From: a virus
Strand: one strand, 5' to 3'
IMG/VR virus record: IMGVR_UViG_3300031576_000030
Location: 1 to 64,000 of that record
DNA: 64,000 bases
Each line of letters opens with the position of its first letter. Within the stretch, counting starts at the first letter, position 1. The notes under the pieces are model-generated. The model searched no databases. It was not told where the DNA came from and saw only the letters and a list, made by a program, of their open reading frames with translations. The position numbers were made by a program, and so were the translations under genes. Shown one piece after another: positions 1 through 64,000 of this stretch.

Positions 1-19
1 GTGGCGACGGTGACGCCCA

Positions 20-319
20 CTAGATACCTAACTTCAAGCGAACCTGGGCGGGGGTGTCGTAGCCAGGGTAGCGGCCCTCGGCCAGGATGAAGATGGCGTG
101 GATTTTCTCGATGAACAATGCTTGTCCCACTTGTGCGCCTGGGGCGAGGGCAGCCAGCAGGTCGTACTCGACGATGTCGGCGGCGGTCATGCTGAACATA
201 TCGATCACCTGCTGGCGGGTGAGTTGCGCCGCGATGCGCTGTGCGTTGGCGGCGAAGAAATCATGCACCGGGATTTTGGGCTCGCCGAGATCGCCCATGA
301 GTCGCTCAACGAGTGGCAT
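20..319 (-). CDS. hypothetical virion-region protein
   Basis: 99 aa ORF co-oriented with the structural operon; GGAG upstream of ATG. Confidence 0.6.
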   Translation of the reverse strand: MPLVERLMGDLGEPKIPVHDFFAANAQRIAAQLTRQQVIDMFSMTAADIVEYDLLAALAPGAQVGQALFIEKIHAIFILAEGRYPGYDTPAQVRLKLGI

Positions 320-384
320 CAGTTGCTCCTAATCCAACCATGTGATATAGTTATCCCATATCCAGCCACATCGGGAGAAATCAC

Positions 385-891
385 ATGGACTACAGAAAAT
401 TCAGCCGAACTAAGAATGTCGGTATGCCCATAGAAGAACGATTTTGGGAAAAGGTTGATAAGCGCGGCCCGGATGAATGTTGGGAATGGCAAGGAGCCAA
501 GAATCGCCCTGGCTATGGTGCAATTAGAAATGGAGACAGAACTATACCCGCCCATCGGATGTCCTATGAGATTCACAATGGCAAGTTTGATCCGATCATG
601 CTGATCTGTCATACCTGCGATAATCCGCCTTGTGTCAACCCCGCTCATTTATTTCTTGGCTCCTATCTGGACAATTACCTAGACGCATCACAAAAGGGAC
701 ATGTCTCTAAACCCCCGCGCAACTTGGGCGAGAAACATGGCATGTCTATACTTACAGTAGAAAAGATACGATCCATTCGACGGTTGCGTTCCGATGGCAT
801 ATCCCAATCAAAAGTAGCCAAGAGATTCAATGTACACAAAAGCACCATCAAGGATATAGACGCTAGACGTACTTGGGCACATCTGCCCTAA
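385..891 (+). CDS. HNH homing endonuclease with C-terminal HTH
   Basis: RFWEKVDK..ECWEW, AHRMSYE, CHTCDNPPCVNPAHL, terminal HTH (SQSKVAKRFNV); lower GC, antisense to the late operon. Confidence 0.9.
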   Translation: MDYRKFSRTKNVGMPIEERFWEKVDKRGPDECWEWQGAKNRPGYGAIRNGDRTIPAHRMSYEIHNGKFDPIMLICHTCDNPPCVNPAHLFLGSYLDNYLDASQKGHVSKPPRNLGEKHGMSILTVEKIRSIRRLRSDGISQSKVAKRFNVHKSTIKDIDARRTWAHLP

Positions 892-2267
892 TTCCCATCA
901 GAAATCCAGCCCGACGGAGACGCGCCGGGGTCGGTCTCGGCGCAGACGACACCACCACAGAAATAGATGTCTCTCTCCGGCGTGTTTGCCGGAGTCGGAT
1001 TGCTTACTTTGGCGGCTGACAACTCCGAACTGTACGTACCCACAAAGGCTTCTATTACTTTGATGGGTTGGCAATCCAGACCAATCGGCGCAGAACAGGC
1101 CGGATTAATTATTCCATAACGGGTCACGAAGCCCGTTGCCGTCACCCGGCCATTCATCTGACCATCCGTGTCCCACCCGGACAGTCCATCCCAGGCAACC
1201 GGAATGGTACCCTTGACCTCATGGATAGTGCCGCTACTATTGTTATAGCGACAGCCCTGCTGGGCATACGTCCCGCCCCCATCCATCGAACACATCCATA
1301 GCCAAGTAAAGGGCCAGGTCAAATCAGCGGTGTCGAAAATCTGATAGTTATCCCGTATGCGAAATAGCAAGTTGAACAAGGTCGATCCGGGCGGTCTCGG
1401 CCCGCTACCAGTAACTTTCGACGTGACGATACTGTTGACATTCTGGTTGATCGCCAGAACCGCCTCGCGGCTCGTTTGACAGTTCGCCACACCCGTGCCT
1501 GCACAGCCCACCGCCCAATACTGTCCGAAGGCACAATCGTAGAGCGGAAGGAAATTATCAGGATAGGGTGCGGTTTCCCCTTGATAGCCAATACATCGTT
1601 CTCCGAACTCTTGAAGTTGTCCCAGGTAGATATAACCCTTGTCAGCAGGGTTATCAGGCTTGCATTGGCGCAGCAGAGCTACGCTGCTGTGATTGCGGGC
1701 CTCCAGTTCCACCGACTGTGGGCCAAAGTCATGGTATTGAATCGCATAGGCGTCTACGGCGATTGTGCCGCTCTCGAATCCAACCTTACAACCCTGAGGG
1801 GCTGCCACACTCACTTGCCACTTGTAACCACCGTGCTTGTGCGTGTTCTCCATCGGGCTGGACGGGTTGGTGTGACCGATACCCACGTTGCCTAGGAGCG
1901 CGTACAAATCGAAGCCTGGAAAGGCATCGACCACAGCCTGGACGAAAGGATTCTCTCCGTGCTCGTGGTCGTAGTGGCAACCTATCGCGCTGTTCCATAG
2001 GGTGTGAAACAGGCTATTGTCATGGGCAACACATAGCGGCGCAGATGGGTAAGGAACGATGGTGCCCGCTGGAGTCTCCGTCAGGGGTGGAATGACGGTG
2101 ACGGTCGACGGCAGCGTCGCAGTTGGGGTATTGCCGACAGGGACGGTAACGGTCGGTGTCGGCGTAATCTTCGCCCCACCTGGTTTTTTTGCCGCTCGCC
2201 AAACGATCACGCCCGTCGCCACGACCGCGAGGGCGACGACGACGATGGCTATTCTATTTTTCTTCAT
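888..2267 (-). CDS. membrane-anchored/secreted Cys- and His-rich protein
   Basis: N-terminal KKNR + hydrophobic helix, PT-rich linker, HYDHEHG and HKHGGYK motifs, many Cys. Confidence 0.7.
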   Translation of the reverse strand: MKKNRIAIVVVALAVVATGVIVWRAAKKPGGAKITPTPTVTVPVGNTPTATLPSTVTVIPPLTETPAGTIVPYPSAPLCVAHDNSLFHTLWNSAIGCHYDHEHGENPFVQAVVDAFPGFDLYALLGNVGIGHTNPSSPMENTHKHGGYKWQVSVAAPQGCKVGFESGTIAVDAYAIQYHDFGPQSVELEARNHSSVALLRQCKPDNPADKGYIYLGQLQEFGERCIGYQGETAPYPDNFLPLYDCAFGQYWAVGCAGTGVANCQTSREAVLAINQNVNSIVTSKVTGSGPRPPGSTLFNLLFRIRDNYQIFDTADLTWPFTWLWMCSMDGGGTYAQQGCRYNNSSGTIHEVKGTIPVAWDGLSGWDTDGQMNGRVTATGFVTRYGIINPACSAPIGLDCQPIKVIEAFVGTYSSELSAAKVSNPTPANTPERDIYFCGGVVCAETDPGASPSGWISDGN

Positions 2268-2278
2268 GGGTCTGCCTC

Positions 2279-2563
2279 TCAGGAAACTTCCGCGAAACAG
2301 TCCGCGTGGGCATTGAGCAGGTCAACGGCCTCGGTCAAGCGCACCTGAACCACGTCGCCTAACACGTATACCCCGCCCCCCGGCAGGCGCAGGCCCTTCA
2401 CCACCTTCAGTTTGCGGGTGAGCGGCAGACCCTGGTTGGCCTGGGCGAAGAAAAACTCAGGAGGCAGACTTTCGCCCGCCTCCAGGATCGCCAGCACTTT
2501 TCGCTTCGCCACCTCCCCGATGTCCGAGCCGGAGACGGCGGCGATGAGTTCATCGCGGGTCAT
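2279..2563 (-). CDS. hypothetical protein
   Basis: ATG 2563 preceded by AAGGA; in late operon orientation. Confidence 0.55.
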   Translation of the reverse strand: MTRDELIAAVSGSDIGEVAKRKVLAILEAGESLPPEFFFAQANQGLPLTRKLKVVKGLRLPGGGVYVLGDVVQVRLTEAVDLLNAHADCFAEVS

Positions 2564-2592
2564 GGTAGGATTCCTTGTATGTTCAAGTATAG

Positions 2593-2636
2593 GTACACCA
2601 ATGTTAGTTGACACATTCTAACAGTTGGTGTACTAT
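2593..2636 (+). promoter_or_regulatory. sigma70-type promoter within an imperfect inverted repeat, driving the LAGLIDADG gene
   Basis: TTGACA 2608-2613, 17 nt, TACTAT 2631-2636, ATG at 2643; arms GTACACCAATGTTAG / CTAACAGTTGGTGTAC. Confidence 0.7.
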
Positions 2637-2642
2637 CTTCTT

Positions 2643-3221
2643 ATGGCGCAAGCACGTACCCAACCGGTAAAAAAGTTTTGCGTATCCTGCGGCGATCCAT
2701 TCCAGGTTTGCCCTCCTGGACGGGCGAGTCGTTACTATCCTGACTACACCAGTCAATATTGCTCAAGGAGGTGTAGAGATTTATCACGTTTCCGCCACGG
2801 CAATATCTGTGCGAAACTCTCACCCACTCAATCCGCCTACATCGCTGGATTCCTAGACGGGGAAGGTTCGATTATGCTATACCGCCGCCGCGATGCAGTC
2901 GCTCTCCGCGTAACTTTTTCCAACACAAAACTCGTTTGCCTAGAGTGGATTCGAGATACGGTTGGCATGGGATCAATTGTCACAACGCAACTAGCAAATA
3001 AAAATCACCACGCCTCGTCTTTTCTCCAACTCAATTCCGATTCGGCAGCATCACTCCTCAAACAAGTTTCTCCATACCTTATCCTCAAGCGCAAGCAGGC
3101 TGACATTGCCATTGATTTTCAGGACAAACTCCATATCCCCAAATGGAAAACCAAACGCCAATGGCAATATCGATCCCAATCACGCATGAAGAAATTAAAC
3201 GCGCGCGGCAAAGAAGTTTGA
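2643..3221 (+). CDS. single-motif LAGLIDADG homing endonuclease with N-terminal Zn finger
   Basis: AYIAGFLDGEGSI motif, PYLILKRKQA; CVSC..YCSRRC. Confidence 0.9.
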   Translation: MAQARTQPVKKFCVSCGDPFQVCPPGRASRYYPDYTSQYCSRRCRDLSRFRHGNICAKLSPTQSAYIAGFLDGEGSIMLYRRRDAVALRVTFSNTKLVCLEWIRDTVGMGSIVTTQLANKNHHASSFLQLNSDSAASLLKQVSPYLILKRKQADIAIDFQDKLHIPKWKTKRQWQYRSQSRMKKLNARGKEV

Positions 3222-3228
3222 TCTACCT

Positions 3229-3948
3229 CTATCCGCCCGAGGTCAGAGAAGCCGTATAGGTGAACTGTATGGAATCACCGCTGACCACGTTTATCGCTGA
3301 GAACACGCTGCGGTCCCACAGCGAACCGCCGCCCGTCGCCGCCTGGTCGAAGATGCCGTGTTCGGTGACAGCAGCCGTGGCGTCGAAGGTCAGCGTGCCC
3401 ACGGTGCGCAGTTGGTTGGCCGCCGGTTGGCTTTCGGTGCCCGTGGCGCGCGTGTTGTCCGGGTTGAGGGCCGTCGTGCTCTCGGTGCCCAGGGCTGTGT
3501 CGGTCGCCGCTTCAGCGGCAACGCCCGTGCCGCAACCGTGGAAGTGCAGGTTGGTGATGTCCTTGGCGTCGTTGTCCCAGTCGTCGACCACGAAGGCCAC
3601 GCCCGCCTCGGTGATGACTCGGTAGGCCACCGTGCCGTAATCCTGCCACACGCCCACACTGCGCGCGTAGGCCAGGGCCGCTTCGCGCTGGCCGCTGTCC
3701 CGCAGCGACTCGTAATAGGCGCGCTGCTCGTCGCTCAACCGCCGCACGCGCACCTCCAACTTCGGGGTGATCGTCAGCACTCCGAAGGCTTTGGAAAACG
3801 CCGGGGCGATGGAGTGGCCGAGCCAGCCACGCCAATAGACCGGACGAATTGCATTGCGCACGCGCCAACGCCAATCCGCTCGACGGTAGGCATGAAATAC
3901 TTGGGCCTCCAACTGGCCGCGCGCGGTCATGACTCCTTGGGTCTGCAT
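3229..3948 (-). CDS. tail/structural protein
   Basis: GTG..AATDTALGTE and VTEHGIF..LWDRSVFSAINVVSGDSIQFTYT signature typical of phage tail-associated beta-sandwich proteins; downstream of tail tube. Confidence 0.6.
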   Translation of the reverse strand: MQTQGVMTARGQLEAQVFHAYRRADWRWRVRNAIRPVYWRGWLGHSIAPAFSKAFGVLTITPKLEVRVRRLSDEQRAYYESLRDSGQREAALAYARSVGVWQDYGTVAYRVITEAGVAFVVDDWDNDAKDITNLHFHGCGTGVAAEAATDTALGTESTTALNPDNTRATGTESQPAANQLRTVGTLTFDATAAVTEHGIFDQAATGGGSLWDRSVFSAINVVSGDSIQFTYTASLTSGG

Positions 3949-3957
3949 GGCTGCCTC

Positions 3958-4956
3958 CTACAAATCGTTGCGGTTGGAGACCACCAGGCCGCCCGAATCC
4001 AGCGTGGTCTCTTTGGCGACCGTCAGCCCCCAGCGCATGGTCGCCAGCCCGCGCACCTGGGCGCGCGTCGGCGTGCCGGATTGAACGCGGCAGTTCTCCA
4101 AACGGAACATCTTGAGCGTGTTCAAAGCCTCGGCCTGTTCTGGGTCGAACACCCGGATATAGGCATTGAACAGCGCCGAGGGCAGGCCCAAATCCCAACC
4201 GGAACCCGAGGTCTGGAATAACTTGTCCAGCGGTTGGTCGTCGGTCGTCAACAGATCGAAATCGCAGGTCACGTCTGGGCTGTCGGACAATGTGCCCACC
4301 AGCGCCCGCCGACCGAGTTCGCGTATCGATTCAATTGGGTACACGCCTCGGACGTTGAAGGCTTGCAACCGGAACGCGCGGGTGGAGGCCAGAGAACCGG
4401 AGGTGAACCAGATGCGGGCTTCCTTGCCGTGGATGCCTCCCGGCGACACATCGTCCAGCGTGCCCCAGACGCTGTGCGGGAAGCCCGAGGTGTACCAGCG
4501 GCCCGTCGTGCCTTCCAGCGTCCAGGTCGCCATGATCGCGTCGCGTACGGTGAAGCGGAACTGCACCTCGGCGATGCGGCAGCCGGTGACTTCCAACTCT
4601 TTGTCGATGGTGCCCGCGTCGTTGCGTCCGATGAGATAGGAGGTGATGCTCTTGCCCAGCAGGTCGCCCAGGTGATAACTCTGCGCGCCAGCCGGGTTGG
4701 GGTTCTTGCCCGCCAGAAGGAAGTCGGCCTCGGTGTTGTGCAGGTTCTCGTCGAACACCACCCGGTACTCCGCCGGGTCCTGGGTGACGCCGATCTTGCC
4801 CACCCGCCCCAACTCGTAGTAGGGGTTGGTGCGGTACTGCACCGTCGGCTCGGCCCGCTGCACGCGGTCGACCCAGATCTCCGAACCGGAGGTGGTGTTG
4901 CGCAGATATAGACCAAAACGGTGGCCGTAGAAGGCTACGGCGGATGGATCGGCCAT
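3958..4956 (-). CDS. putative major tail (tube) protein
   Basis: 332 aa, internal duplication (YELGR / RELGR halves), position after tail-completion genes. Confidence 0.55.
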   Translation of the reverse strand: MADPSAVAFYGHRFGLYLRNTTSGSEIWVDRVQRAEPTVQYRTNPYYELGRVGKIGVTQDPAEYRVVFDENLHNTEADFLLAGKNPNPAGAQSYHLGDLLGKSITSYLIGRNDAGTIDKELEVTGCRIAEVQFRFTVRDAIMATWTLEGTTGRWYTSGFPHSVWGTLDDVSPGGIHGKEARIWFTSGSLASTRAFRLQAFNVRGVYPIESIRELGRRALVGTLSDSPDVTCDFDLLTTDDQPLDKLFQTSGSGWDLGLPSALFNAYIRVFDPEQAEALNTLKMFRLENCRVQSGTPTRAQVRGLATMRWGLTVAKETTLDSGGLVVSNRNDL

Positions 4957-4969
4957 CGGCTAATCTCCT

Positions 4970-5506
4970 TTACACGTCCCGCGTCCAGCCACGGGCACGA
5001 ACGATGAACCAGTTGTCGAACGCGCCTTGCTTCCGCAGGGCGTCGTCGACGATAGGCCCTTGATCGACGTCGACGGCGTCGGCCAACAGCGCGCGTTCTT
5101 TTTCGATGAGGTGATCCGGCGTCGTGAAATCATAGATAATGACAGGTCGCAAATTTTCTTGCAGATAACCGGCCAGGAAAGTCGCCTCGCTCTTTTGCCG
5201 ACCGAAACAGTGCAGTTGGGCCAGGAACATCCGGCCCTTGGTGTTGCCCAACTCGTAGGACTGGGCGCGCACCGTCGTCTCCAAGGCCACCAGCGGCAGG
5301 CTGGTCATCACGGGCCGCACCGGGCGGCTGACCAGGAAGACGCACGGACGCGAGGGCGTGAGCGTTCCCTTCTGCACTCTCAGCAGATCCTCCTCGCCAT
5401 AGACCGTGTAAGGCGACACGCCCGTAGCCGGTTCGGGGTTGGAGAGCAGTAGTTCCACCCGCCGGTGCAGGCTATTGCGGATGTCCCGAATGCGGTCAGT
5501 TGGCAA
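4970..5506 (-). CDS. putative tail terminator/completion protein
   Basis: size and synteny between head-closure genes and tail tube. Confidence 0.45.
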   Translation of the reverse strand: MPTDRIRDIRNSLHRRVELLLSNPEPATGVSPYTVYGEEDLLRVQKGTLTPSRPCVFLVSRPVRPVMTSLPLVALETTVRAQSYELGNTKGRMFLAQLHCFGRQKSEATFLAGYLQENLRPVIIYDFTTPDHLIEKERALLADAVDVDQGPIVDDALRKQGAFDNWFIVRARGWTRDV

Positions 5507-6098
5507 CGAGTGCCTCCCTCACCATCTGCGGCAATCGGTCGCGCCAGGCCGCCAGCGTGCGCGTCGTGAAATGTGGAGAATCGCCTTCCTCCAACCCGGC
5601 GCTGTAGGCCGATTCCTGCCACGCCGGAAAATCCGCCGACTGCACGTAGAAGTAGCGGGCCGCCTCCCCCCGCGCGTAGGCCGGGCCGCCGTACAGACCG
5701 GCGCGCCGCTCCAACTGCAACACGTCCCGCCCTGCCTGGGGCAGGAACCACCAGGCCAGCCGTGCCTCCCAAGCCCGCCCGTGCGCGTCGGTGTGGTTGC
5801 CGATGCTCCGCGTGCGAAACTCAGGGTGATCTTCCAGGAACTCCGCGATCAACCCCTCGGGCGCGTCCACCTCCGGCCTGCCCAACCTCTGCTGATCCCC
5901 CACGCCGATGCTCCAGCCGTACTCCTGGCGGGCCAGGCCTCCCACCTCTCCCACCGCCTCGGCTAACGTCCCCGTGTCGCGTGGAGACGCCGCGCTCAAC
6001 TCGTCGGCGAGCCGGCCCGCGAGGCGCTCGACAGCGGCTGGACTTCGTAGGGATTCGAGCCGTTGTCGGAGGTATTCGCGGGTGGCGTCAAGGGCCAT
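5496..6098 (-). CDS. putative neck/tail completion protein (HK97 gp10-like)
   Basis: SPRDTGTLA motif (PxxTGxL typical of gp10-like proteins); synteny. Confidence 0.5.
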   Translation of the reverse strand: MALDATREYLRQRLESLRSPAAVERLAGRLADELSAASPRDTGTLAEAVGEVGGLARQEYGWSIGVGDQQRLGRPEVDAPEGLIAEFLEDHPEFRTRSIGNHTDAHGRAWEARLAWWFLPQAGRDVLQLERRAGLYGGPAYARGEAARYFYVQSADFPAWQESAYSAGLEEGDSPHFTTRTLAAWRDRLPQMVREALVAN

Positions 6099-6328
6099 AG
6101 GCGTTTCGCCAGATTCACCAGCGTCAGCATTTCCTCGGCCACGGTCACGCGCAAGATGGCGTTGGCGTGGGAGGCGCGCATGGCGCGTATCGCGCCGTTG
6201 AACACGTCCATGATCGCCGCCCGGCTGACTGCATCGCCGTAGATGTCGTTCACGTCCAGCGCCCGCCGCATGGCGGCGTTGGATTCGACTTCAAATTTCG
6301 CCATCTGCACCGCCAGGTAGGTGTCCAT
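5996..6328 (-). CDS. hypothetical protein
   Basis: ATG immediately after the upstream stop; 3' end overlaps next gene by ~100 nt. Confidence 0.45.
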   Translation of the reverse strand: MDTYLAVQMAKFEVESNAAMRRALDVNDIYGDAVSRAAIMDVFNGAIRAMRASHANAILRVTVAEEMLTLVNLAKRLWPLTPPANTSDNGSNPYEVQPLSSASRAGSPTS

Positions 6329-6329
6329 G

Positions 6330-6818
6330 TCAGTATCCCGCCGCCCGCCACAGGGGTTGGTAACTCTGCACGACGACCACGTATTCCTCGATCTGCCCCA
6401 ACCCGGCTACCTGGATGGCGGTCGGGCGGAAGGCATGGCCGTCGATGAAGAAATAAGCGTCCTGATTGTTCAGGCAGGCTTGCATCGTCAGCAGGTCGCG
6501 CGGATTGACGGTCAGGAAGGTATCGCCCACCTGCGCACCGGGCGGCACCTGGCCGAAGGTCAACAGCGCCTGGTCGACGTGGCGCACGTTGGCGTATAGG
6601 CGGCTGATGGCAAACGTCGCCGTGCGGCCCAAGCCGTCGCAGAACTCGCAGGCGGGATCGATGCCGCTGTTGTTCAACTCGTCGAAACCGCAACCGGGCG
6701 AGGTACATTCGACCAGCATCGGCACGACCGCCGCGATGTGCCGACTCGACAGGCGCGTGCTGGCGAGGTCGCCGATCATATCCACCCGGTCGCGTGAAGT
6801 CACCGCCATGGGTCTCAT
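6330..6818 (-). CDS. putative head closure protein
   Basis: CxxxxC..CEFCDGLG motif and position after connector. Confidence 0.5.
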   Translation of the reverse strand: MRPMAVTSRDRVDMIGDLASTRLSSRHIAAVVPMLVECTSPGCGFDELNNSGIDPACEFCDGLGRTATFAISRLYANVRHVDQALLTFGQVPPGAQVGDTFLTVNPRDLLTMQACLNNQDAYFFIDGHAFRPTAIQVAGLGQIEEYVVVVQSYQPLWRAAGY

Positions 6819-6821
6819 CGT

Positions 6822-7619
6822 TTAGCCAAAGGGCAAGAGCGCGTGACTGCTGCGCAGGCCGCGATAGTCGCCCAACTCCGAGGCCGTCTGCCACTCCAAG
6901 GTCTCCACGTATTCCAGAGTCATCGGCTCTCCGATGAACGCCCCCAAATTCTCGCCATCCACGTAGTACACGTCCTGCGCGACTTCCAACGCGGCCAGCA
7001 GGTCGCGCTCGGCGGCCTGCAGCGCTAATTCCAGGTTCTGCGGTCGCCGACTCTTGCTGACCGACATGCCGCGTATCGTCTCGCGCCAATCGAAGTCGGT
7101 GTTGGCGCTGCCGGTCAATAGCATCAGCAGGTAGGCCAAGCGGCAACAGGCCATGTAGAAGGCGATCTGCGTCTCCTTGCCGGAGAGCGGATCGCCTCCG
7201 CCCGCGTCCACCACCAGGATCTGCGCCGACTGCTCGGTGGCCTCTGCCCCTCCCCCGTCCACCAGTTTCCAGCCGCGCGACCAACGACCCTCCATCTCGG
7301 TGAAGCCGCCCATCAGCACGCTCATCTGCTGCCCCAAGGTGTAGGGGGTGAAGGTGTAGGTGGCGATGGGCTGCGTCGTCGGCCCGGAGCCGGTCGTCAC
7401 CTCGCCCGTCTCCGTATCGACCACGCCCGACAGCGGGCTGGCTCCCAGGTAGACAGAAAAAGATCCGCTGGTGAGTATCGGGGCATAGTTGGTGAAGAAC
7501 ACCCGGTTCTGCCCATCGACGACTCCCGACAGCGGATCTCTGGCGATCTTGCGCTGCGCGAATGCCCAATCGAGTCGGGAAAAACGCCTCAGCCCGGTGG
7601 TGACGAGATCGAACGCCAC
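6822..7619 (-). CDS. putative head-tail adaptor
   Basis: 265 aa, DGQNRVF motif, synteny after capsid genes. Confidence 0.45.
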   Translation of the reverse strand: MAFDLVTTGLRRFSRLDWAFAQRKIARDPLSGVVDGQNRVFFTNYAPILTSGSFSVYLGASPLSGVVDTETGEVTTGSGPTTQPIATYTFTPYTLGQQMSVLMGGFTEMEGRWSRGWKLVDGGGAEATEQSAQILVVDAGGGDPLSGKETQIAFYMACCRLAYLLMLLTGSANTDFDWRETIRGMSVSKSRRPQNLELALQAAERDLLAALEVAQDVYYVDGENLGAFIGEPMTLEYVETLEWQTASELGDYRGLRSSHALLPFG

Positions 7620-7620
7620 A

Positions 7621-8142
7621 TTACAACGCCTCGATCTCCCCGATCACCCCACGCAGATATTTCAGCATCTTGGGCCGGTTACGGTAGCGCGTCTCCAGAT
7701 CGATGATGGCCCTCAGGAACGGAACGTGCGTATCTTTGCAGTAGCGCTTGTTGACGCGCACGCCGTTGGGCGTCATGCCGCCGGGTCCCAGGAGTGTATG
7801 CACCTCCAGCGCCTGCTTGACCTGTGCGTCCAATTCGTTCTCGTAGCACACCCGACGAGCGATATGAGCCAGCGTGTCCGACAGGTTATAGACCTCATCC
7901 ACATCCGGGCGCACCGGCAGCGGAATTACCGCGCTGCGGCGGATGGTGAGCACGGCATCCTCGGCCTCGGCATGCTGCATGTCGCGGGCGAAGGTCGGCT
8001 CGTGCAGCCAGCCTTCGTGTACCGCTACCTCGACTCCAGGGGGGATAACGACTTCCTGCCGGACGCCGTCGATCACCCCCTGGTAAGCGCGGTAGCCATC
8101 CTCGGCGTGCGAGGCCAAGAGGAAGATGATTTCTTCATCCAT
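7621..8142 (-). CDS. hypothetical protein
   Basis: AGGAG/AAGGA RBS; follows major capsid gene. Confidence 0.6.
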   Translation of the reverse strand: MDEEIIFLLASHAEDGYRAYQGVIDGVRQEVVIPPGVEVAVHEGWLHEPTFARDMQHAEAEDAVLTIRRSAVIPLPVRPDVDEVYNLSDTLAHIARRVCYENELDAQVKQALEVHTLLGPGGMTPNGVRVNKRYCKDTHVPFLRAIIDLETRYRNRPKMLKYLRGVIGEIEAL

Positions 8143-8193
8143 GTCCTTTTCTCCTGCTAGACCGAACCTTAGGAACCTAGCCGTTCCTCCAGC

Positions 8194-9150
8194 CTAGGCC
8201 GTGATGCGGATTTCCCACAACGTCGCGTCGTTGCCCACAAACCAGGCGTGCTCCTGATCCTCGATCAGGTACAGGTCGCGCTTGTTGAGCATGTCCACGT
8301 CGCTGGAGTTTCGTACCCCGCCGCGCGTCTGATGCCAACCCACCTGCGACGGGTCGCCGGAGAACTTCACCCGGTCGGTCGGGGTGAAGGGGTTGGTATA
8401 CCATGCGATTCCGGCGTAGTCCGCGATATACAGCGTGCGCAAGAGTTGCTCCACCCGGCTGTCGGGCAGGTTCACGCCCACCGGCCAGGTGAAGTCGGCG
8501 AAGTCCTTGAGGGTACCGGGATTGACCAGCGCCCGCTGCACCGGGAAGCCGATGTCGGCGGCGTTCTTGACCACGGTGTTCAACCCGGCTTTCGTCAAGA
8601 GTCCGCCGGAGACCGTCACCACGTGCGACGGCAACAGCGCCGCCACGAAGATGTCGCGCGCTTTCTGGTCGCGCTTCTTCGCCAGTTCCTCCGCCGCCCG
8701 CCGCATCTGCCGCTCCAAGAAGTTCCAGCCTGCCTTGCGCGTCATGGCCCACGGCACTTCGATGGCCGTGTCGTAGGTCAGGAAACCGGGCCGGGTGAAC
8801 GAATAGCCCGAGCGCACCGGGCGGGCCGCCCCGTCCTGATGCGTCTCCCAGGCAATCGCCACCGTGTCCTCGACGGCGATGGAGTTATCGTCCAACTCGC
8901 CGTAGGCTTGCGGCATGAAGAAGATCGGGTATTGCTCCACGTAGGGCACGACCTTCTCGATAGGCGGCAGGATGGTCTGGGCCAGGGCGATGTGGTCGTC
9001 GCGGCTCCACTGGTACATTTCGGCCAGCATCGAGTCGACGTCCCGCTGGCCGAAGGTCGATCCCTGGACGGTGTTGCCGTTCAGGTCGTGCGTGCCGATG
9101 ACGAAGCGATCTGTTTTCTTGTCGAAACCGATCAGGTCAGAAAGTTTCAT
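8194..9150 (-). CDS. major capsid protein (HK97 fold)
   Basis: 318 aa after protease and decoration genes; long spine-helix-like segment (FLERQMRRAAEELAKKRDQKARDIF), ALVNP motif. Confidence 0.75.
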   Translation of the reverse strand: MKLSDLIGFDKKTDRFVIGTHDLNGNTVQGSTFGQRDVDSMLAEMYQWSRDDHIALAQTILPPIEKVVPYVEQYPIFFMPQAYGELDDNSIAVEDTVAIAWETHQDGAARPVRSGYSFTRPGFLTYDTAIEVPWAMTRKAGWNFLERQMRRAAEELAKKRDQKARDIFVAALLPSHVVTVSGGLLTKAGLNTVVKNAADIGFPVQRALVNPGTLKDFADFTWPVGVNLPDSRVEQLLRTLYIADYAGIAWYTNPFTPTDRVKFSGDPSQVGWHQTRGGVRNSSDVDMLNKRDLYLIEDQEHAWFVGNDATLWEIRITA

Positions 9151-9162
9151 GGGAGGCCTCCG

Positions 9163-9612
9163 TTACGGCACGATGTGGAACTGTACATGCGCCAGGTTTT
9201 GGTTCGCGCCGGTGCCGCCAGTAAACTCGGTGCGCGTGCGGATGCCGATGCACTTGCCGACCTTGGTGGCACCCTGCATGCCCCACAAGCCGGTGGACTG
9301 GACGAACAGGTTGTCGCCGGTCGCGGGCAGCGATCCGCCGGTGAAGAAGTCCGAGGACAGCAGGAACTCGCCCTCGCCCCAAACCACCGTCAGCGGCTCG
9401 TCGTCGGCGAACACCTTGGTCGTCGGGCGGTAGACGCCGTAGCGGTGGCCGTAGGCGATGCCGAAGACCGTGGTCGAGTTCGCCAGGGATACGGTCGAAC
9501 CCGAGGTGTCCAACTTGATCAGCACCCCCGGTTCGATGGTGGTGCCGTCCGTCTTGAGTTCTTTGCCCAGCCGCTCGCCGCCAGCGATGAGATTCGCAAC
9601 TTTATCAGGCAT
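9163..9612 (-). CDS. capsid decoration/cement protein
   Basis: 149 aa beta-rich (GDNLFV..G..KVGKCIG) between protease and MCP; GGAGG RBS. Confidence 0.6.
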   Translation of the reverse strand: MPDKVANLIAGGERLGKELKTDGTTIEPGVLIKLDTSGSTVSLANSTTVFGIAYGHRYGVYRPTTKVFADDEPLTVVWGEGEFLLSSDFFTGGSLPATGDNLFVQSTGLWGMQGATKVGKCIGIRTRTEFTGGTGANQNLAHVQFHIVP

Positions 9613-9622
9613 GTCGTCCTCC

Positions 9623-10954
9623 CTAGCGCAGCGTCAGCCGCTGAGATGTTTCTTGCGGCACGGTGAAGGCGGTGAGTTTGCCCGCCTGGGCCGTGCGCTC
9701 GGCCATGCCCGCGACCAACTCGAAGGCGTCGTCGGCCATCGCCATGAGTACGTTCTTCTGCTTGGCCCATTCGTCGTCGCTGATGATGGCCGCCAGTCGT
9801 TGGCGGCGCAGCGAGGCCAATAGAGTCAGGTTGCGAGCGTCCGCCGCTTGCAGCCCTTCGGTCAGCGACTTCACCTCGCCCTCTTTGGCCGCCAAGCGGG
9901 TTTGCAGGTCGCCCTTCTCGGCTTCGAGTTGGGTAGCGCGGCTCAAGGCTGCGGCCAGATCGTCCTTGAGTTTCTGCAAGGCGTTTTCGTCCATAGTTTC
10001 CTCGATGTCGATTCCTTGTGGTTTGTCACGACGCAGACGAGCGATGGCGCTCTCGTCTTTCGTCCCGGTATGCCCCCCGTTGGCTGCGCTCCACGCGGCC
10101 AGCCAGCCGCGCTCGATCACCTTGCCGTGGATCTTGTAAGGAAATCGCTTCCCGTCCGGATCAGCGAAGTCTGAGGCGGGCAGGTCATTGATCGTCTCCC
10201 CCTCTTTGAGATAGGAGTCGTACCATGAGGCCTGGGCCGTCTGAGAGCCGGAGGTGGAATAGTCACCGCCCTCTTCGTGCTTGGCGACGACGAATAACTG
10301 CTGCGGATCGAAAGCCGTGCGGCTGCCTGCAGGCGATTTGGTGATCGCGCCGCCCAAGGCCTTGAGGCCGCTCAACTTGCGCACGGCGTTGTGCGTTCGG
10401 CGATCTTGCAAGTGAGCGCAGTATTGGCTGGCCGCGCCGAACTCGCTGCCGCACACCGAGCAGGCGGCTTTGTCGGCCTTGGCCTTGATCGATAGGTGCA
10501 TCCCCCCATCCAGGATGGACTGAGCCTCCTGCGGGTAGTGGTCGGCGAAGATGGCTCCGTCTACCAGGCAGCGTTCCGCCACCGCCCGCCCACCGGAGAA
10601 CACGCCGCAAATTCTCTGGCGGATATGCTCGACGTCGATGGGCCGACCGGCGATGGATTCGGCCAATTCCTGGATGCCCTGCGCCGTGATCTCGTCACGG
10701 TTGCGGTTCACCTCGGCTGAGGCCAGGACTGCGTTCTTGAACACCAGCATCGTCGCACCGTCTGCGCCGCGCACCAAGTTGAACGACGGCTCGTCGGCGG
10801 CGATGAAGATGTTGGCGTCCAGATCGACCGAGGCGTTGAGTTGCTTGTTGGCGATGGCATACGCCCGCGACTTCCGCTCGTCGGGCGGCAGGTCGGGATA
10901 GAAGTCTTTGTCGGCCAGAAGTGTTTCGACGAGGTTCTCTACGGATGCTGGCAT
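9623..10954 (-). CDS. prohead protease with C-terminal scaffold
   Basis: NRNRD..GRPIDVEH..HLSI..CSVCG..CAHL protease core, then coiled-coil scaffold. Confidence 0.8.
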   Translation of the reverse strand: MPASVENLVETLLADKDFYPDLPPDERKSRAYAIANKQLNASVDLDANIFIAADEPSFNLVRGADGATMLVFKNAVLASAEVNRNRDEITAQGIQELAESIAGRPIDVEHIRQRICGVFSGGRAVAERCLVDGAIFADHYPQEAQSILDGGMHLSIKAKADKAACSVCGSEFGAASQYCAHLQDRRTHNAVRKLSGLKALGGAITKSPAGSRTAFDPQQLFVVAKHEEGGDYSTSGSQTAQASWYDSYLKEGETINDLPASDFADPDGKRFPYKIHGKVIERGWLAAWSAANGGHTGTKDESAIARLRRDKPQGIDIEETMDENALQKLKDDLAAALSRATQLEAEKGDLQTRLAAKEGEVKSLTEGLQAADARNLTLLASLRRQRLAAIISDDEWAKQKNVLMAMADDAFELVAGMAERTAQAGKLTAFTVPQETSQRLTLR

Positions 10955-10959
10955 AACGC

Positions 10960-11040
10960 AAAAAGGCGCATCCCTGCGCCTTAAACACAGAAAGCCCGTG
11001 CCTAGGCTTCTCCTGTAGCCGCCGTTCGCGTCCCGGCTAC
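10960..11040 (-). terminator. three tandem hairpins, the last followed by U-run, directly upstream of protease ATG
   Basis: stems 11015-11040 (GTAGCCG/CGGCTAC), 10989-11011 (imperfect), 10963-10982 (AAGGCGCA/TGCGCCTT then T-run on minus). Confidence 0.55.
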
Positions 11041-11060
11041 GTAGACATAATAATGGAGTT

Positions 11061-12044
11061 TTACAGGGTTGTCAAGTAGGCCGCCAAACGGCCCACCGGC
11101 TCACTCCAATCCAGGTACTTCTGGGCAGTTTGCACGCCCGACTTGCCCAGGGCCACCGCCCTCTTGCGGTCGGTCAGCACCTGCTCGACTTTTTCGGCCA
11201 TGTCGTAGGGCGAGGTCGCCAGCAGGCAGTTGTCTCCGTCGCGGGCGTACTCCATGTTGCCCTGTGCGTCGAACATGATCACCGGCGCGCCGCAGGCCAT
11301 CGCTTCCAGCGCGGTCATCGACAGCCCCTCGTGCAGCGAGGTGCTGATGAACACGCCGCAGGCGCTATAGGCTTTGCGCAAGTCTTTGTCGCGGATGTCC
11401 TTGAAGTGGCGGTGCGAGCCGACCAGCCGCAGGCCGGGGTGGATGCCGAAGGTCACGAGATGGATGGCCTTGTCCGCCAGGTAGCGGGCGACCTCGGCCA
11501 GTTCGCGGAAACCCTTGAGGGCTTGGGGCCGCAACACCGCCAACACCTCGCGGCTGCGCGCGCCGACCTCCTCCAACCGCCATTTGCCGATGGCGATGCC
11601 GGTGTAGTGGCATTGGGACAATTGGCGCTCCACCCAGTGGCTGGTGGTGAACAGGTTGAGGCCCAGGTGATAGGTCTGCATCACCATGCCGCAGGTCAGC
11701 GGATCGATGTAGTAGGCCGTCTCCACGTCCTGCACCAAGTACGCGCCGCGGGCGGCGGGCAATACGTCCAGGATGTCACGGGCGACGTAGGCCGTCTTCC
11801 ACCAGGTGGCGATCACGATGTCCGGCTTGAGTGACTTGGTGGCTTCGATCACCGCCTCGTAACTGCCGTAGCGCAGCCACTTGACCTTGTGCCAGCGCTG
11901 GAACCAATCCGACTGATTGTCCAGCGAGAGAATGGTCGTCGGCCATCCCAGCAGACTGAGGCGGCTGGCGTACTCGTAGATCACCTTGACGCCTCCGGCC
12001 AAGCCACCGCTCTCCACCAGCCAGGCGACGTGGGGCAGGCTCAT
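11061..12044 (-). CDS. glycosyltransferase, GT-B/GT4-like
   Basis: GGVKVIYEYA, IATWWKTA, YLVQD, EGLSMTALEAMACG (EX7E). Confidence 0.9.
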   Translation of the reverse strand: MSLPHVAWLVESGGLAGGVKVIYEYASRLSLLGWPTTILSLDNQSDWFQRWHKVKWLRYGSYEAVIEATKSLKPDIVIATWWKTAYVARDILDVLPAARGAYLVQDVETAYYIDPLTCGMVMQTYHLGLNLFTTSHWVERQLSQCHYTGIAIGKWRLEEVGARSREVLAVLRPQALKGFRELAEVARYLADKAIHLVTFGIHPGLRLVGSHRHFKDIRDKDLRKAYSACGVFISTSLHEGLSMTALEAMACGAPVIMFDAQGNMEYARDGDNCLLATSPYDMAEKVEQVLTDRKRAVALGKSGVQTAQKYLDWSEPVGRLAAYLTTL

Positions 12045-12844
12045 GGCGACGATTGCCAAATTTCTTCGGCGGCGCGCATCTCCGACAACCAGTCGGATAC
12101 GAACTGCGGGTGCTGGCCGCGATAGGCGCGAAATTCGCCTTGGGACTTCGATACATCGAATACCCGCTCGTAATCCATATAGCCGTCATTTTTCCACAGC
12201 GCTTCGACTTTCGGATCCGGGAAGCCTAATTCCACGTACAACTTCTGGAACTCGTGTTCTTTCACCAGCGCCTCCCGGCGTCGGCCCATGTGCATCTTGC
12301 CGTAGTGGAAGACCTCCAGGTGCGTCTGGAACTCCGGGCTGCCGCCCAGGGCACAGGCATCGCCGCCCGGACCCGCCGAGAATCGCAGACCGGCGGCGGT
12401 GTCCGACAACACCGCCTTGCTGGAATAGATGAAGGGGAAGGTTGTCTTGTCGTCGGGGCAGAAGTGGGTGTAATGCGGCCGGCCCAGTTTATAGTCCGCC
12501 GACTTCATGTAGATCAACTCGTTGTAGAAGCCCAAGAAACTCCACTCGCATAGCACTTCGTCGGTGTCGAGTTTGAGGGCGTAATCGTAGGTCGTGCCGA
12601 TGTGATCCAGTAGGAAGTTGGCGATGTGCGCCTGGATCGTGTAGTGGTCGCCCCAGGCGTGCGGATGGATCGATAGCCGCGCTTCGTGCATGTCCCGCGC
12701 CGCCGCCTCGGTCTCGTCGTCGCACGGCGCAAAGTACACCCGCTCGGCCAACTCCAGGGCCGAGTCGATGGACGCACGCCACGGGTAGGCGATGGCGTCC
12801 AACTTGTAGCCGAACAGGTAAACCGCCAGGCTCGGTCGTTTCAT
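12041..12844 (-). CDS. glycosyltransferase, GT2-like
   Basis: YPWRASIDSAL, LDTDE (DxD), FHYG. Confidence 0.75.
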   Translation of the reverse strand: MKRPSLAVYLFGYKLDAIAYPWRASIDSALELAERVYFAPCDDETEAAARDMHEARLSIHPHAWGDHYTIQAHIANFLLDHIGTTYDYALKLDTDEVLCEWSFLGFYNELIYMKSADYKLGRPHYTHFCPDDKTTFPFIYSSKAVLSDTAAGLRFSAGPGGDACALGGSPEFQTHLEVFHYGKMHMGRRREALVKEHEFQKLYVELGFPDPKVEALWKNDGYMDYERVFDVSKSQGEFRAYRGQHPQFVSDWLSEMRAAEEIWQSSP

Positions 12845-13170
12845 TCATATTCCCTTCTCAGGGCTAACAACCTCTTGCCCACCTCCACCTTGTCCACAAT
12901 CTTCTCCCAAGTCTCTGGATGGACATAGGCATAATCTGCCGCACTCGAGTGCGGGCCAAAATCACCCTGTCCCGCCTTCGGGACAAAGTGAATCGCCGGG
13001 TCGGGCATCTCCATCCAAGTGGATCCTTGTTGCTCGAACGTCCTGCTTTGTGCCCAGGTGTAAATAGGAACGCCGCCATAATAACCCCGAAAGTGATTGC
13101 TTAGGATCGATCCATGAATCATGATCCCCACAGGCGACCCGGATGTCTCGACGCGAACGATGATTAACAT
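12841..13170 (-). CDS. hypothetical protein
   Basis: fills gap between GT genes with overlapping start/stop. Confidence 0.45.
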   Translation of the reverse strand: MLIIVRVETSGSPVGIMIHGSILSNHFRGYYGGVPIYTWAQSRTFEQQGSTWMEMPDPAIHFVPKAGQGDFGPHSSAADYAYVHPETWEKIVDKVEVGKRLLALRREYE

Positions 13171-13862
13171 GGCCCGGCAAATATCCTTTCTCGGATCGAA
13201 GGTTCGAACTCGCGCACCAAGCCCAGGCGGTGGGCGTTGTCCACCCGCCCGATGTACTCATGCCACGGGCCGATGCCCACCGTCCCCTGGTGTACCTGGT
13301 AGCGCCAGCCTTTGGCGACGAGCGCCTCGCGCGATTTGCAGGCGGTGTGGTCAAAGAGCAAGGGGCCGTCGGCAATCTGCTTCTGGGAAAGGCCCAGCGC
13401 GGTCGGCTCGGTATGCACATTCTGCGGGAAATGCACCCCCGCCAGGTTGCGAAACATTCGCTGGCTCGGCCCATTGCCGCCCTCCACGTAATGATCGCGG
13501 TCGAGGATGGTGGTGTACTTGAAAAACTCCCAGATGTCGGAACGATCCAGGTCGGTGGACAGCAGCCAGTGCCGCAGGTCGCTGCTGAATGTCTCGTCGG
13601 CGTCCAAGTAGAATATCCACGACAGGCGGCAGGCGGCCAGGGCCAGCGTGCGCAGGTCGCCGTGATGGGAATGGCGCTGCTCGCTCTGTAGGGCGATGGG
13701 CAGGCGCTGCATATAGGATTGAATGATCGGCAGCGTGTCGTCGGTCGAGCCATTGTCCACGATAGACAGGACGCCCAACAGGTCGGCGACAGACACGAAC
13801 GAATCCAGGCAATGGCCGATCATCTCCTCTTCGTTTTGGCAGATGAGAAAGGCGTCGATCAT
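13164..13862 (-). CDS. glycosyltransferase family 2
   Basis: ICQNEE, VDNGSTDDT, LDADE, VHTEP. Confidence 0.9.
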   Translation of the reverse strand: MIDAFLICQNEEEMIGHCLDSFVSVADLLGVLSIVDNGSTDDTLPIIQSYMQRLPIALQSEQRHSHHGDLRTLALAACRLSWIFYLDADETFSSDLRHWLLSTDLDRSDIWEFFKYTTILDRDHYVEGGNGPSQRMFRNLAGVHFPQNVHTEPTALGLSQKQIADGPLLFDHTACKSREALVAKGWRYQVHQGTVGIGPWHEYIGRVDNAHRLGLVREFEPSIRERIFAGPC

Positions 13863-14074
13863 CGGGAGTCAGGGCTGACCTCGAGATGCGACCACCATTC
13901 TCCTTGGTAGCGTATGGCGTCAGCCGGGATGGAATCGCCGGTCGCCTCGTCCACGCCCCACACAACCGACGCGCCACAATAGCGGCAACTCTTGGTCATC
14001 GTACCCACCTTCACGATTACCTTATCGTTGCGCCGTCGAGGGCCATTTGGTAGACGCGGCTGGCTAGTATTCAT
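13859..14074 (-). CDS. small Zn-ribbon protein
   Basis: CRYCGASVVW..IPAD..SH motif; ATGA coupling on both sides. Confidence 0.55.
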   Translation of the reverse strand: MNTSQPRLPNGPRRRNDKVIVKVGTMTKSCRYCGASVVWGVDEATGDSIPADAIRYQGEWWSHLEVSPDSR

Positions 14075-14232
14075 GCGGCCTCGGGAGGCGAGACGTATCC
14101 CGGCCAATGCCATGTGCCGGGAAGTTTATGAGTTTCATCGAGCAGAACCCTCTCGGCAAAGAATATGCCTTTGGGGTTGAGGATGCAGAGGCCCACTTCT
14201 AGTAGGCTCCTACGTCGGACAACCACCCCCAT
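14071..14232 (-). CDS. short ORF/relic ending in GTWHWP (not in ORF track)
   Basis: translates MGVVVRRRSLLEVGLCILNPKGIFFAERVLLDETHKLPGTWHWPGYVSPPEAA; resembles the C-terminal half of a common phage small protein. Confidence 0.5.
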   Translation of the reverse strand: MGVVVRRRSLLEVGLCILNPKGIFFAERVLLDETHKLPGTWHWPGYVSPPEAA

Positions 14233-14702
14233 CGTTTGCCGTTTTCGATGGCATGGATGGTGGCCCAGCCAACGTTATAGATATTGGCAATTTCGTGTTT
14301 AGACTTCCCGGCCCGTAGAAGATGTCATACATTGAGGACTTCATCTTCTTTCAACTTTGAACTGGGATTTTGGCTACCCGGAGAGGAGCCACCCCTAGAA
14401 CGCTCTTTTGTGACTCGGTCAGCGATATTATCGGCTTGGCTCCCTGAGAATAGATGGAACGGGTTGCAACAAGAAGGATTGTCGCAACGATGAAGGATCG
14501 ACTCTCCGGGTGCTATGTCTCCAAAAGTCAGTCTCCAGACAACCCGATGTGCCCTCCAAGATTTTCCTTCCCAGTTGAATATGCCATATCCGTCTCGACT
14601 TGTATAACCTTGCCAAAGCCAACAATCGTTAACGCCTCTCCTATCAACCTTTTCCCAGAACCTCAGGTCAACCGGATTGATTTTGTATTGGTTGCCTCTC
14701 AT
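14199..14702 (-). pseudogene. HNH endonuclease interrupted by an in-frame TGA
   Basis: RFWEKVD..HRCDNPSCCNPFHL; TGA at 14325-14327 followed in frame by HTH HLLRAGKSKHEIANIYNVGWATIHAIENGKRWGWL to TAG 14199. Confidence 0.8.
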
Positions 14703-14704
14703 CG

Positions 14705-15085
14705 CTATTCCCCTAACTCCCCGGTGAGATACTCGCCCTTCCAATCAGCGATACCTTCGCGTACACCATAGTCCATGATGTCCACGTCGGCCATCCCAAT
14801 CTTCCGTTCACGGTGTACCTGGCGCTCATAGCGGAGCGAGGCCCAGCGCAACAGCCATTCGATCACTTTCTTTTCCAGAGCAAACGCCGTAAACCATCGC
14901 CGACGCCATCGGAACGAGGCCAGCGCCTCGAACGGCCAGATGCGCACCTGGTACTCCTCGTCTGACTTACCCCGCGCCCTGGCCTCGGAGAGCGCTCGGC
15001 CCACATGCAGGATAGACAGAGGAGGCGACTTCTGCGGGCTGCTGACGCTGGGCACCGGGTAGATCAAGAGAACCCGTGTCGTCAT
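14705..15085 (-). pseudogene. probable internally deleted B12-binding radical SAM gene
   Basis: N-terminus RVLLIYP..PPLSILHVGRAL..YQVRI matches the start of cobalamin-binding radical SAM enzymes; no CxxxCxxC core. Confidence 0.5.
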
Positions 15086-15327
15086 TCTTTGTCCTCGCCC
15101 GGCGTGATAGGCAAGTAGGCGAACTCTGTCACCAACGACAATTCATCCCACGCATCGTGGAACTGTTCCTGGAAACAGTAGGCGGTCAGGGCCTCATGCT
15201 CGCGCCGTCGCAATTGGATGGCGCTTATGATAATGCCCTGTGTCTTGGCGTCGCGGATAGCATCCAGGATCGCCGTCGCCACTTGCTGGCCGACTCTCTC
15301 CTGGTCTAGTTCGTCAATTGTCTGCAT
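15082..15327 (-). CDS. hypothetical protein
   Basis: ATG 15327, stop overlaps next start. Confidence 0.5.
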   Translation of the reverse strand: MQTIDELDQERVGQQVATAILDAIRDAKTQGIIISAIQLRRREHEALTAYCFQEQFHDAWDELSLVTEFAYLPITPGEDKE

Positions 15328-16226
15328 AGCGCCCCCCACTGGTCGACCACGACGCTCGGCGAGAAGTTCTGCTTGGCCCACTCCCAGCCCTGATCGGCGA
15401 CCTCCCAATACGGCTGCGGGTTATCCAGGAAGGTTTCGATGCCTCGGGCAAATTGATCGTCGGTGGAGGCAAACTGGGCATGGCCGCCAGTCGTCTCGCG
15501 CAAGGGCGGAATATCTTGGCACAGGACGGGTACCTGAGCCATTTGCGCCATCGCCACCGAGATGCAGCAGCACTCGTCGCGCGTCGGAAAGACAAACAGT
15601 TTCAGCCCCGAATAGAAACTGGCGAAGTCACGTACCTGGCCTAGAAGGGTGAGGTTGCCACTCGCCATCACCGAGATCTGATGATACAAAGGCCCGTGTC
15701 CGGCCAAGACGAAATTCTCGGACGGAAAACGATTGGCTAAGGCCAGGAAATCCTGCGGTCGCTTTTCGTCGACCAATCGGGACAGTCGCCCAATACTCCC
15801 CTGGGCATTGCGGCGAGCAGCGCCCACGTCGGCGATGCCGTAGATCACCTGCCGCCGCGCCATGTGTGGGTTGAGATGCAAAGCGATGTGGTTCAAGGCC
15901 ACAAATGCGTCGACCAGGTCGGGCGGCGTGGGCGAACGAGCATTCGAGTGCATGCACTCGACCGTCTTCATGCCCCGCTCTTTGGCCCACAGGAAGGTGT
16001 CGCGGTACGACCAGCCACCAACCGTGTGACCCACGCAGATGTCGTATTGCGCCTCGCGTGGCGGGCCGCCGTTCCAAATGACCATGCCCGCCCGCCGCAA
16101 TTCTGGACTGAAGGAACCGTCCGCCGCCCACCATGCATGGTGATCGAGAGAATGTAGGAACAGGCGGTAGACCATCTCCTGGATACCGCCCAAATTCAAG
16201 TTGTCCAGGCAGTGCAAGATGTTCAT
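15306..16226 (-). CDS. glycosyltransferase, GT4
   Basis: LGGIQEMV, GRLSRLVDEK, ECCCISVAMAQM (degenerate EX7E), DIPPLRE. Confidence 0.85.
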   Translation of the reverse strand: MNILHCLDNLNLGGIQEMVYRLFLHSLDHHAWWAADGSFSPELRRAGMVIWNGGPPREAQYDICVGHTVGGWSYRDTFLWAKERGMKTVECMHSNARSPTPPDLVDAFVALNHIALHLNPHMARRQVIYGIADVGAARRNAQGSIGRLSRLVDEKRPQDFLALANRFPSENFVLAGHGPLYHQISVMASGNLTLLGQVRDFASFYSGLKLFVFPTRDECCCISVAMAQMAQVPVLCQDIPPLRETTGGHAQFASTDDQFARGIETFLDNPQPYWEVADQGWEWAKQNFSPSVVVDQWGALCRQLTN

Positions 16227-16450
16227 TTTATCGAGACCATGTAAGGGAGGGGCCAAGCACGCCAGGGCGTTATTGGCACTTCCCAATCACCCGGTGAGCC
16301 GCTGCTAAAGGAACGGAAATAATCCTCACTTCCGAAAACGAGAGCACGCGAGTCGCTGATTTTCTCAAGCCGCCTTGCGCCGCAAGTCTCGCAGCCGCGC
16401 CACGGAAACACCTCGTACAGATTGCCGCAATATTCACATCGGAACATCAT
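16223..16450 (-). CDS. small Zn-finger protein
   Basis: CEYCG..CETCGA. Confidence 0.55.
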   Translation of the reverse strand: MMFRCEYCGNLYEVFPWRGCETCGARRLEKISDSRALVFGSEDYFRSFSSGSPGDWEVPITPWRAWPLPYMVSIK

Positions 16451-17031
16451 CGCCTCCTGAACAGCGTAGAATGCCACTGCAGCCAATGGCAGTGGTCGTA
16501 GGCCGAATCGACGTCGATCACCCGGTGGGCCGCCGCCGTCGTCTCGTGGTCAAGGTCATAGCCAACCTGGGAGAATAATCCCTGCCAATATTCCTGGGGC
16601 TGCTCGTTCCAATGGCCCTCGCCCCCCTGTCCCGGCGTGGCTGCCGACCAGAACACGACTGGCGCGCAACGCGACAGCGTACCCACCAGCGTGCGGGCAT
16701 GTTCGGGCCGCAGATGCTCACCAACCTCGATGCACAGGGCCAGGTCGAAGGCCTGGGCCGGCGTCCAGGGATTGCGCAGATCGACCAACTCGAAACAGCC
16801 GGGGATCCACTTGCCGCCTTCGGACGCGCCGTCCACGCCATATACCTGGAGGCCGCGCTGCGCGAAGGGCAGGAGGTAGATGCCGCTGGCGCAGCCTACA
16901 TCGATCACCGAGGTCGGATGCAACAGGTTGTCCAACAGACCGCCCAGGGCCATCGCCTGCGGAGTCTCGTGCAGATCGACTTCTTCCATCAGCCAAGAAT
17001 ATTCATCCGCATCTTGGTATTTATAGGGCAT
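16447..17031 (-). CDS. class I SAM-dependent methyltransferase
   Basis: VIDVGCASG, FDLALCIEVGEHL, SAATPGQGGEGHWNEQ. Confidence 0.9.
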   Translation of the reverse strand: MPYKYQDADEYSWLMEEVDLHETPQAMALGGLLDNLLHPTSVIDVGCASGIYLLPFAQRGLQVYGVDGASEGGKWIPGCFELVDLRNPWTPAQAFDLALCIEVGEHLRPEHARTLVGTLSRCAPVVFWSAATPGQGGEGHWNEQPQEYWQGLFSQVGYDLDHETTAAAHRVIDVDSAYDHCHWLQWHSTLFRRR

Positions 17032-17521
17032 AGGATTGCTCTGGGAAATTCAAGTATGCAAAATCTCCATAGTGTTCTTTGGCAACCTCACCATAGATTC
17101 TAGCAGCCATCTCTCGATTTTGAAAGGTACCTAAATGATGAACTCTACCGCCATAATGAATATGGGCAACCCATCCCTTATTTTGTTTTGAGAAGGAGAC
17201 ACCTTTGTAACCCGATTTGTTGTTATTGTTTGGCCCACGATTTCTTTGATTCTGAAATCGATTGGCGAGCCTGATATTCACCCTCTGATTGTTTAGGCCG
17301 TTGCGATCAATGTGATCCACCCATACACCATCAGGGGCTTTCAAAATCTCTCTATGCATAAGGATAATTCTACTTTTTCCTGCGGAGTCCACAGACGAAT
17401 TTCTTACGGCGTAGAATGTCTTTCTGTGCTGGAATGAACACCACTTAAACTGACTTAAGAATTCAAAATCTTCGTCGTCTACTATAGTAACTTGCCCTTG
17501 TGTTAAAGATATTTGTTTCAT
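17021..17521 (-). CDS. HNH-AP2 homing endonuclease
   Basis: MHREIL..VDHIDRNGLNNQRVNIR, SGYKGV, WVAHI..HLGTF..AARIY; low GC. Confidence 0.9.
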   Translation of the reverse strand: MKQISLTQGQVTIVDDEDFEFLSQFKWCSFQHRKTFYAVRNSSVDSAGKSRIILMHREILKAPDGVWVDHIDRNGLNNQRVNIRLANRFQNQRNRGPNNNNKSGYKGVSFSKQNKGWVAHIHYGGRVHHLGTFQNREMAARIYGEVAKEHYGDFAYLNFPEQSYAL

Positions 17522-17580
17522 CACTTCACGCCTCATTCACAAAACAAGATAGTTTAACGCCGGGTCGCTGTAGCGGTAGG

Positions 17581-18237
17581 TCATGTCTTACGGGCTACCA
17601 GCCAGATGACGATGGGATGGTCGGTGCGTCCGTTCACCCCGCTCAGGCCATCCCCCAAGAGGCGGCGCGCTTCGGCCACGCTCATGTAATCCCCTTCCAA
17701 GGCGTCGTTATGCAGATATTCAAACTCGATCATCTGCCGACCGCCCCATCCGCCGTGGGAGATGTAATCCCATTGATTATGGGGAAATAGAACCTGGTAG
17801 CCATCATAGCCGATGCGCCAGCAGTCCACCGGAGCGGGATGGATACGGTGCAGGAAGGGTGTGGTGACGACCAACAGGCCGCCCGTTTTTAGGATGCGGC
17901 CCAACTCGACTGCTGCCTGCCAGGGCCGCTCGACATGCTCCAACACTTGATCGGCCACGACCACATCCATACTATCACTCCCAATGCCTGGGCAAGCCTG
18001 TATATCGTAAATGGGGTATTCTCCGACATAACAATCAATGCGCTCGCCCATCAGATGCTTGAACATGCGGATGACCGAGGTGGTCGGCTCCCTGGCTCCA
18101 AATTCAAACAGGGAGTAGAGCCGTGATACGTCCCACGTGATACCCACCAAGGCCTCATAGATCGCCTCATACATGAAGTGCCGGACGTGATCGTGGTGCG
18201 ACCACGATCCATCGATGGGTTGCCAGATGTCTGTCAT
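17581..18237 (-). CDS. SAM-dependent methyltransferase (type 11-like)
   Basis: DVVVADQVLEHVERPW, ILKTGG, TPF..HPAPVDCWR. Confidence 0.85.
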   Translation of the reverse strand: MTDIWQPIDGSWSHHDHVRHFMYEAIYEALVGITWDVSRLYSLFEFGAREPTTSVIRMFKHLMGERIDCYVGEYPIYDIQACPGIGSDSMDVVVADQVLEHVERPWQAAVELGRILKTGGLLVVTTPFLHRIHPAPVDCWRIGYDGYQVLFPHNQWDYISHGGWGGRQMIEFEYLHNDALEGDYMSVAEARRLLGDGLSGVNGRTDHPIVIWLVARKT

Positions 18238-18890
18238 AATCCCTCCGCCAGTTCGTCTTGGTACATCCTCAAGATGCCGTTACATCCCTCGTGGGCCAGC
18301 CCGGCGAAGTCGCCCCGGATATATTCATAGGAAAAATCAGTCTGCCAAATGAAACCGAGTTCACCTTTCTTGACCAGCGACGGATCATGCCAGGTGAGAA
18401 ATTGAGGCCCCGGCGTCTCGCCCGGCCCCAGTTGAGCCGCCGCTGGAAACTTCGCCACCATTCTGAGTACATCGTTCCGCAGATTGAAGATCCAACGGTG
18501 GTGACAATAGCCCACATGATCGTAATGGCTGCTGTCGAACTTTCCCAGTTCGGTGTGTTTGTGCGGTGTGGAGATGAAGCCCATCTTGGAGTAGGCTTGA
18601 AGTTGGCCGATGACGAACGCAGGATCCCGCAGGTCTTCCAAGGTATTGGTGCAGATGGAGAAATCATAAATGCGCCCGTTCAATTGATCCCAGGTCTGCC
18701 TCAGGCAAGCATCCCCGGCAAACGTGGCGTTCGGTTGAATGTCGAGGTAGTCCGGATCGAACTCGCTGGCCCAAGGCATGGCGACGCCACCCACGTCCAG
18801 GACAGAGTATTTCGGGTCGCGCTCGCGCTGCTCCTGCAGGTAGACCGAGGCCCAGGGGTGCAGCAGTTCGTATTGAGCCTTGAGGATCAT
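18234..18890 (-). CDS. SAM-dependent methyltransferase-like
   Basis: VLDVGG, YDFSICTNTLEDL, HHRW. Confidence 0.8.
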   Translation of the reverse strand: MILKAQYELLHPWASVYLQEQRERDPKYSVLDVGGVAMPWASEFDPDYLDIQPNATFAGDACLRQTWDQLNGRIYDFSICTNTLEDLRDPAFVIGQLQAYSKMGFISTPHKHTELGKFDSSHYDHVGYCHHRWIFNLRNDVLRMVAKFPAAAQLGPGETPGPQFLTWHDPSLVKKGELGFIWQTDFSYEYIRGDFAGLAHEGCNGILRMYQDELAEGL

Positions 18891-19774
18891 GGGGGGAAGA
18901 CGGCGCTAAGTTCAGCCCGCGTCGCCTCGGCGGTGTAGCGTTGCGACCAAGCATACGCCTGCTGCCACATCTTGCTGCGCAGGTCGGCGTCGCCGCGCAA
19001 GAGAACCATCTGCTCCAGGATGGCCGAAAGATACTCCTGCACAGGATAGCGGCCCGTCTCCGGATCCTGGACGACCAGCGCCGTCTCGCGGTGAAACATG
19101 AACTCGTTTCCACCCTGGCCGGTCGTGCCGACCACAATCGTGCCCATGCGCATGGCCTCCAGGCAGGCCATTGGGAATCCCTCGGGGTGATTGAGATGTA
19201 TGTAAAACTCGCAATCGGCCAACTTCGCCGCCATCTGCCGCTGCGTCAGCGCTTCGGTCACGTATTCCACTGGGAAGCCACTCGCCTCCAGTAGATCTCG
19301 CATCTGGGCATGGTAAGGATTGCGGCGGGCGATGACCAAGGTGCGATTCGACTGCTTGGGCGTCGGATTCCACACGTCGTCGTCCAGGAAGGGCGTGATC
19401 TTGCCGAGGGGCTTGACTCGATAGGTGCGCTCCACCCAATTCGCCAGGTAACGACTACACACCAAGACCTCACTGTCCTGATAATCGAGTTCCTTCACCA
19501 GCCATTGGCGGTTCTGGATAAAGAGAATCTGCCGGGCGTAGACGGCGGGCAACGGCCACATGACTTCGGGGACGATCACCGTGTCCGAAGATCGGGGCGG
19601 CTCGCTGGCGATGGCCTGCGACGGCACGGGATGCGCGTCCCACCACACGTCGAACGGCTCAACCTGGTGAACGAACGAGGCCACACCCAAATCGTTGAGC
19701 ATGTGGGCCAGGCGATGGATAAACCAACACCCTCCCGAAGGCGCATCCGGTTTCGGACATAGCCAGCAGATCAT
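18887..19774 (-). CDS. glycosyltransferase, GT4-like
   Basis: PSGG N-terminus, EGFPMACLEAMRMG. Confidence 0.85.
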   Translation of the reverse strand: MICWLCPKPDAPSGGCWFIHRLAHMLNDLGVASFVHQVEPFDVWWDAHPVPSQAIASEPPRSSDTVIVPEVMWPLPAVYARQILFIQNRQWLVKELDYQDSEVLVCSRYLANWVERTYRVKPLGKITPFLDDDVWNPTPKQSNRTLVIARRNPYHAQMRDLLEASGFPVEYVTEALTQRQMAAKLADCEFYIHLNHPEGFPMACLEAMRMGTIVVGTTGQGGNEFMFHRETALVVQDPETGRYPVQEYLSAILEQMVLLRGDADLRSKMWQQAYAWSQRYTAEATRAELSAVFPP

Positions 19775-20601
19775 GTCAGCCTCACCGCGAAGTCAGTCCA
19801 ATCGGTCGTGACCCACTTTTTGAAAAATATCTTGAGCCCTTCTTGCTCGGTCTCCCATTTTTCCGGTGCCATCTGCATCTTCTCCTCCAAAGTCCGCCCG
19901 CGCGTCCTGCCCTCCAGATGATAGGCCCAGGCATAGCCGTTGTAAAAAATCGGCAGCCCGGCCACCATGCAGTCCAGCCCATAGTCGATGTCCTCCACCG
20001 CCATGCCGAAGCGCTCGTCCAAGAGACCCACGATCAGCATCGCTGCCCGGCTGATGGCGTACAGCGCGCCGCTGACCAGCATAGGCCGGATGCTGACGGC
20101 CATCGGGTGGTCGCGCGGATAGCCGCGCAGCGCATGATCCCAATAGCCAGGGATCGGTTGCCCCTGGGCGGGCACGAAGACCACCCCACCATGCTGCACC
20201 GTGTCGTCGGGATAGAGCAGGCGGGTGCCAACCACGCCCGCACCCAGGATGTTGAGACTGTCGCACAGGATCTGCAAGGTCGGGCATCCCTGGAACACGA
20301 TGTCGTTGTTGACCAGGACACAGGACAGGCCGGTGGCCTGGCGCAAACCGGCGTTGCAGGCCTTGGCGAAACCGCCGTTCTGACTCTGGTGAATCAAACG
20401 CGCCTGGTGCGACTCGCACACCTGATTGAGTTCGGCCACCGTCGCCTCGTCCGAGCCGTCGTCGACCACGATCACCTCGGGCGACACCTGCGAGTGAGTC
20501 TGGCGCAGCGAGCGCAGGCACTCAGCGGTCAGCGCCACCCCGCCTTTGCCCCAGGTGGGGATGACGACAGAGAACCAGGGCTGGATAAGTTTCAGGGCCA
20601 C
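19771..20601 (-). CDS. glycosyltransferase family 2
   Basis: SVVIPT, VVDDGS, GFAKACNAG, VNND, EDIDY, YHLEG. Confidence 0.9.
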   Translation of the reverse strand: MALKLIQPWFSVVIPTWGKGGVALTAECLRSLRQTHSQVSPEVIVVDDGSDEATVAELNQVCESHQARLIHQSQNGGFAKACNAGLRQATGLSCVLVNNDIVFQGCPTLQILCDSLNILGAGVVGTRLLYPDDTVQHGGVVFVPAQGQPIPGYWDHALRGYPRDHPMAVSIRPMLVSGALYAISRAAMLIVGLLDERFGMAVEDIDYGLDCMVAGLPIFYNGYAWAYHLEGRTRGRTLEEKMQMAPEKWETEQEGLKIFFKKWVTTDWTDFAVRLT

Positions 20602-21563
20602 AGCATCTCCTCATACAGCCGCACTGCCTCGTCGTTCATCAAGCAATCCCGCTGCGCCGCCCGCCTTCCTTCCCAGCCGATCTCCTGCCGCAACGCCTCA
20701 TCTTCCACCAGGCGCGCCAGGGCTTCCACCCAGGCCGAGACCGTATTGGGTACGAGGCTGCCGCCGCCGTTCTTCCACAAGCGATATTCTCCCTCGGCGC
20801 TTGCCACGAAGGGCACCGCCGCCGCGCCGTACTCACGCAGTTTCAAGTCGCTGCGCGCCTGGTCGTACACGCCCGACAGGGGCGCGAGTCCGATGTCGAA
20901 ACTCCTCACCATGTCCGGCCACTCCTCGAACGGCTTCCAGGAACGGTCAGTGAACTGCACCCCAAATCGATGGAGCGGATCGGAGGCCACCGCCCCACAC
21001 ACGCGCACCTTCACCTGGGGGTATCGCCGCTGGATGTCGGCCAGGGCCTGGGCGAAGACCGGGTTCTGCCAGGTGACGAGGTGTCCCAGGCTGCCTCCCC
21101 AGCCGATCACGACCGAACCGCTCATCTCTTTTTCTTTGGGGATGGGCCACAACTCCGGATCCAAGTAATTGCGTAACAGTTCCGCATGATACAGGCGAGT
21201 CAACTCCACAGACGGCACCACAGTCTTTTCCACATGACCGATCACCTCCAATAACTTTTTGACGGAACCGGACTTCTTCCAATAGTTCCAGGGTCCCGTC
21301 ATGTTGCGTGGGATGTGCAGGTAATCGTCGTCGAAGGTCAGCACCACCCGCTGAGCCCCCAGGCTGCGCAGCGGTTGCAGTAATTCGTCGGCGAACACCC
21401 GCTCGACCAATACCGTGGACGACATTTTGTCCAGTGTCAACATGAGGTGGCGACACAGGACGATCTCGTGTCCCGCCTTCTGCAAATACTTGGCCGGGAT
21501 GAAGATTCGGTAATGACTGGTATTGTAGGGCTGATCGTCGGCGAAGATGAACGTCGCCTTCAT
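20592..21563 (-). CDS. glycosyltransferase, GT-B
   Basis: YRIFIP, FDDD, IGWGGS..H, FDIGLAPL, SDLKLREY. Confidence 0.85.
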   Translation of the reverse strand: MKATFIFADDQPYNTSHYRIFIPAKYLQKAGHEIVLCRHLMLTLDKMSSTVLVERVFADELLQPLRSLGAQRVVLTFDDDYLHIPRNMTGPWNYWKKSGSVKKLLEVIGHVEKTVVPSVELTRLYHAELLRNYLDPELWPIPKEKEMSGSVVIGWGGSLGHLVTWQNPVFAQALADIQRRYPQVKVRVCGAVASDPLHRFGVQFTDRSWKPFEEWPDMVRSFDIGLAPLSGVYDQARSDLKLREYGAAAVPFVASAEGEYRLWKNGGGSLVPNTVSAWVEALARLVEDEALRQEIGWEGRRAAQRDCLMNDEAVRLYEEMLWP

Positions 21564-23785
21564 CGCCTCGTGCGTCTCACATTCGTCTCCGCTTCGATTC
21601 CTGCCTGCCTCAAAATCTCGCTCATCTCGTTTTCGGTCACGCCCCGGATGCCGAAGTCCAGGTCATTGCCCGCGCCGCTGAAGCGCAGGCGGATGGGGGC
21701 CATGCTGCACATCTCATTGGGGTGCAACGACAGGAACGGTTCGTCGATGGAGTGCAGGATCTGCGCGTCGGCCAAGCACAGAGGGCAAGGACCCGACCGC
21801 GACAGTTCGGGGTGCAATGCCCGCCGCCAGTGGGTCGCGCCGCGTTCCTCCATCGCCGCCTGCACCCCCTGCAGATAGGCCATTCGATGGCCTTCCTCGC
21901 CATACATCAGCGTGCGGCGCTGCACGTCCATCTGCGTTGTATTATTTTCTAAGTCCCCCAGGAAATGGTCGGCGAACTTGTTGATGAACGGCGCGGCAAA
22001 ACCCCGCCAGGGTTCTGGCACCTGAGGCAGCATCCCGCCCGCGTCCCGGTAGCCCATCAAGCCGAAGTCGTCGAGTTGGGCAACGTTGACGCGCTTCAAC
22101 TCCGCGATGAACGCGGCAGGGTTCTCCGGCAGGAATTCGTGGTAGGCCGCCAAGAGCAAGGCCAGATAAGCGCGGCGCTTGCGCTCCACCTCATCGTTGC
22201 GGGCAGCGTTGACCTGGATCGGCTTGCCTTGGGGAGCGCTGGCCGCATTCTGTGTCGCGCCGTTCGGCCCCACGGTCGTCTGACTGTAGGTCGGCGGCGC
22301 GAACCATAACTCGGCCTCGTTCGCCTTGCGGATGCCCTCTTTCGCCTGACGCTCAGCCTCGTAGTTCTGGCCGGACTGGGCCAGGGTCGTTTGCGGCGAC
22401 AACAGGCCCGCTTGGAACAACGGCAGCAGGCGGTCGCGGATGGACGTGCGCAGTTCCAGGGCGTTGGATGAAAATACCACCTCCGTCTCGCGCGCCGCTC
22501 GCAGCCAGGCCTCGCCTTTCTTGCTAGTTTTCCCATAGTTCAATCGGAAGCGGCGTTCCCACCACAAGAGTTGGCGGCGCATGTATTCAAATTTCTCGAT
22601 CATCAGGTCGGCGTCCACCTCGAAGTCCGCGCCGCGCTCGGTGGGCAAGGTGTTGCCGGTGGAGCCGCGCATGCTGATGCCGAGACGCCGGAAGATGTCC
22701 AGGCTCAACGTCCACCAGGTCTCGGAGGCGATGATCTCTCCCGTCACGCCCGGCGTGATGACCTTAACATCCAGACCACCCCACCAGGCCATCTTGCCCG
22801 TGCGCTCGCCGGACAGACCGTCGACGTCGTCCCGTAGTTTCTTCATCATCTCCGGCGAAGGCTTGTGTTCCATATCACCCAGCAGAAACAGCCATAGGAT
22901 GTGGCGGTATCCTTCAAAGATCGCCCGCCGCATCTCCTCGTAGATGATGCGTGTGCTCAGGGCGCGGAACGCGCCTTGCATGTGCGGCTTGGGGTAGGCC
23001 TCCCAGCGCTGGTCGAGTCCGCGCACCGAATCGACCATGCCATCCTTGATCAAGAACTCGCCGGTCGGCGCGATCTCGCCGATCTGAAAGAACGCCTGGT
23101 AGTAGTCCACCGGCAATAGCGTTTTGAGCGCTGTTTCCGTCCATTCACCCGAGGCCGGATTTACGAACGAGATGTGCGACAGGTGGCTGCCGACCGACAC
23201 GTAGGGCGGCGGCAGCAGGAGAATGCCGCGCAATTTTCCATTTTCGTAGACGGTCAAGGGGTGGGCGACGCCGAAGACGGCCACCGATAGCCACATGCTG
23301 GCTAACATGCTTTGCAAATCCAGGCCGTCTACGTCATACAGCATCTCGAGTTCTTGTTTGACTTCCAGGCTGGGGCCGCGGATCTCCAGGTCGCGCATGG
23401 AGACCTGGATGGGCGTCTCGAAGGCCGAGGCCACGTCGCCCTCCGAACGGTAGTAGAACCGAGCCAGCCGGTAGCCGCTCAAGATGTTGCCGGGGATAGG
23501 GAACGGCTTAGTGGCTGGCCCTGCCTCCTGTGGGGTGAAGGGGGAGAACTCACCGGCGATGAAGTTCTCCAGGCGCTCGGCGGCAGACGACTTGACATCC
23601 ACGCCCTGCCGCAGCACCGCGCCGAAGGCCGACAGGTCGTCGGTCAGGTTCGCCAGGGCCTGCGCCCGGGTGGTAAACTTTCCGCCGGCGCTGCGCCATT
23701 TTCCCGCCACCGTGTCGTAGCCCGATTGGATGCCCGACAGCCACAACGGGTCGTCGGCCTGCTTGACATTTTTGGGTTTCGCCAT
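21560..23785 (-). CDS. portal protein fused to MuF/gp7-like minor head domain
   Basis: position after TerL; portal-sized N-terminal region; C-terminal WR..CPLC..LHPNEMCS motif of MuF. Confidence 0.7.
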   Translation of the reverse strand: MAKPKNVKQADDPLWLSGIQSGYDTVAGKWRSAGGKFTTRAQALANLTDDLSAFGAVLRQGVDVKSSAAERLENFIAGEFSPFTPQEAGPATKPFPIPGNILSGYRLARFYYRSEGDVASAFETPIQVSMRDLEIRGPSLEVKQELEMLYDVDGLDLQSMLASMWLSVAVFGVAHPLTVYENGKLRGILLLPPPYVSVGSHLSHISFVNPASGEWTETALKTLLPVDYYQAFFQIGEIAPTGEFLIKDGMVDSVRGLDQRWEAYPKPHMQGAFRALSTRIIYEEMRRAIFEGYRHILWLFLLGDMEHKPSPEMMKKLRDDVDGLSGERTGKMAWWGGLDVKVITPGVTGEIIASETWWTLSLDIFRRLGISMRGSTGNTLPTERGADFEVDADLMIEKFEYMRRQLLWWERRFRLNYGKTSKKGEAWLRAARETEVVFSSNALELRTSIRDRLLPLFQAGLLSPQTTLAQSGQNYEAERQAKEGIRKANEAELWFAPPTYSQTTVGPNGATQNAASAPQGKPIQVNAARNDEVERKRRAYLALLLAAYHEFLPENPAAFIAELKRVNVAQLDDFGLMGYRDAGGMLPQVPEPWRGFAAPFINKFADHFLGDLENNTTQMDVQRRTLMYGEEGHRMAYLQGVQAAMEERGATHWRRALHPELSRSGPCPLCLADAQILHSIDEPFLSLHPNEMCSMAPIRLRFSGAGNDLDFGIRGVTENEMSEILRQAGIEAETNVRRTRR

Positions 23786-23786
23786 G

Positions 23787-23830
23787 AAAATCGCCTGTAC
23801 AGGGTTTGGGGAGCCTGTACAGGCGATTTT
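23787..23830. repeat. perfect 17-bp inverted repeat
   Basis: AAAATCGCCTGTACAGG (23787-23803) / CCTGTACAGGCGATTTT (23814-23830). Confidence 0.95.
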
Positions 23831-23866
23831 ACTCCAATTTCGTCGGCGAGTCAATCAACAAAATAG

Positions 23867-24250
23867 ATGAAGGCAAACTCATTCCACCTGACCGCTGGAT
23901 CGCGTGCCCACCTGTTGTTGTTGATCGCCTATCGCCTGGGGTTGTCCGAGAACTTGACCTCGGCCCGCACCGACGCCCAACTGGTGGCCCTGCTGCGCGA
24001 CCTGCCCCACTGTCAATACCACCTGCATGCCCTGGACGGCCTGCGCCCCCTGCACGACATTCACCACACCCTGGGCCGCCTGCCCTCCCAGGACTGGCCG
24101 CAATACTGCATCGGCCTGTGCGCCGAGTGCCATCGCCGAGTGGAGAATGGCCTGGGATGCCCCGACCGCCAGGAACTGATCGAACTGGCCGAGCGCCTCA
24201 CCAGGGCGCAACCCAATCGACTGCTTTTCCAACCCAGCCCATCACACTGA
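23867..24250 (+). CDS. small HNH-like nuclease
   Basis: C..DIHH..CIGLCAECHRRV; antisense between TerL and portal. Confidence 0.6.
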   Translation: MKANSFHLTAGSRAHLLLLIAYRLGLSENLTSARTDAQLVALLRDLPHCQYHLHALDGLRPLHDIHHTLGRLPSQDWPQYCIGLCAECHRRVENGLGCPDRQELIELAERLTRAQPNRLLFQPSPSH

Positions 24251-25796
24251 TCAGACCCGTCTCGTCCTCGTCGACGGGTTTCTCCAGAGAATGCTGGATG
24301 GCATCCGCTAGGTGGCGCAGCGCATCGGTATTGTGATCCATCATCACGCCGGTGTGGTCGGGATCGGGCGGGCCGTAATAAATGATGCGGCCATGCTCCC
24401 CTTTGCGCTCGGTGGTGCCGGTCAACTCCTCGACCATCTCCATGTCGTTTCCCAGGATAAACTGCCGCCCGGCCAGCGACAGGTTGGCGTTGATCATCCA
24501 CTGCCGGATGTTTTCGGTCAGGTACTGTTTCACCCAGGTCATGGCGGGCATTATCTTCCCGGTCTTGGGGTCGGACTCCAACAGGAGTTTGCCCGACTCG
24601 TCCAACAGCGGCGTGACACCACCCGGTATGGTGCGGTGAAACCGATCCGCCAGATGCGGGTCTTTGTCTTGCAGAGATTGGATGGCCTCGCCCTTGTCGC
24701 AACACACCGCCCCCAATGTGCCGAGCAACGTGCGATGATACAGATGGCGCAATACCCGGATCTGTAACGGCAGCGGCACCTGGCGCATGACGATGCGCGC
24801 GTAGCATTCCCAGCGGTCTATCGGGCCGCGGCGATAGGCGATGAGCAACACGGAGGGGTCGGGGCTGTAGCCGTAGTCCCAGCCGATGCAGAATATATCC
24901 GCCCGAACCGCGGGCAATCCCAGGGCCAGGGCCACCGCCGAATCGTCGTTGCGCAGCGCCGAGGTCAATAATTTGGTAAAGTAAGGCTGACTGCTCACAC
25001 TGATGGCGTCGGGTGGGAAGGACGACAAGAGTTCCTCGCCCCACTCTCCCAACACCTGAGTCTGGTAGCCCTGGGTGTTCTCACCTCCGTAGGCGTCGAT
25101 CAATTCCCTCTTCTTCTCCTCATCGTCGTAAATGGGGTTGACATAAGTATTGTACTTATGACGAGACCAATCCTTGCCCAGTTCTGTCTTATCGATGGCA
25201 TAGAAGGGCGTGTTGCGCACGCCATTGGGCACCCCCGAATACCACCAGGTGGCGTCGGGCAACGCCGTCTGTATGCGTGAATTGTGGCATATCCAGTTGC
25301 CAAAGGCCATCTCGTCGCCCAGGATGTACTCGGCGCGCAGCCCCACCATGTTCTGGTCGGTGCCCGAAGTTCCCTCGATGCGAAAGTACCAGGCCAATCC
25401 ACCCGCGAACAACAGGCGCGGGGCCTCGCCGCGGCGCTTCTCTTTGAGGAAGGCATTGAAGAACGGGTTGCGGCTCAGGCGGGCCAGGATGCGGTCGAAG
25501 ATCGGCGCGAGATGGCTGTCGCGCGGGGCGAACATCAGCGCCTCGGTCAGCCCCTCGCGGTTGAAGTGGATGAGGCCCAGGCGGATGACCTTCGATTCGA
25601 TGCACAGTGTCTTGGCGATCTTGCGGCCCGTGCATACCGAGACCTTGCGCGAGCGATCCAACACCATGTATTTCTGCGCGACCGACATCTCCCGACTCAA
25701 ATCTTCCCGCCAAAAGAGCAATAGGAACAGCAGTTCGTCTTCCAGGCATAGGTAGAGGTATAGATCGTCGGGGTGGAGTTGGGTGCGCTTCCGCAT
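24198..25796 (-). CDS. terL: terminase large subunit
   Basis: Walker A TGRKIAKT, Walker B ILGDE, GVPNG coupling motif, nuclease IGWDYG and DHNTDALRH. Confidence 0.9.
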   Translation of the reverse strand: MRKRTQLHPDDLYLYLCLEDELLFLLLFWREDLSREMSVAQKYMVLDRSRKVSVCTGRKIAKTLCIESKVIRLGLIHFNREGLTEALMFAPRDSHLAPIFDRILARLSRNPFFNAFLKEKRRGEAPRLLFAGGLAWYFRIEGTSGTDQNMVGLRAEYILGDEMAFGNWICHNSRIQTALPDATWWYSGVPNGVRNTPFYAIDKTELGKDWSRHKYNTYVNPIYDDEEKKRELIDAYGGENTQGYQTQVLGEWGEELLSSFPPDAISVSSQPYFTKLLTSALRNDDSAVALALGLPAVRADIFCIGWDYGYSPDPSVLLIAYRRGPIDRWECYARIVMRQVPLPLQIRVLRHLYHRTLLGTLGAVCCDKGEAIQSLQDKDPHLADRFHRTIPGGVTPLLDESGKLLLESDPKTGKIMPAMTWVKQYLTENIRQWMINANLSLAGRQFILGNDMEMVEELTGTTERKGEHGRIIYYGPPDPDHTGVMMDHNTDALRHLADAIQHSLEKPVDEDETGLISVMGWVGKAVDWVAPW

Positions 25797-26533
25797 CAGA
25801 AGTTGGGCTGGCCGGTGCCCAAGGTGGCAAAGTTGTTGCAACGCGGGCAGGTGAACTCGAATCTCCAGGATACGCCGTTGGCGTCCAGGTGGAATAGGAT
25901 GATGCCCAGGTTGAATATGAATCCGTCCTCTTTGCAGTGGCGGCAGACGATCTGCCGCCCGCGCTGGTTGATGAGTTCGCGGGCCTCAGCCCGGATGCCC
26001 TGCACGATAGATACCACATCGCTCTCGCTGCCCCGCGACTCGCGGTCGATGCCCAGACCCTTTTCCAGCGACTGGAAGGCGGTCAGGGCGTTCTTGCGCA
26101 CGTCGGAGATGGTCTTGATGTCGCCGGCGCTGGGGTTACGGGCGTAGGCCAGGACTTTCAAGCGCTCGTCGAGCAATTCCAGGGTGAGTTGGATGCGGGC
26201 CATCTCGGTCAGCGCCACCATGTCGTTGGGGGTGGGGTCGGCGAAGTTCTTGAGATAGGACTCAACGATAGACTTGACCTGGGCTTCGTGGGCCTCGTGG
26301 CTGACACGATCCACCTGTATATTCGCCAGTGCCCGGCCAATCTTCTCCTGGCGGCCCTTGATGATGTAGCGCCGTAGGTCGTCGTCGTTCCAGCCATCGG
26401 GGTATTGGCTGTCTAAATCCTCGACCACGCCCTTGAGGTTGCGGTACTGGATCATCTCGGCGTTCGTGACCTTTTCGGGCCGGTCGATCCACGGGGGCAA
26501 ATTACTGGGGTCGATATTGCGCACGCGGGGCAT
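25796..26533 (-). CDS. putative terminase small subunit
   Basis: directly upstream of TerL with TGATG overlap; helical, LGIDRESR, C-terminal CxxC..CxxC. Confidence 0.6.
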   Translation of the reverse strand: MPRVRNIDPSNLPPWIDRPEKVTNAEMIQYRNLKGVVEDLDSQYPDGWNDDDLRRYIIKGRQEKIGRALANIQVDRVSHEAHEAQVKSIVESYLKNFADPTPNDMVALTEMARIQLTLELLDERLKVLAYARNPSAGDIKTISDVRKNALTAFQSLEKGLGIDRESRGSESDVVSIVQGIRAEARELINQRGRQIVCRHCKEDGFIFNLGIILFHLDANGVSWRFEFTCPRCNNFATLGTGQPNF

Positions 26534-26541
26534 GGAGGCGC

Positions 26542-26582
26542 ATTATGACTCACTAGACAGATCTTGTCAAAAGTGTTATGCT
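26542..26582. promoter_or_regulatory. overlapping divergent promoters
   Basis: minus: TTGACA (26570-26565)-17-CATAAT (26547-26542), 8 nt before TerS ATG; plus: TAGACA 26554-17-TATGCT 26577. Confidence 0.7.
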
Positions 26583-26630
26583 GTCCGTGTGTGGGGCGTC
26601 TTGCTAGTTGCGTGACGTTCCTCCTCCTCG

Positions 26631-26665
26631 CGGCCCGACCGAATCGCCTCCGGTCGGGCCGTTTT
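26631..26665 (+). terminator. intrinsic terminator
   Basis: CGGCCCGACCG/CGGTCGGGCCG 11-bp stem followed by TTTT. Confidence 0.8.
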
Positions 26666-26670
26666 GCCTC

Positions 26671-26698
26671 TTGACAGAACAAAATTCGGGTGTAGAAT
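26671..26698 (+). promoter_or_regulatory. promoter of replication operon
   Basis: TTGACA-16-TAGAAT. Confidence 0.6.
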
Positions 26699-26949
26699 TT
26701 CATCGGGCTGGAAAAAAACAGGGAGCGGCGTCGCAAACCGCCTATCGGTCAGGGGGCGGGATTTTCGTTGTGACGCCGCGAATCAGCCCCCCTCCCCCTG
26801 ACCCATGGGCGGTTTTGATTCTGAGGCGAAATGTTCGACCGGAATCTCTCCAACCACATCGACCGCACCCTCGTCAAGTTAGAGGCCAGCCACGGCATCC
26901 GCCGCTGGTGGTGGCGCATGGTCAAACGCTGGCTGGAACAACGAATCCC

Positions 26950-27867
26950 ATGAGGACCGATCCGCGTGTCCCGCTGGATGTGTTTCGTTCCGCCGGGTTG
27001 GACGCCAGCCGTTTCTTCCGCTCGGACTCCATCAGCGTCCGCGGCCCATGCTGGTGCGGCGGCCATCGACGTCTGGCCGTATGGTTGGCGAAGTGTAACT
27101 ATCAATGCGACGTATGCGGCAGGAAAGGCTTTTTGATAAACCGTAGACCGGACGCCAATACCCTGGCCCAGATGAAAGCCCAGGCGGCGCTGGCCGCCGA
27201 ACGACGCGACCGAGAACGCCTCGCCCGACTGACAGAGTACACTTCGCACGAACTATGGAATGAGTTGCACGACCGCCTGACCGACGACCACCGCATCTGG
27301 TGGGAGAACCAGGGGGTGCCACGAGATTGGCAGGATTATCTGAAGTTAGGCTACGACGCGCACCGCAAGTATCGCGGCCAAGATGGGCAGATCCACGTCT
27401 CACCTGCCTACACCATCCCCTTCTTCCACCGTGATTGGACATTCAAGACCATTCAGTTTCGCCTCAATTCAGTCCAGTATCCCCAGGAGCGCTATCGTTT
27501 CATCCAGGGCCTGGGCACTTGTTTCTACATGAGCACGCCCAACCAGCCGCTGGGCGACGAGGTATTGGTGGTCGAGGGAGCCAAAAAGGCGATGGTCGCC
27601 CACATTCACGGCTGGGGCGGCTGCGTCCTGGCCGTACCCTCCCGCTCAGACTTCGGCGGCATCCAACAGGCCGTCGCCGACTGCGGACGCTGTTATATCC
27701 TGCTCGATCCGGATGCCACGCCACAGGCATACAAGTTGGGCCGATCTATCGGGAAGTCGGCGCGCGTGGTAGAATTACCCGTCAAGGTGGACGATGGCCT
27801 GATGCAATATGGCCTGACACGTGATGGCCTGGCCAGCGCCCTGCGCTACGCCAAGCCAGTCCAGTAA
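26950..27867 (+). CDS. primase-like protein (Zn finger + TOPRIM)
   Basis: CWCGG..CDVC, VLVVEGAKKA, LLDPDA; ATG coupled to a 40-aa ORF starting 26831. Confidence 0.8.
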   Translation: MRTDPRVPLDVFRSAGLDASRFFRSDSISVRGPCWCGGHRRLAVWLAKCNYQCDVCGRKGFLINRRPDANTLAQMKAQAALAAERRDRERLARLTEYTSHELWNELHDRLTDDHRIWWENQGVPRDWQDYLKLGYDAHRKYRGQDGQIHVSPAYTIPFFHRDWTFKTIQFRLNSVQYPQERYRFIQGLGTCFYMSTPNQPLGDEVLVVEGAKKAMVAHIHGWGGCVLAVPSRSDFGGIQQAVADCGRCYILLDPDATPQAYKLGRSIGKSARVVELPVKVDDGLMQYGLTRDGLASALRYAKPVQ

Positions 27868-27869
27868 TC

Positions 27870-28215
27870 ACAACGGGCCGACCGAGACGGAGTGACGGTC
27901 GCGCCCCACATCGCACACGACGCCGAACATCACTCCAACTGTTACTGAGATCACGACGGGTTGCACCCCTAGCGAGACATTTCGTCTCCGGCCCGGACAA
28001 AACCGAGAACAGCGGGCTGCGGATAGACCGCATAGGTGGGTGGAAGGAAACTTCCTTTAGCGACCGGCCTCTACGCCGACTCCGCCGAACCTGCGGATTG
28101 TTCCCTCACACGGAAACGGAGCGGCGCACGCTGTCAGGGCGGCCCTGGGATGACTCCGTCTTTTCCCTGATCGGGAAGCGGATCGTTCCCCAACGCCTTT
28201 TCGTCGTGAAAGAAA
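27870..28215 (+). ncRNA. candidate structured ncRNA or replication origin
   Basis: ~350 nt without credible ORF, numerous stems incl. long-range 27874-27889 with 27983-27995. Confidence 0.45.
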
Positions 28216-28234
28216 AAAGACAAGGAGATGATCA

Positions 28235-28636
28235 ATGAGAACCAGATCGAGATTGGAAAATCAATTGAGAACCTGTTTACAACGACATCAGGTCAGCGAT
28301 GAGCAATTGATCGACGACCTGCTCAATATCCTGATGCCGGAACGGGTGCTGACCGACCAGCAGCAGATGATCGGGGCGCTGTGCCAGGTGATGCACTGGG
28401 CCAGCGAACTCAACGGCGGGCGAGTCGCGCCGTTGGCGAGTAAGTTGCTGCAGATGGGCGTGCGGCCCGAAACCATCCTGTCCGAGTACGGGCCGAGTGG
28501 CGGCTACTGGGAGCACGACTGGCGCGGCAGGCAGGGCGAAGTCCCCAACGAGCGCGCCATCTCCGAAACCATCTTGTTTGCCATCAACGGTTGGACAAAC
28601 GATAAACGCGGCGAACGGATGCCGGACGGCGTATGA
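28235..28636 (+). CDS. replication-associated protein (possible helicase loader)
   Basis: AAGGAG RBS; stop overlaps helicase start. Confidence 0.55.
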   Translation: MRTRSRLENQLRTCLQRHQVSDEQLIDDLLNILMPERVLTDQQQMIGALCQVMHWASELNGGRVAPLASKLLQMGVRPETILSEYGPSGGYWEHDWRGRQGEVPNERAISETILFAINGWTNDKRGERMPDGV

Positions 28637-29571
28637 CCACCTCGCCCGCCGACATCCTGTTCACCCCTGGCGAAGCGGCCTCGGCTACGCGCAGTATCCT
28701 GGAGCAGCGCCGGGCTAACCCCGCCTCGGGTGTCTATCTACCTATCGATTCGCTCTTGCCGCACCTCCTGCCCCTGGCCCAGGACAACTTGGTGACGATC
28801 CTGGGACGGCCCGGCAACGGCAAGACCTCGCTGATGATGTGGTGGGCGCGACAGGAAGCGCTGCGCATCGCCCAGAACGGAAATCACAAGCAGGCGGTGG
28901 TCTACATCACCTACGAGCAGTCGGTCGAAGACCTGACGGCCTTTGCTCTCGCCGCCCAGAGTGGCGTTCCCATCGACGCCATGGCGCGCGGCACCATCCG
29001 CGACGATCAATGGCAGGAACTGATGGGCCAGTTCGTTCAGCAGGTGGCCCTGCCCATCGTCGTCATCGGCCACAGCATCGCCCGCCGCCAACGGCGACCT
29101 CGCCTGACGCTGACGGCGGTGATCCACGCCCTGGAATACCTGGTGGACAAACTTCAATTCGAGGTGCGCCTGGTGTTCCTGGACTACCTGCAGCGTATCC
29201 CCGGCGAGAAGTACGTCGGCGACCGGCGTATGGAGGTGTCCGAATCGCTCGACCGCTGCAAGGACAGCGCCCTGTCCTTCGGCGCGCCGTGGGTGGTGGC
29301 CGTCCAGGCGCGGCGCGATGTGGACAGCCGACCACTGCCAGTGCCTCTGATGGCCGACGGCCAGGAGACTGCGGGTATCGAGCAGGCCTCGGACGTTGTG
29401 CTGTCGGTGGTGCGCCCCTCTCACTACCGCAAAGAGGGCGAATCGTTCGGAAAGGTGATCGTCTCCGGTCACAGCCAGATGCTGATCACCATCCTCAAGC
29501 AGCACTTGGGACCCGATAACCTAGCCGTCTGGATCAACTTCGATATCCCGGTCAACACGGTGCGGCAGTGA
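28633..29571 (+). CDS. dnaB: DnaB-like replicative helicase (C-terminal RecA domain)
   Basis: GRPGNGKT, VFLDYLQRI, IEQASDVV. Confidence 0.9.
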   Translation: MTTSPADILFTPGEAASATRSILEQRRANPASGVYLPIDSLLPHLLPLAQDNLVTILGRPGNGKTSLMMWWARQEALRIAQNGNHKQAVVYITYEQSVEDLTAFALAAQSGVPIDAMARGTIRDDQWQELMGQFVQQVALPIVVIGHSIARRQRRPRLTLTAVIHALEYLVDKLQFEVRLVFLDYLQRIPGEKYVGDRRMEVSESLDRCKDSALSFGAPWVVAVQARRDVDSRPLPVPLMADGQETAGIEQASDVVLSVVRPSHYRKEGESFGKVIVSGHSQMLITILKQHLGPDNLAVWINFDIPVNTVRQ

Positions 29572-31172
29572 TCAACCTGGCAAGCGTGCTCAACCTGCCG
29601 TATGCCTCGGCCTCGGTGCACTGCTGCATCGTCTCGCCGCCCTACCTGCAGGCGCGCAAATACCACGCCCAGGGCCACCACTACTGGCCGGGGGGGGAAT
29701 ATCTCCCAGTGGCGGGGCGGGACTTCGCCATCGCCATCCCCGAATGGATCGGCGACCTGGGACGTGAGACGACTCAGGAGATGTATATCTTTCACGTGCT
29801 GGAAATGGTCAAAGAGATCATGCGCGTGCTGCGACCGGACGGGACGCTGTGGCTCAACCTGGGCGACGGCCTGGCGCGCGACGAGGCCAAAGGCGTCAAG
29901 TTTGCCGGTTATCCCGACGAGACTCAGGCGCTGGAGGAGAACCGCGGGCTGGACATCCCCCAGGGCTTACAGGGCGGAGATCTGCTGATGACGCCGCACC
30001 GCGTCGCCCAGGCTGTCCAGGCGCTGGGTTTCATCGTGCGCGACGACACGGTGTGGGCCAAACGCAACTGCAAGCCGGAGAGCAACGACGGCTGGGCCTA
30101 CCGCCAGAACACATGCGCCTGCGTCCACGAGACGCAGCGCGCCGCACTGAAAGAGGAGATGGCTCGCCTGGGCGCAGATCGACATACCGCCGGGGCCAAC
30201 GTGCGGCGGCGCATCGCCCGCGCGCCTCAGCCCGATTGCCCGGACTGCCGGGGAACGGGGAAACTTCCGCAGGTAAAGTTTCATCGGGGCAGTTGGCGCT
30301 TCACCCGCTCCCACGAATATCTGTTCCAGGTGGTACACCAGATGGGCTACTACGCCGACCGCGAGGCGGTCAAGGAACCGGCCCAGACCGTATCTATCCA
30401 GCGCGCCAAGCGAGGCGTGTCGGGAAACCACAAGTACACTCTTGGCGCGGCGGGCCAGGCGGTCGAGGGATTGTTCTCGCAGCGCGACGGCGACCCCGCG
30501 AGAATCGTGTCGCATACCCGCAACCCGCGTAGCGTCCAGTGGAGCGACGACCAGTCGGAAATCATCGACTACCTGGCCGAGGAACACCCTCAGGTGTTGG
30601 CGGATTTTATTTCCCGACAGAACGGCAACAGCGTTCTCTTGCTCAAGACGCAGGGGTTTCGCGGCAACCACTTTGCCACGTTCCCGCCCTCGCTCGTCGA
30701 GCGCCTGCTGCTGGCCTCCTGCCCGCAGAAGGTGTGCGACCAGTGCGGAATGCCCTGGGCGCGCGTGTTGGAGTACCACACGCCGGTGGCGGGCGTCGAC
30801 TTCCCCATCGCCCACCATCGAGACGACACCGGCCCGTCCACCGCCGCCGCCCTGCGCAGCCGTACCTCGGCCCTGCGCGCTTCGGGCGGCGAGAAGTACA
30901 TGGCGGCCAAGGCCGAGAATCCGCGCCGCACCGTGGGCTGGCAGAAGACTTGCCACGGCCACGAGTCGCGGGCCGTGCCCGGCATCGTTCTGGATCCGTG
31001 CGCCGGCTCCGGGACGGTCGGCTTCGTGGCGAGGCGAGCGGGACGGCGATTCATCCTGTCGGACATATCGCCGGTGTACATGGACGAGATCGCCCTGGCC
31101 CGCGCAGCGCGCAAGACCAGCCGCAGACTCCTGGCGCAATTGCCGATGTTTCAGGGAAGTGAGGAGGCGTAG
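29568..31172 (+). CDS. N4-C/N6-A DNA methyltransferase (beta order) with Cys-rich inserts
   Basis: SPPY, LWLNLGD, HFATFP, LDPCAGSGT. Confidence 0.9.
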   Translation: MINLASVLNLPYASASVHCCIVSPPYLQARKYHAQGHHYWPGGEYLPVAGRDFAIAIPEWIGDLGRETTQEMYIFHVLEMVKEIMRVLRPDGTLWLNLGDGLARDEAKGVKFAGYPDETQALEENRGLDIPQGLQGGDLLMTPHRVAQAVQALGFIVRDDTVWAKRNCKPESNDGWAYRQNTCACVHETQRAALKEEMARLGADRHTAGANVRRRIARAPQPDCPDCRGTGKLPQVKFHRGSWRFTRSHEYLFQVVHQMGYYADREAVKEPAQTVSIQRAKRGVSGNHKYTLGAAGQAVEGLFSQRDGDPARIVSHTRNPRSVQWSDDQSEIIDYLAEEHPQVLADFISRQNGNSVLLLKTQGFRGNHFATFPPSLVERLLLASCPQKVCDQCGMPWARVLEYHTPVAGVDFPIAHHRDDTGPSTAAALRSRTSALRASGGEKYMAAKAENPRRTVGWQKTCHGHESRAVPGIVLDPCAGSGTVGFVARRAGRRFILSDISPVYMDEIALARAARKTSRRLLAQLPMFQGSEEA

Positions 31173-31361
31173 ATGAGTATCGTGTATCAACTAGAAGTAG
31201 GAATCCAGAGATGGGTGGCCGAGGTCTACGACGGCCCGATTGTCATCCCCGCCGATTCTACCGCGACGCTGGAGTTGCGCCGCCGCGACGGCTCGGTGAT
31301 CGTCCGCATGGAACTTCTCCCGATGGAGATCTACAGCATCGAAGTACGTGGGAACGCCTGA
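31173..31361 (+). CDS. hypothetical protein
   Basis: GGAGG RBS; stop overlaps next start. Confidence 0.55.
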   Translation: MSIVYQLEVGIQRWVAEVYDGPIVIPADSTATLELRRRDGSVIVRMELLPMEIYSIEVRGNA

Positions 31362-32866
31362 TGCACCAGGTCGTGTGCGGAGATGTGACCGACTGGGCCG
31401 CGGCCTACGACGGGCCGCCGTTCCACGCACTGCTCATCGATCCGCCGTACCACCTGGAGAGCATCGCTCGACGTTTCGGCAAGCCCTCGGCCAAGCCCGC
31501 GCGCGGCGCGCTGTATGCCCGCGTCGGGCGCGGTTTCATGGGCCAGGCCTGGGACGGCGGAGATTGGGCCTTCCGCCCCTCCACCTGGAAACTTCTGACA
31601 CGCCATCTCTACCCCGGCGGATTCGTCCTGGCCTTCGCCTCGCCGCGCAACGACTGGCTGATGGCGCATGCCATGCACCGCGCTGGATTGGTGCTTCATC
31701 CCAAGGTCTTCCTGTGGGCCTATGCCCAGGGAGTTCCCAAGGCCACCCGCCTGGACAAGCGACTGCAGGCGATGAACGAAGGTCCCCTGGCGCAGTCGGT
31801 CAGGGACAATCACTTCTACGGCCTGCAGGTGCTGAAGCCCCAGGCCGAGACCATCCTGGTGGCGCAGAAGCCATATCGGGGCCGACCGCTGTTGAATATC
31901 CTGCACACGGGCGCAGGCACGTTCAATATCGGCGCGACTCGCCTGGGCGAGCGCGGCAAGAAATGGTCGCAGGCGCGTGGCGGATTCTGGCAGACTGATG
32001 CCGAGGCCCAGGCGGAACTCGAGACCAATCCCCTCGGTCGCTGGCCGGGCAACCTTCTGCTGTGCCACCTGCCCGATTGCCTGAGCCTGGGCTGGGCATC
32101 GGTCGCGGGGCGGACTCTCAACCGATGGACGGACGGGGCCAAGCCCTTTGGCAACGGCGCGGGACATCCTTACGAGAGTCTGGATACGCCCGACGACTGG
32201 ATCGAAGTGTGGCGCTGCGCAGCGGGCTGCCCGGTGGCGGCGCTCGACGAGCAGGCGGGACCCTTGGCCTCGGGCAAGATGTCCGCAGGCACGAAACGGT
32301 CGACGGACGGCGGCTACAACGGCGCGCAACCGGAGGTCGCCAACGAGCGCGACACCTACGGCGATGCGAGCAGCGCCTCCCGTTTCTTCAAGACCTGCGA
32401 CTGGTCTTACGAGACCTTCGAGAGGTTGAACGAATCCCCCGCCGTCCACTACTCGGCCAAGGCCTCGGTCGCCGAGCGCGAACACGGACTATCGCACTTT
32501 CCAGCCCAATGGTTATCCGACGGACGCCCGACGCCTATCGACAACCAGTTCCAGCGCGGCCAGACCCACAAGCGCAACCCGCACCCATCCGTCAAGCCCA
32601 TCGGCCTGACGCGCTGGCTGGCGGCCCTGCTGCTGCCCCCACCGCTGTACGAGCGGCGTCTGCTCGTGCCGTGCTGCGGTGTGGGTAGCGAGATGATCGG
32701 CGGTCTGTTGGCCGGCTGGGATGAGATCGTCGGCATCGATCTCTCCCCGGAGTACGTCAAGGTGGCCCATGCCCGCCTGGACTGGTGGTCGGCCCAACCG
32801 CGCAGCCAATGGGACGCGCCGGCGGCCTCCGATGCCCCAACGCAACTGGAGATGTTCGGTGCGTGA
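31361..32866 (+). CDS. N6-A/N4-C DNA methyltransferase
   Basis: DPPY, GFMGQAWD, GRWPGN, ASRFF, HPSVKP, LVPCCGVGS. Confidence 0.9.
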   Translation: MHQVVCGDVTDWAAAYDGPPFHALLIDPPYHLESIARRFGKPSAKPARGALYARVGRGFMGQAWDGGDWAFRPSTWKLLTRHLYPGGFVLAFASPRNDWLMAHAMHRAGLVLHPKVFLWAYAQGVPKATRLDKRLQAMNEGPLAQSVRDNHFYGLQVLKPQAETILVAQKPYRGRPLLNILHTGAGTFNIGATRLGERGKKWSQARGGFWQTDAEAQAELETNPLGRWPGNLLLCHLPDCLSLGWASVAGRTLNRWTDGAKPFGNGAGHPYESLDTPDDWIEVWRCAAGCPVAALDEQAGPLASGKMSAGTKRSTDGGYNGAQPEVANERDTYGDASSASRFFKTCDWSYETFERLNESPAVHYSAKASVAEREHGLSHFPAQWLSDGRPTPIDNQFQRGQTHKRNPHPSVKPIGLTRWLAALLLPPPLYERRLLVPCCGVGSEMIGGLLAGWDEIVGIDLSPEYVKVAHARLDWWSAQPRSQWDAPAASDAPTQLEMFGA

Positions 32867-33083
32867 GTGGCTGATTCTGCGGCACGATCCGCACCCGCTG
32901 AGCCTGGAAGGAAAGAAATTCATGCGCTCACAGATCGAGCGTGGCCTACAGCGTGACATCTTTCGTCCTGGCAGCCTGTTCGTCACTTTGAGAAATCCCA
33001 AGCGCTATTTCCTGTTGACCGCCACGGGGCTATTGCAAGTGGAGAAGAACTATGGAAGGCAACCTGCGACCTATACCGCGTAA
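32859..33083 (+). CDS. hypothetical protein
   Basis: GTG start after GGAG; operon continuity. Confidence 0.45.
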   Translation: MREWLILRHDPHPLSLEGKKFMRSQIERGLQRDIFRPGSLFVTLRNPKRYFLLTATGLLQVEKNYGRQPATYTA

Positions 33084-33197
33084 GGGACTGTTCCGCCGAC
33101 CGCCCTCGGCCCTGGCGACTTTCCTGGCCTACATCGTGATCGTCGCCTTGATCTTCCTGGGCTGCAACTTCCTGTCGATAGCCTATTTGGGGGTTCC

Positions 33198-33449
33198 ATG
33201 AACGGCCAGCCGCTCTTGGGCGACCAGGCCCTGCTGCGACAGATGATGCGCGATCTGCAGCGGGCTTGGGCTATTGTCTACGACGACACGGTGCTGCAAA
33301 GCCTGCCGCCGCAGGAGGTGCAGGCGTTAGGGGTATCACTCCGTCATTGTATCGTGTGCGCGACCAATCTGCTGATGCGCTGCGGCGACTACGGACCCTA
33401 CCTGATGGAGGCAAAAGATGATCACGCAAAAATGCCACGTGTGTGGTGA
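33198..33449 (+). CDS. hypothetical protein
   Basis: ORF in operon orientation. Confidence 0.5.
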   Translation: MNGQPLLGDQALLRQMMRDLQRAWAIVYDDTVLQSLPPQEVQALGVSLRHCIVCATNLLMRCGDYGPYLMEAKDDHAKMPRVW

Positions 33450-33621
33450 GGCACGGCCCGGCGACCAGATCGGCGTGCGCATAATCGAAGTGAGCCTGGA
33501 GTACGGTCTGCCGCCGGACACGATGCAGATGAACGTGCGCTACTGCCGCGACAAGCCAGAGTGCACCGCCATGTCCAAGGACTATCGCTTCGGCTTGCGG
33601 CCTCGGCAACCCATCTTTTGA
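33418..33621 (+). CDS. small Cys-rich protein
   Basis: GGAGG RBS, CHVCG..NVRYC..C. Confidence 0.6.
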   Translation: MITQKCHVCGEARPGDQIGVRIIEVSLEYGLPPDTMQMNVRYCRDKPECTAMSKDYRFGLRPRQPIF

Positions 33622-33672
33622 TGGGTATTCATTGACCATTAATCCTGTGCGGGGAAAGAAAGTATATAATCA

Positions 33673-33862
33673 TCTGGGTGGGTAGCGGCGTGGCGAGTTG
33701 ACACGCTAGGCGGTTGCAACCGCCTGTAGTTAGCGGAAGTCGTGCGACTAAAGCCTCCCCTGCCAAGCGTGGACGACGCACGTAAGGCAGAACAAGGGTA
33801 TGCCCAAAGGGAGGACAGCCAGGACGGAATATGTAGAAACGGACACTGGCCTATCCATCAGA
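33673..33862 (+). ncRNA. candidate multi-branched ncRNA with paired ends
   Basis: begins just after TATAAT (33665); 5' TCTGGGTGGGTAG pairs imperfectly with 3' CTATCCATCAGA; internal stems 33708-33725, 33754-33759/33809-33814, 33760-33764/33786-33790. Confidence 0.6.
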
Positions 33863-33909
33863 ATTTCGATGTACAGCATCGGCGGAGAATTCGCTCTGAT
33901 TGGAGAACA

Positions 33910-34149
33910 ATGAACATCAACATTAAGGACTCGCCTTGGCTCACCGAGGCCAATTGGTCAGACGAGCAGGCACGCTATATGCTCATCGCCCTGCTGCATG
34001 AAGGCGTCCTGTCCGCAAGACGTGGCGAGGACGGTGCCTTATTTTTCTCTTACGCTTGGGCATACTATCCAGATGGCGTGTCCCAGTCCGAGGCCATCGC
34101 CGAGTTGGGCGCGATGGAGTTCGATGAGGCGGGGCAAAGAATCGAATGA
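33910..34149 (+). CDS. hypothetical protein
   Basis: GGAGA RBS before ATG 33910. Confidence 0.55.
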   Translation: MNINIKDSPWLTEANWSDEQARYMLIALLHEGVLSARRGEDGALFFSYAWAYYPDGVSQSEAIAELGAMEFDEAGQRIE

Positions 34150-34526
34150 GTCCGCGTAAGTCTATCGGCGACTACCCATCCGACTGGAAGGACATCGCGC
34201 GAACCGTCAAGCAGGCGGCGGGCTGGCAATGTGTGCGCTGCGGTGCTCCCCATGACAGGGAGACGGGCCATGTCCTGACTTGCCATCATCTCGATCTCAA
34301 TCCCGAAAATAATTCGTGGTACAACCTGGCGGCCCTATGTCAGCGTTGTCACCTACACATTCAGGGCAAAGTGATCATGGAGCGCATCTGGATGTTCGAA
34401 CACAGCCCGTGGTTCCGACCCTACGTAGCCGGATTCTATGCTGACCAATTTGGTCTGCCGACCGACCGCGAATACGTCATGGCCCACCTGGACGAGTTGA
34501 TCGCCTTGGGGCAGGGAAGATGCTAG
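34146..34526 (+). CDS. HNH endonuclease-domain protein
   Basis: YPSDW..CVRC..LTCHHLD..N..NLAALCQRCH. Confidence 0.85.
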   Translation: MSPRKSIGDYPSDWKDIARTVKQAAGWQCVRCGAPHDRETGHVLTCHHLDLNPENNSWYNLAALCQRCHLHIQGKVIMERIWMFEHSPWFRPYVAGFYADQFGLPTDREYVMAHLDELIALGQGRC

Positions 34527-36226
34527 CCCAGGCCAACGCAATCCGCATTCCGCTGGCGGCGGAATCTGTCCACTGCGTCACGACCTCGCCGCCGTTCTGG
34601 GGCTTGCGCGCCTATCAGGGCCAGCAATCGTTTGCTTGGCCGGGCGGCTCATTCGCCCCCTGGCCGGGCCTGCCCAAATGCGTCGAGATACCGGGGCCGG
34701 ACGAGAATGAATTGACGCAATGCCAACACAACTTTCAGATTATGGGTAAGAGTACAACCCGTATACGCCACGGCGCAATAGGCGGCCTACATGCAGGGCG
34801 ATCAGTCAATAAACTCTCTCGCAACATTCTGCTCAACCCTAATACCGGCGCATGTTGTCTGAAATGCGGCGCTTGGCGCGGCGGCCTGGGGCAGGAGCCG
34901 CAACCCGAAATGTTTATTTTCCATATCCTGCTGGTCATGCGCGAAGTCCGCCGCGTGCTACGGCCCGATAGCGTGTGCTACTTCGACATTGGGGATTGCT
35001 ATGCCAGCAATGGCAAGGGAAGTAACGTGGGACAAAGAAGTAGCACATTACGAGGCAGAGGAATCAATCAAGGTTCAATGCCACTCAAGATGGACAAGTT
35101 TAGTCTAATACTACCCAAGGGCAATCTCGTCGGCATCCCGGCGATGCTGCTCAAGGCGTTACAGGCCGACGGCTGGATTGTTCGCAACGACCTTGTGTGG
35201 CACAAAGTCGCGCCGATGCCGGAGAGCCTGAACGGGACTCGTTATGAGGCTGCGCCGTGCGGGTGTCTTCAATATGAGGGTAAGCGTAATGAGACATTGA
35301 CAGTAGGTAAGCAAAGGCTGAACAACGGTGACCTTACTTCTGGCAAAACCGTTAGCGACCATGCCGACCCCGACTGCCCCGATTGCGGCGGGACGGGGCG
35401 GGTGGGCGAGCCGGAGTTGCGGCGCGGCAGTTGGAGGCACACGCGCGCGCACGAATTTGTGTTCATGCTCACGAAGCAGATGGGCTACTGGAGCGACAAA
35501 GAGGCGGTGAAGGAGAAAGTCAAGGAGTCTAGTCTAATACGATCTCAAAGCGGCTGGCATGGGCAAAAGGATAATGGCAGATCTGAGCCGGATAATACAG
35601 ATAAAATGGGAACTCGATGGGCGTCCCCATCGGGTCGCAACCCGCGCAGCGTCCTCTCCGCCGAGAATGATTTTGTTCTGGGGGCATGGCTGGCCGAGAA
35701 TGCGCCTGTGCTACTGGCTGAATACCTCGAACAGGCGCGCAATTCTCCTTCGGTAATGTCACCTGCGCCGTCGGCTTATTCGGGCAACCATTACGCCACT
35801 TACCCTCCCGGCCTCATCCAGCCCTTCATCCTGGCCTCCTGCCCGGCGCGCTGCTGCCCGGTGTGCGGCGCGGGCTGGGCCCCGGTGGTGGAGATTCCAG
35901 AGGGCAGGCCGAGAGGCTCCTATCACGATCATAGTCAAGATGGGATTGAATACGGACGAAGGCAAGGCGGCAAAGGGCCAGCCAATCTATCGGGAGATCA
36001 GCAATTGTATGTCACCGGCTACCGTCCAACGTGCGCCCACCCGCATACGGAGCAAGAGGCGCTTCCGGGAATTGTTTTGGATCCATTCTGCGGGAGCGGA
36101 ACCACCGGTTTAGTCGCCCGCGAACTGGGTCGCCGCTTCGTCGGGCTGGACGTATCTCTGCCCTACCTACGCGACCAGGCGATGGGCCGAGCCGAAGTCT
36201 ACACGTTGCCGCTGATGGCGGTGTGA
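34520..36226 (+). CDS. N4-C/N6-A DNA methyltransferase, paralog of 29568-31172
   Basis: SPPF, HYATYP, LDPFCGSGTT; shares RGSWR, RNPRSV, ASCP blocks with 29568 gene. Confidence 0.9.
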   Translation: MLAQANAIRIPLAAESVHCVTTSPPFWGLRAYQGQQSFAWPGGSFAPWPGLPKCVEIPGPDENELTQCQHNFQIMGKSTTRIRHGAIGGLHAGRSVNKLSRNILLNPNTGACCLKCGAWRGGLGQEPQPEMFIFHILLVMREVRRVLRPDSVCYFDIGDCYASNGKGSNVGQRSSTLRGRGINQGSMPLKMDKFSLILPKGNLVGIPAMLLKALQADGWIVRNDLVWHKVAPMPESLNGTRYEAAPCGCLQYEGKRNETLTVGKQRLNNGDLTSGKTVSDHADPDCPDCGGTGRVGEPELRRGSWRHTRAHEFVFMLTKQMGYWSDKEAVKEKVKESSLIRSQSGWHGQKDNGRSEPDNTDKMGTRWASPSGRNPRSVLSAENDFVLGAWLAENAPVLLAEYLEQARNSPSVMSPAPSAYSGNHYATYPPGLIQPFILASCPARCCPVCGAGWAPVVEIPEGRPRGSYHDHSQDGIEYGRRQGGKGPANLSGDQQLYVTGYRPTCAHPHTEQEALPGIVLDPFCGSGTTGLVARELGRRFVGLDVSLPYLRDQAMGRAEVYTLPLMAV

Positions 36227-36228
36227 GA

Positions 36229-36915
36229 ATGGAAAACATTCTTGGCCCATACGTATTGGGCACGACGGACGATGAACATCAGGGGATATACACGGGCGAC
36301 GCATTGGAGTTAGCAGAGGCCATTCCTGATGAGAGCGTGGATTTTATTTTCACTGACCCAGTGTACTGGCATATAGATGATTACCTTTGGTTAGCGGAGG
36401 TTGCTAGCAGAGTTCTCAAGCCCACAGGTACGGTGTTGGCACAGGTGGGGGCACTATTTTGGATCGAGGCACAAAACGCCTTTCGGGAAGTAGGGGAAAT
36501 GGTACATCTGCCGCCCATAATAGAGGTATACCATTTTTCGACCACGGCATTTCAGGTCGGGTCGGTCAGAATCTTATCTGGTTATCAGCCGTACATTTGG
36601 GCTATCAAAACAATGCGGACTCTTTCGATCATGAACAGGAGTTTCGGCAAACGCGACAAAGTTCATCATGAGTGGGGGGATGGGGCAAACTTCTTTTCCC
36701 GATACATTCAGGTATTGACCGAATCAGACCAAGTGATATTCGACCCTTTTACGGGTGGCGGGACAGTCCCCGCTGTGTGTAAGATGTTGGGTCGGAAGTG
36801 GCTGGCATTCGAGATAAATCCAGCGGTAGCGGAACGGGCGCAGGAGCGTGTGCGTAACACCCCGTCGCCACTTTTTACGGCGGAAGTCTACACGCTGCCG
36901 CTGATGGCCGTGTGA
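36229..36915 (+). CDS. compact N6/N4 DNA methyltransferase
   Basis: FTDPVY, RVLKPTG, FDPFTGGGT; lower GC than neighbours. Confidence 0.85.
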   Translation: MENILGPYVLGTTDDEHQGIYTGDALELAEAIPDESVDFIFTDPVYWHIDDYLWLAEVASRVLKPTGTVLAQVGALFWIEAQNAFREVGEMVHLPPIIEVYHFSTTAFQVGSVRILSGYQPYIWAIKTMRTLSIMNRSFGKRDKVHHEWGDGANFFSRYIQVLTESDQVIFDPFTGGGTVPAVCKMLGRKWLAFEINPAVAERAQERVRNTPSPLFTAEVYTLPLMAV

Positions 36916-38078
36916 TGAGATTCGGCAGCCTGTTTTCGGGGATCGGCGGGTTCGATAGAGGCTTTGAACGCATCGGCATGTCGTGTGCCTGGCAGGTGGA
37001 GAATGACCGCTCATGCCAAAAGGTGTTGGCGCACCATTGGCCCAACGTGAAGCGATACGGGGACATCCGGGAGGTAGTAGACCTTGAACCAGTTGACCTT
37101 ATTTGCGGGGGGTTCCCCTGTCAAGACCTGTCAGTGGCCGGAGGCCGCGCGGGCCTGGCTGGAGAACGCAGCGGACTTTGGCACGAGTTCCATCGCATTC
37201 TTACAGAGTGTCGCCCGCGATGGGCTGTCGTCGAGAATGTCCCCGGCCTGCTTTCCAGCAACGGAGGGCGAGATTTTGCCGTCATCCTTCGCGGGCTGGT
37301 CGAATGCGGGTATGGCGTCGCCTATCGGATACTCGACGCTCAGTATTTCGGAGTGGCCCAGCGCCGCCGCCGTGTGTTCATTGTCGGAAGTCTTGGAGAC
37401 GGACGCGTTGCCCAAGCACTTTTTGAGTCCGAAGGCTTGCCGGGGCATACTCCGCCGCGCCGCCAAGAGGGGACGGCCAATACCGGACTTTCTGGAACGC
37501 TGTCTGCGAATGGTGGCGGGATAGACCGACCCGCCGGAAATGCCAACGAGTTAGACTTCTGCGTTGCCGCCCCGCTCCGAGCAGGGCGGGCCAGAGCGGA
37601 TACATTTGGGGACGCTGGCAACGTAGTGGCCTTCCAGCAGAACACGCGCGATGAAGTCAGGCTCATCGGCGGCAATGGAAGCCACGTTGGGGCGTTGTCG
37701 GCAGAGCCGGGAATGAAGCAGCAAAACTACATCGCTGGTGCGATCACTACGCATCAAAGGCGTGGTAATCCTGATAACCAGACGTTTGTGGTTGCTCCGT
37801 CCTTGGTCAGCCATCACAACAACCTAGATAAACAGGCGTATATAGCCTTCGACCCGTTGCGGGCCGGGATCGAGAGGACATTCATTCACCGCACAGGTTC
37901 GTTCGGCGTCCGCCGCCTCACCCCGGTGGAATGCGAGAGACTCCAGGGATTTCCCGATGGATTCACTGACTTGCCGCAATCCGACAGCATGCGCTACCGC
38001 CAATTGGGGAATGCGGTATGCGTTCCGGTAGTGGAGTGGATTGGGCGGCGACTGTGGGTCGCCGAATACAACGAGTGA
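36912..38078 (+). CDS. dcm: C5-cytosine DNA methyltransferase
   Basis: FSGIGG, GGFPCQD, ENV, QRRRR, RRLTPVECERLQGFPD, GNAV. Confidence 0.95.
   Translation: MMRFGSLFSGIGGFDRGFERIGMSCAWQVENDRSCQKVLAHHWPNVKRYGDIREVVDLEPVDLICGGFPCQDLSVAGGRAGLAGERSGLWHEFHRILTECRPRWAVVENVPGLLSSNGGRDFAVILRGLVECGYGVAYRILDAQYFGVAQRRRRVFIVGSLGDGRVAQALFESEGLPGHTPPRRQEGTANTGLSGTLSANGGGIDRPAGNANELDFCVAAPLRAGRARADTFGDAGNVVAFQQNTRDEVRLIGGNGSHVGALSAEPGMKQQNYIAGAITTHQRRGNPDNQTFVVAPSLVSHHNNLDKQAYIAFDPLRAGIERTFIHRTGSFGVRRLTPVECERLQGFPDGFTDLPQSDSMRYRQLGNAVCVPVVEWIGRRLWVAEYNE
37084..37524 (+). CDS. nested alternative-frame protein (M.EcoHK31I beta-polypeptide-like)
   Basis: GGAGGT before TTG; WSNAGM..WPSAAAVCSLSEVLE..FLSPKACRGILRRA..RG. 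Confidence 0.7.
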   Translation: MNQLTLFAGGSPVKTCQWPEAARAWLENAADFGTSSIAFLQSVARDGLSSRMSPACFPATEGEILPSSFAGWSNAGMASPIGYSTLSISEWPSAAAVCSLSEVLETDALPKHFLSPKACRGILRRAAKRGRPIPDFLERCLRMVAG

Positions 38079-38110
38079 ACCTCCTCTAAAATTGAAAGGA
38101 TCACCAAAAA

Positions 38111-38431
38111 ATGCCTGACTCACAACCGTTCGACCAGTGGGCCGTCCTGGAAATCATGGGCCACGTCCGCCTGGCCGGTCGCGTCCGCGAACAGTCCGTC
38201 GCCGGCACCGGCTTCCTGCGCATCGACGTGCCCGAAACCGTTGGCCTGCCCGCCTTCACCCGCCTGTATGGGACCAACACCATCTACAGCATCACCCCAG
38301 TCTCCGAAGAGTTCGCCCGCCAAGCCGCTGCCGCCCTGCGCGAAACGCCCGTGAATGTCTACGTGCCTGCCCTACATCCCCCGCAACCCTCCCTGTTCCA
38401 CGGTGAACAATACGACGATGACGACGAATAA
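38111..38431 (+). CDS. conserved phage hypothetical protein
   Basis: WAVLEIMGH..AGRV..FLRIDVP..IYSITP; AAGGA RBS. Confidence 0.7.
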   Translation: MPDSQPFDQWAVLEIMGHVRLAGRVREQSVAGTGFLRIDVPETVGLPAFTRLYGTNTIYSITPVSEEFARQAAAALRETPVNVYVPALHPPQPSLFHGEQYDDDDE

Positions 38432-38741
38432 GTACCGCGCCGTCCCCACCACCCTCGACGGCGTCCGCTTTGCCTCTAAACGCGAAGCCGCTCGCTATGC
38501 CGACCTGCGCCTCCTGCAAAAAGCAGGCCAACTCACCGACCTGCGCTGCCAGGTCGCCTTCGACCTCCGCGTTAACAATATCGCCGTCGCCATCTACGTC
38601 GCCGACTTCACCTACCATACCCCCGATGGCGCACGGGTCGTCGAAGATGTCAAATGCCCCCCCACCCGTACCCCCCTCTATCGCCTTAAAAAGAAACTGA
38701 TGAAGGCCGTCCATAATATCGACATCACCGAAGTCGAGTGA
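38418..38741 (+). CDS. DUF1064-family PD-(D/E)xK nuclease
   Basis: NKYRA..DGVRFASKREA..YVADFTY..VVEDVK..YRLKKKLM. Confidence 0.85.
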   Translation: MTTNKYRAVPTTLDGVRFASKREAARYADLRLLQKAGQLTDLRCQVAFDLRVNNIAVAIYVADFTYHTPDGARVVEDVKCPPTRTPLYRLKKKLMKAVHNIDITEVE

Positions 38742-38772
38742 CCCTCCCCCCCCCCTTTTCCTTATGTCAATA

Positions 38773-38832
38773 CAATAATTCGGTCAACCTACTCCAATAA
38801 TTCGGTCAAGTTGCCTAACAATCGCCTAACAA
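38773..38832. repeat. short direct repeats
   Basis: CAATAATTCGGTCAA at 38773 and 38795; GCCTAACAA at 38813 and 38824. Confidence 0.85.
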
Positions 38833-39030
38833 CACTGTTCGCCTGAATTGCAGTCAGATTGCCCAACGATGTGAGTTCCCCCAATGTCGTTGGAATAATG
38901 CCTGAAATGCGCGGGGACACCTACCGACGCTTGGCCGATGGCCGCACTTTCCCAGTGCGGCCAATGTGGGGGGGTCCGCCGCCTGCAGTGACCGGCGGAC
39001 CCCGTAGGTGAGCGGTGGTGATCGGCCTTG

Positions 39031-39279
39031 CTAACCGCCCCCGTAGGTGTGTCGGTGAGCCACTTGCGCGGCGAGCCGTTGCAGCACATGGTCGAGAATG
39101 TCAGGCTGGTCGGTGTCGCCGTTGTCAGCAGCAGTGGGCATGGCCGGCGCGTTTTCGCGGTGCTTGGCCTCACGCCGAGCGATTTTGGCTTGCATCGCCG
39201 CCAGTTTAGCAGCAGCCGCTTGACGTGCTTCTGCCGTTTCAACAACGGCCAAAGTGAGCACGTGCTTGCTAATTTTCAT
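39031..39279 (-). CDS. hypothetical protein
   Basis: GGAGAG-rich RBS. Confidence 0.55.
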   Translation of the reverse strand: MKISKHVLTLAVVETAEARQAAAAKLAAMQAKIARREAKHRENAPAMPTAADNGDTDQPDILDHVLQRLAAQVAHRHTYGGG

Positions 39280-39307
39280 TGTCGTCTCTCTCTCCCCAAA
39301 AGGTAGT

Positions 39308-39334
39308 GGCGGCCCGTCACCTCGACGGGCCGCC
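39308..39334 (-). terminator. GC-rich hairpin
   Basis: GGCGGCCCGTC/GACGGGCCGCC 11-bp stem downstream of the 39352 gene. Confidence 0.55.
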
Positions 39335-39351
39335 GAACTGGTGTCGCTGTG

Positions 39352-39858
39352 CTACTTGCTTCTAGGTTTTCGGTTAGTGCTGGTAGACACCGCAGGCTCA
39401 GGCAGTTTTCCGGGCACCGCGTCGCCTGGGATAAAATTAGCGCGTGACTTGTCGCTCGCGCCGAACTTGGCTTGACTGCCAGCAGCAGCGACGCGCGCAG
39501 CGACGCGAGTGTTCAACGCGGCCAAAACTTTGGCGATGGTGTCCTCGTCGATGTTAGCAGCAGTCAATTGCTTCTCGACACCGACATTGCGCGAGGCTAA
39601 CTTCGCGGCATCGGCCTCGTCTTTCTCCGCCCTCCACTTCAAGACTGCCGTTTTGAACTCGGCCAACACTGTGGGTGTGTTGCGAGTCGCAATCAATGTC
39701 AAAGACGCCGAATAGTTGAACGACAATCCGGCGACGTTGATTTTTCCGCCAAGACTCAGGCCGCCGTTTTTATTCGGCGCGATCCACAAGCCCTGCGGTA
39801 AGATCGACTTGCCAAACAGAAACAACACAATCGCTCCAACAACATCGTTAATGTTCAT
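39352..39858 (-). CDS. hypothetical protein
   Basis: AGGAGG RBS before ATG 39858. Confidence 0.65.
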   Translation of the reverse strand: MNINDVVGAIVLFLFGKSILPQGLWIAPNKNGGLSLGGKINVAGLSFNYSASLTLIATRNTPTVLAEFKTAVLKWRAEKDEADAAKLASRNVGVEKQLTAANIDEDTIAKVLAALNTRVAARVAAAGSQAKFGASDKSRANFIPGDAVPGKLPEPAVSTSTNRKPRSK

Positions 39859-40368
39859 TGTCCTAACCCTCCTGGCCGTGAGAGGCCGATAAAGCGGCAT
39901 CCGCCGCGCGTGCAAGAACGGCCATAGTCTAACCGAGTTCGGCTCAGCCTCCGCTAAACTTTCGCTAAACATTTCAACGAAATTCCTAAACATTCTGCTC
40001 ATTTTTCTAAGCAAACGTTAAGGAATTTCCGAGCCGAATTTAGCGATAATTTAGGCGAACGCAGGCCGATTCGTGGTAGATTCGCGCGTGCTGGACGACA
40101 AGCCGCGCTGCGCGAATTAGCCGTAGTACGAATCACTGGTGGTAGTCGTCCAGCGTACTATCCTATAGCGGTAACGGGCAACGGGGGGCTATTGGGCGGT
40201 GGTAGGCAGATGAGGTCTATCAACATTATGTCTACCAGAGTAGGGTAACAGAATGAGTGAGGAAGGCAGGGAGGTAAGATATAGGGGCGGGGGAATTGAG
40301 GCATTGCATTGCTCCGGATCATACTCCTCAAATGACATGTTGACACTTCCTATTGACAGGGAACGCGC

Positions 40369-40686
40369 GTGAGTAAGGGCATTACCACGCCACTGTATGC
40401 CATCCTGCCAGCGCTACCGGGGCGCTGGACGATAGTATACCAGCCGATCAAGGATGAGAATAGTCAGACAACCGGATCGGTTACTGGCTACGGGGGTGAG
40501 GTAGAACTACGTGAGAGACTATCGGGCCTCGGCGTGACTATCCCCATTGTAGACTTCACCGATTGCAACATGTTGAAAGTCTGGAAATATCCCATATCAG
40601 CCATGCCAAATTACAGTTTCGATCCAGACGCATTGAGTCGTTTCCTGGACTATGCCGCACAGTGCGGGGCGCGTGTAACACTATGA
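40369..40686 (+). CDS. hypothetical early protein
   Basis: first of a dense run of small plus-strand ORFs. Confidence 0.5.
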   Translation: MSKGITTPLYAILPALPGRWTIVYQPIKDENSQTTGSVTGYGGEVELRERLSGLGVTIPIVDFTDCNMLKVWKYPISAMPNYSFDPDALSRFLDYAAQCGARVTL

Positions 40687-40750
40687 TGACCCCATGCCGC
40701 GCCGTCAATATCCCAGAAATTATCTTCGTGAGGACACTAGGAGGCCACCA

Positions 40751-41098
40751 ATGAATAAGAAAGCGGAGGTAGAACAATTCCTGCACGTACTGCACACCAT
40801 ATTCGACGGCGTATTCACGCATGGGAGTCACTCCTATTTCTGGCACGGGGGTTGCGTGAACGAGGTACTCAACTACTCTCTTGGTATGGGGATGTCTGAC
40901 CAGACGGATAGAGTCCCCGATCTCAGGCTATTCAACGATAGTCCGTGGACGAATGACCAGGCGCGTACGGATGCTATATTGCCGCTGATTATTTCCCTAT
41001 GGGACTGGGCAGAGTGGGGCGACGAGCGGCGTATGTGGTGGACTCGCCGCGTATGCTATATCGAACGCGGCGCGCGCTGTACTCGACGTCACTGGTAA
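40751..41098 (+). CDS. hypothetical early protein
   Basis: AGGAGG RBS. Confidence 0.6.
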   Translation: MNKKAEVEQFLHVLHTIFDGVFTHGSHSYFWHGGCVNEVLNYSLGMGMSDQTDRVPDLRLFNDSPWTNDQARTDAILPLIISLWDWAEWGDERRMWWTRRVCYIERGARCTRRHW

Positions 41099-41125
41099 GG
41101 GTGACGGTGGGATCGTATATCTAGC

Positions 41126-41569
41126 GTGCACTGCTTGGACAGAGGAGGCGTGCAAGTGCCCACTCCCGATGACATTGACAACGAGTTAGTCGCAAGGCTG
41201 GTGTCCAGCCTACGGCAGTGCGAAGCCGATGGCTGGCAGGCCGACATGGGGAATTACGGCTTCATCGTGGGATACAACCGCGCCATTACTCCCACAGGCG
41301 GCAAGTGTTGTTTCTTGGGAGCCGAGATGTTGAAGTCTCACAGAGGCTACCAGTCGCCCACCTGGGACAAATCTGACGCTATCTGTAGCGCACTGGGGCT
41401 GAGTAACAATTTTGTGATCGGATTCAATCGCGCTGTGGTGACACTACAATTGTCTCTCTACGAGGAACATTTATTCCCCCACCCGGATACAGAGATTCAG
41501 CGCGGCCAAGCACACGGCATCGCGGCCTATTGGATGTGGAAGGGAGGCTCGGATGAGCAAACTGTTTGA
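41126..41569 (+). CDS. hypothetical early protein
   Basis: ORF; likely start at a GTG ~41150 after GAGGAGG. Confidence 0.55.
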   Translation: MHCLDRGGVQVPTPDDIDNELVARLVSSLRQCEADGWQADMGNYGFIVGYNRAITPTGGKCCFLGAEMLKSHRGYQSPTWDKSDAICSALGLSNNFVIGFNRAVVTLQLSLYEEHLFPHPDTEIQRGQAHGIAAYWMWKGGSDEQTV

Positions 41570-42041
41570 GTTCAAGTGGACAACCTCACGGGCGAAGGAT
41601 ACCTACGGCTATAACGTCTGCAGCCTATGGGTGGATGGGCGGAAGGTCTCCTCATGCAGTGGGGGCGGCTATGACATGCAGGGTACCTGCCTGGCCGATT
41701 ACATTGCCGCCCAATACGCCAACCGCCTTCTGGATAATAATGAAGAATTCTATGGACTGTCCTACGAGGATCCGACTTTCGATCCGGGGAAGGCCGTGCT
41801 ACCCGATGGGCGCACCCTCGAGGAGCAGGAGGCATCAGGCATGAGCCTGTGGCTTTTGCGCTGCCAAGCATGGGACCAAGCCACCAGCCGGAAACCGACA
41901 GAGCGGCACACTGTCCCGATCATCGACGGCGGATGTGGATTCAGCGCAGTCGAGCGTATCATAGGTGCTATTGGGTTGCGGCTACAGCACATCAAGCGTG
42001 GCCTCTACCTTCTGGAGGATACTCAACAGGAGGCGAAATGA
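41553..42041 (+). CDS. conserved phage hypothetical protein
   Basis: GGGYDMQGT and IDGGCG motifs; GGAGG RBS. Confidence 0.7.
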   Translation: MSKLFEFKWTTSRAKDTYGYNVCSLWVDGRKVSSCSGGGYDMQGTCLADYIAAQYANRLLDNNEEFYGLSYEDPTFDPGKAVLPDGRTLEEQEASGMSLWLLRCQAWDQATSRKPTERHTVPIIDGGCGFSAVERIIGAIGLRLQHIKRGLYLLEDTQQEAK

Positions 42042-42421
42042 AGATTCCCAAGACGATAGAGATCACATTGAAGCACGTTGAGCGTGGTGTTCGCGGAAGT
42101 TCTTTATCCTGCCCCGTGGCGCTGGCCCTGGCCGACGCCTTTCCGGGATGCCGAACCGTTGAAGCCTTCCAGGGCTGGGGATACGTCCAAGTGGAAGGAA
42201 TTGAGATCCGATTAGGCTGGTCGAGGCGTCTCACTGATTTCATCCTTCGTTATGATGATCTTGGGACTCCCATCACTATCGGGAAGAAGCATCGCCTAAC
42301 GCTATTAGACGTTTCCCGCGCGGGGAGGATCTCTCTCCGCAGGGGATGGATGAGGCCGGCGCGCACCTCGTTGCTTATCGAGTCACACAATTGCCGTAGA
42401 AGGGAGAAGGAGTCATGCTAA
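42038..42421 (+). CDS. CPVA-family small protein, paralog 1
   Basis: IEITLKHVERG..SCPVALAL; AGGAGG RBS. Confidence 0.65.
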   Translation: MKIPKTIEITLKHVERGVRGSSLSCPVALALADAFPGCRTVEAFQGWGYVQVEGIEIRLGWSRRLTDFILRYDDLGTPITIGKKHRLTLLDVSRAGRISLRRGWMRPARTSLLIESHNCRRREKESC

Positions 42422-42936
42422 CCATTTACACGCCGCATACTATCAGGCTGGAAAACGGCAAGTATATATTCAGGGACATTACCCCTGGCGAGTTTCGCCG
42501 TTGGGAGGGCATGGCAATTTTCGACGTGGCGGAGTCTGGACACAACGTCCGTGCCAGCCGATGTGTGGACATATCAGCGGTGAGTTTTCCAACGCTCGGT
42601 CGGCGCATCCGGCACAGTGCGCATCTGAACTTCAACGCATTCAGCGATACCTCCATCACCTTCGATGAGTCTCTTGCAGGCGGACTGAGTTATCTCGGCT
42701 ATGAACAGATAAGCCGCGTTCCATCCAACCTAGCACCCTATGTCCGTCTGGCACGCGATAATCCTGAGATCGAACTGTCCGTGACGACCTCCCAGGACTA
42801 CGAGCCTGCCATGCACACGACGTATAACATCTACAAACGTATCGATCATGTTGTCATACATAAGTACGACCGGGGCCGAGAGAGAACCTGGATCACCCAG
42901 GATTACCGGACCCGGCATCTGGTCGATGTTGACTGA
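42415..42936 (+). CDS. hypothetical protein
   Basis: AAGGAG RBS. Confidence 0.6.
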   Translation: MLTIYTPHTIRLENGKYIFRDITPGEFRRWEGMAIFDVAESGHNVRASRCVDISAVSFPTLGRRIRHSAHLNFNAFSDTSITFDESLAGGLSYLGYEQISRVPSNLAPYVRLARDNPEIELSVTTSQDYEPAMHTTYNIYKRIDHVVIHKYDRGRERTWITQDYRTRHLVDVD

Positions 42937-42971
42937 CACGAAAGATTAGCCATGAGGGAAAGGAGAGAGAC

Positions 42972-43673
42972 ATGGACAATCCCTACGATGAGAAGCAAGT
43001 GAAACGCTATGGACTCGACTTCACCGTATCTTGGTGCTACGACGAACTGTCCAGCATCGACGACACGTTGGGCCAGTACAGCCAGGTGGCGCGATTCGGG
43101 GCCATTGACTGCGAGACTGGTTACGTACTGGGCAAGGTTGAGGATGCGCCGGAACAGGGGGAAGATGACTCGGACGAGTCGTTTGAGAAGGCCAAGTCGG
43201 AGTACAAAAGCAATCACGATGATGACACTGGACGGTTTATCTTGGGACTGTCACCAATCTACCGGAGGGAGAGGGACTCGTTGCGTTACTTCCACCCCAT
43301 CAATCCGGTACAGCCAGGCAGTCTATCCGAACTGACCTATGCCATTCAGGATCATCGGAGGGCCGAGAATTGGGGGACGGAGTGGCAGTACGTGGGGTGT
43401 GGTGTGTCTATCCAGGGCCTCGAAGAACACACTGAGAGCCTTTGGGGAATCGAGAGCGACATGGGCGACAAGTACAAGAATGAAGTGGAAGAGGAGTTGA
43501 TCGAAGGACTGTATAAGTCTATCCCCACCATCATCGCGGACGTTCGCCGCAAGGCGCGCCAACAGGTGAAGTTGCTTCAATCTGCTACTGACGTGAAGGG
43601 AGGTGAACAGAAAAAACTCTCACCGCGCGTTAATCGCCGCGCGCGCAAAAATCGCGTAGAATCAGCGGCGTAA
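42972..43673 (+). CDS. hypothetical acidic protein
   Basis: AGGAG RBS; W.YVG..SLWGIESD motif common in phage early proteins. Confidence 0.65.
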   Translation: MDNPYDEKQVKRYGLDFTVSWCYDELSSIDDTLGQYSQVARFGAIDCETGYVLGKVEDAPEQGEDDSDESFEKAKSEYKSNHDDDTGRFILGLSPIYRRERDSLRYFHPINPVQPGSLSELTYAIQDHRRAENWGTEWQYVGCGVSIQGLEEHTESLWGIESDMGDKYKNEVEEELIEGLYKSIPTIIADVRRKARQQVKLLQSATDVKGGEQKKLSPRVNRRARKNRVESAA

Positions 43674-43697
43674 AACTTTTTTCCCCAGGAGGCGAAT

Positions 43698-44738
43698 ATG
43701 ACCACTCAACTGTACGATCTGCTGGATCGAAGCCAGCAGCACGACATTCAGAAACACGACTGGAAGGCGCTGCCGCAAGAGTTGGCCCTCGACGCGGACG
43801 CACGACTCAACGTCCCCTCGCCCTATGGCCTGGGGCCCGCACCGATGGCCCTGTCCGACCTGGCCCTGTCTCACCTGTGCGCCAAGTTGGGGCCGGCAGT
43901 ATTCGGCAAGGGCTCGGATAAGACCCTGCCGAGAAATTACTTGGCGGCAGTAGATCCAGCGCTGCGCGCCACCAACCTCAATACCGCCCTGCGCCGCGCC
44001 TCCAACGGAAATTGGACGGTGCGCGGCTATGGCGACACCTGCCGCGCGGTGCTGGCCGGGGACTATCCCGACATCCGCAACACCGAGTTGATCCAGGCCC
44101 TGGCCGATGTGGTGGATCGGGAGAGCCTGCCGGAGTTCCAGGTGTGTTATCGGTCGACGGTCGACGCCGACCATCTCAACCTACGGGCTGTGTTCAAGAA
44201 TGTGGATCCCGAACGCGGCTATGGAGCGGGAATCTACCTGGGCAACTCCGAGGTGGGCCAGGGCAAGGTCAAGGTGTTCGGCATGATCTGGCGTGACGGC
44301 TGCACCAACGCCGCGATCATCGACGATGAGAACGGCCTGGCGATGATTCACATGGGTAGCCGCGCGGCGATGATGGTGCAGGTATTGGGGGCCATCGGGC
44401 GCATCCTGCCAGTGGCGGCGGAGTACGTGGACAAACTCATCCTGGCCGAGGGCCAGGCCATGCCCAGCATCTCGGATGTGATCGGCGGGTTGGCCGTCAA
44501 GCACAAATGGACGGATGACTTCAAGATGCATGTTCTCCTGGGCACCGAGGGCCAGGAAACACTGGCAGGACTGGTGAACGGCGTCACCTTTGCCGCCCAC
44601 ACTGCTATCCAGGGCGATGAGAGTGCTACTACCGAGTGGGAGATATTCGGCGGTCGTCTGCTGGTTGCCCCGGACAGCCTCTTTGCCGAGGCCGCTCGTC
44701 TGTCGCGGCGTATTCGGGCAGGCTTGGAAGCGGAGTAG
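43698..44738 (+). CDS. DUF932-like protein
   Basis: RAVL..Y..N, GIYLGNSEVG, CTNA, H.G. Confidence 0.75.
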   Translation: MTTQLYDLLDRSQQHDIQKHDWKALPQELALDADARLNVPSPYGLGPAPMALSDLALSHLCAKLGPAVFGKGSDKTLPRNYLAAVDPALRATNLNTALRRASNGNWTVRGYGDTCRAVLAGDYPDIRNTELIQALADVVDRESLPEFQVCYRSTVDADHLNLRAVFKNVDPERGYGAGIYLGNSEVGQGKVKVFGMIWRDGCTNAAIIDDENGLAMIHMGSRAAMMVQVLGAIGRILPVAAEYVDKLILAEGQAMPSISDVIGGLAVKHKWTDDFKMHVLLGTEGQETLAGLVNGVTFAAHTAIQGDESATTEWEIFGGRLLVAPDSLFAEAARLSRRIRAGLEAE

Positions 44739-44786
44739 TCTGTGAGTTATAGGCCCGGCAGGGGGGCCGGGCCAGGAGACTATCCT

Positions 44787-45071
44787 ATGAAGAAATTACC
44801 CAAGACTATCACGATCTACATTACGACCTCTCGAGTCCGGCGCGGCATCCGCAAAATCAGTGCGGAGTGTCCGGTCGCCGTGGCCGTTCGGGATGCTCTG
44901 AGTCGACCTGGCCTGGGTGTTTATGTAGTCCCTGGTGGCACTAGGATACACCCAGGCCCTCGGGAGTGGCCCGTAGACTTCACCCACAGCCGTGTTCTCT
45001 GTAGACGCATCAACCATTACGACGCTACCGGGATCTTCCACAGCGGACGATTCATCCTGCGCAGGATATAG
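44787..45071 (+). CDS. CPVA-family small protein, paralog 2
   Basis: ITIYITTSRVRRG..ECPVAVAV. Confidence 0.65.
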   Translation: MKKLPKTITIYITTSRVRRGIRKISAECPVAVAVRDALSRPGLGVYVVPGGTRIHPGPREWPVDFTHSRVLCRRINHYDATGIFHSGRFILRRI

Positions 45072-45073
45072 AC

Positions 45074-45319
45074 ATGATCATAATCACTCCCATGAATATA
45101 TGGCAACAGGCACAGGCCGAGGCATTTGAGATCCTGGACGAGACGACGATCCGTGACTTCGCCCGGCGGTGGGATGAGCCGTGGGCCGAGTTCCACGGTT
45201 TGCTATTCTGGCGCGCCGTCCACCTCAGCCGAGTCAATTGCAGGGCCATCTCGGTTGAGAAGCAAACTCAGAGTTTCATGTGGCTGCGCGAACACGGCTA
45301 CGATGTGAGGGTAGAGTAA
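45074..45319 (+). CDS. hypothetical protein
   Basis: ORF coupled to next gene. Confidence 0.55.
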   Translation: MIIITPMNIWQQAQAEAFEILDETTIRDFARRWDEPWAEFHGLLFWRAVHLSRVNCRAISVEKQTQSFMWLREHGYDVRVE

Positions 45320-45879
45320 TGTACCTCGATGAATCCTACCTGATCTGGAAGTGTGCCAACGAAAGCGGCGCGCGTCCCCTATTGGGACATGTCCTCATCA
45401 AACGCACCAACGTAGACTCTGGCATGGCTGTCGCCTCGGACGGATTCATCTTGGCAGTAGTCCCGGTCACACTTGACGAGAGCGACCGGGTAGGTCTCGT
45501 GTCGGCCAAGTATCTCCGGGAGTCCCTCAAAGCGGCTAAGGGGACTCCGATCAGCCTAAACGACACAAATGTAGGCAACTCCAAGGGACTGTTCCCTCGC
45601 TACGAGTGGGACATAGACGGCAACTCGGAGTACCCGGAATATCAAAATATTATCCCCAAGCCGCCCATGGGGTCGACGGTGAATGTGTTAGGCATCAATC
45701 TGAAACTACTGACAAGGGTTACACAGGCTATCGGGTCGCCAAAACCCATCATCCTGACACTCTGCGGTGGCAACGTCTCACTGCTCTTGGTTGAGCACCA
45801 TCTTCGCGAGAATGGGGTGCCGGTGCCGCCCTTTGGACTGGTAATGCCCATGCACATCGACCCAGGATGGCAACCGTGA
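45319..45879 (+). CDS. DNA polymerase III beta-clamp-like protein (partial clamp)
   Basis: RPLLGHV, AVASDGFILA, YPEYQNIIP, GINLKLL, GLVMPM match DnaN domain II-III motifs. Confidence 0.7.
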   Translation: MYLDESYLIWKCANESGARPLLGHVLIKRTNVDSGMAVASDGFILAVVPVTLDESDRVGLVSAKYLRESLKAAKGTPISLNDTNVGNSKGLFPRYEWDIDGNSEYPEYQNIIPKPPMGSTVNVLGINLKLLTRVTQAIGSPKPIILTLCGGNVSLLLVEHHLRENGVPVPPFGLVMPMHIDPGWQP

Positions 45880-46128
45880 TTTGTCCTCAGTGCCGTCAAG
45901 AACTAAACCGCTGGCGAGACTGCCCGCGTTGCGGCTCGATGCGGGAATTGGCCGACTATTACCGGCGGGAACTGATCCGGTTGTGGGTCCTCGCCCTCTA
46001 TCGGCCTCCAGAGAAGTGGGAGTGGCTGATACGCGCTGTGGAATCGATCCTCGCCCATCGAGTCGTCATGGGCATCGATGCCGTTTTCGGCCAGATCGTG
46101 AGCGAGTTGGAGGCATTGGATTGGAGAG

Positions 46129-46656
46129 ATGATCAAACTGACCCCCACACAATACGAGGACGTGTCGCGCCGAGTCCAGATCTGGACTCAGCGACGCAGC
46201 CGGGCCTGGTGGCTGGCGAGGCCGACCGGCTGGGGCAAGAGTTACACGGCGCTGACGGCGATAGAGGCGATGCGGCAGGGGAAGGGGCGGGTGCTGATCG
46301 TGGCTGAGAAGTCGGCCATCCGCCAATGGGTGGGCTACTGCCGCGATCTGGGGCTGTCGCCGGTCGGGGTGGTGTCGGGTCACTCGGCCATCGTCGAGCA
46401 GCGGGTGGACGACCTGGCCCGCGTGCCCTCGGCCTACGTGATCACCAACTACGCCCGCCTCACCTTACCCTGGCCGCCACTGTTCGCGGTCGTGTTCGAC
46501 GAGATAGAGCGCTACCTGACCAACTGGCGCGCCGCCAAGCGCTACAAGGCGGCCCAGCGCTTGCAGGCGACTTACCGTGTGGGCCTGGGGGCAACGCCGC
46601 TGTTGAGGCATCCCGACCGCTTGTGGCCCATCCTGAGATTGCTAGAACCGGAGTAG
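46129..46656 (+). CDS. SNF2-like helicase, N-terminal part
   Basis: PTGWGKS, ITNYA, VVFDEIE, GLGATP, LWPILRLL. Confidence 0.8.
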   Translation: MIKLTPTQYEDVSRRVQIWTQRRSRAWWLARPTGWGKSYTALTAIEAMRQGKGRVLIVAEKSAIRQWVGYCRDLGLSPVGVVSGHSAIVEQRVDDLARVPSAYVITNYARLTLPWPPLFAVVFDEIERYLTNWRAAKRYKAAQRLQATYRVGLGATPLLRHPDRLWPILRLLEPE

Positions 46657-46667
46657 AGGAGGCAGAT

Positions 46668-46982
46668 ATGGACCCATTTGCGAACTTATATCTGGGAAAT
46701 TACCACGGTAGCGTGAATGATCCGGAATACTTCCCGCCCGAGGTGTTTGAACACGGCGTATGGAGACCAGTGGCCCACTTCTCCGCAGGGGAGGATGGTA
46801 GTGATGTGGAGATTCTTGAGATGCGGATGCCCTCACCCTTCTTCCGAGTGAGGATATGGGGCGACCACCCCTTGAGTCCGGCCTGGCAACTGGACACAGG
46901 CTCCAGCATGGGGGCGCTGGCCTTCGCCATCGCACGAGCGATAGCGAGTGGCACCCTCACCCTGGAGGTGAACAATGGATAA
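46668..46982 (+). CDS. hypothetical protein
   Basis: GAGGAGG RBS. Confidence 0.6.
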   Translation: MDPFANLYLGNYHGSVNDPEYFPPEVFEHGVWRPVAHFSAGEDGSDVEILEMRMPSPFFRVRIWGDHPLSPAWQLDTGSSMGALAFAIARAIASGTLTLEVNNG

Positions 46983-47235
46983 GGTCATCTATGTGTCCAT
47001 TCTTGACCGGCACATCCAGGCTGGGGTGAGGAAGTCCGAAACCCTATGCCCTGTGGCCCTGTGCCTGCGCGAGAAATACCCTGGGCACTCTATAGTCGTC
47101 GAACAGACTGTTACCACGATAGAAGACGATGTGTTTCTGATGAGTGACAGGCTGATCGATCAAGTGTCTTTATTCGACGAGGGCGGGGTGTTCCGCCCCG
47201 GTCGGTATCGGCTGACGATAGAGCCAAGAGAATAG
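46975..47235 (+). CDS. CPVA-family small protein, paralog 3
   Basis: IYVSILDRHIQAG..LCPVALCL; GGAGGT RBS. Confidence 0.7.
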   Translation: MDKVIYVSILDRHIQAGVRKSETLCPVALCLREKYPGHSIVVEQTVTTIEDDVFLMSDRLIDQVSLFDEGGVFRPGRYRLTIEPRE

Positions 47236-47244
47236 GAGGAATCT

Positions 47245-47493
47245 ATGGATTTCATTTACATAGAGATCAACCGCTCCCATGAAAGGCGAGGGATGAGAAG
47301 TGATCCACACCGCTGCGCAGTAAACCTGGCAATCCGCGACAGGTTTCCGGGTTCCATGGTGATCGTGGGCAGGAGGCGTTGCACCGTGGATGGCAAGATA
47401 TGGATCTTTAGACAGAGTCTATGTGATCAAGTGTACTCGTTCGACAAGACAGGAACAGTCCAACTTGGTCGTTACGAGATGGTGAGCGGATGA
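47245..47493 (+). CDS. CPVA-family small protein, paralog 4
   Basis: IYIEINRSHERRG..RCAVNLAI; AGGAGG RBS. Confidence 0.65.
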   Translation: MDFIYIEINRSHERRGMRSDPHRCAVNLAIRDRFPGSMVIVGRRRCTVDGKIWIFRQSLCDQVYSFDKTGTVQLGRYEMVSG

Positions 47494-48434
47494 CCTGGGG
47501 TACCTTCGCCGAGTTCACCGGACAACCGCGAATGGTGGACGGGAAGTGGTATCTGACCTCGCGCGGCTACTGCGACTGGAAGCGAGGCAAAGGCGGCTGG
47601 TACGTGGACGGCGGGCGGAACCTTGCCGAACTCGGCAAAAGGCTGGAAACCCTGGTTTCCTATGGCGACTCCACCCTGCCCGCCCCCAGAACCTACTGGC
47701 TGGCTCAAAAAATAGGGGGTAGGCAGGCCGAGGTGTACAAAGATGCCCTGGAAGACCTGATGCTGAAGATTCACGCAGCCACGGGCCGCTGGACGCGACA
47801 GGCGGTGCAAAATGCGATGGTCTCGGTCGGCCTGGCGCGCGCATCCCTGGCGATGTCGCCCAAAGCCTTTCTCAAGGGAAAAATGCCGTACGGCTGGATC
47901 GATGAACTCGGCGCGAAGCAAAGGTGGTTTTTCGACGAGTTCTGGCCGAGGATCGGCCTCCAGGATCGAGTCGTCGTGTTCTCGGAGTGGACGCGCGCCA
48001 CCGGCGAGATGACCGCCCGCTGCAAGGCCAGAGGAATATCGGTCGCCCACTTTCACGGCGGCCTGTCGCTGAAGCGGCGGGAGCAGGTCTTGGAAAACTG
48101 GGATCATGGGGAATACCGCGTGATGGTGTGCTCACCGTCTGGCTTCAATAGTGTAAATCTTCACAAGCCAGCGGGGGTATCCCAGAAAATTTTCTCCGTC
48201 ATGCTGGACATTCCGCAGTGGTACAAACTGGTGCAGCGCGTGGGCCGGACGGCGCGGCACGGAATGCAGGGGACGCCGGTGGTGCTCATCCCCTACATTC
48301 CCAACAGCATCGAGACCGAGTGGGCCGCCTTCGCCTCACGCCGTATCCTGCCGGACTTCGAGGCGATATTTGGTCCGAACACACCGGCCAGGAACCTATA
48401 CCATGACAATCTCGATCAAGTTCGGCAACTGTAA
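47490..48434 (+). CDS. SNF2-like helicase, C-terminal part
   Basis: RVVVFSEW, HFHGG, SVNL, QRVGRTARHG. Confidence 0.8.
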   Translation: MTWGTFAEFTGQPRMVDGKWYLTSRGYCDWKRGKGGWYVDGGRNLAELGKRLETLVSYGDSTLPAPRTYWLAQKIGGRQAEVYKDALEDLMLKIHAATGRWTRQAVQNAMVSVGLARASLAMSPKAFLKGKMPYGWIDELGAKQRWFFDEFWPRIGLQDRVVVFSEWTRATGEMTARCKARGISVAHFHGGLSLKRREQVLENWDHGEYRVMVCSPSGFNSVNLHKPAGVSQKIFSVMLDIPQWYKLVQRVGRTARHGMQGTPVVLIPYIPNSIETEWAAFASRRILPDFEAIFGPNTPARNLYHDNLDQVRQL

Positions 48435-48654
48435 AATCCACCGGAGCGCGGTGGGCAGCACTTTAGTCATGCATGTGCAGATCGGGCCACACATGGGCAA
48501 TCTTATCGGGCGTCTCGGCATAAATTTTCTCGACTTTTCCGAGTACCATCCCGATGCCATCTATCCTTGGCCCATCAGCGGCTCGATGATCACCACACTC
48601 GTCAATCAGTTAAACGAAGTAAGGGGGATAGACCGCTCGCCAGGCGCGGGATAG
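48403..48654 (+). CDS. hypothetical protein
   Basis: ORF in operon orientation. Confidence 0.4.
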   Translation: MTISIKFGNCKIHRSAVGSTLVMHVQIGPHMGNLIGRLGINFLDFSEYHPDAIYPWPISGSMITTLVNQLNEVRGIDRSPGAG

Positions 48655-48793
48655 AAAAGTCCGGGGGGCCGAAAACTGGCGGGGCGCGTTACACAGCCAG
48701 GCGTTGCAACCCACCGACCGCAGCGAGGCACGCCGGGAACCATCACAGGCAATGGCCGACGCGCAGGGGGATCTCATAGAAAAGGAGAGACGC

Positions 48794-49000
48794 ATGAATG
48801 ATACAGAACTGGTCACGAAGTTGGAAGCCCTGTGGCAATCACTCAAGAAGGATGCTGCCAGGAGCCGCGATAAGAGCCACTGGTACCGGGCGAGGGGAGA
48901 CGAACCCTATGCGGAGTTTCACTTTGGGCAGTGTATCGCCTACGAATTTACTGCCCAGGAACTATACCACATCCTCCACCCCTGGAAGCCTGGGGAATGA
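48794..49000 (+). CDS. hypothetical protein
   Basis: AAGGAG RBS. Confidence 0.6.
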   Translation: MNDTELVTKLEALWQSLKKDAARSRDKSHWYRARGDEPYAEFHFGQCIAYEFTAQELYHILHPWKPGE

Positions 49001-49209
49001 AGACCGGGATGCTGTGGTTCGACAGCGGAGAACGCAGCCTTCAGGAGAAGATCATGCGGGCCGCCGCCCACTATCGGCAGAAGTACGGTCACTCGGCCAC
49101 GGTGTGCTATGTCAACCCCTCCGAGACTCTCACGCCCAACCTGCCGCTACGTGTGGAGTATTCAGCCACCGTTCTCAAGAACCACTACTGGCTGGGGGTG
49201 GACATATAA
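48997..49209 (+). CDS. conserved hypothetical protein
   Basis: GMLWFD..RAAAHYRQKYG..CYVNP..HYWLG; ATGA coupling. Confidence 0.65.
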   Translation: MKTGMLWFDSGERSLQEKIMRAAAHYRQKYGHSATVCYVNPSETLTPNLPLRVEYSATVLKNHYWLGVDI

Positions 49210-49227
49210 TGATCGATGGAGGTATCG

Positions 49228-49536
49228 ATGATATTCAATCGTTGGGAGACTTACCGTGGACACCTATTGAGCGCCCTGCCGCAGCATTTCGTGTGCGCGG
49301 AGTGCGGTGGGCGTTTCGTCCTGCGCGCCGTGGGCAACCATACCACCGCCGTCGAGTGCGCCGCCGACAATGACCACTCCGGCTTTGCCGCGCAACAGGA
49401 GTACGACGAGGCCCAGCCTCCCCTCGGCCAAGAGACTGTGCGGCAGGACGTACTTCAGGGGGCAATGGACTTCATCCCTGGCCTGAGGCGGGCGCTGAAC
49501 GAACGCGCCCGCAAGGCCCTATTTGGAGAGGACTGA
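49228..49536 (+). CDS. Zn-ribbon protein
   Basis: CAECGG..C..H; GGAGGT RBS. Confidence 0.6.
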   Translation: MIFNRWETYRGHLLSALPQHFVCAECGGRFVLRAVGNHTTAVECAADNDHSGFAAQQEYDEAQPPLGQETVRQDVLQGAMDFIPGLRRALNERARKALFGED

Positions 49537-49537
49537 C

Positions 49538-50575
49538 ATGGCGACCGACAAGCAATTCAACGAACTGATGCCGATGATGCAGGCGCAGAGCGCATCGCTC
49601 TTTCACTCCATCACCCGCGTCGAGGTGACGATCTCCCCCAACACGGACGATAAGGAGGTGTACGCCCAATCGGGACGGCTGGCGCTGACCGGTCTCGCCA
49701 TCGCAAAACTGGCGACGGCGGCGGGCATCCGCAGCGTACCCAACGAGAACTACCCCACCGACGACGGCAAGCACCCGCACTACCGATCCTGGCATTGGGC
49801 CGGTCAGTGGACGCAGCCGGACGGCATGGAACTGCAACTGGCCGGGGACTACACCCTCGATCTGCGCGAGACGGTCGAGGTGGACGGCCAGAAGATCTAC
49901 GGCCCGCGCTTCGAGAAGGCGTTGTACGACAACCGACTCAAACTGTCCTTCAGCCAGGCCAAGACCGAAAAGATGAACGAGGCGATCCGCTACCTGGACA
50001 ATCTGGTCGGCGAGGCGAAAGACACGCTCGAGGCCAAGTCCCTGGACATGACGCGGCGTGAGATGGCCGCGCGCCGCATCCACATCACTTCCCTGGCCCA
50101 GACCGGCGCGATGGATCGGGCGGTGCGCAAGTTGCTGCAACTCAAGGCCACCTACACCGCCCAGGAACTCCAGCGTCCCTTCGTCGTCTACCGCAGCCGT
50201 TTCGATTTCGATTTGATGGCCGAGCGATTGGGACCGGAGCAGACACGAATCTTGGCAATCGCGGCGGCCTCCAAGACGCTGGGCGTCGACGTCGACACCC
50301 TGAGGCAGATCGCCGCACCGCCCACCAATGGCGGCGAGTCCCCCGACACGTCGATCCCCCTGCCCTGGCGCGAAGGCAAGGCGGAAGCGGCAGACCATCT
50401 CGACGCCAAGTTGGACATCGCTCTGGTGGAGCGGGCGAAAGCCGTCATCAAGCCCTCCGCCCACCTGCGCAACCACCTCAAGAAACACTATCAGGCGGCC
50501 AAGTGGGGCGACCTGACCTACGAACAGGCGGTCGGCCTGTGGCAACACCTGGAGATGATCGATGGCGAAGTCTGA
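49538..50575 (+). CDS. putative recombination/ssDNA-annealing protein
   Basis: LALTGLAIAKLATAAGI, AQTGAMDRAVRKLL..YT..EL.RPF; function inferred from context. Confidence 0.45.
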   Translation: MATDKQFNELMPMMQAQSASLFHSITRVEVTISPNTDDKEVYAQSGRLALTGLAIAKLATAAGIRSVPNENYPTDDGKHPHYRSWHWAGQWTQPDGMELQLAGDYTLDLRETVEVDGQKIYGPRFEKALYDNRLKLSFSQAKTEKMNEAIRYLDNLVGEAKDTLEAKSLDMTRREMAARRIHITSLAQTGAMDRAVRKLLQLKATYTAQELQRPFVVYRSRFDFDLMAERLGPEQTRILAIAAASKTLGVDVDTLRQIAAPPTNGGESPDTSIPLPWREGKAEAADHLDAKLDIALVERAKAVIKPSAHLRNHLKKHYQAAKWGDLTYEQAVGLWQHLEMIDGEV

Positions 50576-51227
50576 GGTCGTTTCGCTCGATCAAGCCGTG
50601 CGTTCTCACCGATTCTCTGCCCTGAGCCGCATCATCCAGGAGGCGCGGGAGCGATCTATGAAATATACCCGCCTCTACTGGGGCGCGGTGTATGAGATCT
50701 ACCGCGACCGGCTATGGGATGCTGAGTACGAGTCTCAGGCCGACTGGATCGGCTCATTCAGCGTGGAGCCGTTCGGCCCCTCGCGGTCGATGCTGATGCA
50801 AGTCATGCAGACCTTCGACGCATTGACGCAGAACGGCCTGACGCTGCCCCAGGCCCGCGATGCCGTGGGCAGCGGCAAGACGGCCATCCTTCACGACCTG
50901 AGCAGACTCTTCAACCGCGTCGGTCGCCGCACCTTCAGCCTTAAAGCCTCGGTGCGGCGGCAGATGAAAGGCCGTAGCCTGGCGCAGGTGGTCGACGATC
51001 TGTCTCAGATGGGCGACGGCGCAGCCCGCGCGGAAGTCGGATCGTTTCTCGGACAGCACCAGGTCTTCTGCATCGACCGGGTGTGGTCGGGACGGAGTCT
51101 CCTGATACGGTTGGCGGAGAAGAACGCCAACGGCAGGAACTACTATTATGACGTAGTGATACGCCTGAGCCGCCATAGCCCGGCGGTCGAGTCGTATCTG
51201 GAAAAGAAGTTCAATCCGGTCGAATAG
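50562..51227 (+). CDS. hypothetical DNA-binding protein
   Basis: EIYRDRLW..YES..DW motif; coupled to upstream gene. Confidence 0.55.
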   Translation: MAKSEVVSLDQAVRSHRFSALSRIIQEARERSMKYTRLYWGAVYEIYRDRLWDAEYESQADWIGSFSVEPFGPSRSMLMQVMQTFDALTQNGLTLPQARDAVGSGKTAILHDLSRLFNRVGRRTFSLKASVRRQMKGRSLAQVVDDLSQMGDGAARAEVGSFLGQHQVFCIDRVWSGRSLLIRLAEKNANGRNYYYDVVIRLSRHSPAVESYLEKKFNPVE

Positions 51228-51237
51228 AGGCGAGAGA

Positions 51238-52863
51238 ATGAATATAGGATTCAATCTACCCCAGGACATGATCACCCAGACCTTTGCCATCCTCGCCAAG
51301 CGGCGGACGGGCAAGACCTACACCGCCTCGGTCATGGCCGAGGAGATGGTCAAAGCCGAATTGCCCTTCGTCGTGCTAGACCCGACCGGGGCCTGGTGGG
51401 GGCTACGGGCCTCCGCCGATGGCAAGCGCGAGGGCCTGCCGGTGATCGTCATCGGCGGCGCGCACGGCGACCTGCCGCTGGAGGCGCATTCGGGCAGGCT
51501 GATCGCGGAGATTGTGGTCGAGCATCCAGGCTGGTACGTGATCGATCTATCGCTGAGCCAATCCAACGCGGAGCAAGACCGCTTCGCCCTGGACTTCGCC
51601 GAACGGATATATCGCCTGAAAGAAAAGCACCGTGAGCCGCTGCACCTGTTCGTCGACGAGGCCGACTCCTTTGCCCCGCAGCGGCCTATCCGAGGCCAGG
51701 AACGCATGTTGGGAGCCTACGAGTCCCTGGTGCGTCGCGGCGGCATCCGGGGGGTGGGCGTGACGCTGATCACCCAACGGCCCGCCGTGCTCAACAAGAA
51801 CGTACTCACCCAGACCGAGGTGCTGATCGTCTTGCAGATCACCGCGCCGCAAGACCAAAAGGCCATCGACGACTGGGTGCGTCAGAACGGCACAAAAGAG
51901 GAACGAGATACTCTGATGGCCTCGCTTGCCTCGCTCAAGCAGGGCGAGGCCTGGGTCTGGTCGCCGTCCTGGTTGGAGAAGTTCGAGCGGGTGAGGATCC
52001 GCCAGCGCGAGACGTTCAACTCCTCGGCCACCCCCAAGGCCGGGGAGCGGGCGGTCGTGCCGCAGCGCTTCGCCGCAGTCGACTTGGAGAAATTGCGCGC
52101 GCGAATCTTGGGTACCACGCAGCGCGTCCAGCAGGAAGACCCTCAGACGCTGCGCGAGGAGATCGCCGCCTTACGCCGACAATTGAACGCCCGCCCGACC
52201 GAGGTGCGCGAGGTGATTAAAGAGGTCTTCCCCGACGCGCTGCGCTCCAGCCTATCCGCCGCCCTGGAAGATGTCCATACCTCGCTGGAGGGTGTTGGCA
52301 CGTCTCTGTCCCATGTGGAGGCGCTGCTCCAGCCGGTAGAGGCCATCCAGCCTGCCGATCACAAGACGGTCAAGGGGCTGCGGCGCGGGGGATGGCAGAT
52401 ACTCGCCACGCTGTCGGCTTACAACAGCCTGACCCCCGCCCAACTTGCCACGCTGTCGTACATGGCGAAGTCAGGCACGTTCCAGACCTACCTCAGCCAA
52501 TTGCGCCAGTTCGGGTTCATCGAGTCAAATGGCAGGGGCCTGGCGATCACCGAACGTGGACTATTCCATTACACGGAGAATCGCGAGCCGCTGCTGCCGC
52601 CACCGGCCACCACACAGGAGATCGTCGCGGCCTGGTCGGTCAAACTCCGCAGCGGTGCGCGGCGCATGCTGGCGGCCTTGATACCCCATTATCCGCGCGG
52701 TATCAGCCGGGGTACCCTGGCGAGCGAGGCGGGCTTGCAGAAGTCGGGTACGTTCCAGACGTACCTGTCCACCTTGAAGCGCCTGGGTCTGGCCGAGACC
52801 GGAATCAACACCGTCAAGGCTAGTCCCACCTTGTTCTTGAATCGAGGAGGCAACCATGAGTGA
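51238..52863 (+). CDS. HerA/FtsK-like (DUF87) ATPase with coiled coil and two C-terminal winged-helix repeats
   Basis: AKRRTGKT, VVLDPTG, LFVDEAD, ITQRP; KSGTFQTYLS twice. Confidence 0.85.
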   Translation: MNIGFNLPQDMITQTFAILAKRRTGKTYTASVMAEEMVKAELPFVVLDPTGAWWGLRASADGKREGLPVIVIGGAHGDLPLEAHSGRLIAEIVVEHPGWYVIDLSLSQSNAEQDRFALDFAERIYRLKEKHREPLHLFVDEADSFAPQRPIRGQERMLGAYESLVRRGGIRGVGVTLITQRPAVLNKNVLTQTEVLIVLQITAPQDQKAIDDWVRQNGTKEERDTLMASLASLKQGEAWVWSPSWLEKFERVRIRQRETFNSSATPKAGERAVVPQRFAAVDLEKLRARILGTTQRVQQEDPQTLREEIAALRRQLNARPTEVREVIKEVFPDALRSSLSAALEDVHTSLEGVGTSLSHVEALLQPVEAIQPADHKTVKGLRRGGWQILATLSAYNSLTPAQLATLSYMAKSGTFQTYLSQLRQFGFIESNGRGLAITERGLFHYTENREPLLPPPATTQEIVAAWSVKLRSGARRMLAALIPHYPRGISRGTLASEAGLQKSGTFQTYLSTLKRLGLAETGINTVKASPTLFLNRGGNHE

Positions 52864-53263
52864 AAAAATTTACCTCGGCCATCGGGGGGAGGATGGCTCT
52901 CTTGAAGTAGAAGTCTTCGACCGAGACCGGAAAATTATCCAGCCCCTGCGCCACGTGGGCATCCACAGCCCGGATGGTTTCGAGTGGGGGTATGGCGGAT
53001 CGGGCCCGGCAGACCTGGCCCTGTCCATCCTGGCCGACTTGTTCGACGAGGCGCTGCCGCTGTATGTGAACGCCAGCCGTGCCTGGGAGAAGACCGAGTG
53101 GCGCGACCAGGTGACAGACTGGAAGGCATGGCGTTACCACCAGGAGTTCAAATGGAAGTTCGTCGGCAGGCTCGGCCACTTCGATTGGCGACTGTCTTCG
53201 CTGTCCATCCTGGATTGGTTGGGCATCCGCAGTCTGTGGCCCGGCCCGTCGCGCATGGATTGA
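52856..53263 (+). CDS. DUF6166-like protein
   Basis: HSPDGFEWGYGGSGPADLALSILAD, YHQEFKW. Confidence 0.8.
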   Translation: MSEKIYLGHRGEDGSLEVEVFDRDRKIIQPLRHVGIHSPDGFEWGYGGSGPADLALSILADLFDEALPLYVNASRAWEKTEWRDQVTDWKAWRYHQEFKWKFVGRLGHFDWRLSSLSILDWLGIRSLWPGPSRMD

Positions 53264-53427
53264 CCCAAAAAATTCCCGCCCTGCCCGAAATGCGGTCGCA
53301 AGGGCTTGCACTATCCCGACCATCCCCATGCCCGTGGCTTCAAGGACTACGACCGCCTGGTCTGCCGCTTCTGCAAGACCCGGTTCAAGATCACGATAAA
53401 GGAAAAGAAAGGCAGGGACAAGACACA

Positions 53428-53868
53428 ATGAAACTCACCCGGAACCTGATTCATTCGATTTTGCGCCACGCGGGTTTCCCCAGAGCGACGGCAAAGACTC
53501 TGCCATCGGGCTGGCAGAGATGGTCGAAGGGATACATCACCTTGAAGATTGTTCCCGACCCCATCAACGATCACGTTGCGTTACAGTATTCCACCGATCC
53601 GAGCGACAAAGCCATGCTGGAGCGCTACCGGGAGGCGCTCGCCCGACGCAATGTTGAGTCGTTCATCCAGACCTATTATCCGAAAACGCCTTGGGAGTAC
53701 CATACGCTTTACATCAAGATGGAATCGGATGTTGAAGGCGGTAGACACGAGTGCCCGACGTGCAAGCAGGTGTTCTCCACACGCCGAGGCCTATCCGCCC
53801 ACCACACTTGGAAGCACCTCCCACCCTTTCAGGAATCTAATCAGGATAGGCCAGGGCACGACAAATGA
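53428..53868 (+). CDS. protein with C-terminal C2H2 zinc finger
   Basis: HECPTCKQVFSTRRGLSAHHTWKH. Confidence 0.65.
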   Translation: MKLTRNLIHSILRHAGFPRATAKTLPSGWQRWSKGYITLKIVPDPINDHVALQYSTDPSDKAMLERYREALARRNVESFIQTYYPKTPWEYHTLYIKMESDVEGGRHECPTCKQVFSTRRGLSAHHTWKHLPPFQESNQDRPGHDK

Positions 53869-54084
53869 CACCCTACCTCACCGGTCTATACTGGCTCACC
53901 ATCCGGCCCGAATACGAGCCGACTCGTCCGGTTCGCGCTCACAAGAAAGGCATCACCCCATGATGGATGCCTATGCCCTGGGGTTTTTCCACGGGGTGTT
54001 GGGTTGCCTGGCATCCTACGTGATCGCCACCGTCGTGACGGGCTTGGCCTGGTTCGAGTGGATGAAACACAAAGCGTCGGTGAG

Positions 54085-54501
54085 ATGAAGTTCCCTCCCG
54101 ATGCGCGGTTATCCGCCTGGCGCATCCGCGTCCCACCGCTGGCGAGCGATGACAGTTATGGCAACAACGGCGCATTCCTGGTGCCGGGGCCGCATCGGGT
54201 GGCGCTGCAGGTGATCGCTTCCGATGGAATGGGGTGGGATCACGTCAGCGTCAGCCCTCAAGCGCCGCGAACCCCTTTATGGGACGAGATGGACTTCGTG
54301 AAGTCCATCTTTTGGGACGACAAAGAGGCCGTCATGCAACTGCACCCGCCCCGATCTACTTGGGTAAATAACCATCCGTATGTGTTGCACCTATGGCGAC
54401 CTCTGGGCGGGATAGAGATTCCGCTGCCGCCTGAGAACCTGGTGGGGATCAAAGCGGCGGGTACATTCGACGTCAAGTTCAGTGCAACACGATCATCTTA
54501 A
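54085..54501 (+). CDS. conserved phage hypothetical protein
   Basis: NGAF..IASDGMGWDHVSVS..RTPLWDEM..K..FW..QLHP..VNNHP..LHLW. Confidence 0.75.
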   Translation: MKFPPDARLSAWRIRVPPLASDDSYGNNGAFLVPGPHRVALQVIASDGMGWDHVSVSPQAPRTPLWDEMDFVKSIFWDDKEAVMQLHPPRSTWVNNHPYVLHLWRPLGGIEIPLPPENLVGIKAAGTFDVKFSATRSS

Positions 54502-54511
54502 GGAGGTGGAC

Positions 54512-55144
54512 ATGAACAATATCACCACGACCCAGTACGACCTGCACATCACCCTGACCGCGCCGCTGCTGGGGACACAGCCGCCCAAAGACGTGGCGAC
54601 CAAGTACCTAACCAGCCAGGTTCTCGACGCAGCCCGCTTGCCATCGAATGTAGTAGAGGTAGGCGACGACACCGTGGCCGCCGCAGACGAGTTGGAGACT
54701 CTGCCCGAACTGCTGGAGCGCGGCACGACCGCCTTCCACACCCTGGACGGTCGGCCCATCCTGTACAACTACCACGTCAAGGGCTTTCTCAAGGAGGCGG
54801 GTTCGGTCTTCAACGGCCTGCGCGGAGTCAAGAACCTGCGCTCCAAGATCGACTCGTTGGTGTTCGTGACGCCCCGACGCATCGAGTTGTACCACGACCA
54901 GCCGATGGGGATTCTGGAACGGCCTTTGCGGGCCATGACCGCCCAAGGCCCGCGCACAGCGCTCGCCCGTTCCGAGATGTTGCCGGAGGGGACACGCTTT
55001 GACTGCCTCTTGGAAGTCTACGACGGCCCGATCAGCCATCTACTGCTGACCGACCTCCTCAGTTATGGAGAAAAAAAGGGGCTGGGTCAGTGGCGGAACT
55101 CTTCCGTCTACGGCACGTTTTCCTTCGTCCTCGTCAAGCGATAG
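54512..55144 (+). CDS. stand-alone Cas7/RAMP-superfamily protein
   Basis: AAGGAGGT RBS; beta1 HITLTAPLLGT, PILYNYHVKGFLKEA helix, ERPLRA..RSE thumb, C-terminal G-rich loop GEKKGLGQWRNSSVYGTF. Confidence 0.8.
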   Translation: MNNITTTQYDLHITLTAPLLGTQPPKDVATKYLTSQVLDAARLPSNVVEVGDDTVAAADELETLPELLERGTTAFHTLDGRPILYNYHVKGFLKEAGSVFNGLRGVKNLRSKIDSLVFVTPRRIELYHDQPMGILERPLRAMTAQGPRTALARSEMLPEGTRFDCLLEVYDGPISHLLLTDLLSYGEKKGLGQWRNSSVYGTFSFVLVKR

Positions 55145-55430
55145 CGAGGTATCGTATCGTGAGTGCCCGGTGTTGCATTGCGTTGCATGGGCATGGTGAG
55201 GTGGAGTGAAGCGTTGCTCTGGCAGGGTGAAGCAGGGTGTAGTCCGGCATAGCAACCGCAGAGTATGGACGAGTGTTGCGAACGCGATGTGGAGTAAGGC
55301 GCCGTTTAGCGCAGGTATAGTTCGGTGTTTCGCAGCACCAGCGAGGTTGTGCCAAGTGGAGCGAAGGCGCAGTACGGTTTGGCAGCGCGAGGGCAAAGCC
55401 AGGTGATGTACCGCTCAGGTATAGCGGGGT
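55141..55430 (+). ncRNA. periodic NNNGY pentamer array, candidate guide RNA(s) of the RAMP protein
   Basis: 56 contiguous units (46 x 5 nt, 10 x 6 nt), 54 end in GT/GC; starts at RAMP stop codon; no credible ORF. Confidence 0.8.
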
Positions 55431-55599
55431 GGGAATCACCGGCATACTGACCATAACCTTTGTGGTCTTGAAGTTAGCCCACGTGATTGATTGGTCGTGG
55501 GTGTGGGTACTTGCCCCCGCGTGGGGGACGTGCTTGCTGATACCCTTGTTCGTGGCGACTTTCATCGCCTTGACCTTCCTGTTGGAACTGCGGAAGTGA
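55429..55599 (+). CDS. small two-TM membrane protein (not in ORF track)
   Basis: GTG start; GITGILTITFVVLKLAHVIDWSWVWVLAPAW motif of a common phage membrane family. Confidence 0.7.
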   Translation: MGITGILTITFVVLKLAHVIDWSWVWVLAPAWGTCLLIPLFVATFIALTFLLELRK

Positions 55600-55607
55600 A
55601 ACACAGT

Positions 55608-55636
55608 CGGGCCGGGAGTAAGTCATTCCCGGCCCG
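55608..55636. terminator. hairpin between convergent transcription units
   Basis: CGGGCCGGGA/TCCCGGCCCG 10-bp stem. Confidence 0.75.
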
Positions 55637-55644
55637 CGTGGTGA

Positions 55645-56046
55645 TCAGGGCTTGCGCGATGCGGTCAGCGCATCCACCACGCCCTTGCCCAAAATCGCCA
55701 TGACCAGGAACTCACTGAGCAGGGTCACGGCGTCCTCGGGGATGCTGATGCCCACGGCGGTGAGGCCGGAAACGCCCAACTGGGCCAACACTGCGATGAG
55801 GGCCATCCTCATCTTCTGCCCCTTGAGTACCGCGATGCCACTGGAGTAGTTGGGCTTGTAAGCCCCCTCGAAGATAGCCCCCACCACCACTGCCCAGGCA
55901 GCGGTGATGGCGGTCGTCACCGCCTCCACCGGCAGGGCGATCCCGGCCCTCGGTGCCAACAGCCCCAGGGCCGTCACCACCAGAGCGACTACGACGGTCG
56001 TGACCTCGTTGCGCTTCAGGAAATTGCCAATCGCGCTTGTGCTCAT
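55645..56046 (-). CDS. holin-like membrane protein
   Basis: four hydrophobic segments; last gene of lysis cluster. Confidence 0.6.
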   Translation of the reverse strand: MSTSAIGNFLKRNEVTTVVVALVVTALGLLAPRAGIALPVEAVTTAITAAWAVVVGAIFEGAYKPNYSSGIAVLKGQKMRMALIAVLAQLGVSGLTAVGISIPEDAVTLLSEFLVMAILGKGVVDALTASRKP

Positions 56047-56058
56047 GTTTGCCTCCGT

Positions 56059-56586
56059 TTACTGATAGGGCAGCGCCGCACACTGTTGCGGCCTCTGCTG
56101 CCTCGGGTACTGCCTCCAGATCGGATGCCGCTCCCCACTCCAATCAAACACCAGTGGAGGCCGGTAGATACGCGGTGTTTCCCAATCCTCGGTCGGCGGC
56201 GGACACGCGCCGAACCACACCTGCCCCTGTACTCCTGTCTCAAAACCCAATCGGCGAGCCAGCCAGCGCGGCACCTCGGCCACCTCGCCGTTCACGTAGA
56301 CGTTTCGCCAGAAGTGATGCCTGGCGCTGGTGTCCAGCACCAAGCAGGGTCCAAACCAAGGCCGGTCGCTCACCCTTACCCAGGCGATGCGCCCCAAGTG
56401 CGCCGGGGACATGGCCGAGATGCCGCAACGTTGGCGATAGGGCCGCAGGTCGTACCCCCGAAACCATGCCTGATCTTCCACCGTCTGCTGCGCCCCATAA
56501 TTCACCAGAAGCCCCATCGACCACTGCGGCTGCGGCGTGAGCCAGGTCGTGACGGCAACGAGGGTCGCCAAGGTACTTGCAATCAC
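56059..56586 (-). CDS. secreted RlpA-like (double-psi barrel) protein
   Basis: signal peptide; CGISAMSPAHLGRIAWV..GPCLVLD..EV. Confidence 0.5.
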   Translation of the reverse strand: MIASTLATLVAVTTWLTPQPQWSMGLLVNYGAQQTVEDQAWFRGYDLRPYRQRCGISAMSPAHLGRIAWVRVSDRPWFGPCLVLDTSARHHFWRNVYVNGEVAEVPRWLARRLGFETGVQGQVWFGACPPPTEDWETPRIYRPPLVFDWSGERHPIWRQYPRQQRPQQCAALPYQ

Positions 56587-57503
56587 TCCATCAACCAGGG
56601 CAACGGGTCCACAATTTCGGCGGGCCAGCCGGGGAGTTGCTCACCCACCACCTTTAACGTGAGGTGAAGATGATCGCCAAAGGAATTTCCGGTGTCGTCA
56701 GCCATGCCGATCTTCTGGCCGCGTACTACTATGTCCCCAACAGATACTAAGACTTGTTGAAGATGTGCCGATATAGTTTTGACTTCCTTCCCCCCGATCA
56801 CATGCCGGATGCGGATGTGGATACCGTAAGCACCCACGTCGCTATCCTGAATCCGATACACCACCCCATCCGCGCAAGCGTAGACAGGCGAACCAGCCGG
56901 CGCACGGATGTCTATTCCCTCATGCCCCGGAAAACCAAATGGCGCGTACATGGCCGGGTTCGCCCCAAAGCGTTGCGTCACGACAGGGAAATCTGTCGGC
57001 CAGGCCAGCCGCCCTTCTCCGCCACCGCCGGTGGTCAGGCGCTCCAGCACGTTGCGCCACACGTTACGGCCCGAGGTCAGGTCGAGAAAAGCGCGGTCGG
57101 GCCATATACCGGCATTCGCCTCGCGCCATACCTCGATCTCCGTGCCCGCCGTGAGCGTCTCGCCCAGGTATTGGCCGGTGGCGTCCCGAACCTTTGCCGC
57201 GCCGGTCAGCCGAGCACGGTACAACGGTTGTGGGGGTAGGGGCAATTGCCCGTCCAGTCGTCGCTTCAACTCGTCTCGCTCGGCGGTCAAGGCCACCACC
57301 TGTGCCTGTAACGCCTGATTCTCCCCTGTCTCCGGGATCTCAAACTCTGCCGGGTTCACGCCCTTGAACGTCAGGCCCACATGCAAATTTCCTACGCCGC
57401 GTGCGGCCATCGTCATCAGCCGCTCGGCCACGGCCTTGAATTCGGCCAAGACCTCGGGCGGTTCGTCCTCGATGGAACTGAGTAATGTCCAACTTCCGCT
57501 CAT
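56583..57503 (-). CDS. M23 peptidase endolysin with SH3-like domain
   Basis: GHEGIDI, YGIHIRIRH, AHL, GDHLHL. Confidence 0.9.
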   Translation of the reverse strand: MSGSWTLLSSIEDEPPEVLAEFKAVAERLMTMAARGVGNLHVGLTFKGVNPAEFEIPETGENQALQAQVVALTAERDELKRRLDGQLPLPPQPLYRARLTGAAKVRDATGQYLGETLTAGTEIEVWREANAGIWPDRAFLDLTSGRNVWRNVLERLTTGGGGEGRLAWPTDFPVVTQRFGANPAMYAPFGFPGHEGIDIRAPAGSPVYACADGVVYRIQDSDVGAYGIHIRIRHVIGGKEVKTISAHLQQVLVSVGDIVVRGQKIGMADDTGNSFGDHLHLTLKVVGEQLPGWPAEIVDPLPWLME

Positions 57504-59725
57504 GGCAGTAATCTGTCAATGGCCGCTACGTTGGCATCGATCATCGCCGCATTGTCCTGGATCGCCTGTCGTCCCGCCTGGATGGAAGCCAAAAGTACAC
57601 GGATAGCCGCCACGTCGATCTCCCCCGGTGGCGGGGGCGGCGCGTCCACGTAGCGCGCCGTGACCAGATCGACAAAGAAATCGGTCTGCCCCGACCAATT
57701 TTTCTGGACGGCGATCTGCAACAGCAGTTCGCCATTGGCCGGGATGACCTGCCGTGCCACGAATAGGTTCCAGGGTCGGCTGGAGGTGGACACATCATGT
57801 GTCTGCACCATCTCGGCGTAGCGTCGCGAGTCTCTTATACCGCCTAACGATAACTCGGCCCGGAAGTGATCATCTTCCAGCGAGTCATTGGGCGGCGTGG
57901 GGCGGTCGGGTGACTCGCCGCAAATATAGGCCAGCGCTTCGACCGTGCGCCCGGGCGTACCGCGTATGACCTGCCTGAGTTCGGCGGAGAAGGCGATGGC
58001 CGCGAACATCTTGTAGACCAACTGGCCGTCCAGGATCAGGGCGCGCGAACCGTTGAGTTGCTCGCCCAGCCCCAATTGAGCGGCAAACTTATGCACGGCC
58101 TCGGCTGGCCCTCCGGCAATGGCTGGGACGATGTTGCCCTCCTGCATCTTCGTCGGGAAGTACATCGCCGCGCCCGAGGGGGTCAGCACGAGCGTCCACG
58201 AGACAGGCTCTTGGTTGCCATCGGATCGTGTGACCCAGTTGGTATTCTCAAAACCACCGTTAGCGACCAGACCGTAGTTACCGGGCGAGGGCGGCGCGGG
58301 AGGCGGGGGGATCACATCCACCGGCGCTAGAAAATCGGCGCTGACCCAACCCCTCACGCCCACGTCAAACAAGACCTCGTACCACAGTCCAGTCGATACA
58401 TCGGGTTGGTAGCGCGGGTACTCGCGCAGACAAATGCCGCGCTCGTTGAGGTTCAACGTGGTGAGGATGTTGCCCATCACATCCGAGCGAACATTGACCA
58501 TCTGCGCATTGGCCGTCTGCACCCGGTCGTCCAGGCCAAACGGTATCTGGCCGGGCGCGATGGCACAGGGCGGGACGCCGACGTGGATGTTCGGGGCCAC
58601 CACACGGTTGTCCACCAGCACCAGGTTCGGCGCGTCGCAGCGCGCCCAACCCGCCGCTTGAAACACGTTGCCCTGCACCGAGGTATCGCCGATGCGGTAG
58701 TGCCAACGCATCCCGTCCCACCAGGCGGCCAGGATGTTGAAGAAGTTTTGCCATTCGCCCAGGATGTTGTACTTCTGACTGCCATTGGGCTGGTCGTAGA
58801 TGTTTACTGCTAGGTGCCGCTCAGCATACAACCAACCAAATTCCTTGCCCGCTGGCGGGTAGACGGTGCCATTGGGATCAGCCATGTTGCCCTCCGCATT
58901 GAAGTAGTCAATCAAATACTGCATCACCCGCGTCCCGGCGATATCAAACGGTGCCCAGGCCACGCTGTTATTCGTACCCTCTGTGAACACAGTAAAGAGC
59001 AGCAGATAGGGATCGGCCTGCACTTCGACATCATACTCGCGCATAATGTCGAAATAAGCCAGGTCGGGGTCGGCATATTGTTCGCGCCAGCGGCTGTCGC
59101 GGAAGCGGCCCAACGCCCCGTCCAATCCCCATTCAGTGATGACCAATCGGGGCTGCGCGTCTATCGGAAGCCAGGCGTACACCGCCCGGTGGCGTAGCAT
59201 ATTGTAGATGTCGTGCGGATTGTATTCGTAGGCATGCATCCCCAGGAGATGCCCGTTCGTTCGGGCGTAGCGTAGCATGGGCAAAAGCGCCGTCCAGATT
59301 GCTGTGCCGCCCACATCCGATACTGGGCGCGAGGGACGACCTGTGCCGAAGCAGCCGATGACGCATCGGTAGCCACGCGCCTCCATGAGCCGCATACGTT
59401 CGATCTCAAAACGCGAGAACCAGGCGGCTTGCTCTGGATTCTCGCAGTTGTTCTCGTTCGGCCCCTCGATGAAAGCCGTCTGGGGGACGAATTGGATATG
59501 CGGCCACTGGAGCGCCACCCAGGCCCGCGCGCTGCCCTCGGGATCGCCATTGCCCATCTGATCATTCACATTGTCGGGGAGTTCGACCCAACGCCAGATG
59601 GCAAGGAAGCCTGTCGGCAGGTTGGTGGGGGGATCGCTATTCACCCACTTTCCGCCACGCATGCCCGCATCGATCAGAAATTGCGACGGCCCGCGTCCCA
59701 GGCCGTGCGTGCCGAGTTTAATCAT
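57500..59725 (-). CDS. glycoside hydrolase-like (TIM barrel) protein with SH3 and carbohydrate-binding domains
   Basis: EGPNE acid/base, GMHAY, LVITEWG nucleophile; VNVR..WYEV..GWVSADFL SH3b; NGGFE CBM start. Confidence 0.7.
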   Translation of the reverse strand: MIKLGTHGLGRGPSQFLIDAGMRGGKWVNSDPPTNLPTGFLAIWRWVELPDNVNDQMGNGDPEGSARAWVALQWPHIQFVPQTAFIEGPNENNCENPEQAAWFSRFEIERMRLMEARGYRCVIGCFGTGRPSRPVSDVGGTAIWTALLPMLRYARTNGHLLGMHAYEYNPHDIYNMLRHRAVYAWLPIDAQPRLVITEWGLDGALGRFRDSRWREQYADPDLAYFDIMREYDVEVQADPYLLLFTVFTEGTNNSVAWAPFDIAGTRVMQYLIDYFNAEGNMADPNGTVYPPAGKEFGWLYAERHLAVNIYDQPNGSQKYNILGEWQNFFNILAAWWDGMRWHYRIGDTSVQGNVFQAAGWARCDAPNLVLVDNRVVAPNIHVGVPPCAIAPGQIPFGLDDRVQTANAQMVNVRSDVMGNILTTLNLNERGICLREYPRYQPDVSTGLWYEVLFDVGVRGWVSADFLAPVDVIPPPPAPPSPGNYGLVANGGFENTNWVTRSDGNQEPVSWTLVLTPSGAAMYFPTKMQEGNIVPAIAGGPAEAVHKFAAQLGLGEQLNGSRALILDGQLVYKMFAAIAFSAELRQVIRGTPGRTVEALAYICGESPDRPTPPNDSLEDDHFRAELSLGGIRDSRRYAEMVQTHDVSTSSRPWNLFVARQVIPANGELLLQIAVQKNWSGQTDFFVDLVTARYVDAPPPPPGEIDVAAIRVLLASIQAGRQAIQDNAAMIDANVAAIDRLLP

Positions 59726-60095
59726 CCTGTTTCCCCAATCTCTGATACAAGCGCGCCAATTGATCGTCATACTCTTTCTGACGACGTTGAATCTCGTCGT
59801 AGCATTCTTGTAACCGATTCTCGGCTGCCCTGACCTGTTGACGCACTGTTTCTATATCCTGCTGATGATGGATTTTCTCGGCCTCGCCCTGATCACGTAC
59901 CTTTTTGATCTCAGCCTCCAATTCTGCTTGCCGCTCCCGCAGGCGCTCGTTTTCATCCGAGACTCCCTGGACGATGCGTTCCAAAGCCAGGAGTGGCGAC
60001 GGCGTGGCTTTCTTGCGCGCCGCGTAGATGATGGCGATGAAAGACAACACCCCGCTGGCAAACAAAAGCAATTGTCCCCACAAGGCTTCGCTCAT
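59718..60095 (-). CDS. membrane protein with coiled coil (lysis cassette)
   Basis: single N-terminal TM then coiled coil. Confidence 0.6.
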   Translation of the reverse strand: MSEALWGQLLLFASGVLSFIAIIYAARKKATPSPLLALERIVQGVSDENERLRERQAELEAEIKKVRDQGEAEKIHHQQDIETVRQQVRAAENRLQECYDEIQRRQKEYDDQLARLYQRLGKQDD

Positions 60096-60355
60096 ACGAC
60101 CCGCCTCCAGGAGATAACGGTCGACGCGCCAATCGAGATGACCAACAGAGCGATGGCCGGTCGGATGAGGATCACCCGCACATCCGGATCGTCAAAATTC
60201 AATAGGCTGAACTGCGTGGTGAAATACATCGTGGTCATCAAGATCAGCGGCGGCAGGGACGGCAGAAAACGGGTTGCGCCCGTCTTACGCCAATAAGCAA
60301 CAATCAGTCCAGCGACGGCGGCGCAGAGCACTGAAACCACCCAGGCCGGTATCAT
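60092..60355 (-). CDS. small membrane protein
   Basis: three TM segments; GAGGAGGT RBS. Confidence 0.6.
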   Translation of the reverse strand: MIPAWVVSVLCAAVAGLIVAYWRKTGATRFLPSLPPLILMTTMYFTTQFSLLNFDDPDVRVILIRPAIALLVISIGASTVISWRRVV

Positions 60356-60368
60356 CTCCCACCTCCTC

Positions 60369-61163
60369 TTACCACAACTCCGCCCCGCGATACGCCTCGG
60401 CCACTTCATGGCCTAGATACTTGGGCCACTGCGGCGCGACGGGTCGCACGCCAGGCCGGATGACATGCAGCCCTTCGATGCCGTAGACTCGGTCGTCCTC
60501 AATCGTCGGATTGATCACGCTCTCAAAGTCATGCTCAAAGGGTGTCTCACCCAAGAAACTGTAGATGCCACATAACGTCTGCGCCGCGTCCGCCGTCAGG
60601 CGCTCGAAGGGCACGAAGTGAATCTGCCGCCCCCAGCCTCGGGCCAGGGCATCTTTGATGCGATTGTAGGCGATGCCCAAGGGCTGGTCAGCGGCCACCC
60701 AGACCTTGCAGCGCTGCTCTACCGTCTGGAAATTCGCGTAGTTGTCCCGCTCCTGCGGCGTCTGCCGCAATCCGTTCTCGCGCCACAACCTCTCGAAGGA
60801 AGCCAGCACGTCGCGGATGTCGCGCACGGTGACGATCACCTTGGGCGGCCCGATCAGGGCGTCGATCATCTCCAGGTGGGCCAGCCATGCCCGCGACTTG
60901 TCCACCAGGATCGGCTTGGGCTGGTCGTCGTGGTAGTGTTCCAGGATGGCGCGCAGGGTGTTCTGGCGACGTTGATTGGAGAGTTCACCGCTGATGGCCC
61001 GGTGCTGCTCCAGGCCATCCCATTGATTGCGCAGTAGAAACATGACTTCGACCAAGCCCGAGGTCTCTGTCGCGTGAATGGCCGGGTTCTGGCTGAGGAG
61101 GGCGGCCAACAGGGTCGAGCCGGATCTAGGCAACCCTGATAGAAAGTATATTTTTCTACTCAT
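60369..61163 (-). CDS. sulfotransferase family protein
   Basis: 5'-PSB GLPRSGSTLL, DKSRAW, 3'-PB VRDIRDVLASF, FERL. Confidence 0.9.
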   Translation of the reverse strand: MSRKIYFLSGLPRSGSTLLAALLSQNPAIHATETSGLVEVMFLLRNQWDGLEQHRAISGELSNQRRQNTLRAILEHYHDDQPKPILVDKSRAWLAHLEMIDALIGPPKVIVTVRDIRDVLASFERLWRENGLRQTPQERDNYANFQTVEQRCKVWVAADQPLGIAYNRIKDALARGWGRQIHFVPFERLTADAAQTLCGIYSFLGETPFEHDFESVINPTIEDDRVYGIEGLHVIRPGVRPVAPQWPKYLGHEVAEAYRGAELW

Positions 61164-62526
61164 CTTCGACCAGTATACCTCGGAAGTAGTACCGCCCCAG
61201 CATCGTCGTCGCCACCGCCGCCACCGTCACCCCGCCCAAGAGCGAGGTCTCGCCGTCCTCAGGCACCAGCGGCGTGTACTTTTGCCGCTTGGCCGCCGCC
61301 GTCAGCAGAGTCGTCGTCACCGCCGCCAGGTGCTTGGCGGGCGTGCCGGTGATGCCGAAGCGTACGGTGGGCTGTGTCGTCAGGGTTGTGACCACCGTGG
61401 CTATTATACCCATTTCGTCCCACCAGAACTTGCAGCCCACCGGCAGGGTCAAGGTCGTATCCGCCACTACCTTCAGATCGATCTCTTTGGACATCAAGAC
61501 CACGTTGACGCCGCAATAGTTCTGCAAGGCATTGGCCGCCGCCTCACCGTCGTCCTTGCGGTTGATGATCATGGCCGCGATATTGGCGGCTTGTTTGATT
61601 CGGCCTTTCGCGCTTTTGCCGATGGCTATGGCGTTCTGGGCACTGACGCTGGCAAAATTCCCCACGGCGACGCCTTGACTACCCGTCGAGGAGACGCTGG
61701 CATACGACCCAAGTACTGTACCCTCAATCGCATTCACCACCGCGCCCGCCCCTATCGCTACTGCATAACCCGCCAAGGCTGTCACGGCAGCGGTGTAGCC
61801 AGACGCCACCGAGCGCGGGCCGCTGACTTCCACCGTAGCGCCGAGGCCAACGGAATACACCCCCGCCGCGATGATGTTGGACCCGACGGCAACCGCCCTG
61901 GCTCCTGAGGCCACCCGTGTCACGCCCGCTGAACGGGTGGTCTGGATGTCCACCGCGTTTAGGCCGCGCGTGTTGCCGGTGAAGTCCTTGCCAATCAGCG
62001 CCGAGCCGCTGGTGGCCGGCACCCAGCGATGCAGCATGCCCGCAGGCGTCGTGGCCTTGGTCGAGATGACGCCCTCGTGCGTCTCCGGCACCGAGGCCAG
62101 GTCGGGTCCGCCCGCGCCACCGCCCGTGCCCGTCACCGGAAAGCCCCACAGCAGGGCTTCGGGCGCAGATCCGGAGGTCAGCACCTGGCCGAAGTCGCCC
62201 ACCCCGCGCGGTGGCGCGTGACTGACGGCGCGCTTGGCCGTTCCCGTCGCGGTGCGGAATAGATCGCGCACGGCTGCCGTGCCGGTGAGCAGAATCTTGG
62301 GGACGTATCCGGCGACGGCCACCAGGCCGCGCGCGTCGAGGGCGATGCCGTTCGGATCCATCACCACGCCCAGGCTATCGTCGGTGTAGGAGCCGCTGGT
62401 GGTGGTGTCGAAGGCCGTGGCGACGGTCGGGTCCCAGATCACCACGTCGCCCTGGGCCACGGCTGCGCTGGACTTGTTCTGCATCAGCAGGACAATCGTG
62501 CGATTGAGAGCGGTATTGTCAGGCAT
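61156..62526 (-). CDS. tail/capsid fibre with YadA-head-like repeats
   Basis: ~14-aa AVAIG/SVGLG repeats; decoration-like N-terminus. Confidence 0.65.
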   Translation of the reverse strand: MPDNTALNRTIVLLMQNKSSAAVAQGDVVIWDPTVATAFDTTTSGSYTDDSLGVVMDPNGIALDARGLVAVAGYVPKILLTGTAAVRDLFRTATGTAKRAVSHAPPRGVGDFGQVLTSGSAPEALLWGFPVTGTGGGAGGPDLASVPETHEGVISTKATTPAGMLHRWVPATSGSALIGKDFTGNTRGLNAVDIQTTRSAGVTRVASGARAVAVGSNIIAAGVYSVGLGATVEVSGPRSVASGYTAAVTALAGYAVAIGAGAVVNAIEGTVLGSYASVSSTGSQGVAVGNFASVSAQNAIAIGKSAKGRIKQAANIAAMIINRKDDGEAAANALQNYCGVNVVLMSKEIDLKVVADTTLTLPVGCKFWWDEMGIIATVVTTLTTQPTVRFGITGTPAKHLAAVTTTLLTAAAKRQKYTPLVPEDGETSLLGGVTVAAVATTMLGRYYFRGILVEDE

Positions 62527-62535
62527 GCTTCATCC

Positions 62536-63051
62536 CTATATCTGGGCCACCACGTATTGCGCCGTCAAGATGCTGCCCGCGCCCGGCGCGGCGTCGAATT
62601 CGATCTTGTCGCGGTCGACCGACAGGCCGACCGTGGCCGGATCCACCTCCAGGCCATCGTCGCTCACCCGATCCACGTACTCGGCAAAGTCGGGCAGGTC
62701 GTAGACCAGCGCCACGCCATCGGCGATCCAGCGCGTCAAGCCATGCAGGTGGCCCGCCGCGCCTCCGCCGGTCGCACCCGATTCCAAGTCCGCCAGCCGC
62801 GCGCGGATATGGTTCAGGTTGTCGACCAGACTGGGGCTGCCCGAGGTCGCCGAACTCGCCAACTCGGTCGTGTCGTATGTCACCCGCGACTGGATGAGTT
62901 GTCCGATGAATCCGCCCGGCGGTGTACCCGTGCCGCCGCTGGATCCCTGGCTGCCGCCCAGGTAGATGGGCGAGACCGACCAGCGCACGCGGTAGGCCTC
63001 CAATATCTCGATCAGCGTGTTGGGGAACTCTACGACGCGGTTGAGGGACAT
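62536..63051 (-). CDS. structural protein
   Basis: ADGVALVYDL..IEFDAAPGAGS..YV beta-domain. Confidence 0.55.
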   Translation of the reverse strand: MSLNRVVEFPNTLIEILEAYRVRWSVSPIYLGGSQGSSGGTGTPPGGFIGQLIQSRVTYDTTELASSATSGSPSLVDNLNHIRARLADLESGATGGGAAGHLHGLTRWIADGVALVYDLPDFAEYVDRVSDDGLEVDPATVGLSVDRDKIEFDAAPGAGSILTAQYVVAQI

Positions 63052-63054
63052 GGC

Positions 63055-64000
63055 TCATAGGTTGACATAACATGGTTCTCGGAACCAACAGTCACCGAAG
63101 TTGAACGTACCGCCACATCGCGGCCCGATGTCAAACGCTCTCAGGTTCACCCCGGCGGAGGCGGTAGCCACGCTCTGCCAGGAGAGGCCTGCATCCCGGC
63201 TGCGGACGACGACCCGGCCTGATCCGCCGTATCCGGTGACGAGGGCATAGGTCTCATGCCCCACGCCCGCGTCCCCGGCCACATAAGTGTTGGCGACGAC
63301 CTCCAACCAAAAGACGTTGCCAGTGATGGGCGTGGGCATCGTGACATCGGAGAACGTTCCCCAGGCGTCCGTGGTGCGGTGCGCCTTTCCAGTACCCGGA
63401 TGGTTTCGCATCATGATGAGTTTGTCCGCGACGCTGACGGAGATTGCCCCATCACGCAGCCAGCGTTCGGTAGTTCCGGTGGGCGGGCAGGGCGTGCTCG
63501 TCTCGGAACGGATGTCGGGCAACCGCACGCCTTGATCGAGAGAAACGCCAAACGCCGCCAAGATGGACTTGTTCCAAACGCCGGTGCTATGGGTGTGGGC
63601 ATACAGCAGATCGTCATAGGATTCGGGATCGACGTTCCCGCCCAACCAAGCGACCATCGGGCCGAAAGAACTGGGGATGAACTTGTCCGATCCCGTGACG
63701 AAGCACAACGAATCTCCATGCGTCAGTGTCTGCCCCAACCAACAAGGGAAGATCTGACCCGTCACAAGATGAATGGCGTACACGGCTCCGCGGTGCTGGG
63801 TAGAATCCGCCTTTTCGTACTCGACGGCGATGAAGACGCAGGGATGCGCGCCAGGGTAACGCCCTAAGTCCGACGCCTGATTGCCGAATAAGTTTGTTTT
63901 GCAGATGCCCTGGATAAATGGCAGGCTACCGTCTGGGCCATCGGCGGGTGTGATCTCGGTCGATACGCCCGCATTGTAAAAATACCAGTGTGGCCTATCC
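63055..64000 (-). CDS. tail protein with BNR/Asp-box repeats (5' truncated by window edge)
   Basis: frame is open from the window edge; RTTDAWGTF and RSRDAGLSW Asp-boxes. Confidence 0.6.
   Translation of the reverse strand, partial: DRPHWYFYNAGVSTEITPADGPDGSLPFIQGICKTNLFGNQASDLGRYPGAHPCVFIAVEYEKADSTQHRGAVYAIHLVTGQIFPCWLGQTLTHGDSLCFVTGSDKFIPSSFGPMVAWLGGNVDPESYDDLLYAHTHSTGVWNKSILAAFGVSLDQGVRLPDIRSETSTPCPPTGTTERWLRDGAISVSVADKLIMMRNHPGTGKAHRTTDAWGTFSDVTMPTPITGNVFWLEVVANTYVAGDAGVGHETYALVTGYGGSGRVVVRSRDAGLSWQSVATASAGVNLRAFDIGPRCGGTFNFGDCWFREPCYVNL

What the first reader, a model, noticed from the sequence alone, without database searches (positions are those of the whole stretch)
54512..55430. Stand-alone Cas7/RAMP gene with an adjoining periodic NNNGY array: candidate minimal non-CRISPR RNA-guided system
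Seen: a 210-aa protein with RAMP hallmarks (N-terminal beta strand/LLG, KGFLKEA helix, thumb, C-terminal GLGQWRNSSVYGTF glycine-rich loop). It is followed from its stop codon by 290 non-coding nt that parse without gaps as ATAGC GAGGT ATCGT ATCGT GAGTGC CCGGT GTTGC ATTGC GTTGC ATGGGC ATGGT GAGGT GGAGT GAAGC GTTGC TCTGGC ... AAAGC CAGGT GATGT ACCGC TCAGGT ATAGC GGGGT. Of 56 units, 54 end in GY (20 GGY, 18 AGY, 9 TGY, 7 CGY) while the leading bases vary. No cas1/5/6/8/10 or repeat-spacer array was found in the window. Established: Cas7 proteins polymerise on RNA with a fixed per-subunit step. Inference: each subunit grips one (N)GY anchor and displays the variable bases, so the RNA encodes a discontinuous target sequence, e.g. 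for silencing competing phages or host genes. I recall, unverified, reports of phage RAMP + GGY/NN repeat RNA loci (VIPR); this would be a relaxed-anchor variant.
Basis: partly seen in the sequence, partly recalled or inferred. Interest (0 to 1): 0.95.

Follow-up and report, generated by a model that had tools for sequence, protein, structure and literature searches.

The report
Phage VIPR system, GY-anchor array
A 75-kb uncultured phage carries a small Cas7-like protein gene followed by a 290-base five-letter-repeat guide-RNA array. Together they are a clear new example of the VIPR RNA-guided DNA-silencing systems first described in 2026 preprints, not a new kind of system.

Summary
Bases 55141-55430 tile into 56 units of 5 or 6 nt, and 54 of them end in GY. 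Dinucleotide shuffles give 32 +/- 1.7, with a maximum of 37.

The 210-aa protein folds as a Cas7-type RAMP. Its family profile aligns over the full length with the SUSP1 Vipr protein (hhalign 92%, E 6e-7).

In 54 of 68 viral loci with a family member, a same-strand GY period-5 array of at least 150 nt lies beside the gene. None was found in 969 kb of control phage DNA.

The locus is therefore a VIPR system (bioRxiv 10.64898/2026.04.26.720920 and .720927). It is of the less-studied form with YNNNG-type repeats, no tail and no accessory gene.

Details added here:
- Ten hexamers, spaced every 5-7 units (P<5e-6), cut the array into about ten segments of 26-36 nt. The same NNNGGY punctuation is seen across the family.
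- The two SUSP1 residues that read the first G of GGY (H17, D177) are T/S and Q in this family. That fits the relaxed anchor.

Targets were not found, and transcription could not be tested. This scan has found such loci before on other DNA (at least 22 notes).

Verdict: new member of a known kind.

The parts
54501..54506 (+). Ribosome-binding site AGGAGG, 5 nt before the vipr ATG. It overlaps the stop codon of the upstream DUF7694 gene.
   Evidence: Read directly from the sequence.
54512..55144 (+). vipr gene: 210-aa minimal RAMP (Cas7-like) protein of the Vipr family. G-loop GLGQWRN at residues 190-196; thumb beta-hairpin at about 133-157.
   Evidence: AF2 pLDDT 82. Foldseek top hits are all Cas7/Csm3/Cas7-11, E about 1e-7. 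BFVD top hit is a 'Cas system-associated RAMP superfamily protein' of a siphovirus, E 1e-18. hhalign of the family against SUSP1 Vipr gives 92%, E 6e-7, over 179 columns. The family profile hits PDB 36pp 'SUSP1 Vipr protein' and type VII Cas7.
55141..55430 (+). vrRNA array: 56 units, made of 44 NNNGY pentamers, 10 hexamers and 2 non-GY pentamers. It has no invariant 3' tail and fills the whole intergenic space.
   Evidence: As RNA it is not more structured than shuffles (z +0.8). No Rfam match.
55161..55420 (+). Ten punctuating hexamers at 55161, 55187, 55218, 55254, 55280, 55311, 55337, 55363, 55389 and 55415 (each 6 nt). They define segments of 26, 26, 31, 36, 26, 31, 26, 26, 26 and 26 nt (5n+1), which are the putative individual guides.
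   Evidence: Gaps between hexamers are 5-7 units. None of 200,000 random placements has all gaps in 5-7, and the fraction with spread as small as observed is 5e-6. Autocorrelation peaks at lags 21 and 26. Across the family there are 940 hexamers, 89% with G before GY, and the commonest gap is 5-6 units.
55429..55599 (+). Small membrane-protein ORF (56 aa) directly after the array, on the same strand. It is context only and not conserved with vipr.
   Evidence: phrog_1374, E 7.7e-15. No counterpart in 88 related loci.
55608..55636 (.). GC-rich hairpin with a 12-bp stem between convergent gene blocks. It is the likely end of the transcript that carries vipr and the array.
   Evidence: dG -29.5 kcal/mol, z -4.8 against shuffles. 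The consensus terminator scan found nothing because there is no T run. The terminator role is inferred.

Best explanation
This is a VIPR (Viral Interference Programmable Repeat) system of a phage. It consists of one vipr gene and one downstream vrRNA array.

Inferred mechanism, by homology to the SUSP1 system:
- The array is transcribed together with vipr.
- Vipr protomers polymerise on the RNA, one per 5-nt unit.
- The G-loop Trp and Arg (W194, R195) and the thumb hold the constant G-Y.
- The variable bases that follow are displayed and pair with double-stranded DNA in a gapped register.
- This silences genes of competing mobile elements.

How this clade differs from SUSP1:
- Only GY is constant, not GGY.
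- The two residues that read the first G in SUSP1 (H17, D177) are T/S and Q here.
- NNNGGY-type hexamers every 5-7 units cut the array into about ten short segments of 26-36 nt. These are probably the separate guides of a 'staggered' array.
- There is no 3' tail and no conserved accessory (vap) gene.

Shown here: the periodicity, the fold, homology to Vipr, the conserved gene-array pairing and the hexamer punctuation.

Inferred: transcription, processing at the hexamers, RNA binding, DNA targeting and the biological target.
For: Periodicity is far above chance and unique in the genome.

Fold and homology. The protein has a Cas7-type fold. The family profile aligns with SUSP1 Vipr over the full length (92%, E 6e-7). 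The same profile finds only the Vipr ORF in the 90.7-kb SUSP1 genome and hits PDB 36pp 'SUSP1 Vipr protein'.

Gene-array pairing. A same-strand GY period-5 array of at least 150 nt lies next to the gene in 54 of 68 IMG/VR loci, against 0 in 969 kb of control IMG/VR DNA. Arrays were also seen in at least 13 of 20 earlier loci, 19 from genome contigs and 1 viral.

Published mechanism. One protomer binds per repeat, the GGY is sequestered, NN is displayed, and the target is read with a 1-nt skip. YNNNG, NNNGG and NNNNG repeats and staggered arrays are also described.

Residues. The G-loop is GLGQWRN here and GVGDWRP in SUSP1, and LG[TS] stands in place of LSH, in all 21 family members checked. 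SUSP1 repeats carry G before GY in most units, while this family has 27% G there.

Context. The record is a phage genome with 127-bp direct terminal repeats and phage genes. No CRISPR array or Cas1 is present.

Array properties. The array RNA is unstructured, as expected for a protein-coated guide. The first two variable bases fit the phage's codon positions 1-2 better than six other dinucleotide models, by about 6 bits over the genome background, which is weak support.
Against: No target was found under any skip rule in the phage itself, in 88 related loci or in IMG/VR.

The segments have only 5-7 units, shorter than the 9-16 repeats of the tested vrRNAs. If only two bases per unit are read, that leaves 10-14 specified bases.

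The preprint states that staggered arrays, unlike the other architectures, were not confirmed by sRNA-seq.

Sequence similarity to SUSP1 Vipr is remote: phmmer finds nothing and the profile E-value against the PDB entry is only 0.087.
Confidence: 0.82

Rival explanations
1. It is a Vipr-family protein with its RNA array, but it uses a different code from the published one. One option is three bases read per unit, because the first-G pocket is lost. Another is that RNA rather than DNA is the target.
For: The G1-contact residues H17 and D177 are replaced throughout the family. The third variable base is not fixed. Segments of 5-7 units would carry too little information with two bases per unit.
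Against: The third base is purine-rich (A 17, G 14 of 44) and does not resemble codon position 3 of this phage, which is 73% G+C. Exact searches of the 7-unit segment as triplets with 0 or 1 skipped base found nothing in IMG/VR. Triplet rules gave no excess over shuffles locally. W194 and R195 are conserved, which points to the same binding mode.
Confidence: 0.13
2. It is a remnant or decoy of a CRISPR-Cas system: a solo Cas7 kept by the phage, for example to sequester host crRNA or Cas proteins. On this view the periodic tract is unrelated or acts as an RNA mimic.
For: The closest solved folds are CRISPR Cas7, Csm3 and type VII Cas7.
Against: There is no repeat-spacer array, no Cas1 and no Pfam, NCBIfam or PADLOC Cas match. 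The gene travels with a 5-nt array in most relatives and with no other conserved gene. It is a full-length homolog of a tested Vipr protein.
Confidence: 0.03
3. The tract acts as DNA, as a phased G-rich protein-binding or bending element such as an origin, a packaging site or an operator array, and not as an RNA guide.
For: A 5-bp period is half a helical turn. Transcription was not shown here.
Against: The GY motif is strand-specific and co-oriented with the RAMP gene in 54 of 68 loci. The variable bases differ completely between relatives while the GY frame is kept. RAMP proteins bind single-stranded RNA, and the SUSP1 homolog was co-purified with its repeat RNA.
Confidence: 0.02

Closest known systems
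VIPR with 'staggered' vrRNA arrays and alternative YNNNG repeats (bioRxiv 10.64898/2026.04.26.720920, Results, Methods 'VIPR type classification', legend of fig. S18)
   Same: A phage-borne minimal RAMP next to a long, tail-less array of 5-nt units in which only G-Y is constant. The units are cut into short pieces with a one-base offset, giving 5n+1 segments here.
   Different: The figures and tables are not available here, so the type (I-VII) cannot be assigned, and I could not check that the published boundaries are the hexamers. The preprint says this architecture was not confirmed by sRNA-seq.
Type II VIPR of Escherichia phage SUSP1 (Vipr ALH47069.1, Vap1, four vrRNAs; cryo-EM in bioRxiv 10.64898/2026.04.26.720927, PDB 36pp)
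   Same: Homologous protein of about 200 aa with RRM core, thumb and a G-loop with conserved W-R. Five-nt repeat RNA lies beside the gene. Both are phage-encoded.
   Different: SUSP1 has NNGGY repeats, 9-16 per vrRNA, each followed by a structured tail with a pseudoknot, plus the accessory gene vap1. The window has NNNGY units, T22 and Q193 in place of H17 and D177, one continuous hexamer-punctuated array, no tail and no conserved neighbour gene.
Class 1 CRISPR backbone proteins (Cas7 family: Csm3, type VII Cas7, Cas7-11)
   Same: Same fold (TM about 0.55, E about 1e-7). Both polymerise on RNA with a fixed step and use a thumb to flip bases (established knowledge).
   Different: The step is 6 nt on a contiguous spacer flanked by repeats, and other Cas proteins and a CRISPR array are needed. 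None of these is present here.

Membership tests
VIPR system | A Vipr protein: a minimal single-RRM RAMP with thumb and glycine-rich loop, homologous to published Vipr proteins | tested here: met
   AF2 model plus Foldseek hits to Cas7-type RAMPs. hhalign of the family against SUSP1 Vipr gives 92%, E 6e-7, over the full length. The family profile hits PDB 36pp 'SUSP1 Vipr protein'.
VIPR system | A tandem pentanucleotide-repeat tract (GGY/NN or the related YNNNG, NNNGG or NNNNG) in the intergenic space beside vipr, on the same strand | tested here: met
   Fifty-four of 56 units end in GY, about 13 sd above shuffles. It is the YNNNG type named in the preprint's Methods. The pairing is conserved in 54 of 68 viral relatives against 0 in control DNA.
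VIPR system | No CRISPR array and no other cas genes at the locus | tested here: met
   TRF finds no array. There is no Cas1 or Pfam RAMP match in the 75-kb genome. The neighbours have no PADLOC Cas hits.
VIPR system | Mostly carried by phages or proviruses | tested here: met
   The record is an IMG/VR virus with direct terminal repeats of 127 bp. Phage genes surround the locus.
VIPR system | The repeat RNA is expressed and co-purifies with Vipr | not testable with these tools
This needs sRNA-seq and a pull-down.
VIPR system | Gapped recognition of double-stranded DNA (1-nt skip rule), with targets in competing mobile elements | tested here: inconclusive
   No run of matched units exceeded shuffles under skips of 0-3 in the phage itself or in related loci. 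Only a weak codon-position 1-2 signal was seen.
VIPR type II (SUSP1 / P. fulva) | GGY anchor, 9-16 repeats per vrRNA, invariant structured 3' tail, vap1 gene | tested here: not met
   The anchor is GY only. There is no tail and no structure. No neighbour gene is conserved. The locus is therefore not type II; which other type it is cannot be told without the preprint's figures.
CRISPR-Cas class 1 (Cas7 as part of an effector complex) | Repeat-spacer array plus partner Cas proteins (Cas5, Cas6, large subunit, adaptation genes) | tested here: not met
   Sequence libraries give no Cas family for the protein.

The most novel reading that the evidence does not exclude
This vap-less clade may run a variant of the VIPR code. 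The pocket for the first G is lost (T22 and Q193 for H17 and D177), and GGY hexamers serve as start or stop marks for very short guides of 5-7 units. Under this reading either three bases are read per unit, or many low-information guides act together. Either would be a recognition rule not yet described or tested.
Probability: 0.15. Interest if true: 0.6.

Novelty: new member of a known kind. Interest (0 to 1): 0.33.

Why it matters
VIPR is a recently described, compact, programmable system that binds DNA under RNA guidance, and it may be ancestral to CRISPR backbone proteins. This locus is a clean single-gene, single-array example in a complete 75-kb phage genome. It belongs to the architecture the preprints left untested: GY-only anchor, hexamer-punctuated 'staggered' array, no tail and no accessory gene.

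The family is large: 1,435 clusters at 90% identity and 1,369 at 50% identity. The residue-to-motif correspondence found here (D to Q and H to T/S alongside GGY to NGY) gives a direct, testable handle on how anchor specificity is set.

It does not change the picture of what VIPR is.

Tried and rejected
Sequence libraries
- phmmer against PDB gives only chance laminin hits.

RNA families
- Rfam, with hammerhead ribozymes in mind, finds nothing over 53500-56500.

Target searches (all null)
- Runs of matched units under skips 0-3, for N1N2, N2N3 and NNN, against the phage genome plus 20 loci gave a best run of 6 units, equal to shuffles.
That is what chance should give for only 14 specified bases (my estimate). 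The fetched loci showed no convergence of other guides; the excess for the first guide is an AT-composition effect.
- The same segment as contiguous triplets, or as triplets with one skipped base, gave 0 hits.
- All 79 family arrays (5,810 units) against 1.2 Mb of related loci gave a maximum of 8 units, about what chance predicts.

Accessory gene
- None of the window's neighbours recurs in the 88 related loci, except one distant DUF7694 copy.
- In the 20 earlier loci plus the window's own locus, all-against-all clustering of ORFs found nothing shared beyond vipr.

Coding reading of the tract
- Rejected: a period of 5 is not a coding period, and the antisense ORFs are of the kind common in high-GC DNA.

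Tools that could not be used

Not attempted
- Complex prediction, because it would not change the verdict.

Full report
**1. Observation**

The region was read directly. The gene starts at ATG 54512, with AGGAGG at 54501-54506 upstream. It ends at TAG 55142-55144 and encodes 210 aa.

From the stop codon to 55430, the + strand tiles without gaps into 56 units of 5 or 6 nt, and 54 of them end in G-pyrimidine. One thousand dinucleotide-preserving shuffles give 32.0 +/- 1.7 GY-ending tiles, with a maximum of 37. Half of all successive GY-GY distances are 5 nt, against 11% in shuffles. Base autocorrelation peaks at lags 5 and 10, and more strongly at 21 and 26. No other stretch of the 74,968-bp genome shows this on either strand.

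**2. The protein**

Sequence libraries give no family: Pfam, PHROGs, NCBIfam and PADLOC all return nothing. The protein nevertheless has many relatives of about 195 aa:
- 1,435 clusters at 90% identity
- 1,369 clusters at 50% identity

An AlphaFold2 model built on 30 relatives has mean pLDDT 82. It shows an RRM-like core, a long beta-hairpin at about residues 133-157 (the thumb), a helical insertion at 26-71, and a glycine-rich loop at 190-201.

Foldseek against the PDB returns only Cas7-type RAMPs at the top: type VII Cas7, Csm3 and Cas7-11, with E about 1e-7 and TM about 0.55. The best viral match is annotated as a RAMP superfamily protein of a siphovirus (E 1e-18).

**3. Link to a published system**

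A literature search found two 2026 preprints on VIPR systems. They report the following:
- A minimal RAMP, Vipr, binds vrRNAs made of alternating GGY/NN pentanucleotides, with one protomer per repeat.
- The GGY is sequestered. The NN bases pair with double-stranded DNA while skipping every third target base.
- The systems are mostly phage-borne and repress competing mobile elements.
- Seven types exist. Alternative repeats NNNGG, YNNNG and NNNNG occur, and so do 'staggered' arrays.

I fetched the reference phage SUSP1.
- A profile of 88 diverse members of the window's family finds a single place in its 90.7-kb genome, the Vipr ORF.
- Profile-sequence comparison aligns the two proteins over their full length: 179 columns, probability 92%, E 6e-7.
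- The same profile hits the PDB entry named 'SUSP1 Vipr protein' and type VII Cas7.

The protein is therefore a remote but full-length Vipr homolog.

**4. The gene and array travel together**

In 20 loci with family members, 19 from bacterial genome contigs and 1 viral, at least 13 have a same-strand GY period-5 tract touching the gene.

In 68 IMG/VR loci, 54 have such a tract of at least 150 nt. It lies directly downstream in most, and directly upstream in one subgroup. The control was 115 unrelated IMG/VR loci (969 kb) fetched by a chance pattern, and these have none.

No other gene is shared. None of the window's neighbours recurs in the 88 related loci, apart from one distant DUF7694 copy. 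All-against-all clustering of ORFs in the first 20 loci plus the window's own locus found nothing shared beyond vipr. In this clade the module is one gene plus one array, with no accessory (vap) gene.

**5. Anatomy of the array**

The ten 6-nt units are not scattered. They fall at units 5, 10, 16, 23, 28, 34, 39, 44, 49 and 54. The gaps between them are 5, 6, 7, 5, 6, 5, 5, 5 and 5 units. No random placement out of 200,000 has all gaps in 5-7, and the chance of a spread as small as observed is 5e-6. This explains the lag-26 peak.

The hexamers cut the array into segments of 26, 26, 31, 36, 26, 31, 26, 26, 26 and 26 nt (5n+1), plus two trailing pentamers.

Across 78 related arrays there are 4,030 GY pentamers and 940 GY hexamers. 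The hexamers have G before GY in 89% of cases (consensus about RRNGGY), and the commonest gap between them is 5-6 units. The full GGY of the published motif survives only in the punctuation units.

[quoted passage not shown] I could not see the figure, and the preprint says this architecture was not confirmed by sRNA-seq.

The array has no invariant tail, no Rfam match, and no more structure than shuffles (z +0.8). That is as expected for an RNA that is coated rather than folded.

The array is followed by a 56-aa membrane-protein ORF (phrog_1374) and then a 12-bp GC hairpin at 55608-55636 (z -4.8). Beyond that, genes converge from the other strand. Co-transcription of vipr and the array is inferred from this layout.

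**6. Why the anchor is relaxed (inference)**

The structure preprint assigns the contacts as follows:
- First G of GGY: H17 and D177
- Second G: R138 of the thumb and W178
- Pyrimidine: R179, among others

In the alignment, W178 and R179 correspond to W194 and R195. These are kept in nearly all 21 family members checked; two have F for W. D177 corresponds to Q193, and H17 to T22, which is T or S in all but one member.

SUSP1's own repeats carry G before GY in most units. This family has 27% G at that position.

The match between lost contacts and lost base conservation is consistent across the family. It is still a correlation between two clades, not a test.

**7. Targets**

None was found.
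- Exact runs of matched units under skips 0-3, with two or three displayed bases, did not exceed shuffles in the phage itself or in related loci. This agrees with the preprint's finding of no self-targeting.
- The longest segment (7 units, 14 specified bases under the 1-nt-skip rule) gave more than 115 IMG/VR hits. That is about what chance should give for only 14 specified bases (my estimate). The other guides did not converge on those loci.
- Read as triplets, the same segment gave no hit.

The first two variable bases fit the phage's codon positions 1-2 better than six alternative dinucleotide models, by about 6 bits over the genome background. This agrees with the published wobble-skip pattern but is weak. 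The first variable base is also more purine-rich (35 of 44) than codon position 1 would give.

With 10-14 specified bases per segment, target finding needs a restricted search space, namely the host and its other phages, which I do not have.

**8. Context**

The record is an IMG/VR virus genome with 127-bp direct terminal repeats and about 60% G+C. Nearby genes include a HerA/FtsK-type ATPase, an M23 peptidase and four DNA methyltransferases. No CRISPR array, Cas1 or Pfam RAMP is present.

**9. Verdict**

The locus is a VIPR system, a kind already published, so it is a new member of a known kind. The 'relaxed anchor' is already listed in the preprint as YNNNG repeats.

This scan has noted such loci on other DNA at least 22 times, including the hexamer punctuation. 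I saw the punctuation in my own parse before reading those notes, and I treat them as leads only.

What remains open and mildly interesting is the untested architecture. The guide boundaries, the number of bases read per unit, and the role of the Q and T substitutions are all unknown.

Noticed in passing
window 29568-38078 (+): Four genes matching phage DNA methyltransferase families lie close together (29568-31172, 31211-32866, 34520-36226, 36912-38078). This is probably broad anti-restriction protection of the phage DNA.
   Followed up: no
window 51238-52863 (+): A HerA/FtsK-type ATPase of 541 aa has matches to PHROG 'terminase large subunit' and to PADLOC HerA. Its C-terminal half holds two copies of a GTFQTYLS...L..GL/FIE motif that look like paired winged-helix domains. 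It lies three genes upstream of vipr and is not conserved with it.
   Followed up: partly
window 54512-55144, residues about 45-64: The window's Vipr carries an insertion of about 14 residues in the helical bundle relative to most relatives (210 aa against about 196 aa). The model has pLDDT below 50 there. In SUSP1 the helical bundle contacts the skipped target base.
   Followed up: no
L153, L156, L166, L172, L174, L176-L179, L183, L187-L192, L194, L196, L200; also L018, L020: In one subgroup of relatives, mostly contigs from the same large metagenome, the array lies directly upstream of the gene instead of downstream, still on the same strand.
   Followed up: no
L009, L014, L017 (Subdoligranulum / Gemmiger MAGs): These family members (31-35% identity) show no GY period-5 tract within 4 kb. 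They share a small upstream ORF with each other and with L020, which does have an upstream array. They may be a sub-clade with a different repeat motif or an accessory gene.
   Followed up: no
array units, window 55141-55430 and 78 related arrays: The first variable base after GY is strongly purine-biased: 35 of 44 here and 71% across the family, mostly A. This is more than codon position 1 would give and suggests a further weak constraint on the unit.
   Followed up: partly
L001 about 4500-4600; L003 about 4790-4880: Whole hexamer-bounded cassettes of 31-36 nt are duplicated in tandem in related arrays. This fits segments being the unit of gain and loss.
   Followed up: no
genome ends (G000 1-127 and 74842-74968): A direct terminal repeat of 127 bp is present, so the record looks like a complete genome even though CheckV estimates 74% completeness.
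   Followed up: yes

What the first reader, a model, noticed from the sequence alone, without database searches (positions are those of the whole stretch)
55141..55430. Second-level punctuation in the array: a 6-nt unit every 5-7 units
Seen: hexamers fall at units 5, 10, 16, 23, 28, 34, 39, 44, 49 and 54, giving blocks of 26, 31 or 36 nt, mostly 26. The blocks differ in sequence, though CAGGTATAG recurs at two junctions (55312, 55416). This is not a decayed microsatellite pattern. Inference: hexamers mark boundaries or processing sites of about ten separate guides, or register adjustments of the filament.
Basis: partly seen in the sequence, partly recalled or inferred. Interest (0 to 1): 0.75.

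Follow-up and report, generated by a model that had tools for sequence, protein, structure and literature searches.

The report
Hexamer punctuation in VIPR guide array
The five-base rhythm with one extra base every 26-36 bases is real. It is the guide-RNA array of a phage VIPR system, a CRISPR-related RNA-guided DNA silencer described in 2026 preprints, so it is a clean new example of a known kind.

Summary
From 55145 to 55429 (+) the DNA reads as 57 units of the form Y-N-N-N-G. Forty-seven are pentamers and ten are hexamers, and the hexamers lie 26, 31, 36, 26, 31, 26, 26, 26 and 26 nt apart. Random placement never gave such even spacing in 200,000 trials.

The gene directly upstream (54512-55144) encodes a stand-alone Cas7-like RAMP. 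It shares a G-x-G-[D/Q]-W-R loop with the characterised Vipr of Escherichia phage SUSP1.

The punctuation is family-wide. In 66 distinct arrays beside homologous genes in uncultured phages, 71% of hexamer-to-hexamer gaps hold 4-6 pentamers, against about 20% expected by chance. Those hexamers have their own consensus, Y-A-A-N-G-G, and arrays usually begin with one.

This fits the "staggered vrRNA arrays" and YNNNG repeats named in the VIPR preprint (bioRxiv 10.64898/2026.04.26.720920). The most likely reading is that hexamers delimit about ten or eleven short guides of 4-7 protomer steps. No RNA ends or targets could be shown here, and a register slip inside one continuous filament is not excluded.

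This scan has already reported the same grammar in at least 22 other genomes. Verdict: new member of a known kind, modest interest.

The parts
54512..55144 (+). vipr-like gene: stand-alone Cas7-like RAMP of 210 aa (ATG at 54512; the listed ORF starts at GTG 54482)
   Evidence: 1435 homologues, none with a Pfam domain. AlphaFold2 model with mean pLDDT 81.5. Foldseek top hits are Cas7 of type VII, Csm3 and Cas7-11, E about 1e-7, probability 1.0. The invariant loop G-x-G-Q-W-R-N aligns to G-V-G-D-W-R of SUSP1 Vipr.
55139..55144 (+). leading hexamer overlapping the TAG stop codon of the gene
   Evidence: Parse. In 41 of 66 related arrays the first hexamer is the first or second unit.
55145..55429 (+). 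guide (vrRNA-type) array: 47 Y-N-N-N-G pentamers and 10 Y-N-N-N-N-G hexamers
   Evidence: The RNA folds no better than shuffles, z = +0.30. No Rfam match. It is the only such array in the 74,968-bp genome.
55160..55165 (+). hexamer 1
55186..55191 (+). hexamer 2 (ends GG)
55217..55222 (+). hexamer 3 (ends GG)
55253..55258 (+). hexamer 4
55279..55284 (+). hexamer 5
55310..55315 (+). hexamer 6 (ends GG; junction 9-mer repeated at hexamer 10)
55336..55341 (+). hexamer 7
55362..55367 (+). hexamer 8 (ends GG)
55388..55393 (+). hexamer 9 (ends GG)
55414..55419 (+). hexamer 10 (ends GG)

Best explanation
The stretch is the guide-RNA array of a minimal VIPR system: one Cas7-like Vipr protein plus pentamer-coded RNA. 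By analogy with the solved type II complex, one protomer binds each 5-nt step, holds the conserved G-Y junction, and presents the variable bases to double-stranded DNA. The hexamers are punctuation. Each adds one base and so breaks the 5-nt register, cutting the transcript into about ten or eleven short guides of 4-7 protomer steps (21-36 nt). The cut could be RNA cleavage at or next to the hexamer, or filaments simply failing to continue across the slip. This is the 'staggered vrRNA array' layout. Shown here: the grammar, its conservation across the family, the RAMP fold and the shared G-loop. Inferred: transcription, protein coating, and that hexamers are guide ends.
For: Grammar and its significance in the window. 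RAMP fold. G-loop match to SUSP1 Vipr. In that alignment the Asp that contacts the first G of GGY (D177, bioRxiv 10.64898/2026.04.26.720927) is an invariant Gln in this family. This fits the loss of that G in the pentamers. Of 80 IMG/VR loci with a homologous gene, 74 carry a high-scoring array, nearly always directly beside the gene. Across 66 distinct arrays (5152 pentamers, 1131 hexamers, only 78 tetramers), gaps of 4, 5 and 6 pentamers make up 28%, 28% and 15% of all gaps, against about 8%, 7% and 5% under a geometric model. Hexamers have their own logo (C/T, A, A, N, G 87%, G 99%), and the next unit is enriched for C-A. Most arrays have 85-100% GG-ending hexamers, against 20-35% G at pentamer position 4. 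Arrays tend to start with a hexamer and end with a run of pentamers, and they share no conserved 3' tail. Block length is variable, which is expected for guides and not for a fixed helical requirement. The preprint names YNNNG repeats and staggered arrays in which one vrRNA ends where the next starts.
Against: There are no RNA data. The preprint says staggered arrays were not among the layouts confirmed by small-RNA sequencing, and I could not see its figure S18. Guides of 5-7 steps would carry only 10-14 read bases under the published two-base rule, far fewer than the 18-32 of type II vrRNAs. No target was found under any rule. Among related arrays, switches between conserved and unrelated sequence fall at hexamer boundaries only slightly more often than expected, 17 of 65 against 16%. 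Only 6 of the 10 window hexamers end in GG. The modal block of 5-6 units equals the 5-6 protomers per helical turn reported for the filament. That would also suit a purely structural role.
Confidence: 0.55

Rival explanations
1. One continuous filament: the whole array of about 285 nt is a single guide or scaffold, and each hexamer is a one-base bulge that resets the helical register about once per turn.
For: The modal spacing of 5-6 units per hexamer equals the five (DNA-bound) or six (RNA-only) protomers per turn reported for the Vipr filament. The array has no internal tails or hairpins and folds no better than shuffles. Mosaic breakpoints in related arrays respect hexamers only weakly.
Against: Spacing ranges from 3 to 8 pentamers within single arrays. 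The window itself has 3, 4, 5 and 6 pentamers between hexamers. A geometric requirement should give a constant interval. A hexamer sits at the very start of most arrays, where no register has yet built up. A 10-unit gapped pattern read across a hexamer had no exact match in IMG/VR, though this is weak evidence.
Confidence: 0.2
2. Phase breaks without cleavage: the transcript stays intact, but the +1 slip and the GG of the hexamer act as nucleation or capping sites, so separate short filaments sit side by side on one RNA.
For: Hexamers restore the canonical GG that the pentamers lack. No ribozyme, hairpin or conserved tail that could direct cleavage is visible. No nuclease gene is conserved next to the module.
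Against: The legend of figure S18 in the preprint speaks of 'processed vrRNAs'. Host RNases could trim any unprotected base. Nothing here distinguishes this from the cleavage version.
Confidence: 0.15
3. The hexamers are neutral one-base insertions (slippage noise) in a pentamer array and have no function.
For: None, beyond the imperfect GG rule in this window (6 of 10).
Against: Insertions outnumber deletions 1131 to 78. Their spacing is strongly non-geometric, and they carry a specific consensus conserved across proteins only 31-57% identical.
Confidence: 0.02

Closest known systems
VIPR systems with 'staggered vrRNA arrays' and alternative YNNNG repeats (bioRxiv 10.64898/2026.04.26.720920, text and legend of fig. 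S18, methods on type classification)
   Same: Phage-borne stand-alone RAMP next to a tandem pentanucleotide array with a conserved G-Y junction and variable bases. There are no cas genes and no CRISPR repeats. Guides abut one another without tails.
   Different: I could not view the figure, so identity of the 5n+1 grammar with 'staggered' is inferred from the legend. The preprint text held here gives no hexamer consensus, block-size distribution or RNA-end data for this layout. No accessory (vap) gene is conserved beside this subfamily.
Type II VIPR of Escherichia phage SUSP1 (NC_028808.2, vipr at 28474-29061, vrRNAs at 27619-27969 and 29170-29234)
   Same: A small protein of similar size (195 aa in SUSP1, 210 aa here) with a G-x-G-x-W-R glycine loop. 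The RNA is built of 5-nt steps, and the gene and array are adjacent on the same strand.
   Different: SUSP1 uses Y-N-N-G-G units, 9-16 per vrRNA, each vrRNA capped by a conserved pseudoknot tail, and has a vap1 gene. Here the units are Y-N-N-N-G, blocks hold 4-7 units, no tail is present, hexamers punctuate the array, and Gln replaces the G1-contacting Asp. Profile similarity is confined to 38 columns (hhalign probability 28%).
Class 1 CRISPR Cas7 backbone filaments (Csm3, Cas7 of types I, III and VII)
   Same: The RAMP fold with thumb hairpin and glycine loop is shared. One protomer binds each fixed step of guide RNA, and bases are flipped out at each step.
   Different: The CRISPR step is 6 nt with 5 paired bases. 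CRISPR guides are spacers between long repeats and are processed by Cas6 or Cas5. Here the periodic signal is written into the guide itself, and there is no repeat-spacer array or adaptation module.

Membership tests
VIPR (Vipr protein + vrRNA) | Stand-alone RAMP protein with a single RRM core, thumb hairpin and glycine-rich loop | tested here: met
   The model has pLDDT 81.5, a long beta-hairpin at residues 133-157 and a glycine loop at 188-202. All top Foldseek hits are Cas7-type RAMPs, E about 1e-7 and TM 0.5-0.59.
VIPR (Vipr protein + vrRNA) | Sequence homology to an experimentally characterised Vipr | tested here: inconclusive
   hhalign of the family alignment against SUSP1 Vipr gives probability 28% and E 6e-4 over 38 columns. 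These cover the last helix and the G-x-G-[D/Q]-W-R loop only. No VIPR structure was in the PDB copies searched.
VIPR (Vipr protein + vrRNA) | Adjacent tandem pentanucleotide repeats with conserved scaffold bases alternating with hypervariable bases | tested here: met
   G 95% at position 5, pyrimidine 92% at position 1, and positions 3-4 near uniform.
VIPR (Vipr protein + vrRNA) | Canonical GGY scaffold | tested here: not met
   In pentamers the position before the conserved G is G in only 28% of units across the family and 33% in the window. GG appears mainly in the hexamers. The preprint lists YNNNG as an accepted alternative consensus, so this does not exclude membership.
VIPR (Vipr protein + vrRNA) | Conserved structured 3' tail capping each vrRNA (type II) | tested here: not met
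   Sequence downstream of the arrays is not conserved. The array RNA is no more structured than shuffles. No Rfam hit.
VIPR (Vipr protein + vrRNA) | Viral context without cas genes or a CRISPR array | tested here: met
   The genome is a 74,968-bp virus record with 127-bp direct terminal repeats. Neighbours are phage genes. No repeat-spacer array was found.
VIPR (Vipr protein + vrRNA) | Conserved accessory gene (vap) | tested here: not met
   No neighbour of the window gene recurs beside the 80 relatives. The commonest neighbour family is SSB, in 17 loci at varying positions. The preprint also reports stand-alone vipr genes.
VIPR (Vipr protein + vrRNA) | Variable bases match DNA targets under the two-read, one-skip rule | tested here: inconclusive
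   No enrichment over shuffled controls was seen in 0.56 Mb of related loci, in the window's own genome or in seven sibling genomes. One 12-of-12 in-frame hit was found, but it is within chance.
VIPR (Vipr protein + vrRNA) | vrRNA is expressed and co-purifies with the protein | not testable with these tools
   Needs small-RNA sequencing and pull-down.
Staggered vrRNA array (fig. S18 of the preprint) | Consecutive vrRNAs abut, with the end of one marking the start of the next (1-nt offset) | tested here: inconclusive
   The 5n+1 block grammar with +1 register slips fits the legend. The figure itself and RNA ends were not available.
CRISPR array | Identical direct repeats of 20-50 nt separating unique spacers, with cas1/cas2 nearby | tested here: not met
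   No such repeats were found, and no Cas families appear among the neighbours.

The most novel reading that the evidence does not exclude
The hexamers define guides only one helical turn long (4-7 protomers, 10-21 read bases). They do so through a two-tier code. A Vipr variant with Gln in place of the G1-contacting Asp tolerates any base at that site in ordinary steps. A full GG plus one extra base marks the terminal step, which ends or nucleates the filament without any dedicated processing enzyme. These would be the shortest guides of any RNA-guided DNA binder known to me.
Probability: 0.2. Interest if true: 0.6.

Novelty: new member of a known kind. Interest (0 to 1): 0.3.

Why it matters
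VIPR is a very recent addition to RNA-guided systems, and its staggered arrays were described only briefly and without RNA-end data. The measurements here cover the Y-A-A-N-G-G consensus, the 4-6-pentamer spacing across 66 arrays, the leading hexamer, the missing tail, and the Asp-to-Gln change at the guanine contact. Together they give concrete predictions for how such arrays are cut into guides, and they allow block boundaries to be called automatically. For this window itself the result is an annotation: a minimal vipr gene plus about ten or eleven guides in a 75-kb GC-rich uncultured phage.

Tried and rejected
1. Rfam, tRNA and tandem-repeat tools found nothing at the site.

2. Ordinary RNA structure was rejected: the fold z-score is +0.30.

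3. Protein coding was rejected. The conserved signal is a 5-nt phase with +1 slips, and ORFs across it are incidental.

4. Target search by spaced seeds used 20 reading rules (five sets of read positions, skips of 0-3). It compared 1192 blocks with 0.56 Mb of related loci. Hits matched reversed controls.

5. A self-target search of the window gave best matches equal to shuffles.

6. A search of 105 blocks from seven sibling arrays against their seven full genomes (720,390 positions) showed no clear excess. Positions 2-3 with a 1-nt skip gave 188 hits against 154 for controls. The wobble-skip phase was not enriched, at 59 against 57.

7. One block matched 12 of 12 read bases in frame, on codons for N-K-H-Y-Y-N, in six of the seven sibling genomes including its own. 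This is within chance, and the neighbouring blocks do not match alongside it.

8. Three IMG/VR pattern scans were run from the window's longest block and across a hexamer. Two gave nothing. One 18-mer hit two related contigs, which is at chance level, and the match does not extend.

9. Codon-signature tests on the variable positions showed only general TA depletion and A-richness, so they decide nothing.

10. The end points of shared segments between related arrays are diffuse. A unit-level alignment gives only weak enrichment of breakpoints at hexamers.

11. No close relative of this particular array exists in the collections searched. The best protein identities are 65% among database homologues and 57% in IMG/VR. 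Block gain or loss could therefore be studied only in another clade.

Full report
**What is in the sequence**

The vipr-like gene ends with TAG at 55142-55144. A small membrane-protein ORF starts at 55429. Between them lies a stretch of about 285 nt with no tandem repeat detectable by TRF and no Rfam or tRNA match.

Base autocorrelation peaks at lags 5 and 10, and more strongly at 21, 26, 31 and 36. A best-path parse into units that start with a pyrimidine and end with G gives 57 units from 55145 to 55429. Forty-seven are pentamers and ten are hexamers. Only two units break the Y...G rule.

The hexamers start at 55160, 55186, 55217, 55253, 55279, 55310, 55336, 55362, 55388 and 55414. Spacings are 26, 31, 36, 26, 31, 26, 26, 26 and 26 nt. 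One more hexamer (55139-55144) overlaps the stop codon.

With a log-odds version of the parse the array scores 94. Nothing else on either strand of the window or of the whole 74,968-bp genome exceeds 13.3. Random placement of ten hexamers among 55 units never gave gaps all within 4-6 in 200,000 trials.

**What the neighbouring gene is**

The 210-aa product of 54512-55144 has no Pfam, PHROG or PDB sequence match. It has 1435 homologues in metagenomes.

An AlphaFold2 model built on 24 of them has mean pLDDT 81.5. Foldseek matches it with probability 1.0 to Cas7-type RAMPs: type VII Cas7, Csm3 and Cas7-11. The alignment shows an invariant C-terminal glycine loop, G-x-G-Q-W-R-N.

A note from another first-stage reading of the same stretch used the word "VIPR-like". 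A literature search then found two 2026 preprints. They describe Viral Interference Programmable Repeat systems:
- a stand-alone RAMP (Vipr) polymerises on an RNA made of Y-N-N-G-G pentamers, one protomer per repeat;
- it sequesters G-G-Y and presents N-N to double-stranded DNA, skipping every third target base.

The first preprint also reports alternative repeats (NNNGG, YNNNG, NNNNG). [quoted passage not shown] That layout was not among those confirmed by small-RNA sequencing.

**Link to a characterised Vipr**

I located the SUSP1 locus in NC_028808.2 by its Y-N-N-G-G runs. I then compared its 195-aa protein with the family alignment. Similarity is weak, at probability 28% over 38 columns, but it covers the glycine loop. 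SUSP1 G-V-G-D-W-R aligns with G-L-G-Q-W-R here.

In the structure paper D177 hydrogen-bonds the first G of GGY, W178 stacks on the second G, and R179 helps hold the pyrimidine. In this family W and R are invariant and the Asp is an invariant Gln. That agrees with arrays that keep G-Y but have lost the first G. This last step is inference.

**Is the punctuation a family trait?**

A scan of IMG/VR with the family alignment returned 80 loci. The array detector found a high-scoring array in 74 of them, nearly always directly beside the gene, and a few loci carry arrays on both sides.

Across 66 distinct arrays there are 5152 pentamers, 1131 hexamers and only 78 tetramers. The number of pentamers between successive hexamers is 4 (28%), 5 (28%), 6 (15%), 3 (9%) or 7 (5%). 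A geometric model with the same hexamer frequency predicts about 20% for 4-6 together, against 71% observed.

The hexamers are a distinct kind of unit. Their logo is C/T, A 59%, A 66%, N, G 87%, G 99%, and the following unit is enriched for C-A. In most arrays 85-100% of hexamers end in GG, whereas only 20-35% of pentamers have G at position 4. The window is at the relaxed end with 6 of 10.

In 41 of 66 arrays the first or second unit is a hexamer. Arrays usually end in a run of pentamers, and the sequence beyond them is not conserved, so there is no common tail. The array RNA is no more structured than shuffled versions.

**What the hexamers most likely do**

Four results point to guide boundaries:
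- block length varies within single arrays, unlike a fixed geometric need;
- the punctuation unit has its own consensus, restoring the canonical GG;
- a hexamer stands at the very start of arrays, where it could separate the first guide from the mRNA;
- the preprint describes staggered arrays in these terms.

I therefore read the window array as about ten or eleven guides of 21-36 nt.

Three points count against this reading:
- such guides would carry only 10-14 read bases under the published rule;
- the modal 5-6 units per block equals the 5-6 protomers per helical turn of the filament, which would also suit a structural register slip;
- I have no RNA ends.

Among seven related phages, arrays are collinear mosaics of shared and unrelated blocks. 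However, switches between shared and unrelated sequence coincide with hexamer boundaries only slightly more than expected, 17 of 65 against 16%, and the events are not independent.

**Target searches**

None gave a significant result. I tried 20 reading rules on 1192 blocks against 0.56 Mb of related loci, and the window array against its own genome. I also tried 105 blocks of seven sibling arrays against their complete genomes, fetched and analysed. Finally I ran three exact-pattern scans of IMG/VR.

One block matched 12 of 12 read bases in codon register in six of the seven sibling genomes. A 12-base match in 0.72 million positions is within chance, and the flanking blocks do not match beside it. 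Single blocks hold too little information for database searches under the two-base rule. This also means the boundary model cannot be tested this way.

**Context**

The genome is a 75-kb uncultured virus record with 61% G+C and 127-bp direct terminal repeats. The module sits after a HerA/FtsK-type ATPase and a DUF7694 gene, and before a small membrane protein and an M23 peptidase. None of these neighbours recurs beside the relatives' genes. The only recurrent neighbour family is SSB, in 17 of 80 loci at varying positions. The mobile unit therefore appears to be just the gene plus its array, with no conserved accessory gene.

**Novelty**

The system, the alternative repeat and the staggered layout are all in the April-June 2026 preprints. 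Earlier follow-ups in this scan have reported the same grammar in at least 22 other genomes. This is a new member of a known kind. The family-wide numbers, the hexamer consensus and the Asp-to-Gln correlation may be useful additions, but they do not change the category.

Noticed in passing
L040:5079-5183 (+), 1.3 kb downstream of the staggered array at L040:3565-3812: The same phage locus carries a second array of 21 almost pure canonical Y-N-N-G-G pentamers with no hexamers, followed by a T-run. Both array styles therefore occur beside one vipr-like gene.
   Followed up: partly
L040:3565-3812: A two-block segment of about 62 nt is duplicated in tandem. The copies differ by single changes at unit positions 1, 2, 3 and 4. 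This suggests new guides arise by block duplication and point divergence.
   Followed up: no
L049, L052, L055, L056, L057, L058, L059 (arrays starting about 3666-3702 in each locus): In seven related phages the blocks nearest the gene are the most variable. The last block and several distal blocks are conserved in the same order. This polarity is reminiscent of leader-proximal turnover in CRISPR arrays.
   Followed up: partly
L082-L084 (G001) position 56633 and homologous sites in G003-G007: One block of the G001 array matches 12 of 12 read bases, in codon register, of a conserved gene (peptide N-K-H-Y-Y-N). The match also occurs in the phage's own genome. It is within chance for this database size.
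   Followed up: partly
L031, L033, L050: Arrays lie on both sides of the vipr-like gene, as in SUSP1. In some loci both strands score alike because most units start with C and end with G.
   Followed up: no
17 of 80 related loci, e.g. L046:4405-4818, L022:396-800: An SSB gene (PF00436) lies within 3 kb of the vipr-like gene at varying positions. This suggests the module often sits in the replication or early region of these phages.
   Followed up: partly
window 51238-52863 (+) and 54004-54501 (+): A HerA/FtsK-type ATPase, annotated in PHROGs as a terminase-like packaging ATPase, and a DUF7694 protein lie upstream of the module. The DUF7694 ORF overlaps the long GTG-initiated form of the vipr ORF.
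   Followed up: no
L043:4234-4473 (-): The detector also picked up a 15-nt tandem repeat (16 copies) that mimics three pentamers per copy. It is an ordinary tandem repeat, not a guide array, and a false-positive class for pentamer scans.
   Followed up: partly
phage records MT835513.1, MT835520.1, MT835477.1, MT839334.1 and BK013345.1: Only five deposited phage records encode a detectable relative of the protein (24-36% identity). Four come from human faecal viromes and one is an Aquificae hot-spring virus. Four of the five records carry no annotation, and the fifth calls the gene a hypothetical protein.
   Followed up: no
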